From Leucoraja erinacea (lineage: Eukaryota), in contig NW_026576276.1 of NCBI RefSeq assembly GCF_028641065.1, positions 1-64,000 of the forward strand: a stretch of DNA of 64,000 nucleotides. Direction: 5' to 3'. Shown here one piece after another: positions 1-64,000 of the stretch. The stretch's first letter is position 1, and each line of letters starts with the position of its first letter. The notes beneath the pieces are model-generated. The model saw nothing but the letters and a program-made list of their open reading frames with translations. It was not told where the DNA came from and did no database searches. The position numbers and the translations under genes are program-made.

Positions 1-394
1 ATTAAGAGCCAAATCATGCCTCACCACAGGGTCCATGCCAATCCTCTGAGAACATTTCTATGCCTTCTCAGCCAGCAGGATGAGCAATGGTCAGAAAGAT
101 CCAGACACTTGGGACGTTGAAGCCAGTATTATCTGAGTGGAGAAAATCACGCTTCTGACGAAAATATGACAGTGGCTATAAAGGCACAGGTTAAAGGCCA
201 AGGCCATGAGCAAGGGAAACAGATAAGATGCCAACATTAGCGTGCGCGCCTCGCCCATAGATTTGGTGGAGAAATAATTAGACAAACCATTTGCCGTGAC
301 ACAGCTGGCGCAGCAGTAGAGCTGCTGCCTTACACCCAGAGAACGCGGCGGATTCGATCTCAACCTCAGCGGTGCTGCTCTGTGTGGCAGTTGC

Positions 395-640
395 ACGTTC
401 GACCATGTGATGGAGCGAGGCGCTTCCTCCTCGATGCCCTCCGGTTTCCTCCCACATCACAAAGGATGTGCCAGCGTTTGCTAGGTAAATTAGCGCTCTG
501 TAAATTGCCCCTAGCCGGGTATGTAAGAGGAGTAGCGGGCAAAGTGGGGATAACATGGAAACTAGTGCGAACGGTGTGATCATTGAAGGGCATGGAAGGT
601 TGTTTTCCATTCTATCACTCTCGAAACCTAAAATAAATAA
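395..640 (+). mobile_element. Degenerate HE1/V-SINE-like tRNA-derived SINE
   Basis: Body motifs (ggtttcctcccacat, gtaaattgccccta, aactagtgcgaacgg) resemble the cleaner SINE copies at 8910-9230 and 44200-44515; very indel-rich. Confidence 0.5.
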
Positions 641-894
641 TGAGGTTACCTACTATGATTAAGAAACCTTTTTCGGAAGGTAAGATAAATCAGGCGACGT
701 GAGCATGGTTCAACCCGAAAATGTCACATGATTTCCTTTCTCCAGAGAGGATGCATGACCCGACTGAGTTACATCCAGCTGGTTGTATCCCATATCAGGG
801 GTGATACTGGCCAGCAGGAGGCCTGACAACGGTCACGTACAGAAGAAATCCACAGAGGCAAACAATTCCATTACCTTGCACCTAGATTTCCTCT

Positions 895-1230
895 TGAGTT
901 TAGAGATTACAGCATGTAGAACAGGTTCTTAAGCCCACAAAGCAGTACATGACCGGAACCATCGAACAACTGCTCCACACTCAGTTTTTTATGACCATCA
1001 ACCCACTTTCACATAATCGTCCGCTCCCTACACCCTAGAGGCAATTTGGCAGAAAAAAAAAAAGGTCGGCATAAACGAAAAAACCTGACACGTTATTGAC
1101 GAACGTGCCGGAGGATAACCGAAAGCACCTGGAGGAATCCCACGGCTAGACCAGGGAGAACTGGCCAACAACTCCTCACAGACATCGCCCCGATAGTCAG
1201 GATGAACCTAGGATCTCGGGCAGGCTCCAG
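895..1230 (-). mobile_element. Degenerate HE1/V-SINE-like SINE
   Basis: Starts with tttagagattacagcatgtagaacagg, the reverse-complemented SINE 3' end also seen at 8930, 16040 and 44204. Confidence 0.45.
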
Positions 1231-1489
1231 GAAGCATTGAAAGTTGAATTGCCACAGAAAGCAGGTATAGGAGACAAATAAGTAAGTGCAGTAAGCATTT
1301 TAATGTGCCCCCGAAGAGCAAGAGAATAGAATATATAAAGATAGAAATCTCACTCAGCTACAGGCAGCCTAAGTAAATTGGCAACAAACATAGTTTTAGT
1401 AACACAAGATTCTCAGAAAAAAAAGGAAGGTCAGTGAATATGGCATTCCACTAGGCACAAGACCATGCCAGCAAGAAGTCTAGCCGAGC

Positions 1490-1860
1490 CAGAGGGCCAT
1501 AGCCTCTAGAATTAAAGGACGACTCCTTAGAAGAGGAGATGAGGAGCAGAATTTGTTTTGTCAGAAGGTGGTGAAGATTTGGAATTCATAGGCCAAAGAT
1601 AGCCTGTTGGGAAGCAAGTCAATGGATATTTGTAAGGCAGAGATTGAAGATGATTCTGCATTAGTACTGGGTTATGGGAGAGAGAGGAAGGCAGGAGAAT
1701 GGGATTGAGAGGGAAATATACAGTACATCCTCAAGAAATTCCAGAAAGATTGCAAAGCACGATTTCACTTTGTAAATCCATGCTGTCGGACTGATCCTGT
1801 TACTGCTATTCAAATGCGCTGCTAAACATCTTGATAATTGACTCCAGCATCTTCTCCACA
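1490..1860. mobile_element. CR1 LINE fragments (3' end on +, then a short RT piece on -)
   Basis: gccatagcctctagaattaaaggac...ggtggtgaagatttggaattc matches the CR1 3' region at 48460-48550; 1760-1830 is the reverse of the CR1 [10 protein letters not shown] coding region. Confidence 0.55.
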
Positions 1861-1861
1861 C

Positions 1862-2290
1862 CGATGTTGGACAGGTGTTTGGAGATTTTTTCTTTATTAT
1901 AGAGAGAATTCTTCTGTCATCTGCTGTGGAGGTCTTCCTTGACCTGCCCAGTCCCTTTGCGATTAGTAAGCTCCCCAGTGCTCTCCTCATCTTAGTGAGG
2001 TTCTAAACAGTTGGTTTTGGTAAGCCTAAGGTTTGGCTGATGTTCTCTAACAGTTTTATTATTGTTTCTCAGTCTCATAATGACTTCTTTGACTTTCATT
2101 GGCCCAACTTTGGTCCTCATGTTGAGAAACAACAATAAAAGTTTCAAAGGTGATGGAAAGACTAGGTGCTGGGAGCTCTCTTATACCTGCAACAAGGAGG
2201 CAATTAAACACACCTGGGCAATTACAAACGCCTGTGAAGCCAAGTGTCCCAAACTTTATGGTGCCCTGAAATGGTGGTGGACTATTATAG
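1862..2290 (-). mobile_element. Tc1/mariner transposon fragment (5' region and N-terminal transposase)
   Basis: Translation GLGRSRKTSTADDRRILSIIKKK..P.T resembles the GRPRKT-x-DR-x-I HTH linker of Tc1 transposases. Confidence 0.65.
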
Positions 2291-2734
2291 AAGTTATATA
2301 GAATTATATAGAAGAAACAGTTTACTTCTTTAATTTTACCATAGGTTTAAACATTAAGCTCGCGATTTTCAGCTATTTTTATGTGATCAGACGTCAAGGC
2401 ACAAAAAAGGTACTGCTAGTTTATTTTGCTTTAGCTAAGAACATCATAGTAGACTGAGAGATAGAGAGTAAAGGGCAAGGACAAGTGAGAGATTTTAAAG
2501 TAGTGAAACATGCATGCCAAGCAGCCAAAAATATGAAAGAACTGAAGCTGTAATAAAAAGCTTTTTGAATTTATGAATCAGAGAACATTTGGAGAAATGC
2601 CCAGGCCGTGGTGCCTCTGAATGTTCCAAGCCAAATTTGTTTGCAATAAAAAAGGCTTTTCATCTTCTTGAAGAATTCTCCGTGTCTGTGTCATCTTATG
2701 CCCAAACTTTGAGTCTTAAAACCACGACCAAAAT

Positions 2735-2751
2735 TGGCGCAGCGAGCAGGG
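2735..2751 (+). promoter_or_regulatory. Retroviral primer-binding site complementary to the 3' end of tRNA-Ser(UGA)
   Basis: TGGCGCAGCGAGCAGGG, 4 nt after the LTR-terminal CA, is the reverse complement of ...CCCTGCTCGCTGCG-CCA, the vertebrate tRNA-Ser(TGA) 3' end (recalled, not searched). Confidence 0.75.
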
Positions 2752-3769
2752 GTCGGTAAGAGACCATTAATTTAAAAGACAAGTAGCCCAGGGCCTTCCC
2801 AGTCCCTAATGTGGCTCTTAAGGACAGCAGGACAAACGGGTGGCCACCTAAAAACTAGCGGTTTTCCGCTTCATTTGGACTAATAACTCTTTGTTCAAGG
2901 GACGCAATTGAGGACACAGAAGTGCCTTCGTAGTAAGAAGGTCTCTCCGACCCAAGAATCTGGCACTAAATTGTTCTAAAAAGGGGATTGGGATGATTGT
3001 CCAAGTAGGTCGTGCTGTGTGTGGTGAGTAATAATAGTTGTGATAGAAAGTAATGTGATAGTATTAAGAGTGTATTAAGACCTCGTGGTTACCGCCCTGA
3101 GAGGTCAGGGGTTTGTACGGGCAAAATACGAATTTGGGGTAGGTGCGTGGCAGAAGGTGTACACAGTGATAGAATATTGTAGTGTGTAGGGGGTGGAATG
3201 GCAATAGGAGTGGTGTAGAGTTGCTTTATTCAATGGGAATATATTGGGGTAATATGGTGGCTTGAAGGACGGAGGAGGTGTGTGGGACTGAGTTTCTTAA
3301 CTATTTGTGAAGATCAGCTTGTTGCATTCTTTCTGATGTTTGTTCTCTTAACATTTTTTCTGCTGAGAGATCAAAGACAAAATGTGTTCCTTTGTCTAAA
3401 TTAATGGGAGTGGTGTGTGGTCAGATGTTGAGTGACTAGGAGTTTGATAGGTTGTGATCTTAGTGAGGTGTGGTTAGAATTTGAGTGACGTTGAGTCTGA
3501 CTGGTCATGATCTGAATCAATGTCGAATCAAAGGGCTCGGGAACCTGACTGATGGGGATTGAACAATCCTACTTTGGCTTGGGAGGGAGATAAAAATTAT
3601 ATAAAAGTTAATTTTGAAATTTTATAATTGTAAAAAATTGAATAATTTCTTTGAAGTAAGAATGGAACGAATGTGATTTGTGTGTAAAAAACTGTGTTGA
3701 ATGAATGAGGAAGTTCATATATGTGATAATTCTTTTGTTTATTGTATTTGTAGACCACACTGTAAGGGT

Positions 3770-3952
3770 AAGTAATTAAGTAAGTTTTATTATACAACTC
3801 GCATTGACACCAAAGTGCTTTACATAAAATAGATAATAAGTTTCCATACCAACCAGAGAAAAAGGTTAAAAAAAAAGACGAAGATGGACACAACACATTA
3901 TAGAGTTCAACACAAACGTCCCCCCACAGCAGAATCAAAAATTTCCACTGTG
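3770..3952 (-). mobile_element. Short LINE 3'-end fragment inserted in the ERV leader
   Basis: (taag)n tail followed by ttttatt and aaagtgctttacat, similar to the tail fragment at 62098-62170. Confidence 0.35.
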
Positions 3953-5639
3953 GTTAGGTGTATGTTCCTTTAATAAGATGTAAGCAATGGGGGAAGGTTA
4001 CGAACAGCTGTAAGATGACGATTAACTCTTTGTATCCTCGTAGCCTAAAAGGGGAAAGCTGGAAAACGTAGGTTGCTTGGTTTTTTTTCTGATGTTTCTT
4101 TTAGATTCCTTTTCAGTAAAGTTAATTTGGAATATTGTTACTAGTGCTAGGAATTGGACATTTAAAATAGTGGTGAATATGGATTGAAATAATTGGAAAT
4201 AAGTTAATTGCTGAAACATGACCCCTTTTTATGGTTTGTTGATTTATGGTAAAACATTCTGGTTGGAGAAGGGTAATGATTGTTTGCTGAGATTTTCAGA
4301 AATTGCTGAGATTTGAGGAAGTGACCCAAGGAAGGCACTTTTAAGGTAAATGTGTGACAAAATGAAAGTGTTAATTATGAATTATATGCCCACAGATAAG
4401 GTGGAAAAGCGGGAAAAGCGGAAAGGAAAGGAATTAGATACACTTAGGCAGTTTAGAAAGAAAGGGGAGAGAGGCAGTTAGGAGATAACAGAAGTAGGAA
4501 ATGACAGGTGTGAAAGTAATAAAGCAGGAGGAGTCAGTGGAAGATTAAAAACAAAAGAAAAGTGAATGAATTTGCAAGGAGGCTAGAATATTTGAGAAGC
4601 AAGAAATTGAGTTTAGAATAAGAACGAAGGCATACCAGAAAGGATTGAAGTGGGAAGCAGAGGGATAAATTGATGAGACTGCTTTAAAGAGAAAAGAACA
4701 GGACAGACACAGAATATCTCTTGGGGCACCCATAAACTGAGAGGGCAAAAAAATACCTCACCCTATATCCCTGATGGGGGAGGAAATGGATTAGGTCTTT
4801 GAAGGAGGAGAACGTGGTACGATTATTGGCTATGGAGATTTGAAGGCACTGTTGGTGAAAGTGATAGGAACCACTAAACTGACAGAACTACTGAAGGTGG
4901 CTGGTATACAAATGCTGTGAACAATGTAATAAACAATGGCATGCTGTTTGACACAGTCAGGCAAAGGGTATGGCAGGCCCTCAGACAATGTTACCCACTT
5001 AAGGTGAACTACAAGGAATAAAGGGAAGATCCACCAGGAGAGGCAAATAATCCAGCAGCCTATCTGGAAAACCAGCTGAAAAGGTGGAGAGTTGAAAATG
5101 AACAAGAAATAGAAGGCAACCAGTTAATGAACATTATATTCTGAACTACTGTGGTGGATGTCATTCCTCTTAAAGTCAAGCCTAGATTGGAGGAGGTGGT
5201 GGTATTGTCGTTTATTTCCCACCCCCGATTCAGCGGTTGGTCTCTGCGGTCGAGAAATATTGCAAAGATAGGAAAAAGACTTGCAAACCAGCAGGAAGAG
5301 CTTAAAAAGAAAGAGCATGAAAAAAGGAAGACAATGGTGTCAATAACAACGGATCTGGTTGAAAAGACTGAAATAAGTGATGAACTGACACAAAGTGAGT
5401 CCTATGACAAAACCAAGCAGGGCCAGAGAATTACATGCCAATAATAAATGTCTTTGGGGGAGCGTTTCCTCAAAATGTCCTATCAGGAGGGAAATTAATC
5501 TGGATATAAGCCCTAACAGGACTGGGGTCCCCAAGGGAGGGAGGGATTTATAGGAGGACTAGACCAAGTGCAGACCCATTGGTCTGCTCCCCCAACGCAG
5601 CCATTTCCTACCTATAGCCCCCACAGGAGACGTGGTCCT

Positions 5640-5999
5640 CCAACTCAAGCAGCTCAGGAATCAGCAGTGCTGCTGTTTTTAAATGGCGTCTTTGAGACGA
5701 GATGTGGGCGCCAGCAGCCGTTATGGTCGTTGGCCAGCAGGAGGCGACAAAATGAGTGAGTGGGGGGTGGGGGGGGGGGGGGGAGAAGGATTTGATTAAT
5801 AAAGTGTACATAAACACGACGAAATTCAATGAGGAGTGGATACTTGGAATTAAAAGTGAAATCTCTACTGAAATGGAAAAAATTAGGGCGTTTCTGGGTC
5901 GGGTGTTGGCGTAGCAACGAATCAAAGGCTGGCAGCCACAAGTCAGGCAGAAACACACACAGCCAGCCGGTAGCCACACAGTTTTATATATATAATAGA
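5640..5999 (-). mobile_element. Possible non-autonomous Helitron 5' portion inserted in the ERV
   Basis: Minus strand begins A^TCTATTATATATATAAAAC, like the Helitron 5' end at 57337; no 3' hairpin or CTAG seen. Confidence 0.35.
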
Positions 6000-6070
6000 T
6001 ATAGAAGATAGAAGATAGAAGAAGATAGAAGAAGATAGAAGATAGAAGATAGAAGATAGATAGATAGATA
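5996..6070. repeat. (GATAGAA)n/(GATA)n microsatellite
   Basis: Visible directly in the sequence. Confidence 0.9.
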
Positions 6071-7554
6071 TCAAGAAAGGCTAGGATGAGGTAGGGTTTT
6101 GAATACTAGCCCCGTTTTAATCAGATGATAAAGGCAGAGTTGGAAGGTGTACCCTTAGAAAGTATTTGATGATGTGGATGATTTGTTGGCTTGCTCCACA
6201 AGTGGGAAGCAATGTGAGAGAGAGAGAGAGAGACATTGTAAGTTTAAAAATTTCAGAATGTAGGACAGAGGATGATGACTTTGGGATAGTTCAGACTGGA
6301 TTGGAAAATATGTTGAAATTGTGACGTCATTAAGAAAGATAATGAAGGAAGAAGGACAAACAAGCCTAAAGAATGTTTTACAGTTAGAGCTTTTGAATGA
6401 TGGAGACAAAAAGGTTTTGTTTGTGAATGCGTATTGTTAAAGGGATCATAATATCAAGTATGTATGGTTTGAAATGGTGTATAAGGATGAATTAGACTTT
6501 AAGGTAATTAAATTAGAAGCCTGTAACCTTGCTTAGCTCAGTTGGCAGAAATTAAGGCTTTAAGAGAAGCATGTGACATGAGGGAAAGTGAGAAAGATTA
6601 TACCGACTAAGCATATGATTATGGAGTTTGTCATATGTTTAGAGCAGTAAGGAAATAGAAAGGCTTTGAGAAAACCAACGGAGACCAAAAGTTAACAGTA
6701 AAGTTAGACCTGATAAGAGCAATATTGAAGTCAGTGGCACTAGCTGTCATTAAATGCCAAGCACATAAGAAGGGAAATTAAAGTGCAGACGAAGCACCCA
6801 GAACAGCATCTGGAGGATGAAAAGCTGTTATTACGTCTAGGGTAAGTTTGAATTGATTTAGGTGTGACGAATGTAGCGTAGTTTATGATGAATAAGGTAA
6901 TTAAGAGGTTTGGTAGACCTACAGAAATCAGCTTTGAACAACGGATTGTGTTTTCATTTAGGGAGTAGTCAAGTTGGCGATACAGGCCCTTAGAATAAAA
7001 ACACAGATTTGGTGTGTAACACTTGCAGTCACAGGCATGGTGGAAAGAATAAATGGAACATTGAAGGTTAATATAAATAAGATTTGTGTAATTACAAAGT
7101 TGAATTGGATCGATGCCCTGCCATTTGGCACTGAAGAGATGTTGCATGCAAACTAACCGAATAACCCACATAACACCACATGAGATGTTTATTGGCCGAC
7201 CTATGTAGGCGGCACAATGGAGACAAGTTCATTGCCATAAGTTTGGAACAATTAGAGATAGAATTTAAGAAGTATATGCAACAGTTAATTATGATATACA
7301 AGTCTATTTATGAATAGGTAAAGTAAAAGCTGTTGGAAGTAAACCAGGAGGAAGGACCCTTTAAACCTGGAGCCAAGGTGTATGTATGAGCTTTCCGAAC
7401 CACCCACCGATGTTCAGGTAGAAGGTTGATATACCTGGTACCATTTCAATCATTACATGAGGGCTGACCCGCAGGTAACGAATAGATAATAGCCCTGAGG
7501 TAAGTGAACAGGAGGACAAAGAAGTGAGAAAATAGTAGAGTTTTAACAAGAACG

Positions 7555-8730
7555 TTGTTTGACATCAGTGGTGGGTAAATTAATGGAAAGGATACTTAAA
7601 GATAATATATATAAGAATTTGGATAAATAAGGTAGGATTAGGAAGAATTGGCATGGATTTGTGATTAGAAGGTCATGTTTGACTAATCTTTAATTTTTTG
7701 AAGAGGTTATTAGGGAAATTGATGAGGGTAAAGTGGTGGATGTTGTCTAGATGAACTTCTAGATGAACTTCATAAGGAAGTAAGGTTGGTTAAGAAGGTT
7801 TAGTAAGGAGTAGCAAGATGGATTAAACAGTGGCTGTATGGGAGATGCCAGAGAGTAATGAAGGTGTGATAAATTGGATTAGTAAGTATGCAGATGATAC
7901 TAAGATAGGTGGTGTTGTGGATAATTAAGTAGATTTCCAAAGTCTACAAAGAGATTTAGGCCATTTGGAAGAATGGGCTGAAAGATGGCAGATGGAGTTT
8001 AATGCTGATAAGTGTGAGGTGCTACATCTTGGCAGGACAAATCAAAATAGGCCGTACATGGTAAATGGTAGCGAATTGAGGAATGCAGTTGAACAGAGGG
8101 ATCTAGGAATAACTGTGCATAGTTCCCTGAAGGTGGAATCTCATGTAGATAGGGTGGTAAAGAAAGCTTTTTGTGTGCTGGCCTTTAAAAATCAGAGCAT
8201 TGAGTATAGAAGCTGGAATGTTAAAATAGTACAAGGCATTGGTGAGAACAATTCTGGAGTATGGTGTACAATTTTGGTCGCCCAATTATAGGAAGGATGT
8301 CAACAAAATAGAGAGAGTACAGAGGAGATTTACTAGATGTTGCCTTGGTTTCAGCAATTAAGTTACAGAGAAAAGGTTGAATAAGTTAGGTCTTTATTCT
8401 CTGGAGCGCAGGTTAAGGGGGGACCTGATAGACGTCTTTAAAATGATGAGAGGGATAGACAGAGTTGATATGGAGAAGCGTTTCCCTTTGAGAATAGGGA
8501 AGATTCACACAAGAGGACATGACTTGAGAATTAAGGGACAGAAGTTTAGGGGTAACATGAGGGGGAACTTCTCTCGAGAGCGCAGAGTTCCCTTGTAGCC
8601 ATTCGCATTACCAGGTATACACTGTTGGAGGGGATGCAGGAAAATCGAGTTAGGAGGGAGAGATAGATCAGCCATGATTGAATGGCGGAGTAGACTTGAT
8701 GGGCCGAATGGTCTAAATCTGCTCCTCTCA
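7555..8730 (+). mobile_element. 5'-truncated, internally deleted CR1 LINE
   Basis: ORFs 7965-8291 (WAERWQMEFNADKCEVLHLG) and 8377-8598 (LGLYSLERRLRGDLI); CR1 3' UTR gatcagccatgattgaatggcgg. Confidence 0.9.
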
Positions 8731-8909
8731 CAAGCCTTTCAGAAAGAACAGCAGCAGCAGTTGGCCCTGATGCACAGCAGGGATGGATGGAGTCAAGGAG
8801 AGGTGCACTGTTAGACTTGACAACTAGGGGGCAGACAAGAGATTCCATGGCCATGGGCAATACTTCTGGATGGTGTGTTACCTACCAGTGCAAATGTCAA
8901 GGATGTCTC

Positions 8910-9230
8910 CAAATTAGATTTCGTTTAGTTTAGAGATAAAGCATGGAAACAGGCCCCCCCTACAGCCCACTGCGTCTACGCAGACCAATAATCCCAGCAC
9001 ACTAGCACTATCCAACGCATACTAGGAACAATTTACAACGTTACTGAAGCCAATTAATCTACAAACCTGTACGTCTTTGGAGTGTGGGAGGAAACTGGAG
9101 CACCCAGAGAAAACCCATGCAGTCACGGGGGGATTTGTACAAACTCCATACAGACAACACGCGTAGTTGGGATTGAACCCAAATCTCTGATGCTGTAAAG
9201 TAGCAAATCTACCACTGAGCCACCGTGTTG
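8910..9230 (-). mobile_element. HE1/V-SINE-like tRNA-derived SINE
   Basis: Minus strand has A box GGTGGCTCAGTGGTAG and B box GGTTCAATCCC, a conserved central body and a (ctaaa)n tail. Confidence 0.8.
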
Positions 9231-9892
9231 CTTGGTTGCAGAACAATCTCAAGGGGAATTGTGAACAGTTAGAGGTTGTTGTACACGTCAATAGCAATGA
9301 CATAGGTAGACAAAGAGACAGGAACATGCAGAGTGAATATAGGGAATTAGGCAGAAGGTTAAAAAACAAGTCAAGTCAAGTCAAGTCAAGAGAGTTTATT
9401 GGCATGTGTCCCAGATAGGACAATGAAATAGTAAGATTAAAACGAGAACTTACCAGTTTGAAGTTTGATCTGTATTTTATGAGGAGTTACGATGAGGGAT
9501 TTCGTGAAGAACCCCGCTTCCACGCATGCGTGTCATTCTTCAAAGCAGCGGTGTGAGGTCACAGAAACCTATAATGATCTAACATAGTAAGATTATCAAA
9601 GAGATACCAGTTTTTGATATGATCATAAGAGGGTGGGAGCGGAGGGCACGAAATCCCTCATCGTAACTCCTCATAAAATACAGATCAAACTTCAAACTGG
9701 TAAGTTCTCGTTTAATCTTACTATTTTACTTCGGAGTCACGTGAGTGACTTCGTGAAGATTTCAAAGCTCTGTGACCTCATGCCGTGGAACGAGTCCATG
9801 CTTCACAACTGCCTTGGGTATTGGGAGAGAGCATCATTAGTAGTTTTAAAACACAATTATACAAAGAGTTGTGTGGTATAACGAAAAAATAT

Positions 9893-9929
<37 letters not shown>

Positions 9930-12900
9930 GAGAATCATAACCCTGTAACCTATCGGGCAAATTATTTTGTTGAACCTAAAATGTTTTCATAATACAATGA
10001 TGGCTCCAAATTAACTGGTTTATAATACAACCTGTGGAAAAACCCTTTTTTAAAATGACCCTCCTGCCATTCTGAGGATTTGGTCTGTGGGTACCTGTAC
10101 AATATTGCTGCGGATGTTGTTGCAGTCCTGGTGGAATGAGAGTTGAAACATCAGTGTCTATTCCTGCCATTTTTAGGACCTATTTGAGCCACCTTGATAT
10201 AGTTTGAGTCGTGACCCTATCATGCAGTTTCTTGTAAGAGATAAACAACTCCATACTCTGACCTCGAATGTTCTGAGTATATGCTATGTATTGTTAGATG
10301 TGTCTTGTTATACACAGTCGTTTGCCATATGGGTGTACCATAAAATCAAACCCTAGACCCTAGGAACCCGATCTTTTATTAAATCCTGTATGACAACACC
10401 AGTTTCTCGGTGAGATGATCAGGGAGTCCAGGCTCAGTTTGCTTAATGGCTGGACTTGTTGTGCGGTAAATAACACCATGAGCATAACCATCTTCCTGGT
10501 CTGTTACTGAGGTGACAACGCTGTTATGAGCTACAAGCTCCTCAGCATGTTGAGAAAACGACACCCATGTCCCAGATTTCGGAGTACCTGGTTTGCTTAC
10601 CAGGGGTGCGTTCCCACCGCGTGCCGTTCCGATCCTTGTGATAGGTAATTGGAGAGTGCACTTGTGGCACTATTGATGGCACTGTAGCTCCATCGATTAT
10701 CCTAATGGAGGCTTGTTAAAATTCCAATACGACCAGAATGTTCTTGGCCTTTTGGTCGAGATTGTTGTCCAAGCAGTATATGCCCCATTTCTTGATGTGT
10801 CCAAGGTACTGCTTCCGTGTTGACAGTCTTAGTGCAGATGAGATGAGATTCATCGTCCTGTCTGACAGTGTAGTGGGTCTGTTAGACTCTACAAATCAAT
10901 AAATCCATAGTGTTCTGGCATGGATGACTGCCTCCAGTCACTGGATAAATCAATAATTTTTTGGCAATGTTCATAGGGAACATGGTTCTAACACCATCCC
11001 CTGTAAGACTGAAATACCATGATTGAGAAGGTCAGTCGGGTACTCTGAAAATTCCAGATGCCGAGTGTGGTTGAATTTTCCCTAGTACCCCAACGATGGG
11101 TCCGAACAGGGGAAAACCTCACCCTATGGCTTATTTACATAACAATGCCAAGCTGGTTTATGAATTTTAGTACATAATAATGGGGCTAATGATTGCCCCT
11201 TTTGTAAGCTCTATATTGCCAAAGTTCCTCTATTGAGTCAATGCCTGCCATATAGAAACCCGCAACTGACACCAAGTCTATATCAATAATAAGAGCATCC
11301 ATCTTAAAATGAATATCTAGAACAAATGTGTTTAGGGTTAAAATCAATGATAATCCTGCAACCCTACTCTATCTTATATTTAATAAATATGTTCAATCCC
11401 ATCTTTTGTGTACAATTCTTGTAGCACCATGTGGGTTTTAGATTGTTTGGTTTATGTAAGGACAAAATGCCCTTCTGGTGTATGATGTACTGTGGTTATT
11501 GGGATGAGAAAAACCCTATCAGATAACCCTGAATACTGCTGAGATTATATGAATCTGTAGTGATTATATACCATACATAACTATAGTGTTGCAAACCTCC
11601 CTACCCTCGTAGGTCCCTATATTTAAAGAAGAAAACCCCACCCACCTACCTCCATGGTTACCGGGTGGTTTTGTTATTCCCTTGGTTTTTTGAAAATAAG
11701 GTTCTGGTTTAATATTTCTTGTTCGGGGTTGTGTGGGAGGTTGAGGCTTCCGCATCTTCCAGGGTGGCCGCCTTGGCCATACCCTAAAACGGATCCTGCA
11801 GGTTATATTGATTTCTGACACTGCTACTGGTATGAGCCACATTTTTTATGGCCTTGCCTGTGGCTGGTATCATGCTCCAAAATAGGCCCTTGCGCTGGCC
11901 TTGATGAGCCCCAGTGTCTTGGCTTAGTCCACACACGGTTCTTTATTTGCAAATGGTAGCATTTTTGGGGTCCTAGTGCTGGCTGAATGGCCGCCTTCCA
12001 CGTGTAGTTCAGGTCATATTGCATATTATTAAACAGAGCTAGTGCGTCTTGATGGTCTTTGGTTACCTACGTTTAGTCCAGGGTGCTGGTGTGTGCTATG
12101 ATGCCTTCCGTCAATCCCTTGAAGGTTCTCTGGATCTTGAGGTCCTGGTTCCTGATGTTCGTCCATATGCTGCCAAATGCATTGGTTTACACTGGGCACC
12201 TGTAATGCCTCACCGTTGCCAGGTGGCAGATGTCTGGCCAGTGTTTGTAAATTTTTCTTGTTGGCGTTTGTGGCCAGACATATAGTAATACTATTGCCAT
12301 CCTGGATCCAAGTCTACCCATGTTTGACTTGGCTAAAGTAATCAGCCACCATGTCCAGCAGAGTCCCTGCTGTGTTAGGATCATGGGATGCTGTATTACC
12401 AGGCTCTGGCCCATCAGGGTCCTGCCTACTCTTTTTTATAGAGTTAGAGATCTCTAGGGTCCCACACGGGGTACCCATGTGGGGCTTAACTGCTGCCCAC
12501 TTGTCTTTTGTTCTGCGGACCCCTCTTGCAAGTCAACCCAGAACTGATCCACAGTGCTCCCCTCTGATGGGGTAGAAGCATTGTGCAGCCCTCAAAGAGG
12601 TACTGCTGTGGTTTTATCATGTTGGAGCAAGGCTCCATACACCGCTTCTTCCCGCTCCAGCCCTCTCGGGCGCTGGTTGCCGGCGGTTTTATGCAAAGTC
12701 GGACCCTTCTGAGTCCACTACCTTGTTTGATTTGTGTCTAGCCTACCGCTCGGTCACATGGATCTGGGGTGGTGCGGGGCCGACATCGGGCACAGCGGAT
12801 CCCACTACGGTTGATCCAAGTGCCGCTGGCTGCTGCTGGCTGCCCGCTGTTCCATGGTCCTCCTTCTCCAGTTTTGTCCTTCCTTCCGTGAAGTGGATAT

Positions 12901-13094
12901 GGCCGGTGTGGAGGATAACTGGCACAGCTGATTCCATCTATTCCTTTAACCTGACTTCAACGCTCTCAGCACTCCTGGCTGCTCCTTTATCTTAGACCCC
13001 TGGGACCCACCCCCGTACTGACGGTACTGGTCCATTATGGTCGTTGCAGCCGGTCAACCCCACTCTAATGCCCTCAATTCTGGGCACTCCTACT

Positions 13095-13154
13095 TATATG
13101 GTCCTTAGATAAGGGACATATAAGACATTAAAACTGATGATAACAGCTACTATA
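13095..13154 (-). pseudogene. Second, degenerate partial U2 copy (about nt 32-90)
   Basis: TATAGTAGCTGTTATCATCAGTTTTAATGTCTTATATGTCCCTTATCTAAGGACCATATA aligns to U2 stems IIa and IIb. Confidence 0.7.
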
Positions 13155-13164
13155 GTTTTATATA

Positions 13165-13257
13165 ATATATATAGTCCCTAGATAAGGGGTGTATCAGATA
13201 TTAAACTGATAAGAACAGATACTACACTTGATCTTAGCCAAAAAGCCGAGAAGCGAT
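13165..13257 (-). ncRNA. RNU2: U2 snRNA 5' fragment (nt 1 to ~90; no Sm site, so a pseudogene) inside the DIRS element
   Basis: Minus strand reads ATCGCTTCTCGGCTTTTTGGCTAAGATCAAGTGTAGTATCTGTTCTTATCAGTTTAATATCTGATAC, i.e. U2 nt 1-67 with one mismatch, followed by a stem IIb-like CCCCTTATCTAGGGAC. Confidence 0.93.
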
Positions 13258-15216
13258 TATTGTAACTAAAACCCCGCTGGGACCGACCCTGGTACTCACA
13301 TACTGGTCCCTTGTAGTAGATTGCAGCCAGTCAACTGCAAAGTCCTTTGCTGCCGAGAAATGAACTTTCTCACCGTGCTGGAGCGAAGTTGGGCACAGGT
13401 GTTTTCCCCCTCCGGGAATCGATGTGCCCATCTCCTGCAGCTGCCGGCTCCCACTGCTGCTGCCGCTGCCGCCTCCTCCGCGGTTCTCCCGCCGGCCTTC
13501 TGCACCTTACATGGACCTGGTCCATGTCTGCACCTAGAAAGGTAAGTTGAAGGAAACGCAGGGTCTCTTACCTGCTGTTCCCGACTTTCCTTCTCCCGCC
13601 GGTGACCGTCGTTCCCTGTGTCGGGTTCAAGCCGCTTGGACCGACCCCGGTGTTCACGGGCCTGGTCCTTCGCGGCAGTTCCGCAGCCGGTAACCCCGGC
13701 TGTTCCTATGGATCCCCTGGACCCTGGTGCTTACCTTGTGAAGAAGGTTTTCAGCCCGAACGTCCCGTTCCGACTCCATAAGTGCCGCTGCACTCGCTGA
13801 GCGTTTCGAGCCCCGGTACCGCTGTTCCGAGCTGTCTGTCCCGCAGCCTCTGTGCTGGCTGCTAGCGACTGGTCCCAAGCCAGTCTCGTTTGAGACTGGC
13901 ATAGGGACCTTTTTTACTTTGCTTCCCGCCCGGCCGAGAGGTGAATTTTGCCGGTGCGGGAGCAAAGTCGGGCTCAGGTTGTTCCCCTCCAGGGAAACTC
14001 GTGCTGTTGCTGCTGCTGGCTGCTCGCCCTCCACGGGTCTCCCCGCAAGCTTTCCGCAGCCTCCTAAAAGTAAGTAGTAAAAAGGAACGCAGAGTCTCTT
14101 ACCTGCTGTTCCCGACTTTCAAATCTCCCGCTTGGGGAACGCCGTTCCCCCCTGTGTGACTCGTTGCAATGCGTGTAGCGATATGACACGCATGCGTGGA
14201 AGCGGGGTTCTTCACGAAGTCACTCACGTGACTCCGAAGTAAAATCATTGCTTGCTGCAGCACAACAGAATATTGCAGGCAAAAATATAGAACACTCAGT
14301 TCAATATACACATAAATAAGCAGATAAAGTGCAATAGACTGTTACAGTTCATAGTCTGTTTGTTGGTGAGTTTAATAGCCTGATGGCTATGGGGAAGCAG
14401 CTGTTCCTGAACCTGGATGTAATAGATTTCAAGCTCCTGTACCTTCTGCCTGATGGTAGCTGAGAAATGAGTGTGTGGCCAGGATGGTGTGGGTCCTTGA
14501 TGATGTTGGCTGCCTTTTTGAGGCAGCAGCTGTGATCGATCCCTTCGATGGTGGGAAGGTCAGAGCCGATGATGGACTGGGCAGTGGTTACAACATTCGG
14601 CATCCTTTTCCGCTCCTGGACGCTCAAGTTGCGGAACCAAGCCACGATGCTACCAGTCAATATGCTCTCTACTGTGCGCCTATAGATGTTCGAGAGTCCT
14701 CCTTGACATACCGACTCTCCGTAAGCTTCTGAGGAAATCGAGGCGCTGATGTGCCTTCTTTACAATTGCATCAGTGTGCTGGGACCAGGAAAGATCTTCG
14801 GAAATATGAACGCCCAGGAATTAAGTTCTTGACCCTTTCCACCATGATATAAACGGGATTGTGGGTCCCTATCCTACCACTTCCATAGTCCACAATCAGT
14901 TCCTTGGTTTTGCTGGTGTTGAGGGCCAGGTTATTGTGCTGACACCATTTGGTCAATCGGTCGATCTCACTTCTATACTCTGACTCATCCCACAACGATG
15001 GTGTAGTCGGCGCATTTGATGATGGAGTTCGGACTATGTCCGGCTACGCAGTCATGAGTATAGAGTGACTAAAGCAGAGGGCTGAGCACGCAGCCTTGAG
15101 GTGCCCCCGTGCTGATTGTTATCGAGGATGACACATTTCCACCAATACGGACAGACTGTAGTCTGTGGATGAGGAAGTCAAGGATCCAATAGCAGAGGGA
15201 TGCACAGAGACCCAGA

Positions 15217-15219
<3 letters not shown>

Positions 15220-15256
<37 letters not shown>

Positions 15257-15715
15257 TTTTTTTTTATAAGAAGTTAATACAGCACAAAACAGTACAGTGG
15301 CACCTAATTTTAGGTGCCAACTATGTAATACCGTAATCCATTCTATGTACAACCTCTAGTTTTATGTTATAAGAAGGAAGTAAGCAGAACAAGAAAAAGA
15401 AAACAATAGAAAGGGGAAAAAGTGGAAAAATAGATGGTAGAGAGTAGAAGAACGTGAAGTGTGTATATAAAAAATAAAAAAAGGAAGAGAGAAAGTGGAA
15501 AGTAGAAATAGAAGAGAAGGCCCCTTAAAAGAGAATTTTTCAAATCTGTATTCGGAGATGTAGCTCTATCCGCGTCATGAACTGAAATCAGCAATCCTTA
15601 CGGCACCGCTGCATCACATGATTCCAAAAAGTCGATGAAAGGAGACCAACTCTTTAAGAATTGGTCATATTTATCTATTAGTCGGAGTCTCATTTCTTCA
15701 AGGCGTGCTATGTCC
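15220..15715 (-). mobile_element. 5'-truncated L1 3' end with poly(A) tail and 15-bp TSD
   Basis: Poly-T at 15219-15265; ORF2 C-terminus RLEEMRLRL..DQFLKSWSPF, similar to HLEEMRFLL..DQFQKTWSMF of the L1 at 37292-37978; TSD CAGAGACCCAGATCT at 15205-15219 and 15716-15730. Confidence 0.85.
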
Positions 15716-16034
15716 CAGAGACCCAGATCTGAGAGCTTGGTAACCAGCTTAGAGGGGACGATTGTATTAAATGGTCGAGCTGTAATCAATGAATAACAGC
15801 CTGACATATGAGTTTTTGTTGTCCAAGTGGTCCAGAGTCGAGTGGAGAGCCAGTGAGATTACATCCACTGTTGATCTGTTGTGGCGGTAAGCGAATTGCA
15901 GTGGGTTGAGGTTCTTGTCGAGGTAGCAGGAGCTCAAGATTTGGAATCTCTGGATTACTCCCAACGCCATGTGCTGCTCAGGATAGGAATAGGAAGATGG
16001 GGCACATTGTTGCAGGGGAGAGGGATCCAGGCTT

Positions 16035-16275
16035 AAAATTTAGAGATACAACGTGGAAACAGGCCATTCGAGGTCCAAAGTCGCGCCGGCCAGCAATCCC
16101 TAGCAACATGATACACACTGGGGACAATTTCCTATTTTTACCAAAGCCAATCAACTTACAAAACTGTACATCTTTAGAATGTGGGAGGAAACTGGAGCCA
16201 CTGGAGAGAACCCCGCAGTCACGGGGAGAAGGTACAAACTCTGTACAGACAGCACCAGTGGTTAGGATGAGAGTT
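16035..16275 (-). mobile_element. HE1/V-SINE-like SINE
   Basis: Same family as 8910-9230. Confidence 0.75.
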
Positions 16276-16494
16276 GAAAGTTGAACAAATATAGAGGTTA
16301 ACAACAGCAAGTTAATTAGTGAGACAGACAGGATAAGGACAGGGAGAGAGGAAAGTCTGTTACTCTGAACTGCATTTATTTTAATGCAAAAGGTGTGACA
16401 GGTAAGGCAGATGAACTTGGGGCAGAATAGGTAATACATAATATAGCTATAGCAATGTTGAGGCTTACATTATTGATGAGAGAATAACACATTT

Positions 16495-16969
16495 GATGCA
16501 CACGTCGACCTTCAATCACCCGTTTACTTAGTGGAGAAGGTGGAGCACCTTCATATAACGATCGATGGTTATAACCATCAAGAAGAAGATGTTGCCAGTC
16601 CGATTTAAGGAAATCCAGGATTGACACAAATAAGCTGGAGTAACTCAGCGGATCAGGCAGCATCTCTGGAGAAAAGGAATCCGTGACATTTCAGGTCTAG
16701 ACGCTTCTTCTCGATCCGAAACGTCACCTATTTCTTTTCTCCAGAGATGCTGCCTGACTCACTGTGTTACTCCAGCTTTTTGTGTCAATCTTCGGTTTAA
16801 ACCAGCAGTTCCTTCCAACACATTAAGGAAATCAGGAATAGGTTTATGCGGCAAGGAACATCACCATAAATCAAATTTTCTCGTGAACAAAAGAACCAAT
16901 TCTAAAGGGTAGGCAGGTGATTAGAAGCTTGTCGGCGTTTGCCAGATTCAGTGAGTACACAATCTCCAT
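16495..16969 (-). pseudogene. HCAR-like GPCR pseudogene fragment C1 (TM2-TM3), SINE-interrupted and internally deleted
   Basis: Homologous to the 5' part of the gene at 54138-55136 (ctgaatctggc, ...atcgatcgttat = IDRY). Confidence 0.7.
16620..16822. mobile_element. Palindromic Penelope-terminal-repeat-derived element (copies also at ~17850-18100, 22937-23137, 24230-24480, 30090-30290, 31390-31640, 42760-42940, 46370-46590, 53430-53700, 60330-60460)
   Basis: gacacaaa..gctggagtaactcagcgg..cagcatctctggag and its inverted copy; flanked by an approximately 15-bp TSD ttaaggaaatc(c)agga; the same repeat ends the Penelope GIY-YIG fragment at 52850-52940. Confidence 0.7.
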
Positions 16970-18381
16970 TGTGTTACAGTCACACAGTCAGAGTGCTTCA
17001 GGAGCTAGCTAATGAAAAGAAGAACAACCTTATCTGCTCAACGCATCACACTGCAGGGTGGAGTGAAACGAAGCACCAATCAGTTGTGTTGTAAACACAT
17101 TGACAATATCCTGGACACCAATAAGTTGGTATTTAGAAATAATTAGTCAGTATTGCAGAATTTGCAGTACACCATGATGGTTTTAGCATCAGAACAGAGA
17201 ACAGTACAGCACAGGAACAAACTAACATGCCGAACTTAATGACTAGATGAACCATAATCCATATCACTCCCTTCGCAGCATATCTATGTGCCTGTCTAAA
17301 AGCCTCATGTCTGCCTCCACCACCACCTCTGGCAGCGCATTCCTGGCACCTATCACCCACTGTGTAGAAAGTTTGCCCCATACATCTTGTTTCACAATGT
17401 TACTGTAATCACTTCCATATTCCTTATGAAATTCTCTAGCACCTTTTGTTAAATTAAGCATGCAAACTCCCAATGACAATGAAGGATTAAGATGAGGTTT
17501 ATTACCGTCACATGTACTGAGATACAATGAAAAGCTCGATTCTGCATGCTCTCCAAACCGATCAGATATGCCACACATAGATACATTCAGTTTAAACTCA
17601 CGGTCAAAAGACAATGCAACGGAGAAGCTACACAGCGCAAGATATAGAAGTGTACATGTATTTGAGATGGAGGTGAATCTGTGACCATACAGTATATATT
17701 TGATTCAGAGCTCAGTGAAGTTACTGTACGACACACGATTTTTTGAAGAAGAAGAATCCAAAAGATTCAACTGAAGAATGGTTTGGAATAAAATTCTCAT
17801 CCAGCTACAAGTGACTGACATAAATAACTGACAATGGACAGGGAAGGAACCACACAAAGTGCTGGAGTAACTCAAAGGGACAGTCACCATCTCGGGATAA
17901 CATGGACAAGCAACTTTTTGGGTCAGGTGCTTTGGACCCATCTTCAAAAGTTGTCACAATCCACACTGTTGAATTTGAAGAAGGGTCCCGACCTCAACGC
18001 CACCTATCCATTTTATCCAGAGATGCTGCCTGACTCGCTGAGTTACTCCAGCACTTTGTGAGTTTTGTTCAAGATTAAAACATCTGCAGTTCCTTATGTT
18101 CACTGTGCAAGTATTGTGCTTACAGAGAACACATGAGAAGAGGAACTCTTGTGATCGCAATCTCTTTTAAGATGATAGAGACAATTTGTTGCACCATGTC
18201 TAGGCCAGGAAACTGCAATTTATTACACTTTATATCAGAAATTATTTACTCAAATCAAATGACCGCTTGACAAAATATTTAACATTTGCACAATTTCAGT
18301 TTTACACTCATGCACAAACTTTGCCCTCACTACCTAATAAAATAAGCATCTGGTTCAGTCAGCATACGTGATCAGAGCGGT

Positions 18382-20858
18382 CTACATATAGATTGGGTGA
18401 ATCAAATTGGCAGGGGTGCTGAGGAAGAGGATTTCTTGGAATGTATGCGGGATAGTTATCTAAATCAACATGTAGAGGAACCAACGAGAGAGCAGGCTAT
18501 TTTAGACTGGGTATTGAGTAATGAGGAAGGGTTAGCAATCTTGTTGTACGTGCCCCCTTGGGCAAGAGTGACCATAATACGGTTGAGTTCTTCATTAGGA
18601 TGGAGAGTGACATTGTTAATTCAGAAACAATGGTTCTGAACTTAAAGAAAGGTAACTTTGAGGGTATGAGACGTGAATTGGCCAAGATTGACTGGCAATT
18701 AATTCTAAAAGGGTTGACGGTGGATATGCAATGGAAGACATTTAAAGACTGCATGGATGAACTACAAAAATTGTTCATCCCAGTTTGGCAAAAGAATAAA
18801 TCAGGGAAGGTAGTACATCCATGGATAACAAGGGAAATCAGGGATAGTATCAAAGCGAAGGATGATGCATACAAATTAGCCAGAAAAAGCAGCATACCGG
18901 AGGACTGGGAGAAATTCAAAGACCAGCAGAGGAGGACAAAGGGCTTAATTAGGAAAGGAAAAATAGATTATGAAAGAAAACTGGCAGGGAACATAAAAAC
19001 TGACTGCAAAAGTTTTTATAGATATGTGAAAAGAAAGAGATTAGTTAAAACAAATGTAGGTCCCTTGCAGTCAGAAACAGGGGAGTTGATCATGGGGAAC
19101 AAGGATATGGCGGACCAATTGAATAACTACTTTGGTTCCGTCTTCACTAAGGAAGACATAAATAATTTGCCGGAAATAGCAGGGGACCACGGGTCAAAGG
19201 AGTTGGAGGAATTGAGTGAAATCCAGGTTAGCAGGGAAGTGGTGTTGGGTATATTGAATGGATTATAGGCCGATAAATCCCCAGGGCCAGATAGGCTGCA
19301 TCCCAGAGTACTTAAGGAAGTAGCTCCAGAAATAGTGGATGCATTAGTAATAATCTTTCAAAACTCTTTAGATTCTGGAGTAGTTCATGAAGATTGGCGG
19401 GTAGCAAATGTAACCCCACTTTTTAAGAAGGAAGGGAGAGAGAAAATGGGAAATTACAGACCAGTTAGTCTAACATCGATAGTGGGAAAACTGCTAGAGT
19501 CAGTTATTAAAGATGGGATAGCAGCACATTTGGAAAGTGGTGAAATCACTGGACAAAGTCAGCATGGATTTACGAAAGGTAAATCATGTCTGTCGAATCT
19601 TATAGAATTTTTCGAGGATGTAACTAGTAGCGTGGATAGGGGAGAACCAGTGGATGTGGTGTATCTGGACTTCCAGAAGGCTTTCGACAAGGTCCCACAT
19701 AAGAAATTAGTATACAAACTTAAAGCACAAGGCATTGGGGGTTCAGTATTGATGTGGATAGAGAACTGGCTGGCAAACAGGAAGCAAAGAGTAGGAGTAA
19801 ACGGGTCCTTTTCACAATGGCAGGCAGTGACTAGTGGGGTACCCCAAGGCTCAGTACTGGGACCCCAGCTATATACAATATATATTAATGATCTGGATGA
19901 GGGAATTGAAGGCAATATCTCCAAGTTTGCGGATGACACTAAGCTGGGGGGCAGTGTTAGCTGTGAGGAGGATGCTAGGAGACTGCAGGGTGACTTGGAT
20001 AGGCTGGGTGAGTGAGCAAATGTTTGGCAGATGCAGTATAATGTGGATAAATGTGAGGTTATCCATTTTGGTGGCAAAAACAGGAAAGCAGACTATTATC
20101 TAAATGGTGGCCGATTGGGAAAGGGGGAGATGCAGCGAGACCTGGGTGTCATGGTACACCAGTCATTGAAGGTAGGCATGCAGGTTCAGCAGGCAGTAAA
20201 GAAAGCGAATGGTATGTTAGCTTTCATTGCAAAAGGATTTGAGTATAGGAGCAGAGAGGTTCTACTGCAGTTGTACAGGGTATTGGTGAGACCACACCTG
20301 GAGTATTGCGTACAGTTTTGGTCTCCAAATCTGAGGAAGGACATTATTGCCATAGAGGGAGTGCAGAGACGGTTCACCAGACTGATTCCTGGGATGTCAG
20401 GACTGTCTTATGAAGAAAGACTGGATAGACTTGGTTTATACTCTCTAGAATTTAGAAGATTGAGAGGGGATCTTATAGAAACTTACAAAATTCTTAAGGG
20501 GTTGGACAGGCTAGATGCAGGAAGATTGTTCCCGATGTTAGGGAAGTCCAGGACAAGGGGTCACAGCTTAAGGATAAAGGGGAAATCCTTTAAAACCGAG
20601 ATGAGAAGAACTTTTTCACGCAGAGAGTGGTGAATCTCTGGAACTCTCTGCCACAGAGGGTAGTTGAGGCCAGTTCATTGGCTATATTTAAGAGGGACTG
20701 AGATGTGGTCCTTGTGGCTAAGGGGATCAGGGGGTATGGAGAGAAGGCAGGTACGGGATACTGAGTTGGATGATCAGCCATGATCATATTGAATGGCGGT
20801 GCAGGCTCGAAGGGCCGAATGGCCTACTCCTGCACCTAATTTCTATGTTTCTATGTTT
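18382..20858 (+). mobile_element. Young 5'-truncated CR1 LINE (ORF2: end of APE endonuclease plus RT), few disruptions
   Basis: ORFs 18397-18639, 18558-19268, 19335-20015 ([31 protein letters not shown]) and 20031-20633; (TTCTATGT)n tail; inserted in the last codons of a minus-strand GPCR remnant. Confidence 0.97.
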
Positions 20859-20964
20859 CAGGGATCATTTGTCGAGCTGCAGTCAGCCCATCCATCGAGC
20901 CCTCTTGTTCAGTTTCTTGACTTGTGACTGGTCTGCCAGACTTTAATTTCAGACGAAGGAGAGC
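20853..20964 (-). pseudogene. 3' remnant (B1) of a minus-strand HCAR-like gene; its stop codon lies across the CR1 at 18372-18381
   Basis: Identical to 24754-24873 apart from the CR1 insertion; the remainder is deleted. Confidence 0.8.
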
Positions 20965-21073
20965 CTGTAAAGTACTATTTGTTGGTGTATTTTACTCCAC
21001 CCACCAGCTGTGATGATGAAGTTGAAGTAAGTTCTGCTTTCATCTCTGGAGCACAGTGAGTGCGTGTAAAGTC

Positions 21074-22093
21074 ATGAAGAACGCGAACCAGGCATGTGCT
21101 GCAAGTGCAGATGCCAACTTTGACTACAACCCACCAGTAATTCTTATCACATTCATCCTAGGATTGGCTGGAAATGTAACTGCCTTGTGGATCTTCTGCT
21201 TTCACGTGAAATCCCGGAGACCAAACGTTGTGTACTCGCTAAACCTGATGATCGCTGACACTCTGATGATATGCTTCCTACCTTTTCGAGCCCATTATTT
21301 TATCAACGGGAAGGACTGGATCTTCGGTGATGTGCCCTGTCGCCTAAACATCTTCATGATCTCCCTAAACCGGGTTGGCAGCGTCATCTTCCTGATGGCC
21401 ATAGCCGTCGATCGCTACTTTAAGGTGGTCCGCCCGTTTCACAAAGCCAACAAGATATCTCCAAGGTGTGCGGCGATGTTAGCAGGAGCCCTGTGGGTCG
21501 TGGCAGTGGGGATTTGTTTACACTTGTTGGTAGAGCCACACGACTTCCATCCAAATAACATGACCAAGACCTACTGTGAAGCATTCAACATGGCCAACCC
21601 TCACGGGGCCACCGCAATTTGGACGAACACTGTGTTTATATTATTTATGTTCATTTTACCGGTCTCCGTTTTAGTTTTCTCCAGCTCCTGCATCATTTGG
21701 AAGTTAAGGCAGATGGAGACTGAGATGAGGCGTAAATATAAGCGCACCGTGAAGCTTGTGATAGCTGTGGTCGTGGTCTTTGTTATTTGTTTCTTGCCCA
21801 CCAACATTGCCGTGGTCGCCGTTATAGTTACAAAGCAAAAACCCACAGACTGCAAGAAATACATCACCGCTGTTAATATCTTCTACAACACGTTGTTCGT
21901 GACATACCTGGACAGTGTGATCGACCCAGTGATTTACTATTTTTCAAATTCAGCATTCAAGGATGCGTTGAAGAAAGCTCTCGTTCATCTAAATTTAAGG
22001 TCTTGCAAATCAGCTACGAGTCAAGATAATGAACAAGGGGAATCCCAAGGACAGACATTGGATCAACAAACGGCCTCTGAAACCCCCCTCTGA
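21074..22093 (+). CDS. Hydroxycarboxylic acid receptor-like class A GPCR (A1), intronless, intact
   Basis: Seven TM segments; GN.TALWIFCFH, ADT...LPFR, WIFGDVPCR, LNRVGS (R3.36), DRY, CFLP, DPVIYY; best recognised as the HCAR1/2/3-OXER1 clade. First ATG at 21074. Confidence 0.92.
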   Translation: MKNANQACAASADANFDYNPPVILITFILGLAGNVTALWIFCFHVKSRRPNVVYSLNLMIADTLMICFLPFRAHYFINGKDWIFGDVPCRLNIFMISLNRVGSVIFLMAIAVDRYFKVVRPFHKANKISPRCAAMLAGALWVVAVGICLHLLVEPHDFHPNNMTKTYCEAFNMANPHGATAIWTNTVFILFMFILPVSVLVFSSSCIIWKLRQMETEMRRKYKRTVKLVIAVVVVFVICFLPTNIAVVAVIVTKQKPTDCKKYITAVNIFYNTLFVTYLDSVIDPVIYYFSNSAFKDALKKALVHLNLRSCKSATSQDNEQGESQGQTLDQQTASETPL

Positions 22094-22230
22094 TCACTTG
22101 CAGGCAGCCCGGACTGAGTCAGAAGTCTATCATTGGGTAATTAAAGCCCAGCGTGTAAAACCATGACATTGTACAAGTTTTTAAATGTTGTCAATGCTGA
22201 AGTCTAGCTTAATGAGCAACTTCTGAAATA

Positions 22231-22535
22231 TTTTTCTTTTTTTTTTTAATCTTTTTATTAGAAGCAAACATGTTATGGTAAAATATAGTTACATATTATA
22301 GTAAAACCTTTTCATGTACATCAATCATACATTATTAAAATTTTCAATTGTGGATTGATTCTGCTTCTAGTTTTTTTTTAATATAGATAGAAAGAGAGAA
22401 AAAAAAGAATTACAAATGTCAAAAAAGAAAAAAAAGTGGAATGAATTACTAATAATACGTCATTGGAGATAGGTTCGTAGATTATAAAGTATAACTTTTC
22501 ATTTAATCCTGAGTTCAAGCTTCAGTTAGGTTTCT
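22231..22535 (-). mobile_element. L1-type 3' UTR/poly(A) fragment (second copy at ~29394-29697)
   Basis: Poly-T plus TTTATT, purine-rich body; absent at the paralogous empty site ~40738. Confidence 0.6.
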
Positions 22536-22809
22536 TATAAACTTATAAACACAAGATAACTTCGTGTAATTTAATTTTAGTTTAGTTTATTGTCACGTGT
22601 ACCGAGGTGTAGTGAAAATATTTTTAGTTGCGTGCTATCCAGTCAGTGGAAAGACAGGGAGAGAGGAAAGTCTGTTACTCTGAACTGCATTTATTTTAAT
22701 GCAAAAGGTATGACAGGTAAGGCAGATGAACTTGGGGCAGAATAGGTAATACATAATATAGCTATAGCAATGTTGAGGCTTACATTATTGATGAGAGAAT
22801 AACACATTT

Positions 22810-23406
22810 GATGCACACGTCGACCTTCAATCACCCGTTTACTTAGTGGAGAAGGTGGAGCACCTTCATATAACGATCGATGGTTATAACCATCAAGAAG
22901 AAGATGTTGCCAGTCCGATTTAAGGAAATCCAGGATTGACACAAATAAGCTGGAGTAACTCAGCGGAACAGGCAGCATCTCTGGAGAAAAGGAATCCGTG
23001 ACATTTCAGGTCTAGACACTTCTTCTCGATCCGAAACGTCACCTATTTCTTTTCTCCAGAGATGCTGCCTGACGCACTGTGTTACTCCAGCTTTTTGTGT
23101 CTATCTTCGGTTTAAACCAGCAGTTCCTTCCAACACATTAAGGAAATCAGGAATAGGTTTATGCGGCAACGAACATCACCACAAATCAAATTTTCTCATG
23201 AACAAAAGAACCAATTCTAAAGGGTAGGCAGGTGATTAGAAGCTTGTCGGCGTTTGCCAGATTCAGTGAGTACACGGTGTTTGATTTCCAGCGTTATACA
23301 TGAAAGAGGAAGATCCACAGGGCCATAGCATTTCCAACAAATCCCAGGACGATGGTGACACAAATGACAAGTGTGGTGTGGAACGAGAGGACGGTTTCAT
23401 CTCCAT
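22810..23406 (-). pseudogene. HCAR-like GPCR pseudogene fragment C2 (TM1-TM3)
   Basis: HTTLVICVTIVLGFVGNAMALWIFLFHV*RWKSNTVYSLNLA homologous to the 54138 gene; stop codons, SINE insertion, 3' truncated. Confidence 0.8.
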
Positions 23407-24753
23407 TGTGTTAGTCACACAGTCAGAGTGCTTCAGGAGCTAGCTAATGAAAAGAAGAACAACCTTATCTGCTCAACGCATCACACTGCAGGGTGGTGTG
23501 AAACGAAGCACCAATCATTTGTGTTGTAAACACATTGACAATATCCTGGACAACAATAAGTTGGTATTTAGAAATAATTAGTCAGTATTGCAGAATTTGC
23601 AGTACACCATGATGGTTTTAGCATCAGAACAGAGAAGAGTACAGCACAGGAACAAACTAACATGCCGAACATAATGACTAGATGAACCATAATCCATATC
23701 GCTCCATTCGCTGCATATCTATGTGCCTGGCACGTATCACCCACTGTGTAGAAAGTTTGCCCCATACATCTTGTTTCACAATGTTACTGTAATCACTTCC
23801 ATATTCCTTATGAAATTCTCTACCACACTTTTGTTTAATTAAGCATGCAAACTCCCAATGACAATGAAGGATTAAGATGAGGTTTATTACCGTCACATGT
23901 ACTGAGATACAATGAAAAGCTCGATTCTGCATGCTCTCCAAACCGATCAGATATGCCACACAGATACATTCAGTTCAAACTCAAGGTCAAAAGACAAAGC
24001 AACAGAGAAGCTACACAGTGCAAGATATAGAAGTGTACATGTATTTGAGATGGAGGTGAATCTGTGACCATACAGTATATATTTGATTCAGAGCTCAGTG
24101 AAGTTACTGTACAACACACGATTTTTTGAAGAAGAAGAATCCAAAAGATTCAACTGAAGAATGGTTTGGAATAAAATTCTCATCCAGCTACAAGTGACTG
24201 ACATAAATAACTGACAATGGACAGGGAAGGAACCACACAAAGTGCTGGAGTAACTCAAAGGGACAGGCACCATCTCGGGATAACATGGACAAGCAACTTT
24301 TTGGGTCAGGTGCTTTGGACCCATCTTCAGAAGTTGTCACAATCCACACTGTTGAATTTGAAGAAGGGTCCAACCTCAACGCCACCTATCCATTTTCTCC
24401 AGAGATGCTGCCTGACTCGCTGAGTTACTCCAGCACTTTGTGAGTTTTGTTCAAGATTAAAACATCTGCAGTTCCTTATGTCCACTGTGCAAGTATTGTG
24501 CTTACAGAGAATACATGAGAAGAGGAACTCTTGTGATCGCAATCTCTTTTAAGATGATAGAGACAATTTGTTGCACCATGTCTAGGCCAGGAAACTGCAA
24601 TTTATTACACTTTATATCAGAAATTATTTACTCAAATCAAATGACTGCTTGACAAAATATTTAACATTTGCACAATTTCAGTTTTACACTCATGCACAAA
24701 CTTTGCCCTCACTACCTAATAAAATAAGCATCTGGTTCAGTCAGCATACGTGA

Positions 24754-25763
24754 TCAGAGCGGTGTTTCAGGGATCATTTGTCGAGCTGCAGTCAGCCCAT
24801 CCATCGAGCCCTCTTGTTCAGTTTCTTGACTTGTGACTGGTCTGCCAGACTTTAATTTCAGACGAAGGAGAGCTTTCATCAAGGTGTTGTTAAATGACAA
24901 ATTCAAAAAATAATAAACAACGGGATTGATCATACAGTTCATGTATGTCAGAAACGATGTGTTATAAAAGAAATGCCTTGCTGTGTTAAATGAATTGCAT
25001 TGTTGGGCACTTCTTAGCTTTGTGATTACAACCACAATAAAACCAATATCGGTGGGCATGAAGCAAATGATTAAAATTGCCCCCACAGTTGTCACCATCT
25101 CCACTGTTTGGTTATATTTACGCCGCACAATGCTTTTGATCTGTCTTAACTTTCAGGTGATGCAGGAGACACAGAACAGAATAACCAAAGCTGTAAAAAT
25201 AAAGAAAAATAACATGTAGACACTAGACATCCAAATACTTGTGCCATTTTGAGGGCTGTTTATCTTGAACGACTCGCAGAGCGTCACATTGTTATGCTTG
25301 AAGTCGTGTCGTCCTGTCACCAAGTGCAACCAAATTGCCACTGCCATAAACCACAGAGCGACTGCAATCTTCACTGTGCACCTTGCAGGTACCGTGTTAC
25401 ACTTGCGGAGGTGGTGGATCACCTTCAAATAGCGATCGATAGCTGTAACCACCATGAAGAAGATGCTGCTAGTCCGATTAAAGGAAATCAGGAGTAGGTT
25501 CAGGCGACAAAGAATAACACCATTAATCCATTTTTTTTCGTGAACCATATAACTAATTCAAAAGGGTATGCAGATGATTAGAAGCATGTCAGCGATTGCT
25601 AGGTTCAGAAAGCACACTGTGTTTGGTTTCCAGTGTTTAAGATGAAAGAGGAAAATCCACAGAGCGATTGCATTTCCAACAAATCCCAGGATGACGATGA
25701 CACAAATGACAAGTGTGATGTGGGACAAGAGATCGGTTTCATCCAGAACACATTGCTGGGTGT
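24754..25763 (-). pseudogene. HCAR-like GPCR pseudogene B2 (frameshifted; 5' end cut by a hAT terminus)
   Basis: ORFs 25153-25548 (NRTSSIFF..IDRY, CESF) and 24754-25128 (CFMP, NPVVYY, ETPL*) lie in different frames; paralog of 54138-55136. Confidence 0.9.
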
Positions 25764-25830
25764 CAGTGCCGGCCTTAAGCCAATTGGACCAATTTGTCCC
25801 AATTGGGCCTAAGGGGGCCCCGCTCTAGAG
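25764..25830. mobile_element. Isolated hAT transposon terminus (copy at 38801-38867)
   Basis: CAGTGCCGGCCTTA..CCCAATTGGG matches the terminus CAGGGCCGGCCTTA..CCCAATTGGG at 46647. Confidence 0.7.
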
Positions 25831-26679
25831 TAATCTACTTTCAGCTCGTCACGCGAGGGAAAATGAATAGGTAACGTTTTGGGTCAAGACCCTTCTTCAG
25901 GCTTATTTCAGGCTTTAGATCCTTTGCCAGAGGTGCATATGCCCAAAGTGAACTGAGGAGAAATATCAACCATGAACATTGAATGGCAGATCAGACAGGA
26001 GCGACAGGAGAGCATCTTTATATATATCCTTCCCTCAGTAATCAAACAGGCACCATTAGCTTTTAGCATCACTGTGCCGGTTCACAACTGAAGATCATTT
26101 CAGAGATTTGCTTTGGAAGCTCACAAGGCCATCACTTCTATTGACGTAAAATATTTTTATCAAATATCCATTGACACCCTTGAGGCAATCAAAACTAGTT
26201 ATTAAATGTGGGGCATTCTGAATCTACAGCATTGCAACTGCAGGGAAAGACGATCAATAAATGTTCACATTTATCGACAGCTAAATTAGGTGAAGCTGAA
26301 ATTAAAGGATGTCGTATTGTGAAAGGGGAATAATTTAAAGGGATAGGTTGTTCACACAGAGGGTGGAGAGTGTCTGGAATGACCTGCTGCTGGGGGTAGT
26401 TGGGGCAGGTACAATTACAACATTTAAAATACATTTGGACAGGTACACTGATGGAAAACGTTTTGAGGGATATGGACCAAATTCAGGAAGATGGGACTAG
26501 CTCAGGAAGGGATTTATTCTGCATGGATGAGTAGGGCCAAATGGCCTGTTTCTGTGCTGATTGGTGAGCCCGCTACTTAACTGCAGTATGAGTGGTCAGG
26601 TAGGACTGGGGTTGTTTGGATAAGATGAGTGCAGAGTCTTGAAGACAGGACCTCCCTGAGACCACTGAAACCAGGTATA

Positions 26680-28130
26680 TCATAAGAACATAAGACATAG
26701 GAGCAGAATTAGACCCTTCGGCCCATGGAGTCTGCTCCCCCATTCGTTCCTAGAAACATAGAAAATAGGTGCAGGAGCAGGCCATTCAGCCCTTCGAGCC
26801 TGCACCGCCATTCAATATGATCATGGCTGATCATCCAACTCAGTATCCTGCACCTGCCTTCTCTCCATATGCCCTGATCCCTTTAGCCACAAGGGCCACA
26901 TCTAACTCCCTCTTAAATATAGCCAATGAACTGGCCTCAACTACCTTCTGTGGCAGAGAATTCCAGAGATTCACCACTCTCTGTGTGAAAAATGTTTTCC
27001 TCATCTCGGTCCTAAAAGATTTCCCCCTTATCCTTAAACTGTGACCCCTTGTTCTGGACTTCCCCAACATCGGGAACAATCTTCCTGCATCTAGCCTGTC
27101 CAACCCCTTATGAATTTTGTAAGCTTCTATAAGATCCCCCCTCAATCTTCTAAATTCTAGCGAGTACAAACCGAGTCTATCCAGTCTTTCTTCATATGAA
27201 AGTCCTGACATCCAAGGAATCAGTCTGGTGAACCTTCTCTGTACTTTGTTCACAGCTGATCTATTTTTTCCTCTCAACCCCATTCTCCTGCCTTCTCCTT
27301 GTACCCTTACTAATAAAAAGCCTATTGATCTCCGTTTTAAAAATACCAAATGACTTACCCGCCTTGCCCTTCACTCTAACAGGGACGAGCATGCCCTGAA
27401 CTTTTGTCATCACACTTCTAAAAGCATCCCACTTTCCAGACATTCCTTTATCAGCAAACAACGTACTCCAATCAACTTGGGCAAGTTCCTGTTGAGTACC
27501 ATCAAACTTGGCATTACCCCAATTCAGAGTTTTAACTCGTGAGCCCACGCTGTCTTTATCCATTGCTATTTTAAAGTTAATAGCACAATGGTTGTCAGTC
27601 CCAAAAGATCCACCCGCTGTCACCAGCCATTCCCAATTTCCTAATAGATCAAGCCTTGCCCTTTCCCTTGTAGGGCCTTCTACACATTTCCTGAGGAAAC
27701 TTCCATGAACACATTTAGAAACATAGAAACATAGAAAATAGGTGCAGGAGAAGGCCATTCGGCCCTTCGTTGCAGGAATAGGCCATCCAGCCATTCAACA
27801 TGATAATGGCGGATCATCCAAAATCAGTACCCCATTCCTGCTTTTTCCCCATATCCCTTGATTCCTTTAGCCCCAAGAGCTAAATCTAACTCTCTATTGA
27901 AAACATCCAGTGAATTGGCCTCCACTGTCATCTGTGGAAGAGAATTCCACAGATCCACAACTCTCTGGGTGACAAATTCTACCCGGACAAAGTCCTCAGC
28001 ACCATGACAGCCCAAGTCTATAATGAGAAAGTTAAAATCCCCTACTATGACAACGTCATTAGCCTTGCAACTGCCTGCAATCTTCCTGTCCACTTGCTCT
28101 TCTAGTTCCCATTGACGATTTGGGGGCCTG
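26680..28130 (-). mobile_element. Nest of CR1 fragments (paralogous nest at ~39720-40442)
   Basis: ORFs 26840-27349, 27261-27794 and 27824-28093 carry CR1 ORF2 motifs; (AGAAACAT)n reverse tails at 26752 and 27717. Confidence 0.9.
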
Positions 28131-28236
28131 TAAAGTACTATTTGTTGGTGTATTTTACTCCACCCACCAGCTGTGATGATGAAGTTGAAGTAAGTTCTGC
28201 TTTCATCTCTGGAGCACAGTGAGTGCGTGTAAAGTC

Positions 28237-29257
28237 ATGGAGAACGCGAACCAGGCATGTGCTGCAAGTGCAGATGTCAACTTTGACTACAACCCACCAG
28301 TAATTCTTATCACATTCATCCTAGGATTGGCTGGAAATGTAACTGCCTTGTGGATCTTCTGCTTTCACGTTAAATCCCGGAGACCAAACGTTGTGTACTC
28401 GCTAAACCTGATGATCGCTGACACTCTGTTGATGTGCTGCCTACCTTTTCGAGCCCATTATTTTATCAAAGGGAAGGACTGGATCTTCGGTGATGTGCCC
28501 TGTCGCCTAAACATCTTCATGATCTCCCTAAACCGGGTTGGCAGCGTCATCTTCCTCATGGCCATAGCCGTCGATCGCTACTTTAAGGTGGTCCGCCCGT
28601 TTCACAAAGCCAACAAGATATCTCCAAGGTGTGCGGCGATGTTAGCAGGAGCCCTGTGGGTCGTGGCAGTGGGGATTTGTTTACACTTGTTGGTAGAGCC
28701 ACACGACTTCCATCCAAATAACATGACCAAGACCTACTGTGAACCATTCAACATAACCAACCCTCACCAGCTCAGCGCAATTTGGACGGACACTGTGTTT
28801 ATATTCTTTACGTTCATTTTACCGGTCTCCGTTTTAGTTTTCTCCAGCTCCTGCATCATCTGGAAGTTAAGGCAGATGGAGACTGAGACGAGGCGTAAAT
28901 ATAAAACGCACCGTGAAGCTTGTGATAGCTGTGGTCGTGGTCTTTGTTATTTGTTTCTTGCCCACCAACATTGCCGTGGTCGCCGTTATAGTTACAATGC
29001 ACAAAACCACAGACTGCAAGAAATACATCACCGCTGTTAATATCTTCTACAACACGTTGTTCGTGACATACCTGAACAGTGTGATCGACCCAGTGATTTA
29101 CTATTTTTCAAATTCAGCATTCAAGGATGCGTTGAAGAAAGCTCTCATTCATCTAAATTTAAGGTCTTGCAAATCAGCTACGAGTCAGAATAATGAACAA
29201 GGGGAATCCCAAGGACAGACATTGGATCAACAAACGACCTCTGTAACCCCCCTCTGA
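28237..29257 (+). CDS. HCAR-like GPCR A2; single +1 frameshift at ~28903-28906 (pseudogene or sequencing error)
   Basis: Close paralog of A1; ORFs 28219-29040 and 28913-29257 join if one A is removed from tatAAAAcgc. Confidence 0.8.
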
Positions 29258-29964
29258 TCACTTGCAGGCAGCCCGGACTGAGTCAGAAGTCTATCATTGG
29301 GTAATTAAAGCCCAGCGTGTAAAACCATGACATTGTACAAGTTTTTAAATGTTGTCAATGCTGAAGTCTAGCTTAATGAGCAACTTCTGAAATATTTTTC
29401 TTTTTTTTTAAATCTTTTTATTAGAAGCAAACATGTTATGGTAAAATATAGTTACATATTATAGTAAAACCTTTTCATGTACATCAATCATACATTATTA
29501 AAATTTTCAATTGTGGATTGATTCTGCTTCTAGTTTTTTTTAATATAGATAGAAAGAGAGAAAAAAAAGAATTACAAATGTCAAAAAAGAAAAAAAAGTG
29601 GAATGAATTACTAATAATACGTCATTGGAGATAGGTTCGTAGATTATAAAGTATAACTTTTCATTTAATCCTGAGTTCAAGCTTCAGTTAGGTTTCTTAT
29701 AAACACAAGATAACTTTGTGTAATTTAATTTTAGTTTAGTTTATTGTCACGTGTACCGAGGTGTAGTGAAAATATTTTTAGTTGCGTGCTATCCAGTCAG
29801 TGGAAAGATAGGGAGAGAGGAAAGTCTGTTACTCTGAACTGCATTTATTTTAATGCAAAAGGTATGACAGGTAAGGCAGATGAACTTGGGGCAGAATAGG
29901 TAATACATAATATAGCTATAGCAATGTTGAGGCTTACATTATTGATGAGAGAATAACACATTTG

Positions 29965-30560
29965 ATACACACGTCGACCTTCAATCACCCGTTTACTTAG
30001 TGGAGAAGGTGGAGCACCTTCATATAACGATCGATGGTTATAACCATCAAGAAGAAGGTGTTGCCAGTCCGATTTAAGGAAATCCAGGATTGACACAAAT
30101 AAGCTGGAGTAACTCAGCGGAACAGGCAGCATCTCTGGAGAAAAGGAATCCGTGACATTTCAGGTCTAGACGCTTCTTCTCGATCCGAAACGTCACCTAT
30201 TTCTTTTCTCCAGAGATGCTGCCTGACTCACTGTGTTACTCCAGCTTTTTGTGTCTATCTTCGGTTTAAACCAGCAGTTCCTTCCAACACATTAAGGAAA
30301 TCAGGAATAGGTTTATGCGGCAACGAACATCACCACAAATCAAATTTTCTCGTGAACAAAAGAACCAATTCTAAAGGGTAGGCAGGTGATTAGAAGCTTA
30401 TCGGCATTTGCCAGATTCAGTGAGTACACGGTGTTTGATTTCCAGCGTTATACATGAAAGAGGAAGATCCACAGGGCCATAGCATTTCCAACAAATCCCA
30501 GGACGATGGTGACACAAATGACAAGTGTGGTGTGGAACGAGAGGACGGTTTCATCTCCAT
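29965..30560 (-). pseudogene. HCAR-like GPCR pseudogene fragment C3
   Basis: Copy of 22810-23406. Confidence 0.8.
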
Positions 30561-32238
30561 TGTGTTACAGTCACACAGTCAGAGTGCTTCAGGAGCTAGC
30601 TAATGAAAAGAAGAACAACCTTATCTGCTCAACGCATCACACTGCAGGGTGGAGTGAAACGAAGCACCAATCAGTTGTGTTGTAAACACATTGACAATAT
30701 CCTGGACACCAATAAGTTGGTATTTAGAAATAATTAGTCAGTATTGCAGAATTTGCAGTACACCATGATGGTTTTAGCATCAGAACAGAGAACAGTACAG
30801 CACAGGAACAAACTAACATGCCGAACATAATGACTAGATGAACCATAATCCATATCGCTCCATTCGCTGCATATTTATGTGCCTGGCACCTATCACCCAC
30901 TGTGTAGAAAGTTTGCCCCATACATCTTGTTTCACAATGTTACTGTAATCACTTCCATATTCCTTAAGAAATTCTCTACCACACTTTTGTTTAATTAAGC
31001 ATGCAAACTCCCAATGACAATGAAGGATTAAGATGAGGTTTATTACCGTCACATGTACTGAGATTAAATGAAAAGCTCGATTCTGCATGCTCTCCAAACC
31101 GATCAGATATGCCACACATAGATACATTCAGTTCAAACTCAAGGTCAAAAGACAAAGCAATGGAGAAGCTACGCAGTGCAAGATATAGAAGTGTACATGT
31201 ATTTGAGATGGAGGTGAATCTGTGACCATACAGTATATATTTGATTCAGTGCTCAGTGAAGTTACTGTACGACACACGATTTTTTGAAGAAGAATAATCC
31301 AAAAGATTCAACTGAAGAATGGTTTGGAATAAAATTCTCATCCAGCTACAAGTGACTGACATAAATAACTGACAATGGACAGGGAAGGAACCACACAAAG
31401 TGCTGGAGTAACTCAAAGGGACAGTCACCATCTCGGGATAACATGGACAAGCAACTTTTTGGGTCAGGTGCTTTGGACCCATCTTCAGAAGTTGTCACAA
31501 TCCACACTGTTGAATTTGAAGAAGGGTCCCGACCTCAACGCCACCTACCCATTTTCTCCAGAGATGCTGCCTGACTCGCTGAGTTACTCCAGCACTTTGT
31601 GAGTTTCGTTCAAGATTAAAACATCTGCAGTTCCTCATGTCCACTGTGCAAGTATTGTGCTTACAGAGAATACATGAGAAGAGGAACTCTTGTGATCGCA
31701 ATCTCTTTTAAGATGATAGAGACAATTTGTTGCACCATGTCTAGGCCAGGAAACTGCAATTTATTACACTTTATATCAGAAATTATTTACTCAAATCAAA
31801 TGACCGCTTGACAAAATATTTAACATTTGCACAATTTCAGTTTTACACTCATGCACAAACGTTGCCCTCACTACCTAATAAAATAAGCATCTGGTTCAGT
31901 CAGCATACGTGATCAGAGCGGTGTTTCAGGGATCATTTGTCGAGCTGCAGTCTGCCCATCCATCGAGCCCTCTTGTTCAGTTTCTTGACTTGTGACTGGT
32001 CTGCCAGACTTTAATTTCAGACGAAGGAGAGCTTTCATCAAGGCGTTGTTAAATGACAAATTCAAAAAATAATAAACAACGAGATTGATCATACAGTTCA
32101 TGTATGTCAGAAACGATGTGTTATAAAAGAAATGCCTTGCTGTGTTAAATGAATTGCATTGTACCGGAGTTTCATGTCGCGGTGCTGATGACGTCATCAG
32201 TAAGCGCCGTGGATTTAACGGAGGGAAATTCAGTTTAA

Positions 32239-33249
32239 ATGAAAAACACATCTACAGGTCAGAGCCCTCAGAGGAAAGTGACAAAACAACTGCTGAAGTC
32301 TCAGGAACACCAAGAAACTGCAAAACTAACCTCTGGAGTGGATTCTGGAATGGCTACACGATCTAAGACTGAGTTGATCACAAAAGAGAAAACTGAAATG
32401 GAGGAATTAAGGAACTCGGTAAGAGATTTGAAAGATGATGTGAAAGCTGGAAATTTAAACTTGATTGCTGGTAATGAAAAAATACTCGAGGGCATTGGTG
32501 CTCTGCAAAAAAAAGTTGATGATGTGCAAGAAGAGCTAACGGGGAAAATTACTAAGGTGGCAGAAGAGTCCACAAAGATGTTTGAGGCTGTGCATGAAAC
32601 TATTTCCGCAAATGCAACTGCAGTGAAAGATTTGGAAGCTGTTGTGGAAGAGATGGCTGGAGAAATGGAGGCAATGAAGTTAGAATTAGACAGCCTCAAG
32701 AGCCAATTTACAAAAGTATCTGATAAATGTGTTGAACTAGAAGCTCGCTCAAGACGTCAAAATATACGAATACGTGGAGTGAAAGAGGGAGCTGAGGGGG
32801 AAAACGCTCGTGAGTTCACTGCCAATTTAATCAAACATGTACTCAATTTACCTGAGGCACCAGTAATTGAAGAAGCACATCGACTACCTAGATTTAAACC
32901 AAGATTTCAAGGAGAACAAGCCTACCCACGACAGATTATAGTCAAACTTCGGGATATCCCAACAGTGGAAGCGCTGATGAAAAAAATTAAACACGGAGAG
33001 AACATGATGTATGGAGATGATTCTATTAAACTTCTACGGGACTACCCCTATGAGATTGTGCAAAAGAGAAGAAAGTTCTCACAGACCAGAGAAGCTCTCT
33101 ACGGTGTCAAGGGCGTCATATGTGGAGTGTTTTATCCGGCTAGGATGCGTATCACTTTCAAGGGAATCTCAAAAACATTCACTAACCCGGTAGAATCCCT
33201 TAAATACGCTCAAGAAATCGTGGCTAAGGCAGTAACAAAAGAAGATTGA
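32239..33249 (+). CDS. L1 ORF1p (coiled coil, RRM and CTD)
   Basis: Coiled coil followed by ELEARSRRQNIRIRGVKEG, IEEAHR, PRQIIVK, DYP.E...KRRKF and YPARMRITF. Confidence 0.9.
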   Translation: MKNTSTGQSPQRKVTKQLLKSQEHQETAKLTSGVDSGMATRSKTELITKEKTEMEELRNSVRDLKDDVKAGNLNLIAGNEKILEGIGALQKKVDDVQEELTGKITKVAEESTKMFEAVHETISANATAVKDLEAVVEEMAGEMEAMKLELDSLKSQFTKVSDKCVELEARSRRQNIRIRGVKEGAEGENAREFTANLIKHVLNLPEAPVIEEAHRLPRFKPRFQGEQAYPRQIIVKLRDIPTVEALMKKIKHGENMMYGDDSIKLLRDYPYEIVQKRRKFSQTREALYGVKGVICGVFYPARMRITFKGISKTFTNPVESLKYAQEIVAKAVTKED

Positions 33250-34185
33250 TTACCAGACGTCATGAACTAATTAATGTGCTTATTCCCCCAACAAGAATAT
33301 TAGTAGAAAAATGAAAAAAGTGAATAACACCAAGTTTTAAAAATGACTATTCGCAACAGATTTTCCACGAGACTTGTCTAGACATTATAATCTTCTCTCG
33401 AATTTAATTCAAGGACATGCGATGCTTAAACCAGGAAACATTGATAACAGAAGAATGCAGATCTGCTGAAGCTGAGAGAGAGTGAAAAACATCACATGAC
33501 TTACATATTTTTACAGACTTTTACAAAGTATAGAGAATTATTAGTAATTAATAACTAACAATACTAATACATAAACTGATATTGATAAATATGTGTTATA
33601 ACGCAGATAACATTGTAATCTCACAGGTTCCGCAGCTCGAGTGGGGAGGGGAAGAAACTCAGGCACCTGGCTTAATTCCAGGAGCCTGACTCTGGTTAAC
33701 CCTTTCAACGAACAGCTCACTTTTAACAATACTAAAACCAATTACAAATAGTTAAGAGATAAAGAGAGAGGAATATATGTAACTGAATATTTGATTAGAT
33801 TTGATAAGTCGGAATGAAATATATATATATATATATACTGCAATGGGATGAAATAGAACTGATTTGGAAACGGTACCTACCCCCTTGGTTATGAGTAATA
33901 AATTCAGCGGGGCTAACCTCATAACAGCTACGCCGGAAGCAATATTGATGTCGTATCCCACAGACGAGTGGGCCACTCACTACGGTGTCGGAAATCCAGA
34001 CACCGTACATTTATTCTATATACTTTTTTTTTTTATCACAATATGTCACATTTATGTGTTTTTTTTTCAAGGACAATCGCAGAGGGGAACTACCAAGAAA
34101 GTCTATAATATAAATGCTTCCAAAACAACCAGAGTCCTGAGGTATGGATGCACCATAATAAGTAAGGTCATTAAAATTGGTAAAA

Positions 34186-37100
34186 ATGTATGACGACAAT
34201 CAAAGGAAAATGGGAGGAGTCACACTATGTAGTTGGAATATAAGGGGTATTAATGAACCTATTAAAAGGGGCAAGATACTAGCTCAGTTGAAAGCATACA
34301 ACACGGACATTTCGTTCCTACAGGAAACGCATCTTAAACATCAAGATCAGACGAGATTGAGGGCTAACTGGATAGGCCAAACATTTCACTCTTCATTCAC
34401 TTCTAAATCTAGAGGTACTGCAATTATTATCCGTAAAGGAATTCCATTTAAATCAAAGAATACTATTTCAGATAAGGAAGGGAGATATCTTATAGTAGCA
34501 GGAGAGATCAATAATACGCCAATTACGCTGGTAAATATATATGCGCCCAACTTTGATAACCCTCAATTTTTTAATAAAATTCTGAATATAATTGCAGAAT
34601 TTAATTATCAAAATGTTATAATTGGAGGAGACTTCAACTGTGTTTTAGACCCTTATTTAGATAAATCGATGCAAAAACAAAAAGGTAATATGAAATCTAA
34701 AACCAGTGAACTCTTACATACATATATGGAAAACACAAATATAGCAGATGTATGGAGGATTGCAAATCCGACGGGAAGGGACTACTCGTTCTATTCAACG
34801 GTGCATAAAACATATTCACGGATAGACTATTTTCTTGTGGATACAAAATTAATTACACACACTATGAATCCTAAATACCACATTAATGCGATTTCAGATC
34901 ACTCTCCTTTAACCTTTGTTTTAAAATTAGAAGGAATGTCTATGAATAAATCGTTCTGGAGGTTTAATTCGCAACTTTTAAAAGACCCACAAGGGAGTAT
35001 ATATCTAAAAAAACAGATGGACTTATTCTTTGAGATAAATGATACACCAGATATATCCCCCACGCTATTATGGGAATCCTTTAAAGCATTTATTAGAGGA
35101 GTCATTATTTCATTTCAAGCTTATCAAAATAAAAAGAATAAGAAAGAACAAAGACATTTAGAAGAACAAATAAAACAATTAGATACAGATAATGCTAAAG
35201 ATCCAACTATGGATAAACATAATAAAATCCTATTATTGAAATTCAAGCTGAATAAATTATTGTCAGAGAAAGTTATAACACTATTCCAAGTTACAAAACA
35301 AGAACACTTTGAATTCGGGGACAAACCCCACAAACTCTTAGCACGCCAGTTGAAAAAACGGGAAAAAGAGAATGCAATACTAAAGATTAAATCAGATAGT
35401 GGGGAATTATTAACATTACCCAAAGATATCAATAAAAGATTTGCTCAATTTTACGAAAATCTATATACATCTAAAACGTCAATAGATAATAATAAAATTT
35501 CAGAATTTCTGGAAAATTGTAACCTCCCAAAATTAGAATTGAGGGAACAAGAGGAACTGGGAGCAACAATTACTTCTAAGGAGATAGAAGACACAATAAA
35601 AACACTAAAGAATGGCAAAACACCAGGACCAGACGGATTCAGTAGTGAATTCTATAAAGCCTTTTACGATATAGTTACCCCACGATTACAGAAAATGTAT
35701 ACATACGCTTTTAAAGAGCAAAGCTTACCCGAAACATTAGCAGAATCAACGATCACATTAATACTTAAAAAAGACAAAAACATAGAAGAACCAGGCTCAT
35801 ATAGAGCTATTGCTTTGTTAAATACGGATCAAAAAATAATAGCGAAAACACTAGCCAGTAGACTAAGCAGGTACGTTAGTAGATTAATAAATGGAGATCA
35901 AACAGGATTTATACCTAAGAGACACTCATTCAATAATTTGAGACGTTTGCTTAACATAATGCACTCACATAAATCTCACGACCAAGAGTTATCTATTATC
36001 TCACTGGACGCAGAAAAAGCGTTTGATCAAGTAGAATGGGATTATATGATTAAAGTATTGCAAAAATTCCAATTGGGAGAAAACTTTATCGCATGGATAA
36101 AACTATTATATAACAAACCTACGGCTAGAATATTAACTAATAATATTTTATCCTCGAAATTTGAACTATCAAGGGGCAATAGACAAGGATGCTCATTATC
36201 ACCGCTGTTATTTGCTTTGGTAATTGAACCCCTTGCTGAAAAAATAAGAACACATCCGGATATTTATGGTTATAATACAAAATACTCAAAGAATAAAATA
36301 TCCCTATATGCCGATGATGTACTACTGTACATCACAAAACCACAAATTAGTATACCAAACATATTAAATTTAATTGAGGACTTTGGATCCTTTTCGGGAT
36401 ATAGAATAAATTGGAACAAAAGTGAAATTATGTCGATAAAACCAAAAGACTCAACACATCTTCGGAAATTTCCCTTTAAAATAGCTACAGAAAAATTCAA
36501 ATATTTGGGAATTGAAATTACTAGAAATTACCAGGATATGTTTAAAGCCAATTATAATCCCTTACTCAAGAAATTGAATAATTTGATTAAATTCTGGAAA
36601 ACACTTCCGATGTCCTTAATAGGCAGAATAAATGCTATTAAAATGGTTTTCTTACCACAAATTCTATACCTATTTCAATCAATACCTATATATCTCCCAA
36701 AAAAGTTTTAAAAAAAATTGGACTCAGACATTACAAATTTTATATGGGATTATAAATCCCATAGAATACAAATAGCACACCTTAATAAACGAAAAGAGCT
36801 GGGGGGTCTAGCGCTCCCTAATTTTATGTATTATAATTGGGCAGTAAATATTAAAAATATGATTCACCTGCTGGACAATTCTGCACAGCAGGCGGACTGG
36901 ATGGTAATGGAAAAAGGGGACTGCTCCCCGAGTAATATAGGAGCGACCATCCTCTCACCAATAAATTTGAATAATAAAAATTATAATAAAAATCCAATTA
37001 TACATAACACAATAAGAACATGGAAACAAATAAAACAGAATTTAAAATTAAGAAACCTATCTCTTTTAATACCAATAGTCAATAATCCATCGTTTAAACC

Positions 37101-37978
37101 ATCAATCATAGACAAATCATTTATACAATGGGAAAGAATGGGAATTAAAACGCTCGAAGATCTGTATGAATTGGGGAATTTACTATCATTTCAACAACTA
37201 CAACTGAAATATAATTTGAAAAATAACCAATATTTTAAATATCTTCAAATTTGTGATTATCTGAAAAAAACACACAAAAGACTATCATAATATGCCTTCC
37301 GACTTATTGGATGAAGCAATGAAGACCAAGGCGGAATCAGCTAATTTAATATCGTACCTATATAATATCATTTTAAACATAGAAATACCCACAACAGATG
37401 GAATTAGAAAAGATTGGGAACAAGAATTAGCTATAAAAATCTCAAAAGAGACCTGGGATAATCATTTACTACAGGTGCATAAATGTTCGATCAACGTACG
37501 ACATACGCTCATCCAATTTAAAACATTACATAGATTATATTATTCAAAAACTAAATTAAATAAAATCTTCCCTAATGTTTCACCAATCTGTGATAAATGC
37601 CTGTGTCAAGAAGCTACCATAGCGCACTCTTTTGTTTTTTGTACAAAAATCCAAAAATTCTGGTATGAAATATTTGATATTTTTTCAAAATTGATCAAAA
37701 TAAAACTGGTACCAAAACCAGAATGGATTATCTTCGGAATATCGGAAGATAACCCTGAATTAAACGTGTTTCAGAGGAATTTATTTAATTACGGGCTAAT
37801 AATGGGAAAAAAGCTTATACTTAAATTCTGGAAAAATGCGCCGACACCAACAATAAAAATGTGGATATCAAATATGTTTGAAACATTACATCTGGAAGAG
37901 ATGAGATTCCTCCTAGCAGGTAAAGCAGACCAATTCCAAAAGACGTGGTCTATGTTTCTGGACCTATTACAAGTATGA
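34186..37978 (+). CDS. L1 ORF2p (APE endonuclease, RT, CCHC), broken by two homopolymer frameshifts (~36700 and ~37270)
   Basis: SWNIRG, LQETH, GGDFN, SRIDYF, SDH; PGPDG, SLDAEKAFD, RQGCSLSPLLF, LYADD; CDKC..EATIAHSFVFC. Confidence 0.93.
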
Positions 37979-40442
37979 GGTGCAATAGTAATTAAAAAAA
38001 AAAACAAATATATAAATAAGTGGTATCAGGACCTGGTAACGGGAGGTAAAATAACAAAAACAGACTTGGTTGGTAGTCCCCTTTCTGCGGAGTTTAATGT
38101 TATAATAGAGCGATTGTTTCTATTTTCTCTCTCTTTCTTTTCTAGGGTCTATTTTCTCACTTTACTTCCTTCTCTAACTTCTTTCCTAAGGGGCTTTCTT
38201 TTCCCAACACTCTTGCACTGCACGACTCTCTTGCACTTTCTTTACTTAACATGTAGACACTAGACATCCAAATACTTGTGCCATTTTGAGGGCTGTTTAT
38301 CTTGAATGACTCGCAGAGCGTCACATTGTTATGCTTGAAGTCGTGTCGTCCTGTCACCAAGTGCAACCAAATTGCCACTGCCATAAACCACAGAGCGACT
38401 GCAATCTTCACTGTGCACCTTGCAGGTACCGTGTTACACTTGCGGAGGCGGTGGATACCCTTCAAATAGCGATCGATAGCTGTAACCACCATGAAGAAGA
38501 TGCTGCTAGTCCGATTAAAGGAAATCAGGAGTAGGTTCAGGCGACAAAGAATAACACCATTAATCCATTTTTTTTCGTGAACCATATAACTAATTCAAAA
38601 GGGTATGCAGATGATTAGAAGCATGTCAGCGATTGCTAGGTTCAGAAAGCACACTGTGTTTGGTTTCCAGTGTTTAAGATGAAAGAGGAAAATCCACAGA
38701 GCGATTGCATTTCCAACAAATCCCAGGATGACGATGACACAAATGGCAAGTGTGATGTGGGACAAGAGATCGGTTTCATCCAGAACACATTGCTGGGTGT
38801 CAGTGCCGGCCTTAAGCCAATTGGACCAATTTGTCCCAATTGGGCCTAAGGGGGCCCCGCTCTAGAGTAATCTACTTTCAGCTTGTCACGTGAGGGAAAA
38901 TGAATAGGTAACGTTTTGGGTCAAGACCCTTCTTCAGGCTTATTTCAGGCTTTAGATCCTTTGCCAGAGGTGCATATGCCCAAAGTGAACTGAGGAGAAA
39001 TATCAACCATGAACATTGAATGGCAGATCAGACAGGAGCGACAGGAGAGCATCTTTATATATATCCTTCCCTCAGTAATCAAACAGGCACCATTAGCTTT
39101 TAGCATCACTGTGCCGGTTCACAACTGAAGATCATTTCAGAGATTTGCTTTGGAAGCTCACAAGGCCATCACTTCTGTTGACGTAAAATATTTTTATCAA
39201 TTATCCATTGACACCCTTAAGGCAATCAAAACTAGTTATTAAATGTGGGGCATTCTGAATCTACAGCATTGCAACTGCAGGGAAAGACGATCAATAAATG
39301 TTCACATTTATCGACAGCTAAATTAGGTGAAGCTGAAATTAAAGGATGTCGTATTGTGAAAGGGGAATAATTTAAAGGGATAGGTTGTTCACACAGAGGG
39401 TGGAGAGTGTCTGGAATTACCTGCTGTTGGGGGTAGTTGGGGCAGGTACAATTACAACATTTAAAATACATTTGGACAGGTACACTGATGGAAAACGTTT
39501 TGAGGAATATGGACCAAATTCAGGAAGATGGGACTAGCTCAGGAAGGGATTTATTCTGCATGGATGAGTAGGGCCAAATGGCCTGTTTCTGTGCTGATTG
39601 GTGAGCCCGCTACTTAACTGCAGTATGAGTGGTCAGGTAGGACTGGGGTTGTTTGGATAAGATGAGTGCAGAGTCTTGAAGACAGGACCTCCCTGAGACC
39701 ACTGAAACCAGGTATATCATAAGAACATAAGACATAGGAGCAGAATTAGACCCTTCGGCCCATGGAGTCTGCTCCCCCATTCGTTCCTAGAAACATAGAA
39801 AATAGGTGCAGGAGCAGGCCATTCAGCCCTTCGAGCCTGCACCGCCATTCAATATGATCATGGCTGATCATCCAACTCAGTATCCTGCACCTGCCTTCTC
39901 TCCATATGCCCTGATCCCTTTAGCCACAAGGGCCACATCTAACTCCCTCTTAAATATAGCCAATGAACTGGCCTCAAATACCTTCTGTGGCAGAGAATTC
40001 CAGAGATTCACCACTCTCTGTGTGAAAAATGTTTTCCTCATCTCGGTCCTAAAAGATTTCCCCCGTATCCTTAAACTGTGACCCCTTGTTCTGGACTTCC
40101 CCAACATCGGGAACAAACTTCCTGCATCTAGCCTGTCCAACCCCTTATGAATTTTGTAAGCTTCTATAAGATCCCCCCTCAATCTTCTAAATTCTAGTGA
40201 GTACAAACCGAGTCTATCCAGTCTTTCTTCATATGAAAGTCCTGACATCCAAGGAATCAGTCTGGTGAACCTTCTCTGTACTCTGTTCACGGCTGATCTA
40301 TTTTTTCCTCTCAACCCCATTCTCCTGCCTTCTCCTTGTATCCTTACTAATAAAAAGCCTATTGATCTCCGTTTTAAAAATACCAAATGACTTACCCGCC
40401 TTGCCCTTCACTCTAACAGGGACGAGCATGCCCTGAACTTTT

Positions 40443-40618
40443 TGATCGACCCAGTGATTTACTATTTTTCAAATTCAGCATTCAAGGATGCGTTGAAGAA
40501 AGCTCTCATTCATCTAAATTTAAGGTCTTGCAAATCAGCTACGAGTCAAGATAATGAACAAGGGGAATCCCAAGGACAGACATTGGATCAACAAACGACC
40601 TCTGTAACCCCCCTCTGA
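40443..40618 (+). pseudogene. 3' remnant (A3) of an HCAR-like GPCR
   Basis: IDPVIYYFSNSAFKDALKK...SVTPL*, nearly identical to the end of A2; the upstream 1.68 kb is deleted. Confidence 0.88.
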
Positions 40619-41038
40619 TCACTTGAGTCAGAAGTCTATCATTGGGTAATTAAAGCCTAACGTGTAAAACCATGAAATTGTACACGTTTTTAAATGTTGT
40701 CAACCCTGAAGTCTAGCTTAATGAGCAACTTCTGAAATAAACTTATAAACACAAGACAACTTTGTTTAATTTAATTTTAGTTTAGTTTATTGTCACGTGT
40801 ACCGAGGTGTAGTGAAAATCTTTTTAGTTGTGTGCTATCCAGTCAGTGGAAATACTAAACATGATTACAATCAAGTGCACAGATACAGGATAAAGGGAAT
40901 AATGTTTAGTGCAAGATAAAGGCCAGGATAAAGTCCAGTTAAGTCCGATTAAAGTTAGTTTGAGGTTCACTAACGAGATAGATGGTAGGTCAGGACCACT
41001 CGCTAGTTGGTCATAGGATGAACTTATCTACATAAATT

Positions 41039-41704
41039 GGTAACGGGTATCACTTGGACCCAATAACAGCACAGAATCAGGCAGGTATAATTGGTAATGA
41101 ACTTTATTACGATACTGTAACAGAGTAGTAACTCAGGAATGGCTACACCGTACTCACACAGAGGCTCAGGATTGAGCGAGGGTTCCGAAGAGGGGCAGGC
41201 AGGAGACGTAGTCGGGGTAGCAGAAGGTCCGGTAACCAGGAGATCCAACACACGATGCAAACAAACCAGCGAGGGACAGACGAAAGGAGAGTCGAAGCCA
41301 GGCAGGAAGTCGAGGAGCCATTGCAGGGATACACCAAACAGCCCAGGAGAGAGGCAGACAGAAACCAGGAGGTACGGGACGAAGGCCGTGGTCGGGGACA
41401 GGGGGCTGAGGTGATATCCGGGAAGACGACAGGACGGAATGGGCAGGTAGGTTCGAATCCGTGTAGGCAGTCGGAAAATCGCTGGAGAGTCTTGCATGAA
41501 TGCTGAGAACAATCTGGCACTGTGTGAACGGTGAGGAGAGTCTATATACCGGGTTAATTGATGATAAGAGGCAACTGAGTGCAACAGGTGAGGAGAGTTG
41601 GGCTGATGAGAGGGGAGTGGCAGGCAGGCAAGGAGAAGGAGGGACCGGTGGAAAAGTACTGGGAGGTGAAGTGGATGAGAATGAGGAGAGGGCAGACTGT
41701 GACA
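41039..41704 (-). mobile_element. Solo LTR (Gypsy-like) with 5-bp TSD AAATT
   Basis: (G)GTAACG...GTGACA termini; AAATT at 41034-41038 and 41705-41709; TTTATT near 41104 and TATATA near 41543. Confidence 0.7.
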
Positions 41705-42119
41705 AAATTACACTTTATTTCAATATGTGCTCATTAGGTTCTCTTTACTTTATATAAAGGAAGGGATTCTAGTAAATTTAGAGGAAATGATAGGTCACTG
41801 ATGTAAAATTCACCTCTTTCAATAGAAGTGCAGCACTTCCTCTATAACTTTAGCAGTGGAGTCTTGTAAACAAAGCAATCCAGTGCAGCTGTCGTATATA
41901 TATATATATGTGTGTATGCCCGCTCCTCCATCTTCACCCTTCCTCTTTCTCCTCTCTCCACCCCCCCACCCCACCCCACCCCTCCACCTACATACACAAG
42001 CAGCTTTCCATCACAAACCTGGCAGCAGCGGAAAATTCCCAGGTTTTCGACCTAAGACCTGTTCACAAGAATCTGTTTTGACCTTGTCTTAGCAAATGCA
42101 GTCCTACCTGCTGACTTGG

Positions 42120-42445
42120 AGTGGGTAACATAGAACTAGTGTGAACGGTTCGGGTGATTATTGGTGGGCGTGGATTCAATGGGCCAAAGGGCCTGTTTCT
42201 ATACTGTATCTCTACATTAAAGCAGAAACTAAACATAACTTAACTTAACTACGTGACTGCAAACACGCAAGGGAAAATTTACAGAGGCCGGTTAACCTAC
42301 AAATCCCTTTAGGTTGTGGGAGAAAACCGGAGCACCTGGTGGAAACCCACACGGTCACATGGATAACCTGCAACCTCCACACTGAAAGCAGATGAGGTCA
42401 GGATTGAACCTCTACCAGCTGTGCCACTGTGCCACTGTGCCGCAT
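42120..42445. mobile_element. Two HE1-like SINE fragments (+ 3' half, then - copy)
   Basis: aactagtgtgaacgg..gggccaaagggcctgtttc; gaaaaccggagcacctgg..ggtcaggattgaacc. Confidence 0.6.
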
Positions 42446-42509
42446 TGAATCAGATTATAATTTGCCTGAATGGTTGCCTGAATCAATTTATGATTTCCAT
42501 AAAGCAGAT

Positions 42510-44135
42510 CGACAGCGTCTTTTTCCCCATTGGTTTTAGCGATGTGACGCTGTGTTAAGGTGATCCATCCTTTCCACAAAGTAAACTACCTATCTTACAA
42601 AGTGAGCAGGAAAGATAACAAATGCCCTGTGCACTGTGACAACGACATTTACATTGCATTTGTTGAAAGAAAGATATGGCTTCAAGCAAACCACATCATG
42701 ACAAACAGTGAACCTTTTAACATAAACAATCCTCTAAGACTCACAATCATTTGATTAGAAGATAGACACAAAAAGCTGGAGTAACTCAGCGGGTCAGACA
42801 GCATCTCTGGAGATAAAGAATATGTGATGTTTCGGGTCGAGACCCTTCTCTCCAGAGCTGCTGTCTTGACCTGCTGAGTTACTTGAGCTTTTTGTGTCTA
42901 TCTCTAGTTTAAATCAACATCTACAGTTCCTTCCTACACATCATTTGAATGGACACTGCTTTTATAGTGTTATTATAAAAACTATTTTTAAACAGGTTAA
43001 GTTATTTAGTCTGTACTCCTGCATCATTTCGAAGTTAAGACCGATCAACAGCAATATGAAGGGTAAATATAAACGACCAGTGAAGCTGGTGACAACAAAG
43101 GCAGTAGTTTTTATCCTTTGTTCATTGCCTGCCAATATTGCTGCAGTCACAGTCGTAGTCACAAAGTGTCACAGACTGTAAGTCAGAGTGAAACACAAAG
43201 TGCGGGACTAACTCACGGGGTTAGGCAGCATCTGTGGAGGGAATGGGCGAGGAACGTTTCGGGTCGGGACTCTTCCTCAGACTCATTGTACTAGATGGGA
43301 GAAAGCTGTAAAAGAGGGATGGGGCTGGACACAGCCTGACAACAGGTGGGTGGATACAGTTCAGGAGTTTTTGATTGGGAGATGGGTGGAATAGATGTCA
43401 AAGGCTAGAGGTGAAAATGAGACAAAAGGGTGTCAGATAAGGAGAGGAGAGGGGGAGTGAAATGTGAAGCTGGAGGGAGGGATGTGGGTTCAAAGGAACA
43501 GAGGAGGGAAAAGGGGGTTAAAAGGGAGATGAGAGATTCAGGGAAGGGCGATGAGTGTACGGTTTAGTTGAAAGGAGTAGGGTGACTGTGGAGTGTTGGG
43601 AGATGGTGGGAGAAATGGGTGCACACTGGGATGGGGGGGGGGGCATTACTTGAAATTGGAAAATTCAATGTTCATACCTTTGGGTTGTAAGCTACCCAAG
43701 ATGCCAAGATACTATGAGATGGCGTTCCACCAGTTTGCGTGTGGCCTCACTCTGGCAATGGAGGAGGCCCAGGTCAGAAAGGTCAGTATGGGAATGGGAA
43801 GCGGAGTTAAAATGGTTCACAACTGGGAGATCCAGCAGGCCTTGGTGGACAGAGCGCTAGTGTTTGCGAAATGATCACCTAGTCTACGCTGTGAATCATG
43901 TAACACAACAGTTAATATCCTTTATTATACATTGGTTGGAACATACTTGAAAAATATGGTCAATCTAATCATTTTTTATTCCTCAAAGTTAGCATTTAAA
44001 TTTATTTTCAAGAAAGCTCTCGTTCATGTTAATTTGAAGTCTCACAAATCAGCCACAAGTTAAGAAACTGAAGAAGAGAAATCCAATGTCAAGTAGACTG
44101 TGAATCAACAGTTGAGCTCTTTCATGTCTGCCTGA
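42510..44135 (+). pseudogene. Old, degenerate HCAR-like GPCR pseudogene interrupted by two Penelope-family insertions
   Basis: KVIHPFHKVN (~42555); EPFNINNPL (~42710); SCIISKLRPINSNMKGKYKRPVKLV..VFILCSLPANIAAV (ORF 42894-43181); VNIL.YTL..TYL and KKALVHVNL (~43910-44040). Confidence 0.8.
43185..43890 (-). mobile_element. Penelope-like retroelement fragment
   Basis: Terminal repeat plus the reverse of the GIY-YIG 3' region (aaattggaaaattcaatgttcatacc..tctggcaatggaggaggcccagg), homologous to 52600-52940. Confidence 0.7.
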
Positions 44136-44199
44136 TCATGTACAAGCTGAGCGATCCGGATGCTTCATAACATTGTGCAATTTAAAGCATTGTTTGCGG

Positions 44200-44515
44200 T
44201 AGATTTAGAGATACAGCGTGGAAACAGGCCCTTCCTGCCCACCGAGTCCATGCCGGCGAACGATCGCCTGTACACTAGTTCTATGTTATCCCACTTACGC
44301 ATCCACTCCCTGCACACTCCCTGCATCCACTCTCTGCAATTTACAGAAGCCACATGTCTTTGTGATGTGGGAGCAAACTGGAGCACCCGGAGGAAACCCA
44401 CGCGGTCACGGGAAGAATGTGCAAACTTTACGCAGGCAACACCCAACATCGGGATCGAACTCGGATCTCTGGTGATGTGAGGCAGCAGCTCTACCACTGT
44501 GCCGTTGTGCAGCCC
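44200..44515 (-). mobile_element. HE1/V-SINE-like SINE
   Basis: tRNA head GGCACAGTGGTAGAG..AGTTCGATCCC on the minus strand. Confidence 0.8.
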
Positions 44516-44989
44516 CTTGGAACCAATTTTAAACAATTTGTCAAGGAGTGTTTTGAGTTTAATGTATATGATCTGAAATAAACTAATTTCATGGTCAAGA
44601 TCTGGTGCAACAAAGTATCTCTATGCTCTTAATAGGAACTGTTTCTGCAGATCATGAACATATTGAGTAATATTTCCTTTGAAATAATACTGAATATCAT
44701 CATGATCTGCAGCACGTAGATTCCCTGTAAACATCATATTTCTTCATGCGGCTGCAGTCTATATGTGGTGTTTGTAACCAAACTGTCCCAGTGCATTTTG
44801 CATCAATAGGAGCCTCAGAATAAAAGGATGTGCCTTTAGAATGGAGATGAGGAGGAATTTATTTTGTCAGAAAAATGGTGAATCTGTGGAATTCATTGCT
44901 ACAGATGGTTGTGGACAGTGGAGACTAAGTCATTAGGTATTTTCAAAACAGAGATAAATAGGCTTTTTATTAGTAAAGGCATCAAAGGT

Positions 44990-45640
44990 CCCTTCCTGAG
45001 CTAGTCCCACCTTCCTGAATTTGGTCCATATCCCTCAAAACGTTTTCTATCCTTGTATCTGTCCAAATGTCTTTTAAATGTTGTAATTGTACCTGCCTCA
45101 ACTACCTGTAATAGCAGGTCATTCCAGACTGTCTCCACCCTCTGTGTGAACAACCTATCCCTTTAAATTATTCCCCTTTCACAATACGACACCCTTTAAT
45201 TATAGCTGCACCTAGCTGTTGATAAATGGGAACATTTATTGATCGTCTCTCCCTGCAGTTGCAATGCTGTAGATTCAGAATGCAATGACTAGTTTTGATT
45301 GCCTTAAGGGTTTTAATGGATATTTGATAAAAAATATTTTACAACTCAACAGAAGTGATGGCCTTGTGATTTTCCAAAGCAAATCTCTGAAATGATCTTC
45401 AGTTGTGAACCGGCACAGTGATGCTAACAGCTAATGGTGCCTGGTTGATTACTGATGGAAGGATATATATAAAGAGCCTCTCTTGTCGCTCCTGTCTGAT
45501 CTGTCATTCAACGTTCGTGGTTGATATTTCTCATCAGTTCACTTTGGGCATATGAACCTCTGACAAAGGGTGTAAAGCCTGAAGACAGCCTGAAGAAGGG
45601 TCTTGACCCAAAATGTCACCTATTCCTTTTCTCTCATTTG
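44990..45640 (-). repeat. Inverted paralog of 38895-39550 (and of 25858-26512)
   Basis: Reverse-complement match over ~650 bp, including non-TE sequence. Confidence 0.85.
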
Positions 45641-46646
45641 GGAGTGTGCATGGCTAAATTTAACAACATTATGATAGAAAATTTGGGAAGCAATATGGAA
45701 ATTATATTGACACAAACATTGTGAAACAAGTTTATATGAAGAGCGATGACAGTACCCTATAGCAAATCAGTACATTATACGAATGAATGAATGAATGAAT
45801 GAATACATTTAATTTGCCAAGTATAGATACATACAAGGAATTTGCCTGGGTGCAATTGAATTGGAGACTTTGGAGAAGGTACAGAAGATATTTATCAGAA
45901 TGATGCCTGGATTAGAGGATAGTAGCTATCAGTAGAGGTTGGACAAAGTTGGATTAGTTTCTCTAGAAAGGCAAGCGTTGAGGGCAGACCTGATAGAAGT
46001 GTATACAATTATGAGGGGCAGAGATAGGGTAGACAGTCCTCAGAGTGGATCCAAGAGCGTTCCAAATTTGAACAGACAGTGGATCCACAAATAATCTCAG
46101 AATCACTGCTCTAATCACTTGTAGCGTGACTGAACCAGGTGCTTATTTTATTAGTTAATGAGGGCAAAACGTGTTCATGAGTGTTAAGCGTGAAGCAGTT
46201 TGTCCACCGGATATTTGATTCAATTATATATTTTCTTACATAAAGTTTAATAAATTGCCATTTCCTGGTGAAGATATGGTGCTACAAACTATTGCTACCA
46301 TCTTAAAAAATATTGTAATCGCAAGAGTTCCTCTTCTCATGTATTCTCTGTAAGTACAATATTCGCTCAGTAGACACAAGGAACTGCAGATGTTTTAATC
46401 TTGAGCAAAACGCACAACGTGCTGGAGTAACTCAGCAGGTCAGGCAGCATCTCTGGTGAACATGGAATGATGACGTTTGAGGTCGGATCTCTTCTTCAGA
46501 TACTACTGTGCCAATTGTGACAACTTCTAAAGATGGTTCCGAAGAGGGAGCCTGACCTAAATGTCGCCTGTCCATGTTCTCCCGAGATGGTGCTCTCTGA
46601 AACTCTCTGTCGGTGTGACCGTCCCACAATTGAGAGGTCCGCCCAG

Positions 46647-48345
46647 CAGGGCCGGCCTTAGGAGGTGCTGGGCCCAATTGGGAACCATTTTGGAGAGCCC
46701 CAGGTTCCCAGCCAAGGTCTGTAGAATCATAGAAATATAAATAAAGTCTATTATAGACTTCATATCTCTATGGTAGAATGGAAAGTAATCAAAATGTGCG
46801 CTTAAAAAATGCCTGCGAGTTAATGGACAAAACAGGTCTAAGCTACATTTTAATGTAAAATTGCATTCATGTAAGCCTACAAGTAACAAACAAAATGTGT
46901 AGATCACATCTGAAAAGTACTTAGTTACAATGCCACAAGTTTTAGTGACAGTGAAATGAAAAATAAAAAGTAATTTAATTAACTAGATCCTGGAAAACCA
47001 ATAACCATTGGCGAAAAACCAGTCCAGGCATTAAATTTTGGGCTTCAGCCCCATCCTACCCATTCGGGCTTTGATTATTGGAGACCTTTTTGAGTGGAAG
47101 ACTTGCTTTAAAACCACTGATTTTTATGTTTTAACCACTTGGTTTCCCTCCCAAGTTGACTCCCTCCAACTTTCCCCACGAGAGCTCGCTTAAACCAAAT
47201 ATTTAAAAAATCTAATTTGGCCGGTCCAAATCCAGACTTATATTGAAAGTTGAGTGGTGTTTTCACAAATGGATGTGATGTCTGTACTCAAAAAATCATT
47301 GCAACATAATATGTTGTTCAGTTTCAACCGTCTGGTGACCTCCCATCCTGGGCATACTGTGAAATGATTTATTAAAAAAATATATATTTTTTTTTAAATA
47401 AAATTCAGAATTTAAGTGCATTGTTGGAAACAAATTATCTTTTTGGGATTTCTATTAACATTCCTAGATTATAAATGAGTCATTATTATTGCCCTTTATT
47501 ATGAGAAAGTTATCTTTCTTGCTTTTTTCTCTGCAAAGTCTTTTAGAATTTTGTCTAAGTTTAAACTGCTGCTAATTTCAGATTCAATGGACACAATTGG
47601 CAAACTGTTGGAACGTTCTTGCTGAATTGATGATCTCAAGTAAGTTTTGATCAGTTTCAGTTGGGAAATACTCCTTTCTCCAGATGCCACGGTCACTGGG
47701 ATTGTCAAGAAAATCCGAAGAGCAATAAATAAATTTGGAAATGCGGTCGACCTGTTGTTGCAAGCAGGGAATTCAAGCATTTTCATGGGGTTTTGAATAC
47801 CTGGTGGCAGAATTGGCTTTAGTGCCTCCATTTCCTCACAACGCATGTATCCATCTACATCAGCCAGTTTTCTGGTTTTAACTTGATCTTTTTCCTGTCC
47901 CAGCTTGACCTCTGTCAATGCCACTTCCAGATCTGCTGCACATTTTCTTATGGTGTCATTGGACATGTCCTGAAAATTGCAGAAGAATCCAAATAAATTG
48001 TGATACTTTTTCAGTTGTTCAAACCATGGTTCAAGTGTTTACAGTGCAGTATTTGATTAAAACATTGCACTCTGAAGCTGTTTTAGGATCTGGCAAAGGT
48101 TCATCTGCAGATTCATAATCAAATAATTTTCTTTTTCTTGCGTAAGCGCTTACTCTGAGTCTTGAATACAGGCTCAGCAACTAGGTCTTTGGCAAGTTCA
48201 CTAGCATCAATCAAGGCTTCATCATAACCTTTTTCCCTGTATGTCTTTAACCAGTTACAAAGCTTTTGAAATGAAGAAACCCCTGTTGCAACATCCATCG
48301 TATCACTCTGAAGTTTCTTACTCACAAAACTTACTTGAAAGAGTA
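46647..48345 (-). mobile_element. hAT DNA transposon (ZMYM1/Charlie-like transposase C-terminus) with terminal inverted repeat
   Basis: ORF 47499-47966 FPNLFIALRIFLTIPVTVASGERSISQLKLIKTYLRS (hAT dimerization domain); ORF 48119-48376 VSKKLQS..MD; TIR CAGGGCCGGCCTTA at 46647. Confidence 0.9.
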
Positions 48346-49210
48346 AGGAGTTTAGAAGTATGAGGGAGGACCTCATTGAAACATACAGAATAGTTATAGG
48401 CTTGGATATAGTCCATGTGAAGAGGATCTTTCCACTAGTGGGAGAGTCTTGGACTAGAGGTCATAGCCTCAGAATTAAAGGACGTTCTTTTAGGAAGGAG
48501 ATGAGGAGAAATGGCTTTAGTCAGTGGGTGGTGAATCTGAGGAATTCCTAGCCACAGAAGGCTGTGATGAAATGGATATTTTTCAGCCAGAGATAGATAG
48601 ATTCTTGATTAGTACAAGTGTCAGAGGTTATGGGGAGAAGGCTGTCAGGTCTCGGGTTTGATCTAGTTTCTGTTTCTTATTGTTTTTTAGTATTAGAGTG
48701 TGCATTCTTGTTTTATTTTGGTGTCTCGCATCTCCTCTTGTTTCAGGTCCCATTTCCTATCAGGTCGTTTACCCTCATGTGATTATTGGCCCCGCCCTGA
48801 TGTGTTTCACCTGTGTCTCGTTATCCCCTGCTAGTCTGTATTTAAGCCCTTTGTGTTTTAGTGCTCATTGCCAGTTCGTCGTGTATGATACTTGGTATCA
48901 CCTCGTTCCAGCTCTAGAAATCTTGTGACCTCGACCATTGCCTGTTTTTCGACTTCTGTTTTTTGCCTGCTCCTAGATTGTACTGTTGCCTCTGTTTTGC
49001 TTACCTGTGTACCGACTTGGACCGATTAAACTCTGAAGACTGATCTGCCCTGTGTCTGAGCCTGCATTTGTGTCCTCCTCCTTGTTCAGTTCTGATAAAG
49101 GCAGGAGAATGGGGTTAGGAGGGAGAGATAGATCAGCCATGATTGAATGGTGGGATAGACTTGATGGGCTGAATGGCCTAATTCTACTCCTATCACATGG
49201 CCTTATGACC
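48346..49210 (+). mobile_element. CR1 3' fragment, interrupted by a solo LTR
   Basis: ORF 48360-48551 (DLIETY..TRGHSLRIKG); resumes at 49098 with the CR1 3' UTR. Confidence 0.85.
48643..49097 (+). mobile_element. Solo LTR with 5-bp TSD AAGGC
   Basis: TGTCAG...CTGATA termini; AAGGC at 48638-48642 and 49098-49102; ATTAAA near 49026. Confidence 0.75.
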
Positions 49211-51020
49211 TATTGAGAGTTGGCAGGTCGGGCTGGACTTAGCCGCAAAAGATGAGGGCAGATTCTTGTAGATGGGTCTTTGCTGAGAATGTTTCAATGC
49301 AGCCAGTCATATTGGAATAGATTGGGTGCAAACAAGGATATAGGCCAGGATGAGATGTTCCACACCAGGGGATCGGAGATGTCCTCATTCTCTAGGGAAT
49401 GGGCGTTCCCCTCTTCAACTATAGATGAGGCTCTCACCAGGATCTCCTCAATATCCCGTAGCTCCGTTCTCACTCCCTATCCCCCCACTCATAACAAGGG
49501 CAGTGTCCCGCTTGTCCTCACCTTCCACCCTACCAGCCATCACATACACAGATAATCGTCCGACATTTTTGCCACCTCCAATGGGATCCCACCACTGGCC
49601 ACATCTTCCCATCTCCTCTCCTTTCGGCTTTTCGCAGAGACCGTAACTTCCTGGTCAATTCGTCCCTTCCCACACAAACCACCCCCTCCCCTGGTACTTT
49701 CTCTTGCTACCGCAGGAAATGCTACACTTGTCGCATTACCTCACCCCTTGACTCCATCCAAGGACTCAAGCAATCTTTCCAGGTGCTGCAGAGGTTCACC
49801 TGCACCTCCTCCAACCTCATCTATTCATGGCTGCCAACATTGGGTGAGAGTTGGGAGTGAGAAATTGCGAAAGACCAAGCCCGAGGGAGCATAGTGACCG
49901 GGGGGGGGGGGGGGGGGAAGGGGGGTGTACCTCTCCCATTGGTACGGAACATTTGCATTTTTAAGCTTGAAATTGTGCAATATGGTGCATACTGTAGCGA
50001 GTCTTTTAATTTACACTTGAATGCAATATATATGCTTTAAATTGAATTGGAGCGTTTTTGAAAGGGGGGAGGCTGTGCGATCACTGATCACTGGTCTTGG
50101 GGGTACCCGGTGAGGGAGTGGAGCAACCGAGTGGGGAGAGGGTGTGGAAGAAGGGTGTCCTCCCTCCCAGGGTAGGAATCTTTTGAAATTTGATGTATTA
50201 AAATCATGTTTTAGTGCACTGTAGAAGTATGATTTCAATGTTTTTTGTATGAAGTATTTTTAAGAGGTAACTTTTTAAGGGGTAACTTTATCCACACAAA
50301 GGGTGATGGGTGTATGGAACAAGCTGCCAGAGGAGGTAGTTGAGGCAGGGACCATCCCAACATTTAAGAAAAAGTTAGACTGATACATGGATAGGACCGG
50401 TTTGGAGGTATGGACCAAAAGCAGGTGACGTAGCTAGGACATGTTGGCAGGTGTGGGCAAGTTGCACCGAAGGGCCTGTTTTCACACTGTATCACTCTAT
50501 GACTACATTATACCTCCACCATGCATGAATGCTTCAAAATCAAGTGATCGAGTTTTATTGCCATATACTCAAGCATAGAAACATAGAAAATAGGTGCAGG
50601 AATAGGCCATCGGCCCTTCGAGCCAGCACTGCCATTCAATATGATCATGGCTATTCATCTAAAATCAGTACCTCTTTCCTGTTTTTTCCCCATATCCCTT
50701 GATGTCATTAGCCCCAAGAACTAAATGTAACTCTCTCTTGAAAACATCCAGTGAATTGGCCTGCACTGCCTTCTGTGGCAGAGAATTCCACAGATTCACA
50801 ACTCTCTGCGTGAAGAAAGTTTGTTCTCATCTCAGTCCTAACTGGCCCCCCCTTTATTCTTAAACTGTGACCCATGGTTCTGAACGCCCCCAACATCAGG
50901 AACATTTTTCCTGCAGTTACAGTAAGTGAAAATCTAGCAGGCAAGCAGGATGCTTTCACCAACCACCCCCATTTGAAGTCCACTATCTTCCACCATATCT
51001 ACCCAGTGCTTGGTACTTAC

Positions 51021-51176
51021 TTCCAGCAGCCACTGGTTGTCCTCCAGGATGCACCGAGCCGCAGCCTGATCCATGCCCGTTACCTGGGCAAATTCGGCAC
51101 AGAGACTCTCACGGCAGCGGCGCAACGCTTCGACGCCTCCGACGGCCCGGGACTCTTGCACTGAGGCTGCTCCATG
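51021..51176 (-). pseudogene. TDP2: Captured TDP2-like exon 1 fragment (N-terminal UBA-like domain); second partial copy at ~52197-52278
   Basis: RESLCAEFAQVTGMDQAAARCILEDNQWLLE followed by donor GTAAGT resembles TDP2 RLLCVEFASVASCDAAVAQCFLAENDWEME (recalled from memory). Confidence 0.65.
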
Positions 51177-51414
51177 GCCGGAGCTGCAGTGAGCGACTCG
51201 CCAGCCCGGCAAACACTTGCCAGCCCCGTTCCCCATCCACATCTGTCCCCGTCGCTGCTGCTGCTTCCAACACCCGTGCCCCAGGCAGTTGATATGAATT
51301 TTGAAATTTTCGTTGATCACAGAATTTCTCACAACAGAGAGAAATTTGTGATCAGCGTGAGAATTTGGTGAAATGCGTGATTCTCATGCTCAATGCATGG
51401 GAGTTGGCAGCCCT

Positions 51415-52182
51415 GCCTCTCAATCCCCCTCTCCCTCTCTCTCCTCTCTCCCTCCACCTCTCTTTCTCTCCCCTCTCTCTCTTTCCCTCCCACCTCACTC
51501 TCGCCCCTCTCTCTCTCCCCCTCTCTTCTGCTCTCTCTCCTCTCAACCCACCTCTCTCTCCCCCTCCCCCTCTCTCTCTCTCCCCTGTCTCACCCCTCTC
51601 TCTCTCTCCCCCTCTCCCTCTCTCTCTCCTCCTCCCCCCCTCTCTCCTCTCATCTCTCCTCTCTCTCTTTCCCCTACCTCTCTCCCCCTCTCTCTTTCCC
51701 TCCCTCTCTCTCCTCCCCCCTCTCTCTCTCTCTCCCCCTCTTCTCTCTCTCCCTCCCTCTTCCCCTCTCTCTCTCCTCTCCCTCACTCTCTCTCTCTCCT
51801 CTCTCTCTCCCTCTCTACACACTCTCCCCTCTCTCTCTGTCTCTCATCTCCCTCCTCTCTCTCCCCCCCCCCCCTTTCTCTCATCTCTCTCTCCCTCTCT
51901 CCCCCATTTCTCCGTCCCCCTCTCTCTCCCCCCGGCTCTCTCTTCTCTCTCTCTCTTCTCTCTTCTGTCTCTCTCCTCTCCCTCTCTCTCCCCCCCCCCC
52001 CCCCCTCTGTCTCTATCTTTTCCCCTCTCTCCCTTCCCCCTCACTCTCTCCCATTCCCTCCCCCTCTCTCTCTCCCTCCCCCTCTCTCCACCCCCCTCTC
52101 TCTTCCCTCTTTCTTCCCTCTCACCCCTCTCTCTCTTCCCACTCTCCCTGTCTCCTTCCCCTCTCTCTCTCTCCACCTCCCT
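51415..52182. repeat. CT-rich low-complexity microsatellite
   Basis: Visible directly; accounts for the spurious L/S/P-rich and R/E/G-rich ORFs. Confidence 0.95.
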
Positions 52183-54137
52183 TTGAGAGTCTGTCCCTTC
52201 GGCACAGAGACTCTCGCGGCAGCGGAGCTTCCGACGGCTCCGCGGCCCGGGCCACTCGCACTGTCCGGAGCGCTCCATGGCCAGAGCTGCAGCGAGCGAC
52301 TCGCTAGCCGCGCAAGCTCACCAGTCCCGGCTCCCCGCATCTGTTCCCGCCGCTGGTTCTGCTTCCATCCCTCCCGCAGCCTCGGCTCTCCAACACCCGC
52401 GGACCATGCAGTTTGTCCGAGTTTTGACATTTTCGTTGATCACAACATTTCTCACTACTGAGCGTGAGAAATGTCTGATGAGCGTGAGGGCGTGAGAGTT
52501 TGCTTGAGGGCGTGAGTCTCACGTTCAAAGCGTGAGAGTTGGCAGCCCTGTCTATTGCATCCGCTGCTCTAGGTGTCAGCTGCTCTACTTCAGTGAGACC
52601 AAGCGTAGGCTTGGCAATCACTTTGCCCAACAAGTTTGCTCAGTTGGTAATAACCAACCTGATCTCCTGGTGGCTCAACACTTCAACTCCCCCTCCCCCT
52701 CCCCTTCCGAATCCGACCTTTCTGGCCTGGGCCTCCTCCGAATTCAAGTGCTTTCTCTCTCTTTCCCCTCCCCCCCTTCCCAGCTCTCCCACAGCCCACT
52801 GTCTCCCCTCTTCCTTTCTTCTTCCCGCCCCCACCACCCCCACATCAGTCTGAAGAAGGGTCTCGACCCGAAACGTTACCTATTCCTTCGCTCCATAGAT
52901 GCTGCCTCACCCGCTGAGTTTCTCTAGCATTTGTATCTACCTAGGATATAGGCTGGGGTCATTTGAGCGAATCTTGAGCAAAAACACAGTGGGGCAGGCA
53001 CCATCTCGTTAGAACATGGGCAGGCAACATGTTGGATCGGGGCCTTTCTCCCGACCCTTCTTCAGAAGCTGTTACAAGTTTCACTGTTGAATCTGAAGAA
53101 GGGTCCCGGCCTCAAACGTCGCCTATTCATGTTCCCCAGAGATACTGTCTGTTAAAGAAAACTTGAAATCACACTGCAAAGATCAGTCAAGGCAATCAAG
53201 ACTTTATTGAAGAGCATCACATACAATGATCAATGCGGGCTGATCTACTGTGGCTAAAGATTCATGTGATCTTAGATCCATTGCCTCCTTTTGAAGTGTC
53301 GTTTACCATTGCAGGCACGTACGCATTTCCTCTTCTTCAGAATAGTCTTACAACAGTTATGAATCATGCACCTTGATAGACACAGCAACAGACACAGTTC
53401 AATCCAACACCAATGGCCGCTAAACAGATGTGTAAGAAGGAACTGCAGATGCTGATTTAAATCGAAGATGATGAAGGAAACAGGGTGAAACAGCTAACAA
53501 TGTCACTGCGTTCCTTACCATCGCTACTTGTTTACATATCTTTCATCCATTGTTCTTTATCTCTCCACATCACCGTCTATATCTGTCGTTTCCCTTATCC
53601 CTAACCAGTCTGAAAAAGGGTCTCGACCCGAAATGTCACCCATCCCTTCCGTCCAGAGACGCTGCCTGTCCCGCTGAGTTACTCCAGTTTTTTGTGTCTA
53701 TCTGCAGCTAAACGGGTGTCGTGTGACGCTTGCAAACTCTTTCTAATTTATTCCAATTGCCATTTCATCCATTACACTGATCGGTTGAGTTATTCCAGCA
53801 CTTTGTGTGTTTTGCTCAAGATTAAAACATTTGTAGTTCCTCGTGTCTAATGAACAAATATTGTGCTTCCAGCGAATACATGGAAGAGGAACTGTTGCGA
53901 TCTTAATCTTTTTCCAAAAAATCCATAGTTTGCTGTTTCATATCTTGATCTGGAAATTGAATATTTTTATATCAGAAAATACTCGCAACAAAAAAAAACC
54001 TTGACAAAATATTTCATGTTTGCACAATTTCACAGTTTCCATTCCAGTTTCCATTCCAGAAGCTTTGCACTCATTACCTACTAAAATAAGCATCTGGTTC
54101 AGTCTGGATGCAAATGATCAGAGCGGAGTTTCAGAGA

Positions 54138-55136
54138 TCATTTGTCGATCCGCTGCAGTCCATCCATCGTGTCCTCTTGTCCAGTTTCTTGACTTATGCC
54201 CGATCTGCCCGACTTTAATTTCAGACGAACGAGAGCTTTCATCAAGGCGTTGTTAAATGACGAATTAAAAACACAATGAACAACGGGATTCACCATACTG
54301 TTCATGTAAGTCAGAAACAATGTATTATAAAATAAACGTATTGCTATTTTAAACGCATGACAGTGTCGGGCACTTCTTAGCTTCGTGACTACAACTGCGA
54401 CAAAAGCAATATTGGTAGGCATGAAGCAAATGATGAAAATTGCCGCCACAGTTATCACAATCCTCACAGTCCGTTTATATTTCCGCCACGCGTTGCGTTT
54501 GATCTGTCTTAACTTCCAAGTGATGCAGGAGGTACAGAACAGAATAACTGAAGCTGGTAGAATACAGAAAAAGATTATGAAAACAATTCCACTCCAAATA
54601 CTTGTGCCACTTAGAGGGCCGTTTATTTTGAAGGACTCACAGAGCGTCACATTATTATGCTCCGAGTCGTGTCGTTCTGTCACCAAATGCATCCAAATTG
54701 CCACTGCCATAATCCACAGAGCGGCTGCAACCTTCACTGCGCACTTTGCAGATATCTTGTTAACTTTGTGGAGAGGGTGGATCACCTTCAAATAGCGATC
54801 GATGGCTATAACCATTAGGAAACAGATACTGCCAGTCCGATTTATGGAAATCATGAATAGATCCATGCGGCAAAGAACATCACCATAAACCCATCCCTTC
54901 ACGTGTAACAAATAACCAATTCTAACGGGTAGGCAGATGATTAGAAGCATGTCGGCAATGGCCAGATTCAGTGAGTACACGGTGTTTGGATTCCAGCGTT
55001 TTACATGAAAGAGGAAGATCCACAGAGCGATTGCATTTCCAACAAACCCCAGGACGACGGTGACACAAATGACAAGTGTGGTGTGGGACGAGAAGTCGGT
55101 TTCATCCAGAACACATTGCTGAGCGGACCTCGCCAT
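54138..55136 (-). CDS. HCAR-like class A GPCR (B), intact ORF
   Basis: GNAIALWIFLFH, ADMLLIICLP, INRTGS, DRY, CESF, CFMP, NPVVH. ATG at 55136 (acaATGG) aligns with paralog starts; an upstream in-frame ATG lies at 55184. Confidence 0.9.
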   Translation of the reverse strand: MARSAQQCVLDETDFSSHTTLVICVTVVLGFVGNAIALWIFLFHVKRWNPNTVYSLNLAIADMLLIICLPVRIGYLLHVKGWVYGDVLCRMDLFMISINRTGSICFLMVIAIDRYLKVIHPLHKVNKISAKCAVKVAAALWIMAVAIWMHLVTERHDSEHNNVTLCESFKINGPLSGTSIWSGIVFIIFFCILPASVILFCTSCITWKLRQIKRNAWRKYKRTVRIVITVAAIFIICFMPTNIAFVAVVVTKLRSARHCHAFKIAIRLFYNTLFLTYMNSMVNPVVHCVFNSSFNNALMKALVRLKLKSGRSGISQETGQEDTMDGLQRIDK

Positions 55137-55670
55137 TGTGGGACAGTCACACAGCCAGAGCGCTGCAGAGGGCAGAGAGCTCATGCAAAGAGGAACAACC
55201 GTTTCTGCTCACGCTGCAGGGTTGGGGTGAAACAGAGCACCAATTAGCTGTGTTGTAAACACATTGGCAATATCATGGACAGCGATACCTAGAATTTAGA
55301 AATAATTAGTCATCGCTGCGGTACACCATGATGGTTTTTTCAATGGAAAACATAGAATAGGGAAGAGTACAGCGTGCCATGCCAAACGTGCAGGCAAGAT
55401 AAACCAATCTCATCTGTCTGCACATGATCCATATCCTCCATTTCCTGAATATCCATGTGCCTATCTAAAAGCCTCTTAAATGCCACTATCAATTTGACTT
55501 CACAACCACCCCCAGCAGCGCATTCCAGGCACTCGCCACTCGCTGTGTAAAGAGCTTGTCCCACACATCTCCTTTAAACCTTGTCCCTCTCATCTTAAAG
55601 CTATGCTCGCTCCCGTTTGATATTTCCACCCTGAGGAATGTCCACCCCATCCATGCCTCACATAATTTTA

Positions 55671-57337
55671 CTAGACTAAGTGGGACCTGTTGGGTCCCAT
55701 GTTCACACGGGGGGGGGGGGGGGGGGCTGGTCCCCCAACCAATATGCCACCTCTCCACCAATTCCAATATTGGTGGCGAGTGGAGGGGGGGGGGGGGCTT
55801 TCTGGAGCGCTGGTATGGGTGTTGTGGGCTGAAGGGACTGGTCTCGAGAGGGCTAGTATGGACATTGTGGGCCAAATGGATTCTTGGGGTGGCAGCACAG
55901 TCCCTCAAGCCTGATGTGCTGGCAGCTCACTCACAGCTGGTGGGCTAGCAGTTGACTCATGGCTATTCCTTGAAATTCCATTTCAAGCAGTGTGCAAGGC
56001 CACCAAATTCAAATTCATATTCCTACCATTTCAACCCAGGGTACACGGCCACCAAATTCAAGCGCAGTTTCATACCACTTCAAGCAGGGTGCAAGGCCAC
56101 AAAATTCAGGTGCAGTTTCCTACCACTTCAAGCAGGGTGCAAGGCCATCAAATTCAAGTACAGTTTCCTACCAGTACCACCAAGGTGCAAAGCCACCAAA
56201 TTCGTGCAGTTTTCGACCCCTTCAAGCAGGGTGCAAGGCCACTGAATTCAAGTGCAGTTTCATACCACTTCAAGCAGCGTGCAAGGCCACCGAATTCGTG
56301 CAGTTTCCAACCTCTTCAAGCAGGGTGCAAGGCCAGCAAATTCAAGTGCAGTTTCATACCATTTCAAGCAGAGTGCAAGGCCACCAAATTCAAATGTAGT
56401 TTCATACCATTGCATGTAGGGTGCAAGGCCACCACATTCAAATGCAGTTTCATACCATTTCATGCAGAGTGCAAGGCCATCATCTTCAAATGCAGTTTCA
56501 TACCATTTCAAGCAGGGTGAAACCACCATAAAACCACACAAAACACCACACCCACTATTCGGTAGACATTCAGTGTGTTCAGTTGATTCACAGCTCAGAC
56601 AGAGTCGTGACCTCTCCCTCTCCCATCATGCAGAGACTGAGCCACACCCACACTTCCAGGTTTTATAATCCCTCCCCCTCCCGCGGGAAAAGGTGTGGCC
56701 TTCATGGCGTGATTGACAGGAGAGAGATTCTCGACATTTTTTTAAACACTAATAACATTTTTATTTTTCATTGATGGGAAGAATCCTCTGCACCTGATGA
56801 GCAGAGGGGGATTGAGTAAGATGGCCAAAAATCACAACCATTAGTGGTAGCCTTTTTCTAAAATAAATCTGCAGTGCAAACAGGAAGTTATCAATTTTAC
56901 CTCACCAAGCATTTACTGTGCTTTTGCTTCAACCCGAACCCCTGCCAACCCTTTGCTGTGCTTTTACTTCACCCAGAACCCCCACCAACACTTTGCTGTG
57001 CATTTACTTCACCATGAACCCCCACCAACAATTTGCCATGCTTTCACTTCGACCCAACCCCCCCACCAATCCCTTTCCATGCTTTCACTTCGACCCAACC
57101 CCCACCCCCCAACCCCTCCCCCTCCCACCAGCAGGGCAGCAGAGAGAATCTCAACATTTTTTAAACATTAATAACTCTTTTATTTTTTATAGATGGGAAA
57201 CATCCTCTTGTCCTGCGCAGCGGAGGGGGACTGTGAGTAAGGCGGCAAAAATCACATCCGTAAGTGGCAGATTTTTTTCTAAAATCATAAAACAGAAAAA
57301 CAGGAAGTGGTCAAGATCAGACTTTTAGTAATATAGA
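55671..57337 (-). mobile_element. Non-autonomous Helitron
   Basis: Minus strand starts A^TCTATATTACTAAAAG (57337) and ends with hairpin GGGACC-CAACA-GGTCCC, then CTAG^T (55671); inserted in an AT dinucleotide with no TSD. Confidence 0.8.
55975..56520. repeat. 48-bp minisatellite (~11 copies) inside the Helitron
   Basis: Unit CTTCAAGCAGGGTGCAAGGCCACCAAATTCAAGTGCAGTTTCATACCA; gives 16-aa periodic ORFs. Confidence 0.9.
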
Positions 57338-57529
57338 TGGGTCAACAATCGTGGATCTGTACCTGACCACACTCCCTGGGTAAGCAGAGCTCCCCCCTCT
57401 CAAAGAACATTAGCTAACCAGGCACATCTTTACAATAATTTGAGAGTTGCATTGTTAACTGATGATGATGATGATACTTTATTGTCACATGAACCTATGC
57501 ACCTGGGTGGAGGACATGGCAGCTTCCGG

Positions 57530-58697
57530 CATAGACTGTTAATACACGAAATGCGTACTTTCTTACCCGTTAAAAAACGCTGAAAAGGTCATTTTTTGCA
57601 CTGTAAATAATCGTGCAAATCGGGGTAAGCATGAGAGACATTTATCCTACTTCAGAATTGCAAAAGTGAAGAGAAATGATGGTAGAGAGAAGAGAGAGCT
57701 GAAGGGACAACAACAGCTAAAGTGGTTGGCGAACATTGGCCGTGCAGATATCGAGATTGAAAATATTGTGAATTATTGCGTTTGCTCACTGCATTTCATC
57801 AACAGTAAGGCATTATTTGTGTTTTTTCTTGATTCCGTTGGTATCTAAAAAGTTACAGAAGTGATAAATCTGGCGGTAACACTTTAAAATCGCCCATAGT
57901 TCTGAAGTGGGTTTTTACATGCAAAAAGAAAATGTTTCTGAAGCTAAATTTACGAGTGGTGTGTGGAAAAGTAAGTTTCCTATCATTATGCTATTGAGCT
58001 GTATATTTTGGCAAATAATACAATGTCTTAACAGCTTAAACACTCACTCCCTTTCAATTGGATGTTGTCAATTTGTTGAGGTTGATTATGTCCAATTAAC
58101 AGCTAACAATTATGCCATTCCTTGGCTTGCATCTGAGTAAAATGTAATTCAAAACCCACGTATCGTTTGCAATTTTTTTTAATGATACATTTTGCTTCAG
58201 AAGCGTTTTCTTTTTGTATGTAAAAACCCACTTGAGAACCATGGGTGATTTTTTTAATTTTACAGCCAGATTTATCACTTCTGAAACTTTTTAGATACCA
58301 AAGGAATCAAGAAAAAACACAAAAATAATGCCTTACTGTTGATGAAATGCAGTGAGCAAACGCAATAATTGCCAATATTTTCAATCTCGATATCTGGACG
58401 GCCAATGTTCGCCAAGCACTTTAGCTGTTGTTGTCCCTTCAGCACTCGCTTCTCTCAACCATAATTTCTCCTCACTTTTGCAATTCTGAAGTAGGATAAA
58501 TGTCTCTCACGCTTACCCCGATTTCCATAATTATTTACAACGCAAAAATTGACCATTTCGGCGTGTTTTAACGTGCCAGCTACGCTGGAAGCAATGGTCA
58601 GTGCTGACCTGCAGTTCATCGCGTGTACTCCAGTTGGCGCAGTGTGGCAACAGCACGGGTCACGTGTCATGACCCGACTGCCGTGCAACCTCCCTAT
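57530..58697. mobile_element. Palindromic non-autonomous DNA transposon with a THAP-domain remnant in each arm
   Basis: Arms ~57570-57945 and ~58190-58572 are inverted; composite translation MVNFCVVNNYGNR..SYFRI..KWLANIGR..VCSLHF is a THAP signature; end GTGCAACCTCCCTAT is related to ATAGAGGGGTTGCAC at 61488. Confidence 0.7.
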
Positions 58698-58730
58698 GAT
58701 GATTAGTGCAAGAAAAAGTCCAGATGCCCG

Positions 58731-58837
58731 AGTACTTCCCCAAATACGTACTTCCCACCCGTGACCTGTGATGTGGCAGCCAGGCTATATAAGTTTGTTC
58801 TTCTTTTATTCACTTGTCAAATCTCGGATGGGGAAGT
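58731..58837 (+). promoter_or_regulatory. Putative core promoter of GPCR D: TATA box plus ETS/PU.1-like sites
   Basis: TATATAAG at 58786-58793; ACTTCCCC at 58734, ACTTCCC at 58750, GGGGAAGT at 58830; ATG about 70 bp downstream of the TATA box. Confidence 0.5.
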
Positions 58838-58858
58838 GTCTGAGATTCCCGCAACTCG

Positions 58859-59893
58859 ATGATAATGGAGGATTTTGTGAATTTAACCCAGCAGTGCGCG
58901 CCCCATGAAGAGAGCAGCTCAGCATACAACTCGCCGATCATCATTATTACATGCATCCTCGGCTTCATTGGCAACGCCATTGCTTTGTGGATCTTCTGCT
59001 TTCATGTCAAGACCTGGAAACCGAACACGGTCTATTCCCTGAACCTGGCGATTGCGGATACACTTTTAATCTGCTGCCTCCCTTTCCGTGCCGGCTACTA
59101 CATACGCAAGAAGGACTGGATCTTTGGAGATGTGGCCTGTCGCCTGAACATCTTCATGATCTCTTTAAACCGCATTGGCAGCATCATCTTCCTGATGGTG
59201 ATAGCCATCGACCGCTACTTTAAGGTGGTCCATCCCCAGCACAAGGCAAACAAGCTGACCCCGAGGTGTGCGGCCAAGATAGCAGGAGCCCTGTGGGTCA
59301 TGGCGGTGGCAATTTGCACGCACTTGTTGGTGGAGCGGCACGACTTCCAGCGAAACAACTCGACCTTTTGCGAGCCCTTCAACATCGACCACCCTCTGAA
59401 TCCCACCGCAATTTGGACCGACGCCGTGTTTATTTTCTTCAAGTTCATCTTGCCGGTCTCCGTTATACTTTTCTCCACCTCGTGCATCATCTGGAGGTTA
59501 AGGCAGATGGAGAGCGATATGAGAGGGAAATATAAACGTGCCACCAAGCTTGTGATAGCAGTGGCAGCGGTTTTTATAGTCTGTTTCCTGCCCACCAATA
59601 TTGCTGTGGTCGCCGTTTTGATCACTCGACTCAGAAGTTCGGTGGACTGCAAGTCCTATGTCATTGCAGTCAATATCTTTTATAATACTTTATTCATGAC
59701 GTATCTAAACAGCGTTATCGACCCTGTTATTTACTACTTTTCGAGTTCGGCGTTTAAAGGCGCGTTGAAGAAAGCTCTCGCCCCTTTCAACGTCAGTTTG
59801 TCCAAATCAACCACCGATCAAGAAATGGACCCACGCGAGTCTAAAGCAGAACCCTCGAAAGATCGACACCTCAGCTCTGATATACTTCTCTGA
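58859..59893 (+). CDS. Hydroxycarboxylic acid receptor-like class A GPCR (D), intact; probably the most conserved member
   Basis: GNAIALWIFCFHVKTWK, LNLAIAD, CLPFR..YY, DWIFGDVACR, NRIGSIIFL..AIDRYFKVVHP, CFLP, YLNSVIDPVIYYFSS. Confidence 0.95.
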   Translation: MIMEDFVNLTQQCAPHEESSSAYNSPIIIITCILGFIGNAIALWIFCFHVKTWKPNTVYSLNLAIADTLLICCLPFRAGYYIRKKDWIFGDVACRLNIFMISLNRIGSIIFLMVIAIDRYFKVVHPQHKANKLTPRCAAKIAGALWVMAVAICTHLLVERHDFQRNNSTFCEPFNIDHPLNPTAIWTDAVFIFFKFILPVSVILFSTSCIIWRLRQMESDMRGKYKRATKLVIAVAAVFIVCFLPTNIAVVAVLITRLRSSVDCKSYVIAVNIFYNTLFMTYLNSVIDPVIYYFSSSAFKGALKKALAPFNVSLSKSTTDQEMDPRESKAEPSKDRHLSSDILL

Positions 59894-60009
59894 TCACCTG
59901 AGACCACCGTGTCAACTTTGTAAGAAAATAAAATCCCACTCTGCGTTTGGCAGGTGTGACAATGAAAGCACAACTGAACCATTAAACTGGATTCTGCCGT
60001 CAGAGGGTC

Positions 60010-60330
60010 AAAGCGGACACTTCCAGATTTAAGGACAATTTCTTCCCAGCTGTTATCAGGCAACTGAACGATTCTATAAACAACTAGAAAACGGTCCTGA
60101 TCTACTTTCTACATCAGTGGAGACCCTCAGACTATTTTTAATGGGACTTTACTGGACTTTATCTTGCTCTAAACGTTCTTCCCTTCATCATGTATCTACC
60201 TGTACACTGTGAATGGCTCCATTGTAAATATGTATAGTCCTTCCGCTGACTGGTTAGCATGCAACAAAAGCTTTTCATTGTAGCGTATTGCACGTGACAA
60301 TAAACTAAACTAAACTAAACTAACTAACTA
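60010..60330 (+). mobile_element. LINE (Rex1-like) 3' end with (CTAAA)n tail
   Basis: TSRFKDNFFPAVIRQLN-like coding end; AATAAA followed by (ctaaa)n. Confidence 0.6.
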
Positions 60331-60819
60331 TGTGTAGCAACAAACTGCAGGTGCTGGTTTATACCGAAGATAGGCATGTCGTGCTGGAGTAACTCAGCGG
60401 GTCGGGCAGCTTCTGTGGAGAAAAGGGATAGGTGACGTTTCATGTGGGGAGCCTTCTTCTTACTAGATATTGTCATTAAATGCTAACCTGTAAATAAGTA
60501 CAAAAAAATCATGTACATTTTAATCCTTTTGTTAACAGGTTGATTGATCTTAAGTTCTGAAATATATTATCATTTACAATGTCACACTTTGGTGTTGTGG
60601 TGTTCTATTTAAATTCTTTGAAGGGGGTTGTTCCGGAGGAGGTAGAAATGACACTGAGACATGATGTTTAAAGTTCCTTCTTCCTCAGAGATGGGTAAGA
60701 GAGAAGAAGCAGTATGAACATTGACTTCTCAAATTTCTGGAAGCCCTTATTGTCTCCTCCCCTTCTCAACTCTCCATCAGCCCTCTGGCTCCTCCTCTTC
60801 CTTGCCTCTTCCCCCCTGC

Positions 60820-61320
60820 GAAATGAAATGGGCTGACGTGTAGTACGCTACGGAGCGCATCGTGGGCATTTTTTTGCGTCCATTCCAGTAACCGGAACCT
60901 ATCCGACCCGACTCGCGAGGAACAGTTTGTGTGTGATATAGGGTTAGATTCATAATTCTGTTAGTTCATAATTCTGTTAATTCTTGTTAAAGAATATAAT
61001 TTGACTCTGGTAATTTTCTTTTTTAATGTTTTTTAAATCATTTCTTTTTAAATGGCTCATAAGCTGTGTTTGAATTGATTTTGTAGTAACCGGAACCTAC
61101 CCGACCGACCCGACTCCCAGCGTAATCAACGTTGCGGGGGAACAGTTTGTGTGTGTGATATAGGGTTAGTTCATAATTATGTTCCTTCATAATTCTATTA
61201 ATTCTTGTTAAAGAATTGTTAAATAAAATGTTTATAAAATTTGACTGGTAATTTTTGATGTTTTTTAAATCATTTGTTTTTAAATGGCTCATATGCTGTG
61301 TTTGAGTTGATTTTGTATTA
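60820..61320. repeat. Unclassified repeat with an internal ~200-bp tandem duplication
   Basis: agtaaccggaaccta..gacccgactc..gaacagtttgtgtgtgatatagggttag..aaatggctcata occurs twice (from ~60886 and ~61085). Confidence 0.6.
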
Positions 61321-62169
61321 CACTTGCAATCTGTAATTCATTCATCTAATCACACTGTTCACAACTGCAGTATTTGGGAAAATAATAGCAATATGAAGAT
61401 TCCAGTTGCTCTAGTCCTGGAATGTTACTTAATGTTTTTGTGTCTATGGAGTTGTTTCTAAACAATAAAATGGGTCTGGTCTTCCCTATAGAGGGGTTGC
61501 ACGTAAGGTCACTGGGTCATAGGGCCAGGAAACCAGAAGCAAAAGTTACTCCAGGGAGTTACTCCAGCTCCAGGGAGCGATTCTGCGTTGGTTTTCAGCG
61601 GTCACGGCGAGGCGGCGACTGGATAGCAATGGTGGCCAGATCTCCCACAAATCAAAGCGAGGGAGCAAGTGCCCAGCGCCGAACAGTTGCTGCGGCAGTG
61701 CGCATGCGCAGGGCAGCCGATGATGTGCTGGCCGTGGTTGTGCACATGTGCAGGGGGAGGATGTGCTGGATGTAACAATGCGCATGTGCAAGGCGACATG
61801 CCGTGCCGGCGGATGAGGAGCGTGCGGAGAGCGGAGCCCGGCAGCCCAGACACGGATACGGGGCGGGGGTGGGGGGACGGAGAGGGAAAGGGAGGAGGAG
61901 GAGCCAGAGGGGGGCCCGCCCATGGGAGGAGACAGCAAGGTGTTCTGCCTTGGCCCACTGGCCCCCTAGATTTTGAGCCTTGCTTCAGCCTGCTGACCTC
62001 AGTGGTAAATCTGGCTCTCTCCTCCCCCATAGATCTCGAGGCCTGTAAGTCTTCAGCCTATGACCCCCTGTAACGTAAATCCGGCCCTGCTCAGCGGGTC
62101 AAGTCAAATCAATTTTATTTCTATAGCACATTTAAAAATAACTCTCGTTGACTAAAGTGCTTTACATCA

Positions 62170-63960
62170 GTGCAGTCAAGTCAAGTCAAGTTTATTTGTC
62201 ACATACACATACGAGATGTGCAGTGAAATGAAAGTGGCAATGCTCGCGGACTTTAGTGCAAAAGACAAACAACAAAACAACCAAACAAATTATAAACACA
62301 ATCATAACACACATATTCTTTTACATAATAAATAATGGAAGGAAAAACATTCTGTAGAGTTAGTCCCTGGTGAGAAAGGCGTTTACAGTCCGAATTGCCT
62401 CTGGGAAGAAACACCTTCTCAACCTCTCCGTTCTCACTGCATGGCAACGGAGGCGTTTGCCTGACCGTAGCGGCTGGAACAGACCGTTGCAGGGGTGGAA
62501 GAGGTCTCTCATGATTTTGTTTGCCGGAAGTAGAACTCCTGTTGTATAACTTCCGTCGGGGGGTCAAGTGAAGTTCCATTCTGCGTTCCCCTGGCCGAAC
62601 GCACTCTCTCTCTCTGCATGGCCTGCCATGTCCTTGGCTGAGCGCGCCGAACCAAAGCTGTAATGTTCGCGCCAACAAGATGCTTTCCACGCCGCCTGCT
62701 GAAGCACTGTACCCCACTGACGAGCACCAGGCTGCCACCCTCTCCATTGCACCATCAGGTGGTAAAGACCTGTCCTTGCCCTACCTGACCGAGCCTGCTG
62801 AGGCGTGTTGATGCCCATGTCATATCCTCAGATTTTGTGGACTCCCTAATATTTAAAACCAGTTCACCCTATCCACAGGATCCCCATTTAAACTCAATGG
62901 AGTGTACGTCCTCGGATGATGTGCCCTCCTAAAGTCCATGATCAGCTCCTTCGTTTTTTTGATGTTCAAGAGGAGGCTGTTCTCCTGGCACCAGAGTGCT
63001 AGATCAGCCACCTCCTCCCGGTAGGCCTTCTCATCATTGTCTGAGATCAGGCCCACCACCACAGTGTCATCAGCAAACTTAATTATTGAATTAGAGCTGA
63101 AGACGCAACCCTGTGGCGATCCTGTGCTCAGGGTGAGGAACTTTGATGTATTCCCTCCCATCTTGACTACCTGGGGCCTGGCGGTGAGAAAGTCCAGGAC
63201 CCAGGCACACAGGGAGGTGTTGAGCCCCAATTCCATGCCTGCCTATTTGTAGGTTGGTGGGAGACTATCGTGTTGAAGGCTGAACTGTAGCCCTATGAAC
63301 AGCATCCTCACGTAGCCCCCCTTCTGGCTGTCCAGACTGGAGAGAGCAGTTCCTGCAAGACCTGGGAGACCGCATCGTCCGTGGACCTGTTCGGACGGTA
63401 TGCAAACTGCAACGGGTCCATGTTCCAAGGGAGGAAGGCGCAGATGTGATTCTTCACCAGCCTCTCAAAGCATTTCATGACTACCGAGGTAAGGGCCACC
63501 GGACGGTAGTCATTCAGGCAGGCTGGGGAGGAATTTTTTGGTACCGGTACAATGATGGATTTTTTGAAGCAGGCAGGGACCACGGACTTGTCCAGGGAGA
63601 GGTTGAATAATGTAGTGAGCACTGGAGCTAGCTGCGTAGCACAGGACTTGAGTACTCGCCCCGAGATGCCACCGGGGCCTGCAGCTTTTCTCGTGTTCAC
63701 CCGTGTCAGTGCCCTCCTCACGTCGTGCTCGGACAGCGAGAATGTGTGCATATTCCTCCCTTCAGCTTCGGTAGCCAGCCCGCTGTCGGTATTGTCGATA
63801 GTCGGCAGACCTGGAGTGGTGTTGCCCCTCTCGAAACGAGCGTAGAAGGAGTTCAGGTCGTCAGCTAGGGAGGTGCCAGCACATGCGGGTGAGGGAGGGG
63901 TGCTTCGGTAGTTGGTTACAATCCGTAGCCCCTGCCACAGGCTTCTGGTGCAGGTACTAA
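62170..63960 (-). mobile_element. Rex1/Babar-like non-LTR retrotransposon (RT), rearranged
   Basis: ORFs 63308-63751 (KAAGP, LNDYRPVALTSVVMKCFERLV, DPLQFAYRPNRSTDDA) and 62853-63236 ([14 protein letters not shown]); (caagt)n tail at ~62175. Confidence 0.9.
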
Positions 63961-64000
63961 TGTCTACAAACAGTAGTACATAGATCTAACAATACATACA

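Follow-up and report, generated by a model that had tools for sequence, protein, structure and literature searches.

Two successive acquisitions of U2 snRNA sequence at one site of a DIRS retrotransposon family in Leucoraja erinacea, probably through template switching

The window analysed here, 64,000 nucleotides of Leucoraja erinacea DNA (assembly GCF_028641065.1, contig NW_026576276.1, positions 1 to 64,000), contains two pieces of the 5' domain of U2 snRNA inside a DIRS retrotransposon, which raises the questions of how an snRNA came to lie there twice and whether it serves the element. We consider both pieces to be neutral passengers, likely copied when the DIRS reverse transcriptase (RT) switched to U2 snRNA and back on two occasions, and put the probability of this reading at roughly 0.8.

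The carrier is a non-autonomous DIRS1-like copy of about 4.8 kb on the minus strand (9426-14245), delimited by ends shared among copies and lacking a target site duplication (TSD). Its 5' boundary at 14245 (within a few bases) is common to 28 of 29 other fetched copies, the remaining one beginning 20 nt inside, and for long loci with both ends found, 35/40 share ends with unrelated flanks, a T-run at each end and no TSD. The left inverted terminal repeat (14183-14245, inverted pairs I2 and I3), the right inverted terminal repeat with its extension (9426-9536, pairs I1 and I2 and the end motif) and an internal complementary region (9647-9759) that pairs with the outer ends of both terminal repeats through I1 (67 nt, 100%) and I3 (37 nt, 100%) all lie on the minus strand. 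This is the DIRS1 layout, which passages of PMC7192593 define by inverted terminal repeats that are not identical and by an internal complementary region.

Coding remnants included the N-terminal part of the RT frame (11240-11393, minus strand; tblastn with L041 probes, 58-63% identity, a frameshift and 1 stop) and a tyrosine recombinase with 8 stops and one frameshift (10038-10875, minus strand; 67% to the L147 frame, E 3e-101), the L147 frame itself matching Pfam Phage_integrase PF00589 (E 4.8e-8). A C-terminal remnant of the RT frame (10888-11076, minus strand; tblastn with an L059 probe, 40%, E 1.5e-9) is presumably methylase-like. Related DIRS families keep RVT_1 (L041, E 2e-6), whereas the window element retains the flanking RT remnants only and gave no tblastn match to the RT/RNase H probe, so that its RT/RNase H core appears from the sequence to have been deleted. 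Pfam searches of 18 short frames of the element returned nothing informative, and identity was assigned via less broken relatives. With its RT core apparently lost and 8 stops in its recombinase, the element is regarded as non-autonomous. All three remnants share the strand of U2 and, with the inverted termini and internal complementary region, bear out the description of the insert in an earlier note on this DNA as sense U2 within a DIRS element. The window also holds a cluster of intronless rhodopsin-family receptor genes (21026-22093, 28189-29040, 54138-55208 and 58844-59893; Pfam 7tm_1, E 1e-38 or better) and a LINE with endonuclease and RT at 32239-37978.

The U2 pieces are flanked by leader repeat unit A on the 5' side (13274-13335, minus strand; repeat family D4 and alignment) and unit A' on the 3' side (12999-13058, minus strand; repeat search and alignment). 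Both are part of a variable tandem array found in U2-less copies too, and A and A' may or may not represent one long TSD. The GTGAGT donor previously noted upstream of U2 is present as a donor-like hexamer on the minus strand (13299-13294) but belongs to the leader repeat unit, occurring also in the U2-less copies L142, L146, L147 and L153, and is older than the U2 capture. A second leader unit is repeated at 13545-13589 and 14076-14120 with a spacing of 531 nt; on the element strand it has a donor-like site 38-39 nt before an acceptor-like one, too short for an ordinary intron, and an additional donor-like site lies on the opposite strand. In the older lineages L069, L141, L147 and L153 the leader includes a sense CR1-like 3' tail fragment about 90-170 nt downstream of the flank motif used below, where the window's lineage has other sequence; this fragment is possibly another captured RNA. 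At L165/L166 (C2, 3.6 kb apart) the 5' part of a two-copy element has been duplicated head-to-tail in tandem.

An Rfam U2 match (104.3 bits, E 5.8e-20) lay on the minus strand at 13257-13135, and alignment resolved two copies of different age. The younger, the product of the second capture, covers U2 nt 1-96 (13160-13257, minus strand) and ends directly before the Sm site, while the older (13095-13157, minus strand) covers nt 29-90 and is the remnant of a first capture that originally spanned nt 1-90. The earlier note was thus right that the first piece starts at nt 1 and stops short of the Sm site, and that nt 1-67 has a single mismatch, which also holds against the host's own U2; its limit of nt 67 was too short, and the degenerate second piece that it placed at about nt 32-90 has limits of nt 29-90. 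The host reference was retrocopy L032, from which 8 other independent retrocopies differ at 0-3 positions over nt 1-90, with nt 38-186 backed by 8 interrupted true genes at 97-100% identity. Against this reference the younger window copy has 5 substitutions and a 2-nt insertion, two of the changes breaking stem IIb pairs, and in basal two-copy members such as L043 it is identical to host U2 (0/96 differences). The older copy has 7 mismatches and 1 gap across nt 34-90, and its derived changes and 3' junction are identical to those of the single decayed copy of L174/L169/L149. The window copy, flanked by DIRS leader, shows none of the further marks of a true U2 gene (Sm site, 3' half, upstream promoter, 3' box), and the 3' halves of true genes look different. 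As first reported, the window U2 has no poly(A) and no TSD, and a by-eye comparison with true U1 and U5 genes revealed no block resembling an snRNA promoter upstream of it. U2 is also better preserved than the broken DIRS frames, as had been remarked, because it arrived late.

The genome of the same species (2.19 Gb) was searched with a 600-nt stretch, and the best 40 of 847 candidates all matched at 95-100%. A 34-nt U2 motif had 241 exact matches, the first 100 of which comprised 88 two-copy and 3 single-copy family members, 5 members of other DIRS families and 4 Keno-like heads. A U2-free flank motif had 388 exact matches, so the family has at least 388 copies; among the first 100 of these, 66 had two U2 copies, 24 had one and 10 had none. 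The suggestion that U2 might sit in this DIRS family throughout was therefore borne out for 90/100 copies, with nine further DIRS sites carrying snRNA. Copies without U2, which the earlier note had coupled with a TSD as the mark of a one-off insertion, do exist (10/100), but they represent the pre-capture state, and a TSD was not found.

These members form a nested series, from no U2 (L142, L147) through a perfect single U2 nt 1-90 (L069) and decayed single copies to two copies. The single-copy members gain changes in order (L132, L164, L148, L163, L174, L169), down to 80% identity in L145, and the earliest four substitutions of the first copy include one at nt 33, where the branch-point recognition sequence begins. 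The two-copy member L043 equals the single-copy L174/L169/L149 plus a perfect U2 nt 1-96, with the old 5' junction retained exactly and the old copy surviving from nt 29 onward. The fresh copy of L043 reaches 6 nt past the old copy's 3' end, and therefore a real U2 template was needed. A 650-nt block lying separately downstream gave a tree with a none-one-two ladder (53 rows; of 58 rows picked, 5 were without the block and were dropped). Label changes numbered 3, against 20.8 on average after shuffling. The tree is unrooted, with polarity taken from closeness to host U2, and its two-copy group requires 2 label changes, not 1, at a weakly supported node. The order of events at the leader site was a capture, stepwise decay while the family spread, and a second capture in register with the old 5' end, and the resulting two-copy lineage gave rise to the window's element. 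The traceable order of two captures upholds the proposal that copies of different age meant recurrent acquisition. Tandem duplication of one U2 copy within the element was rejected, since the new copy has nt 91-96, which were never in the old one, and is free of the old copy's changes. Derivation of single-copy members from two-copy members by deletion was rejected for those members with derived changes across nt 1-90, and individual loci could be deletion products.

Genome-wide, 11 captures were counted at 10 DIRS sites, 8 of U2 (the leader site twice, L031, L033, L041, L059, L086 and L325), 2 of U1 (L204 and L205) and 1 of U5 (L180). U2 is full length in the L031 family and in L033, and spans nt 1-95 in L041, nt 1-91 in L059, nt 1-93 in the L086 family and nt 1-about 172 in L325, where it lies in a copy already bearing the L086 insert. 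All 11 captures begin at snRNA nt 1 with neither a poly(A) tail nor a classic TSD, and the orientation is sense at 10/10 sites, which would occur by chance with a probability of 2^-10, about 0.001. For U1, 6 of 30 fetched loci (of 42 matches) were in DIRS and represented the two events, nt 1-133 and nt 1-139, and a census by exact 5' motif added no event (1/26 in DIRS, again L204). The U1 captured at L204 is a variant whose match is the gene pair L195/L196, so this variant gene was likely transcribed. Five of 11 U5 matches were one full-length sense insert with a 3-nt duplication in the leader of the U2-less branch of the window's own DIRS family (L142:2588-2701, L162:6826-6940, L181, L187 and L189), a few bases upstream of an older CR1-like tail fragment.

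One of 11 U4 matches lay in DIRS (L256:1501-1684, minus strand), with nt 6-72 fused to a 3' end that we take to be CR1-like, and was excluded from the count as a LINE-type chimera. A second U2-like match in L078 was excluded as an internal duplication, and L041/L042 and L036-L038 were each counted once. U6 was found in DIRS at 0/30 fetched loci (of 48) and 0/17 exact 5' matches, together 36 distinct loci. U2 retrocopy sites outside DIRS numbered about 6-7 among the loci examined; element-amplified captures are easier to find than single retrocopies. With probes drawn from DIRS families already seen, which distant DIRS could escape, DIRS background was low, amounting to none of the 93 kb surrounding U6 loci, 0.3% of the window once the element is set aside and 5.6% beside other DIRS copies. 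The best 42-48 candidates were scored in the Rfam searches, and in 30 long loci of the family and a further 20 DIRS loci U1, U2, U4 and U5 were the only RNA families found.

Eight sites could be assessed against empty sister copies, leaving out L086 and the first leader capture, which were without an exact pre-insertion copy. The sisters share only 73-98% identity, so the sizes given for deletions and the extents of microhomology are approximate. Six of the eight had lost DIRS sequence, namely about 12 nt (L033), 31-35 nt (L031), 41 nt (L204), 42 nt (L205), 140 nt (L041) and 358 nt (L059), and two, the U5 site and L325, were near-blunt with a 3-nt duplication. At the cap-side junction DIRS bases match the first 2-5 nt of the snRNA at 6/8 sites, 1 nt at one and none at one, while the non-cap junction shows little microhomology against the same 73-98% identical sisters. 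Five of the eight DIRS U2 events end at nt 90-96, immediately before the Sm site, and every U2 event with this end lies in DIRS. Both full-length U2 copies end in 3-4 A absent from the gene sequence, perhaps a short oligo(A) on the RNA. No TSD with an L1-type cleavage site was found at the 8 assessable DIRS sites, the largest duplication being 3 nt, and LINE-type controls in the same genome (L039 and many U6 loci) have long A-tails and TSDs.

The sense-only orientation, lost element sequence, run-off to the cap and short return homology fit two template switches. During minus-strand synthesis the DIRS RT would leave the DIRS RNA, land on an snRNA and copy it to the cap; for U2 the landing point would mostly be in the A/U-rich linker that immediately precedes the Sm site (nt 90-96). 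It would then return to DIRS RNA through 1-5 nt of microhomology, usually skipping some DIRS sequence, and in the second capture would have used 29 nt of the old U2 for its return. Repeated template-switch capture was one of two possibilities raised in the earlier note, and it is supported by the two ages, the traceable order and the nine other DIRS sites. The snRNAs would be encountered in a cytoplasmic particle or RNP. U6 normally stays out of the cytoplasm, through which U1, U2, U4 and U5 pass, and a cytoplasmic encounter would explain why Sm-class RNAs with a cytoplasmic phase were captured and U6 was not. Retroviral packaging of host snRNAs was reportedly described by Giles et al. in 2004. 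For Dictyostelium, passages of PMC7192593 describe a DIRS RT that works in trans and a cytoplasmic accumulation of DIRS cDNA, and action in trans makes non-autonomous carriers possible. MLV packages pre-U2 taken from the cytoplasm (passages of PMC4378196). The cytoplasmic reading is the weakest step, because retroviruses package U6 as well (passages of the review PMC4752605).

A bolder version, which we regard as unlikely, holds that vertebrate DIRS elements replicate in cytoplasmic particles with a selective uptake of Sm-class snRNAs, chiefly U2 and excluding U6, so that the captures would be a fossil record of this cargo, and that U2 plays a genuine part in the DIRS cycle, its branch-point arm being weakly maintained after capture in cis. 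U2 as a primer was set aside, as a retained primer would be expected to be terminal and antisense and these pieces are internal and sense.

Improbable, and largely refuted, is the explanation that LINE machinery (L1/Tx1, CR1/L2) or break repair placed 3'-truncated, tailless snRNA retrocopies into DIRS, which then spread them. LINE insertions likewise show short microhomology, and LINEs are active in this genome, as seen from A-tailed U6 and U1 copies; they can place snRNA into DIRS, because the L256 chimera sits inside one. Mammalian 3'-truncated snRNA copies are L1-made and broken in single-stranded segments with junction homology, and TSDs accompany 70-100% of them (passages of PMC4476161), whereas here duplications were at most 3 nt at 8/8 assessable sites, with deletions at 6. 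Insertion by LINEs further predicts either orientation, yet 10/10 sites are sense, and it does not account for all five U2 events that stop at nt 90-96 lying within DIRS, for the old 5' junction restored exactly by the second capture or for the absence from DIRS (0/36) of U6, the commonest LINE cargo here. The earlier note's own alternative of a one-off L1-mediated U2 pseudogene is likewise improbable, as U2 is family-wide and no TSD occurs at assessable sites.

That the U2 5' domain is a selected module, such as a U2-protein decoy or a cis-acting control of splicing or export, whose failing first copy was replaced by the second capture, is also improbable. U2 is carried by 90/100 sampled members, the two-copy lineage is the largest (66), and splice-site-like motifs lie within the leader. 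In the new copy nt 32-46 are unchanged across the 66 copies, where 3.9 events (P 0.02) or 2.3 variable sites (P 0.10) were expected, in a stretch that was picked after looking and with 31/175 flank windows as quiet as nt 32-66. Over the whole copy, however, the rate is that of the flanks: by parsimony on the 66 two-copy members sampled by flank motif, the new copy has undergone 24 non-CpG changes (24.6 expected from the flanks) and the old copy 23 (17.8 expected). The first copy altered nt 33 within its first few substitutions and its lineages kept spreading, with the branch-point region altered in 23/24 single-copy members. Expanding two-copy lineages carry changes that break stems IIa or IIb, or are without nt 1-24, and U2-less members spread too (10/100 sampled). 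Other captures fall at unrelated positions, within gag or RT frames, and the cargo includes U1 and U5. The flank rate of the new copy together with early branch-point loss in the first therefore indicates a passenger and not the functional RNA module that the earlier note had considered.

That the pieces are the remnant of a U2-targeting Keno or Utopia insertion, also entertained earlier, can be dismissed: Keno-like Tx1 elements are present (a Tx1-like ORF1 carries a U2 nt 1-52 head in 4 of the first 100 U2 matches, and 8/24 U2 3'-half matches are genes interrupted at nt 37/38) and the older copy's visible start at nt 29-34 is near that point, but this copy derives from an uninterrupted nt 1-90 copy (L069, L164, L174), the U2 copies are neither separated nor flanked by LINE sequence or an A-tail, and the junctions at nt 90, 96 and 29 differ from Keno's 38 and 52, so that the capture series excludes it. 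The Keno-like dispersed copies, with the U2 nt 1-52 head before a zinc-knuckle ORF1, are L065, L088, L101 and L103, and the interrupted U2 genes are L310, L312, L314-L316, L319, L320 and L326. An intact U2 gene was found neither among the best 47 Rfam matches (30 of them fetched) nor among 24 matches to the 3' half. In L279, L282, L284, L295 and L303, U1 5' pieces reaching at most nt 56 stand before an apparent Keno-like 5' end, and in L279 the U1 piece stands behind a U2 piece, a SINEU-like stacking of snRNA heads.

Capture by DIRS template switching, the reading we prefer, has some bearing beyond this locus. DIRS replication is poorly known and its primer is unknown, according to passages of PMC7192593. 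Sense-only snRNA captures are indirect evidence that the DIRS RT switches templates in the LTR-like manner and that it meets Sm-class snRNAs and not U6, which bears on the place or complex in which it works. The genome keeps a rare complete series of empty, captured, decayed and re-captured states. Since 96 of the first 100 exact U2 5'-domain matches were DIRS passengers and 4 were Keno heads, U2 gene counts or probes in such genomes would mostly report retrotransposons. Titles and abstracts, with Repbase Reports, subscription journals and supplements outside the search, gave no template-switch capture by DIRS and no snRNA cargo in DIRS, and a curated DIRS entry noting U2 could exist. The earlier note had ranked the locus as a candidate undescribed system; the U2 of the window is instead a passenger, and its presence in DIRS probably reflects a mechanism known for LTR elements and mRNAs.

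Among known systems, Keno (Tx1 clade, U2-targeting) resembles the present case in that U2 fragments are tied to a retroelement, here in the same genome, but it inserts into U2 genes at nt 37/38 and the window U2 is without Tx1 sequence (passages of PMC4494074). Cassandra, Helenus and Ajax are likewise non-autonomous retrotransposons with a small-RNA sequence family-wide, but in passages of PMC10886601 their tRNA or 5S part lies in the LTR with promoter motifs kept, whereas the DIRS U2 is internal and not conserved, and U2 has no internal promoter (passages of PMC4494074). Modules of the Cassandra/TRIMp3 type are recognised by cargo more conserved than its flanks, and the DIRS U2 showed 24 changes against 24.6 expected. 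L1-made snRNA pseudogenes and U/L1 chimeras share the nt-1 start and 3' truncation in single-stranded segments (passages of PMC4476161), and in SINEU U1/U2 heads were added repeatedly by template switch (passages of PMC4494074). These are made at the insertion site, with TSDs and the snRNA at the 5' end of the insert (PMC4476161, PMC4494074, in part), unlike the DIRS-borne snRNA, which is internal and without TSD. Retroviral packaging offers a possible template source, pre-U2 being enriched in MLV virions (passages of PMC4378196). MLV and RSV take U6 too (passages of PMC4752605) and DIRS here is without U6, and the retroviral studies show packaging (PMC4378196, PMC4752605, in part), whereas the DIRS case consists of heritable chimeras in hundreds of copies.

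The closest likeness is to LTR-mediated retroposition (Tan et al. 2016, PMC5131818, passages thereof), in which host RNA is likewise found inside a retrotransposon, replacing part of the carrier, with later non-autonomous spread; the short junction microhomology described there has an approximate counterpart here, chiefly on the cap side. The carrier there is an integrase LTR element and here a tyrosine-recombinase (YR) DIRS, the cargo there is mRNAs and here an snRNA always from nt 1, and the microhomology has a median of 6 nt there and 0-5 nt here. The double capture at one site is a feature of the DIRS case unlike that system, and the words "DIRS" and "snRNA" have 0 occurrences in PMC5131818. 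DIRS capture appears to work like LTR-mediated retroposition, and it is not a member of that system because its carrier is a YR element.
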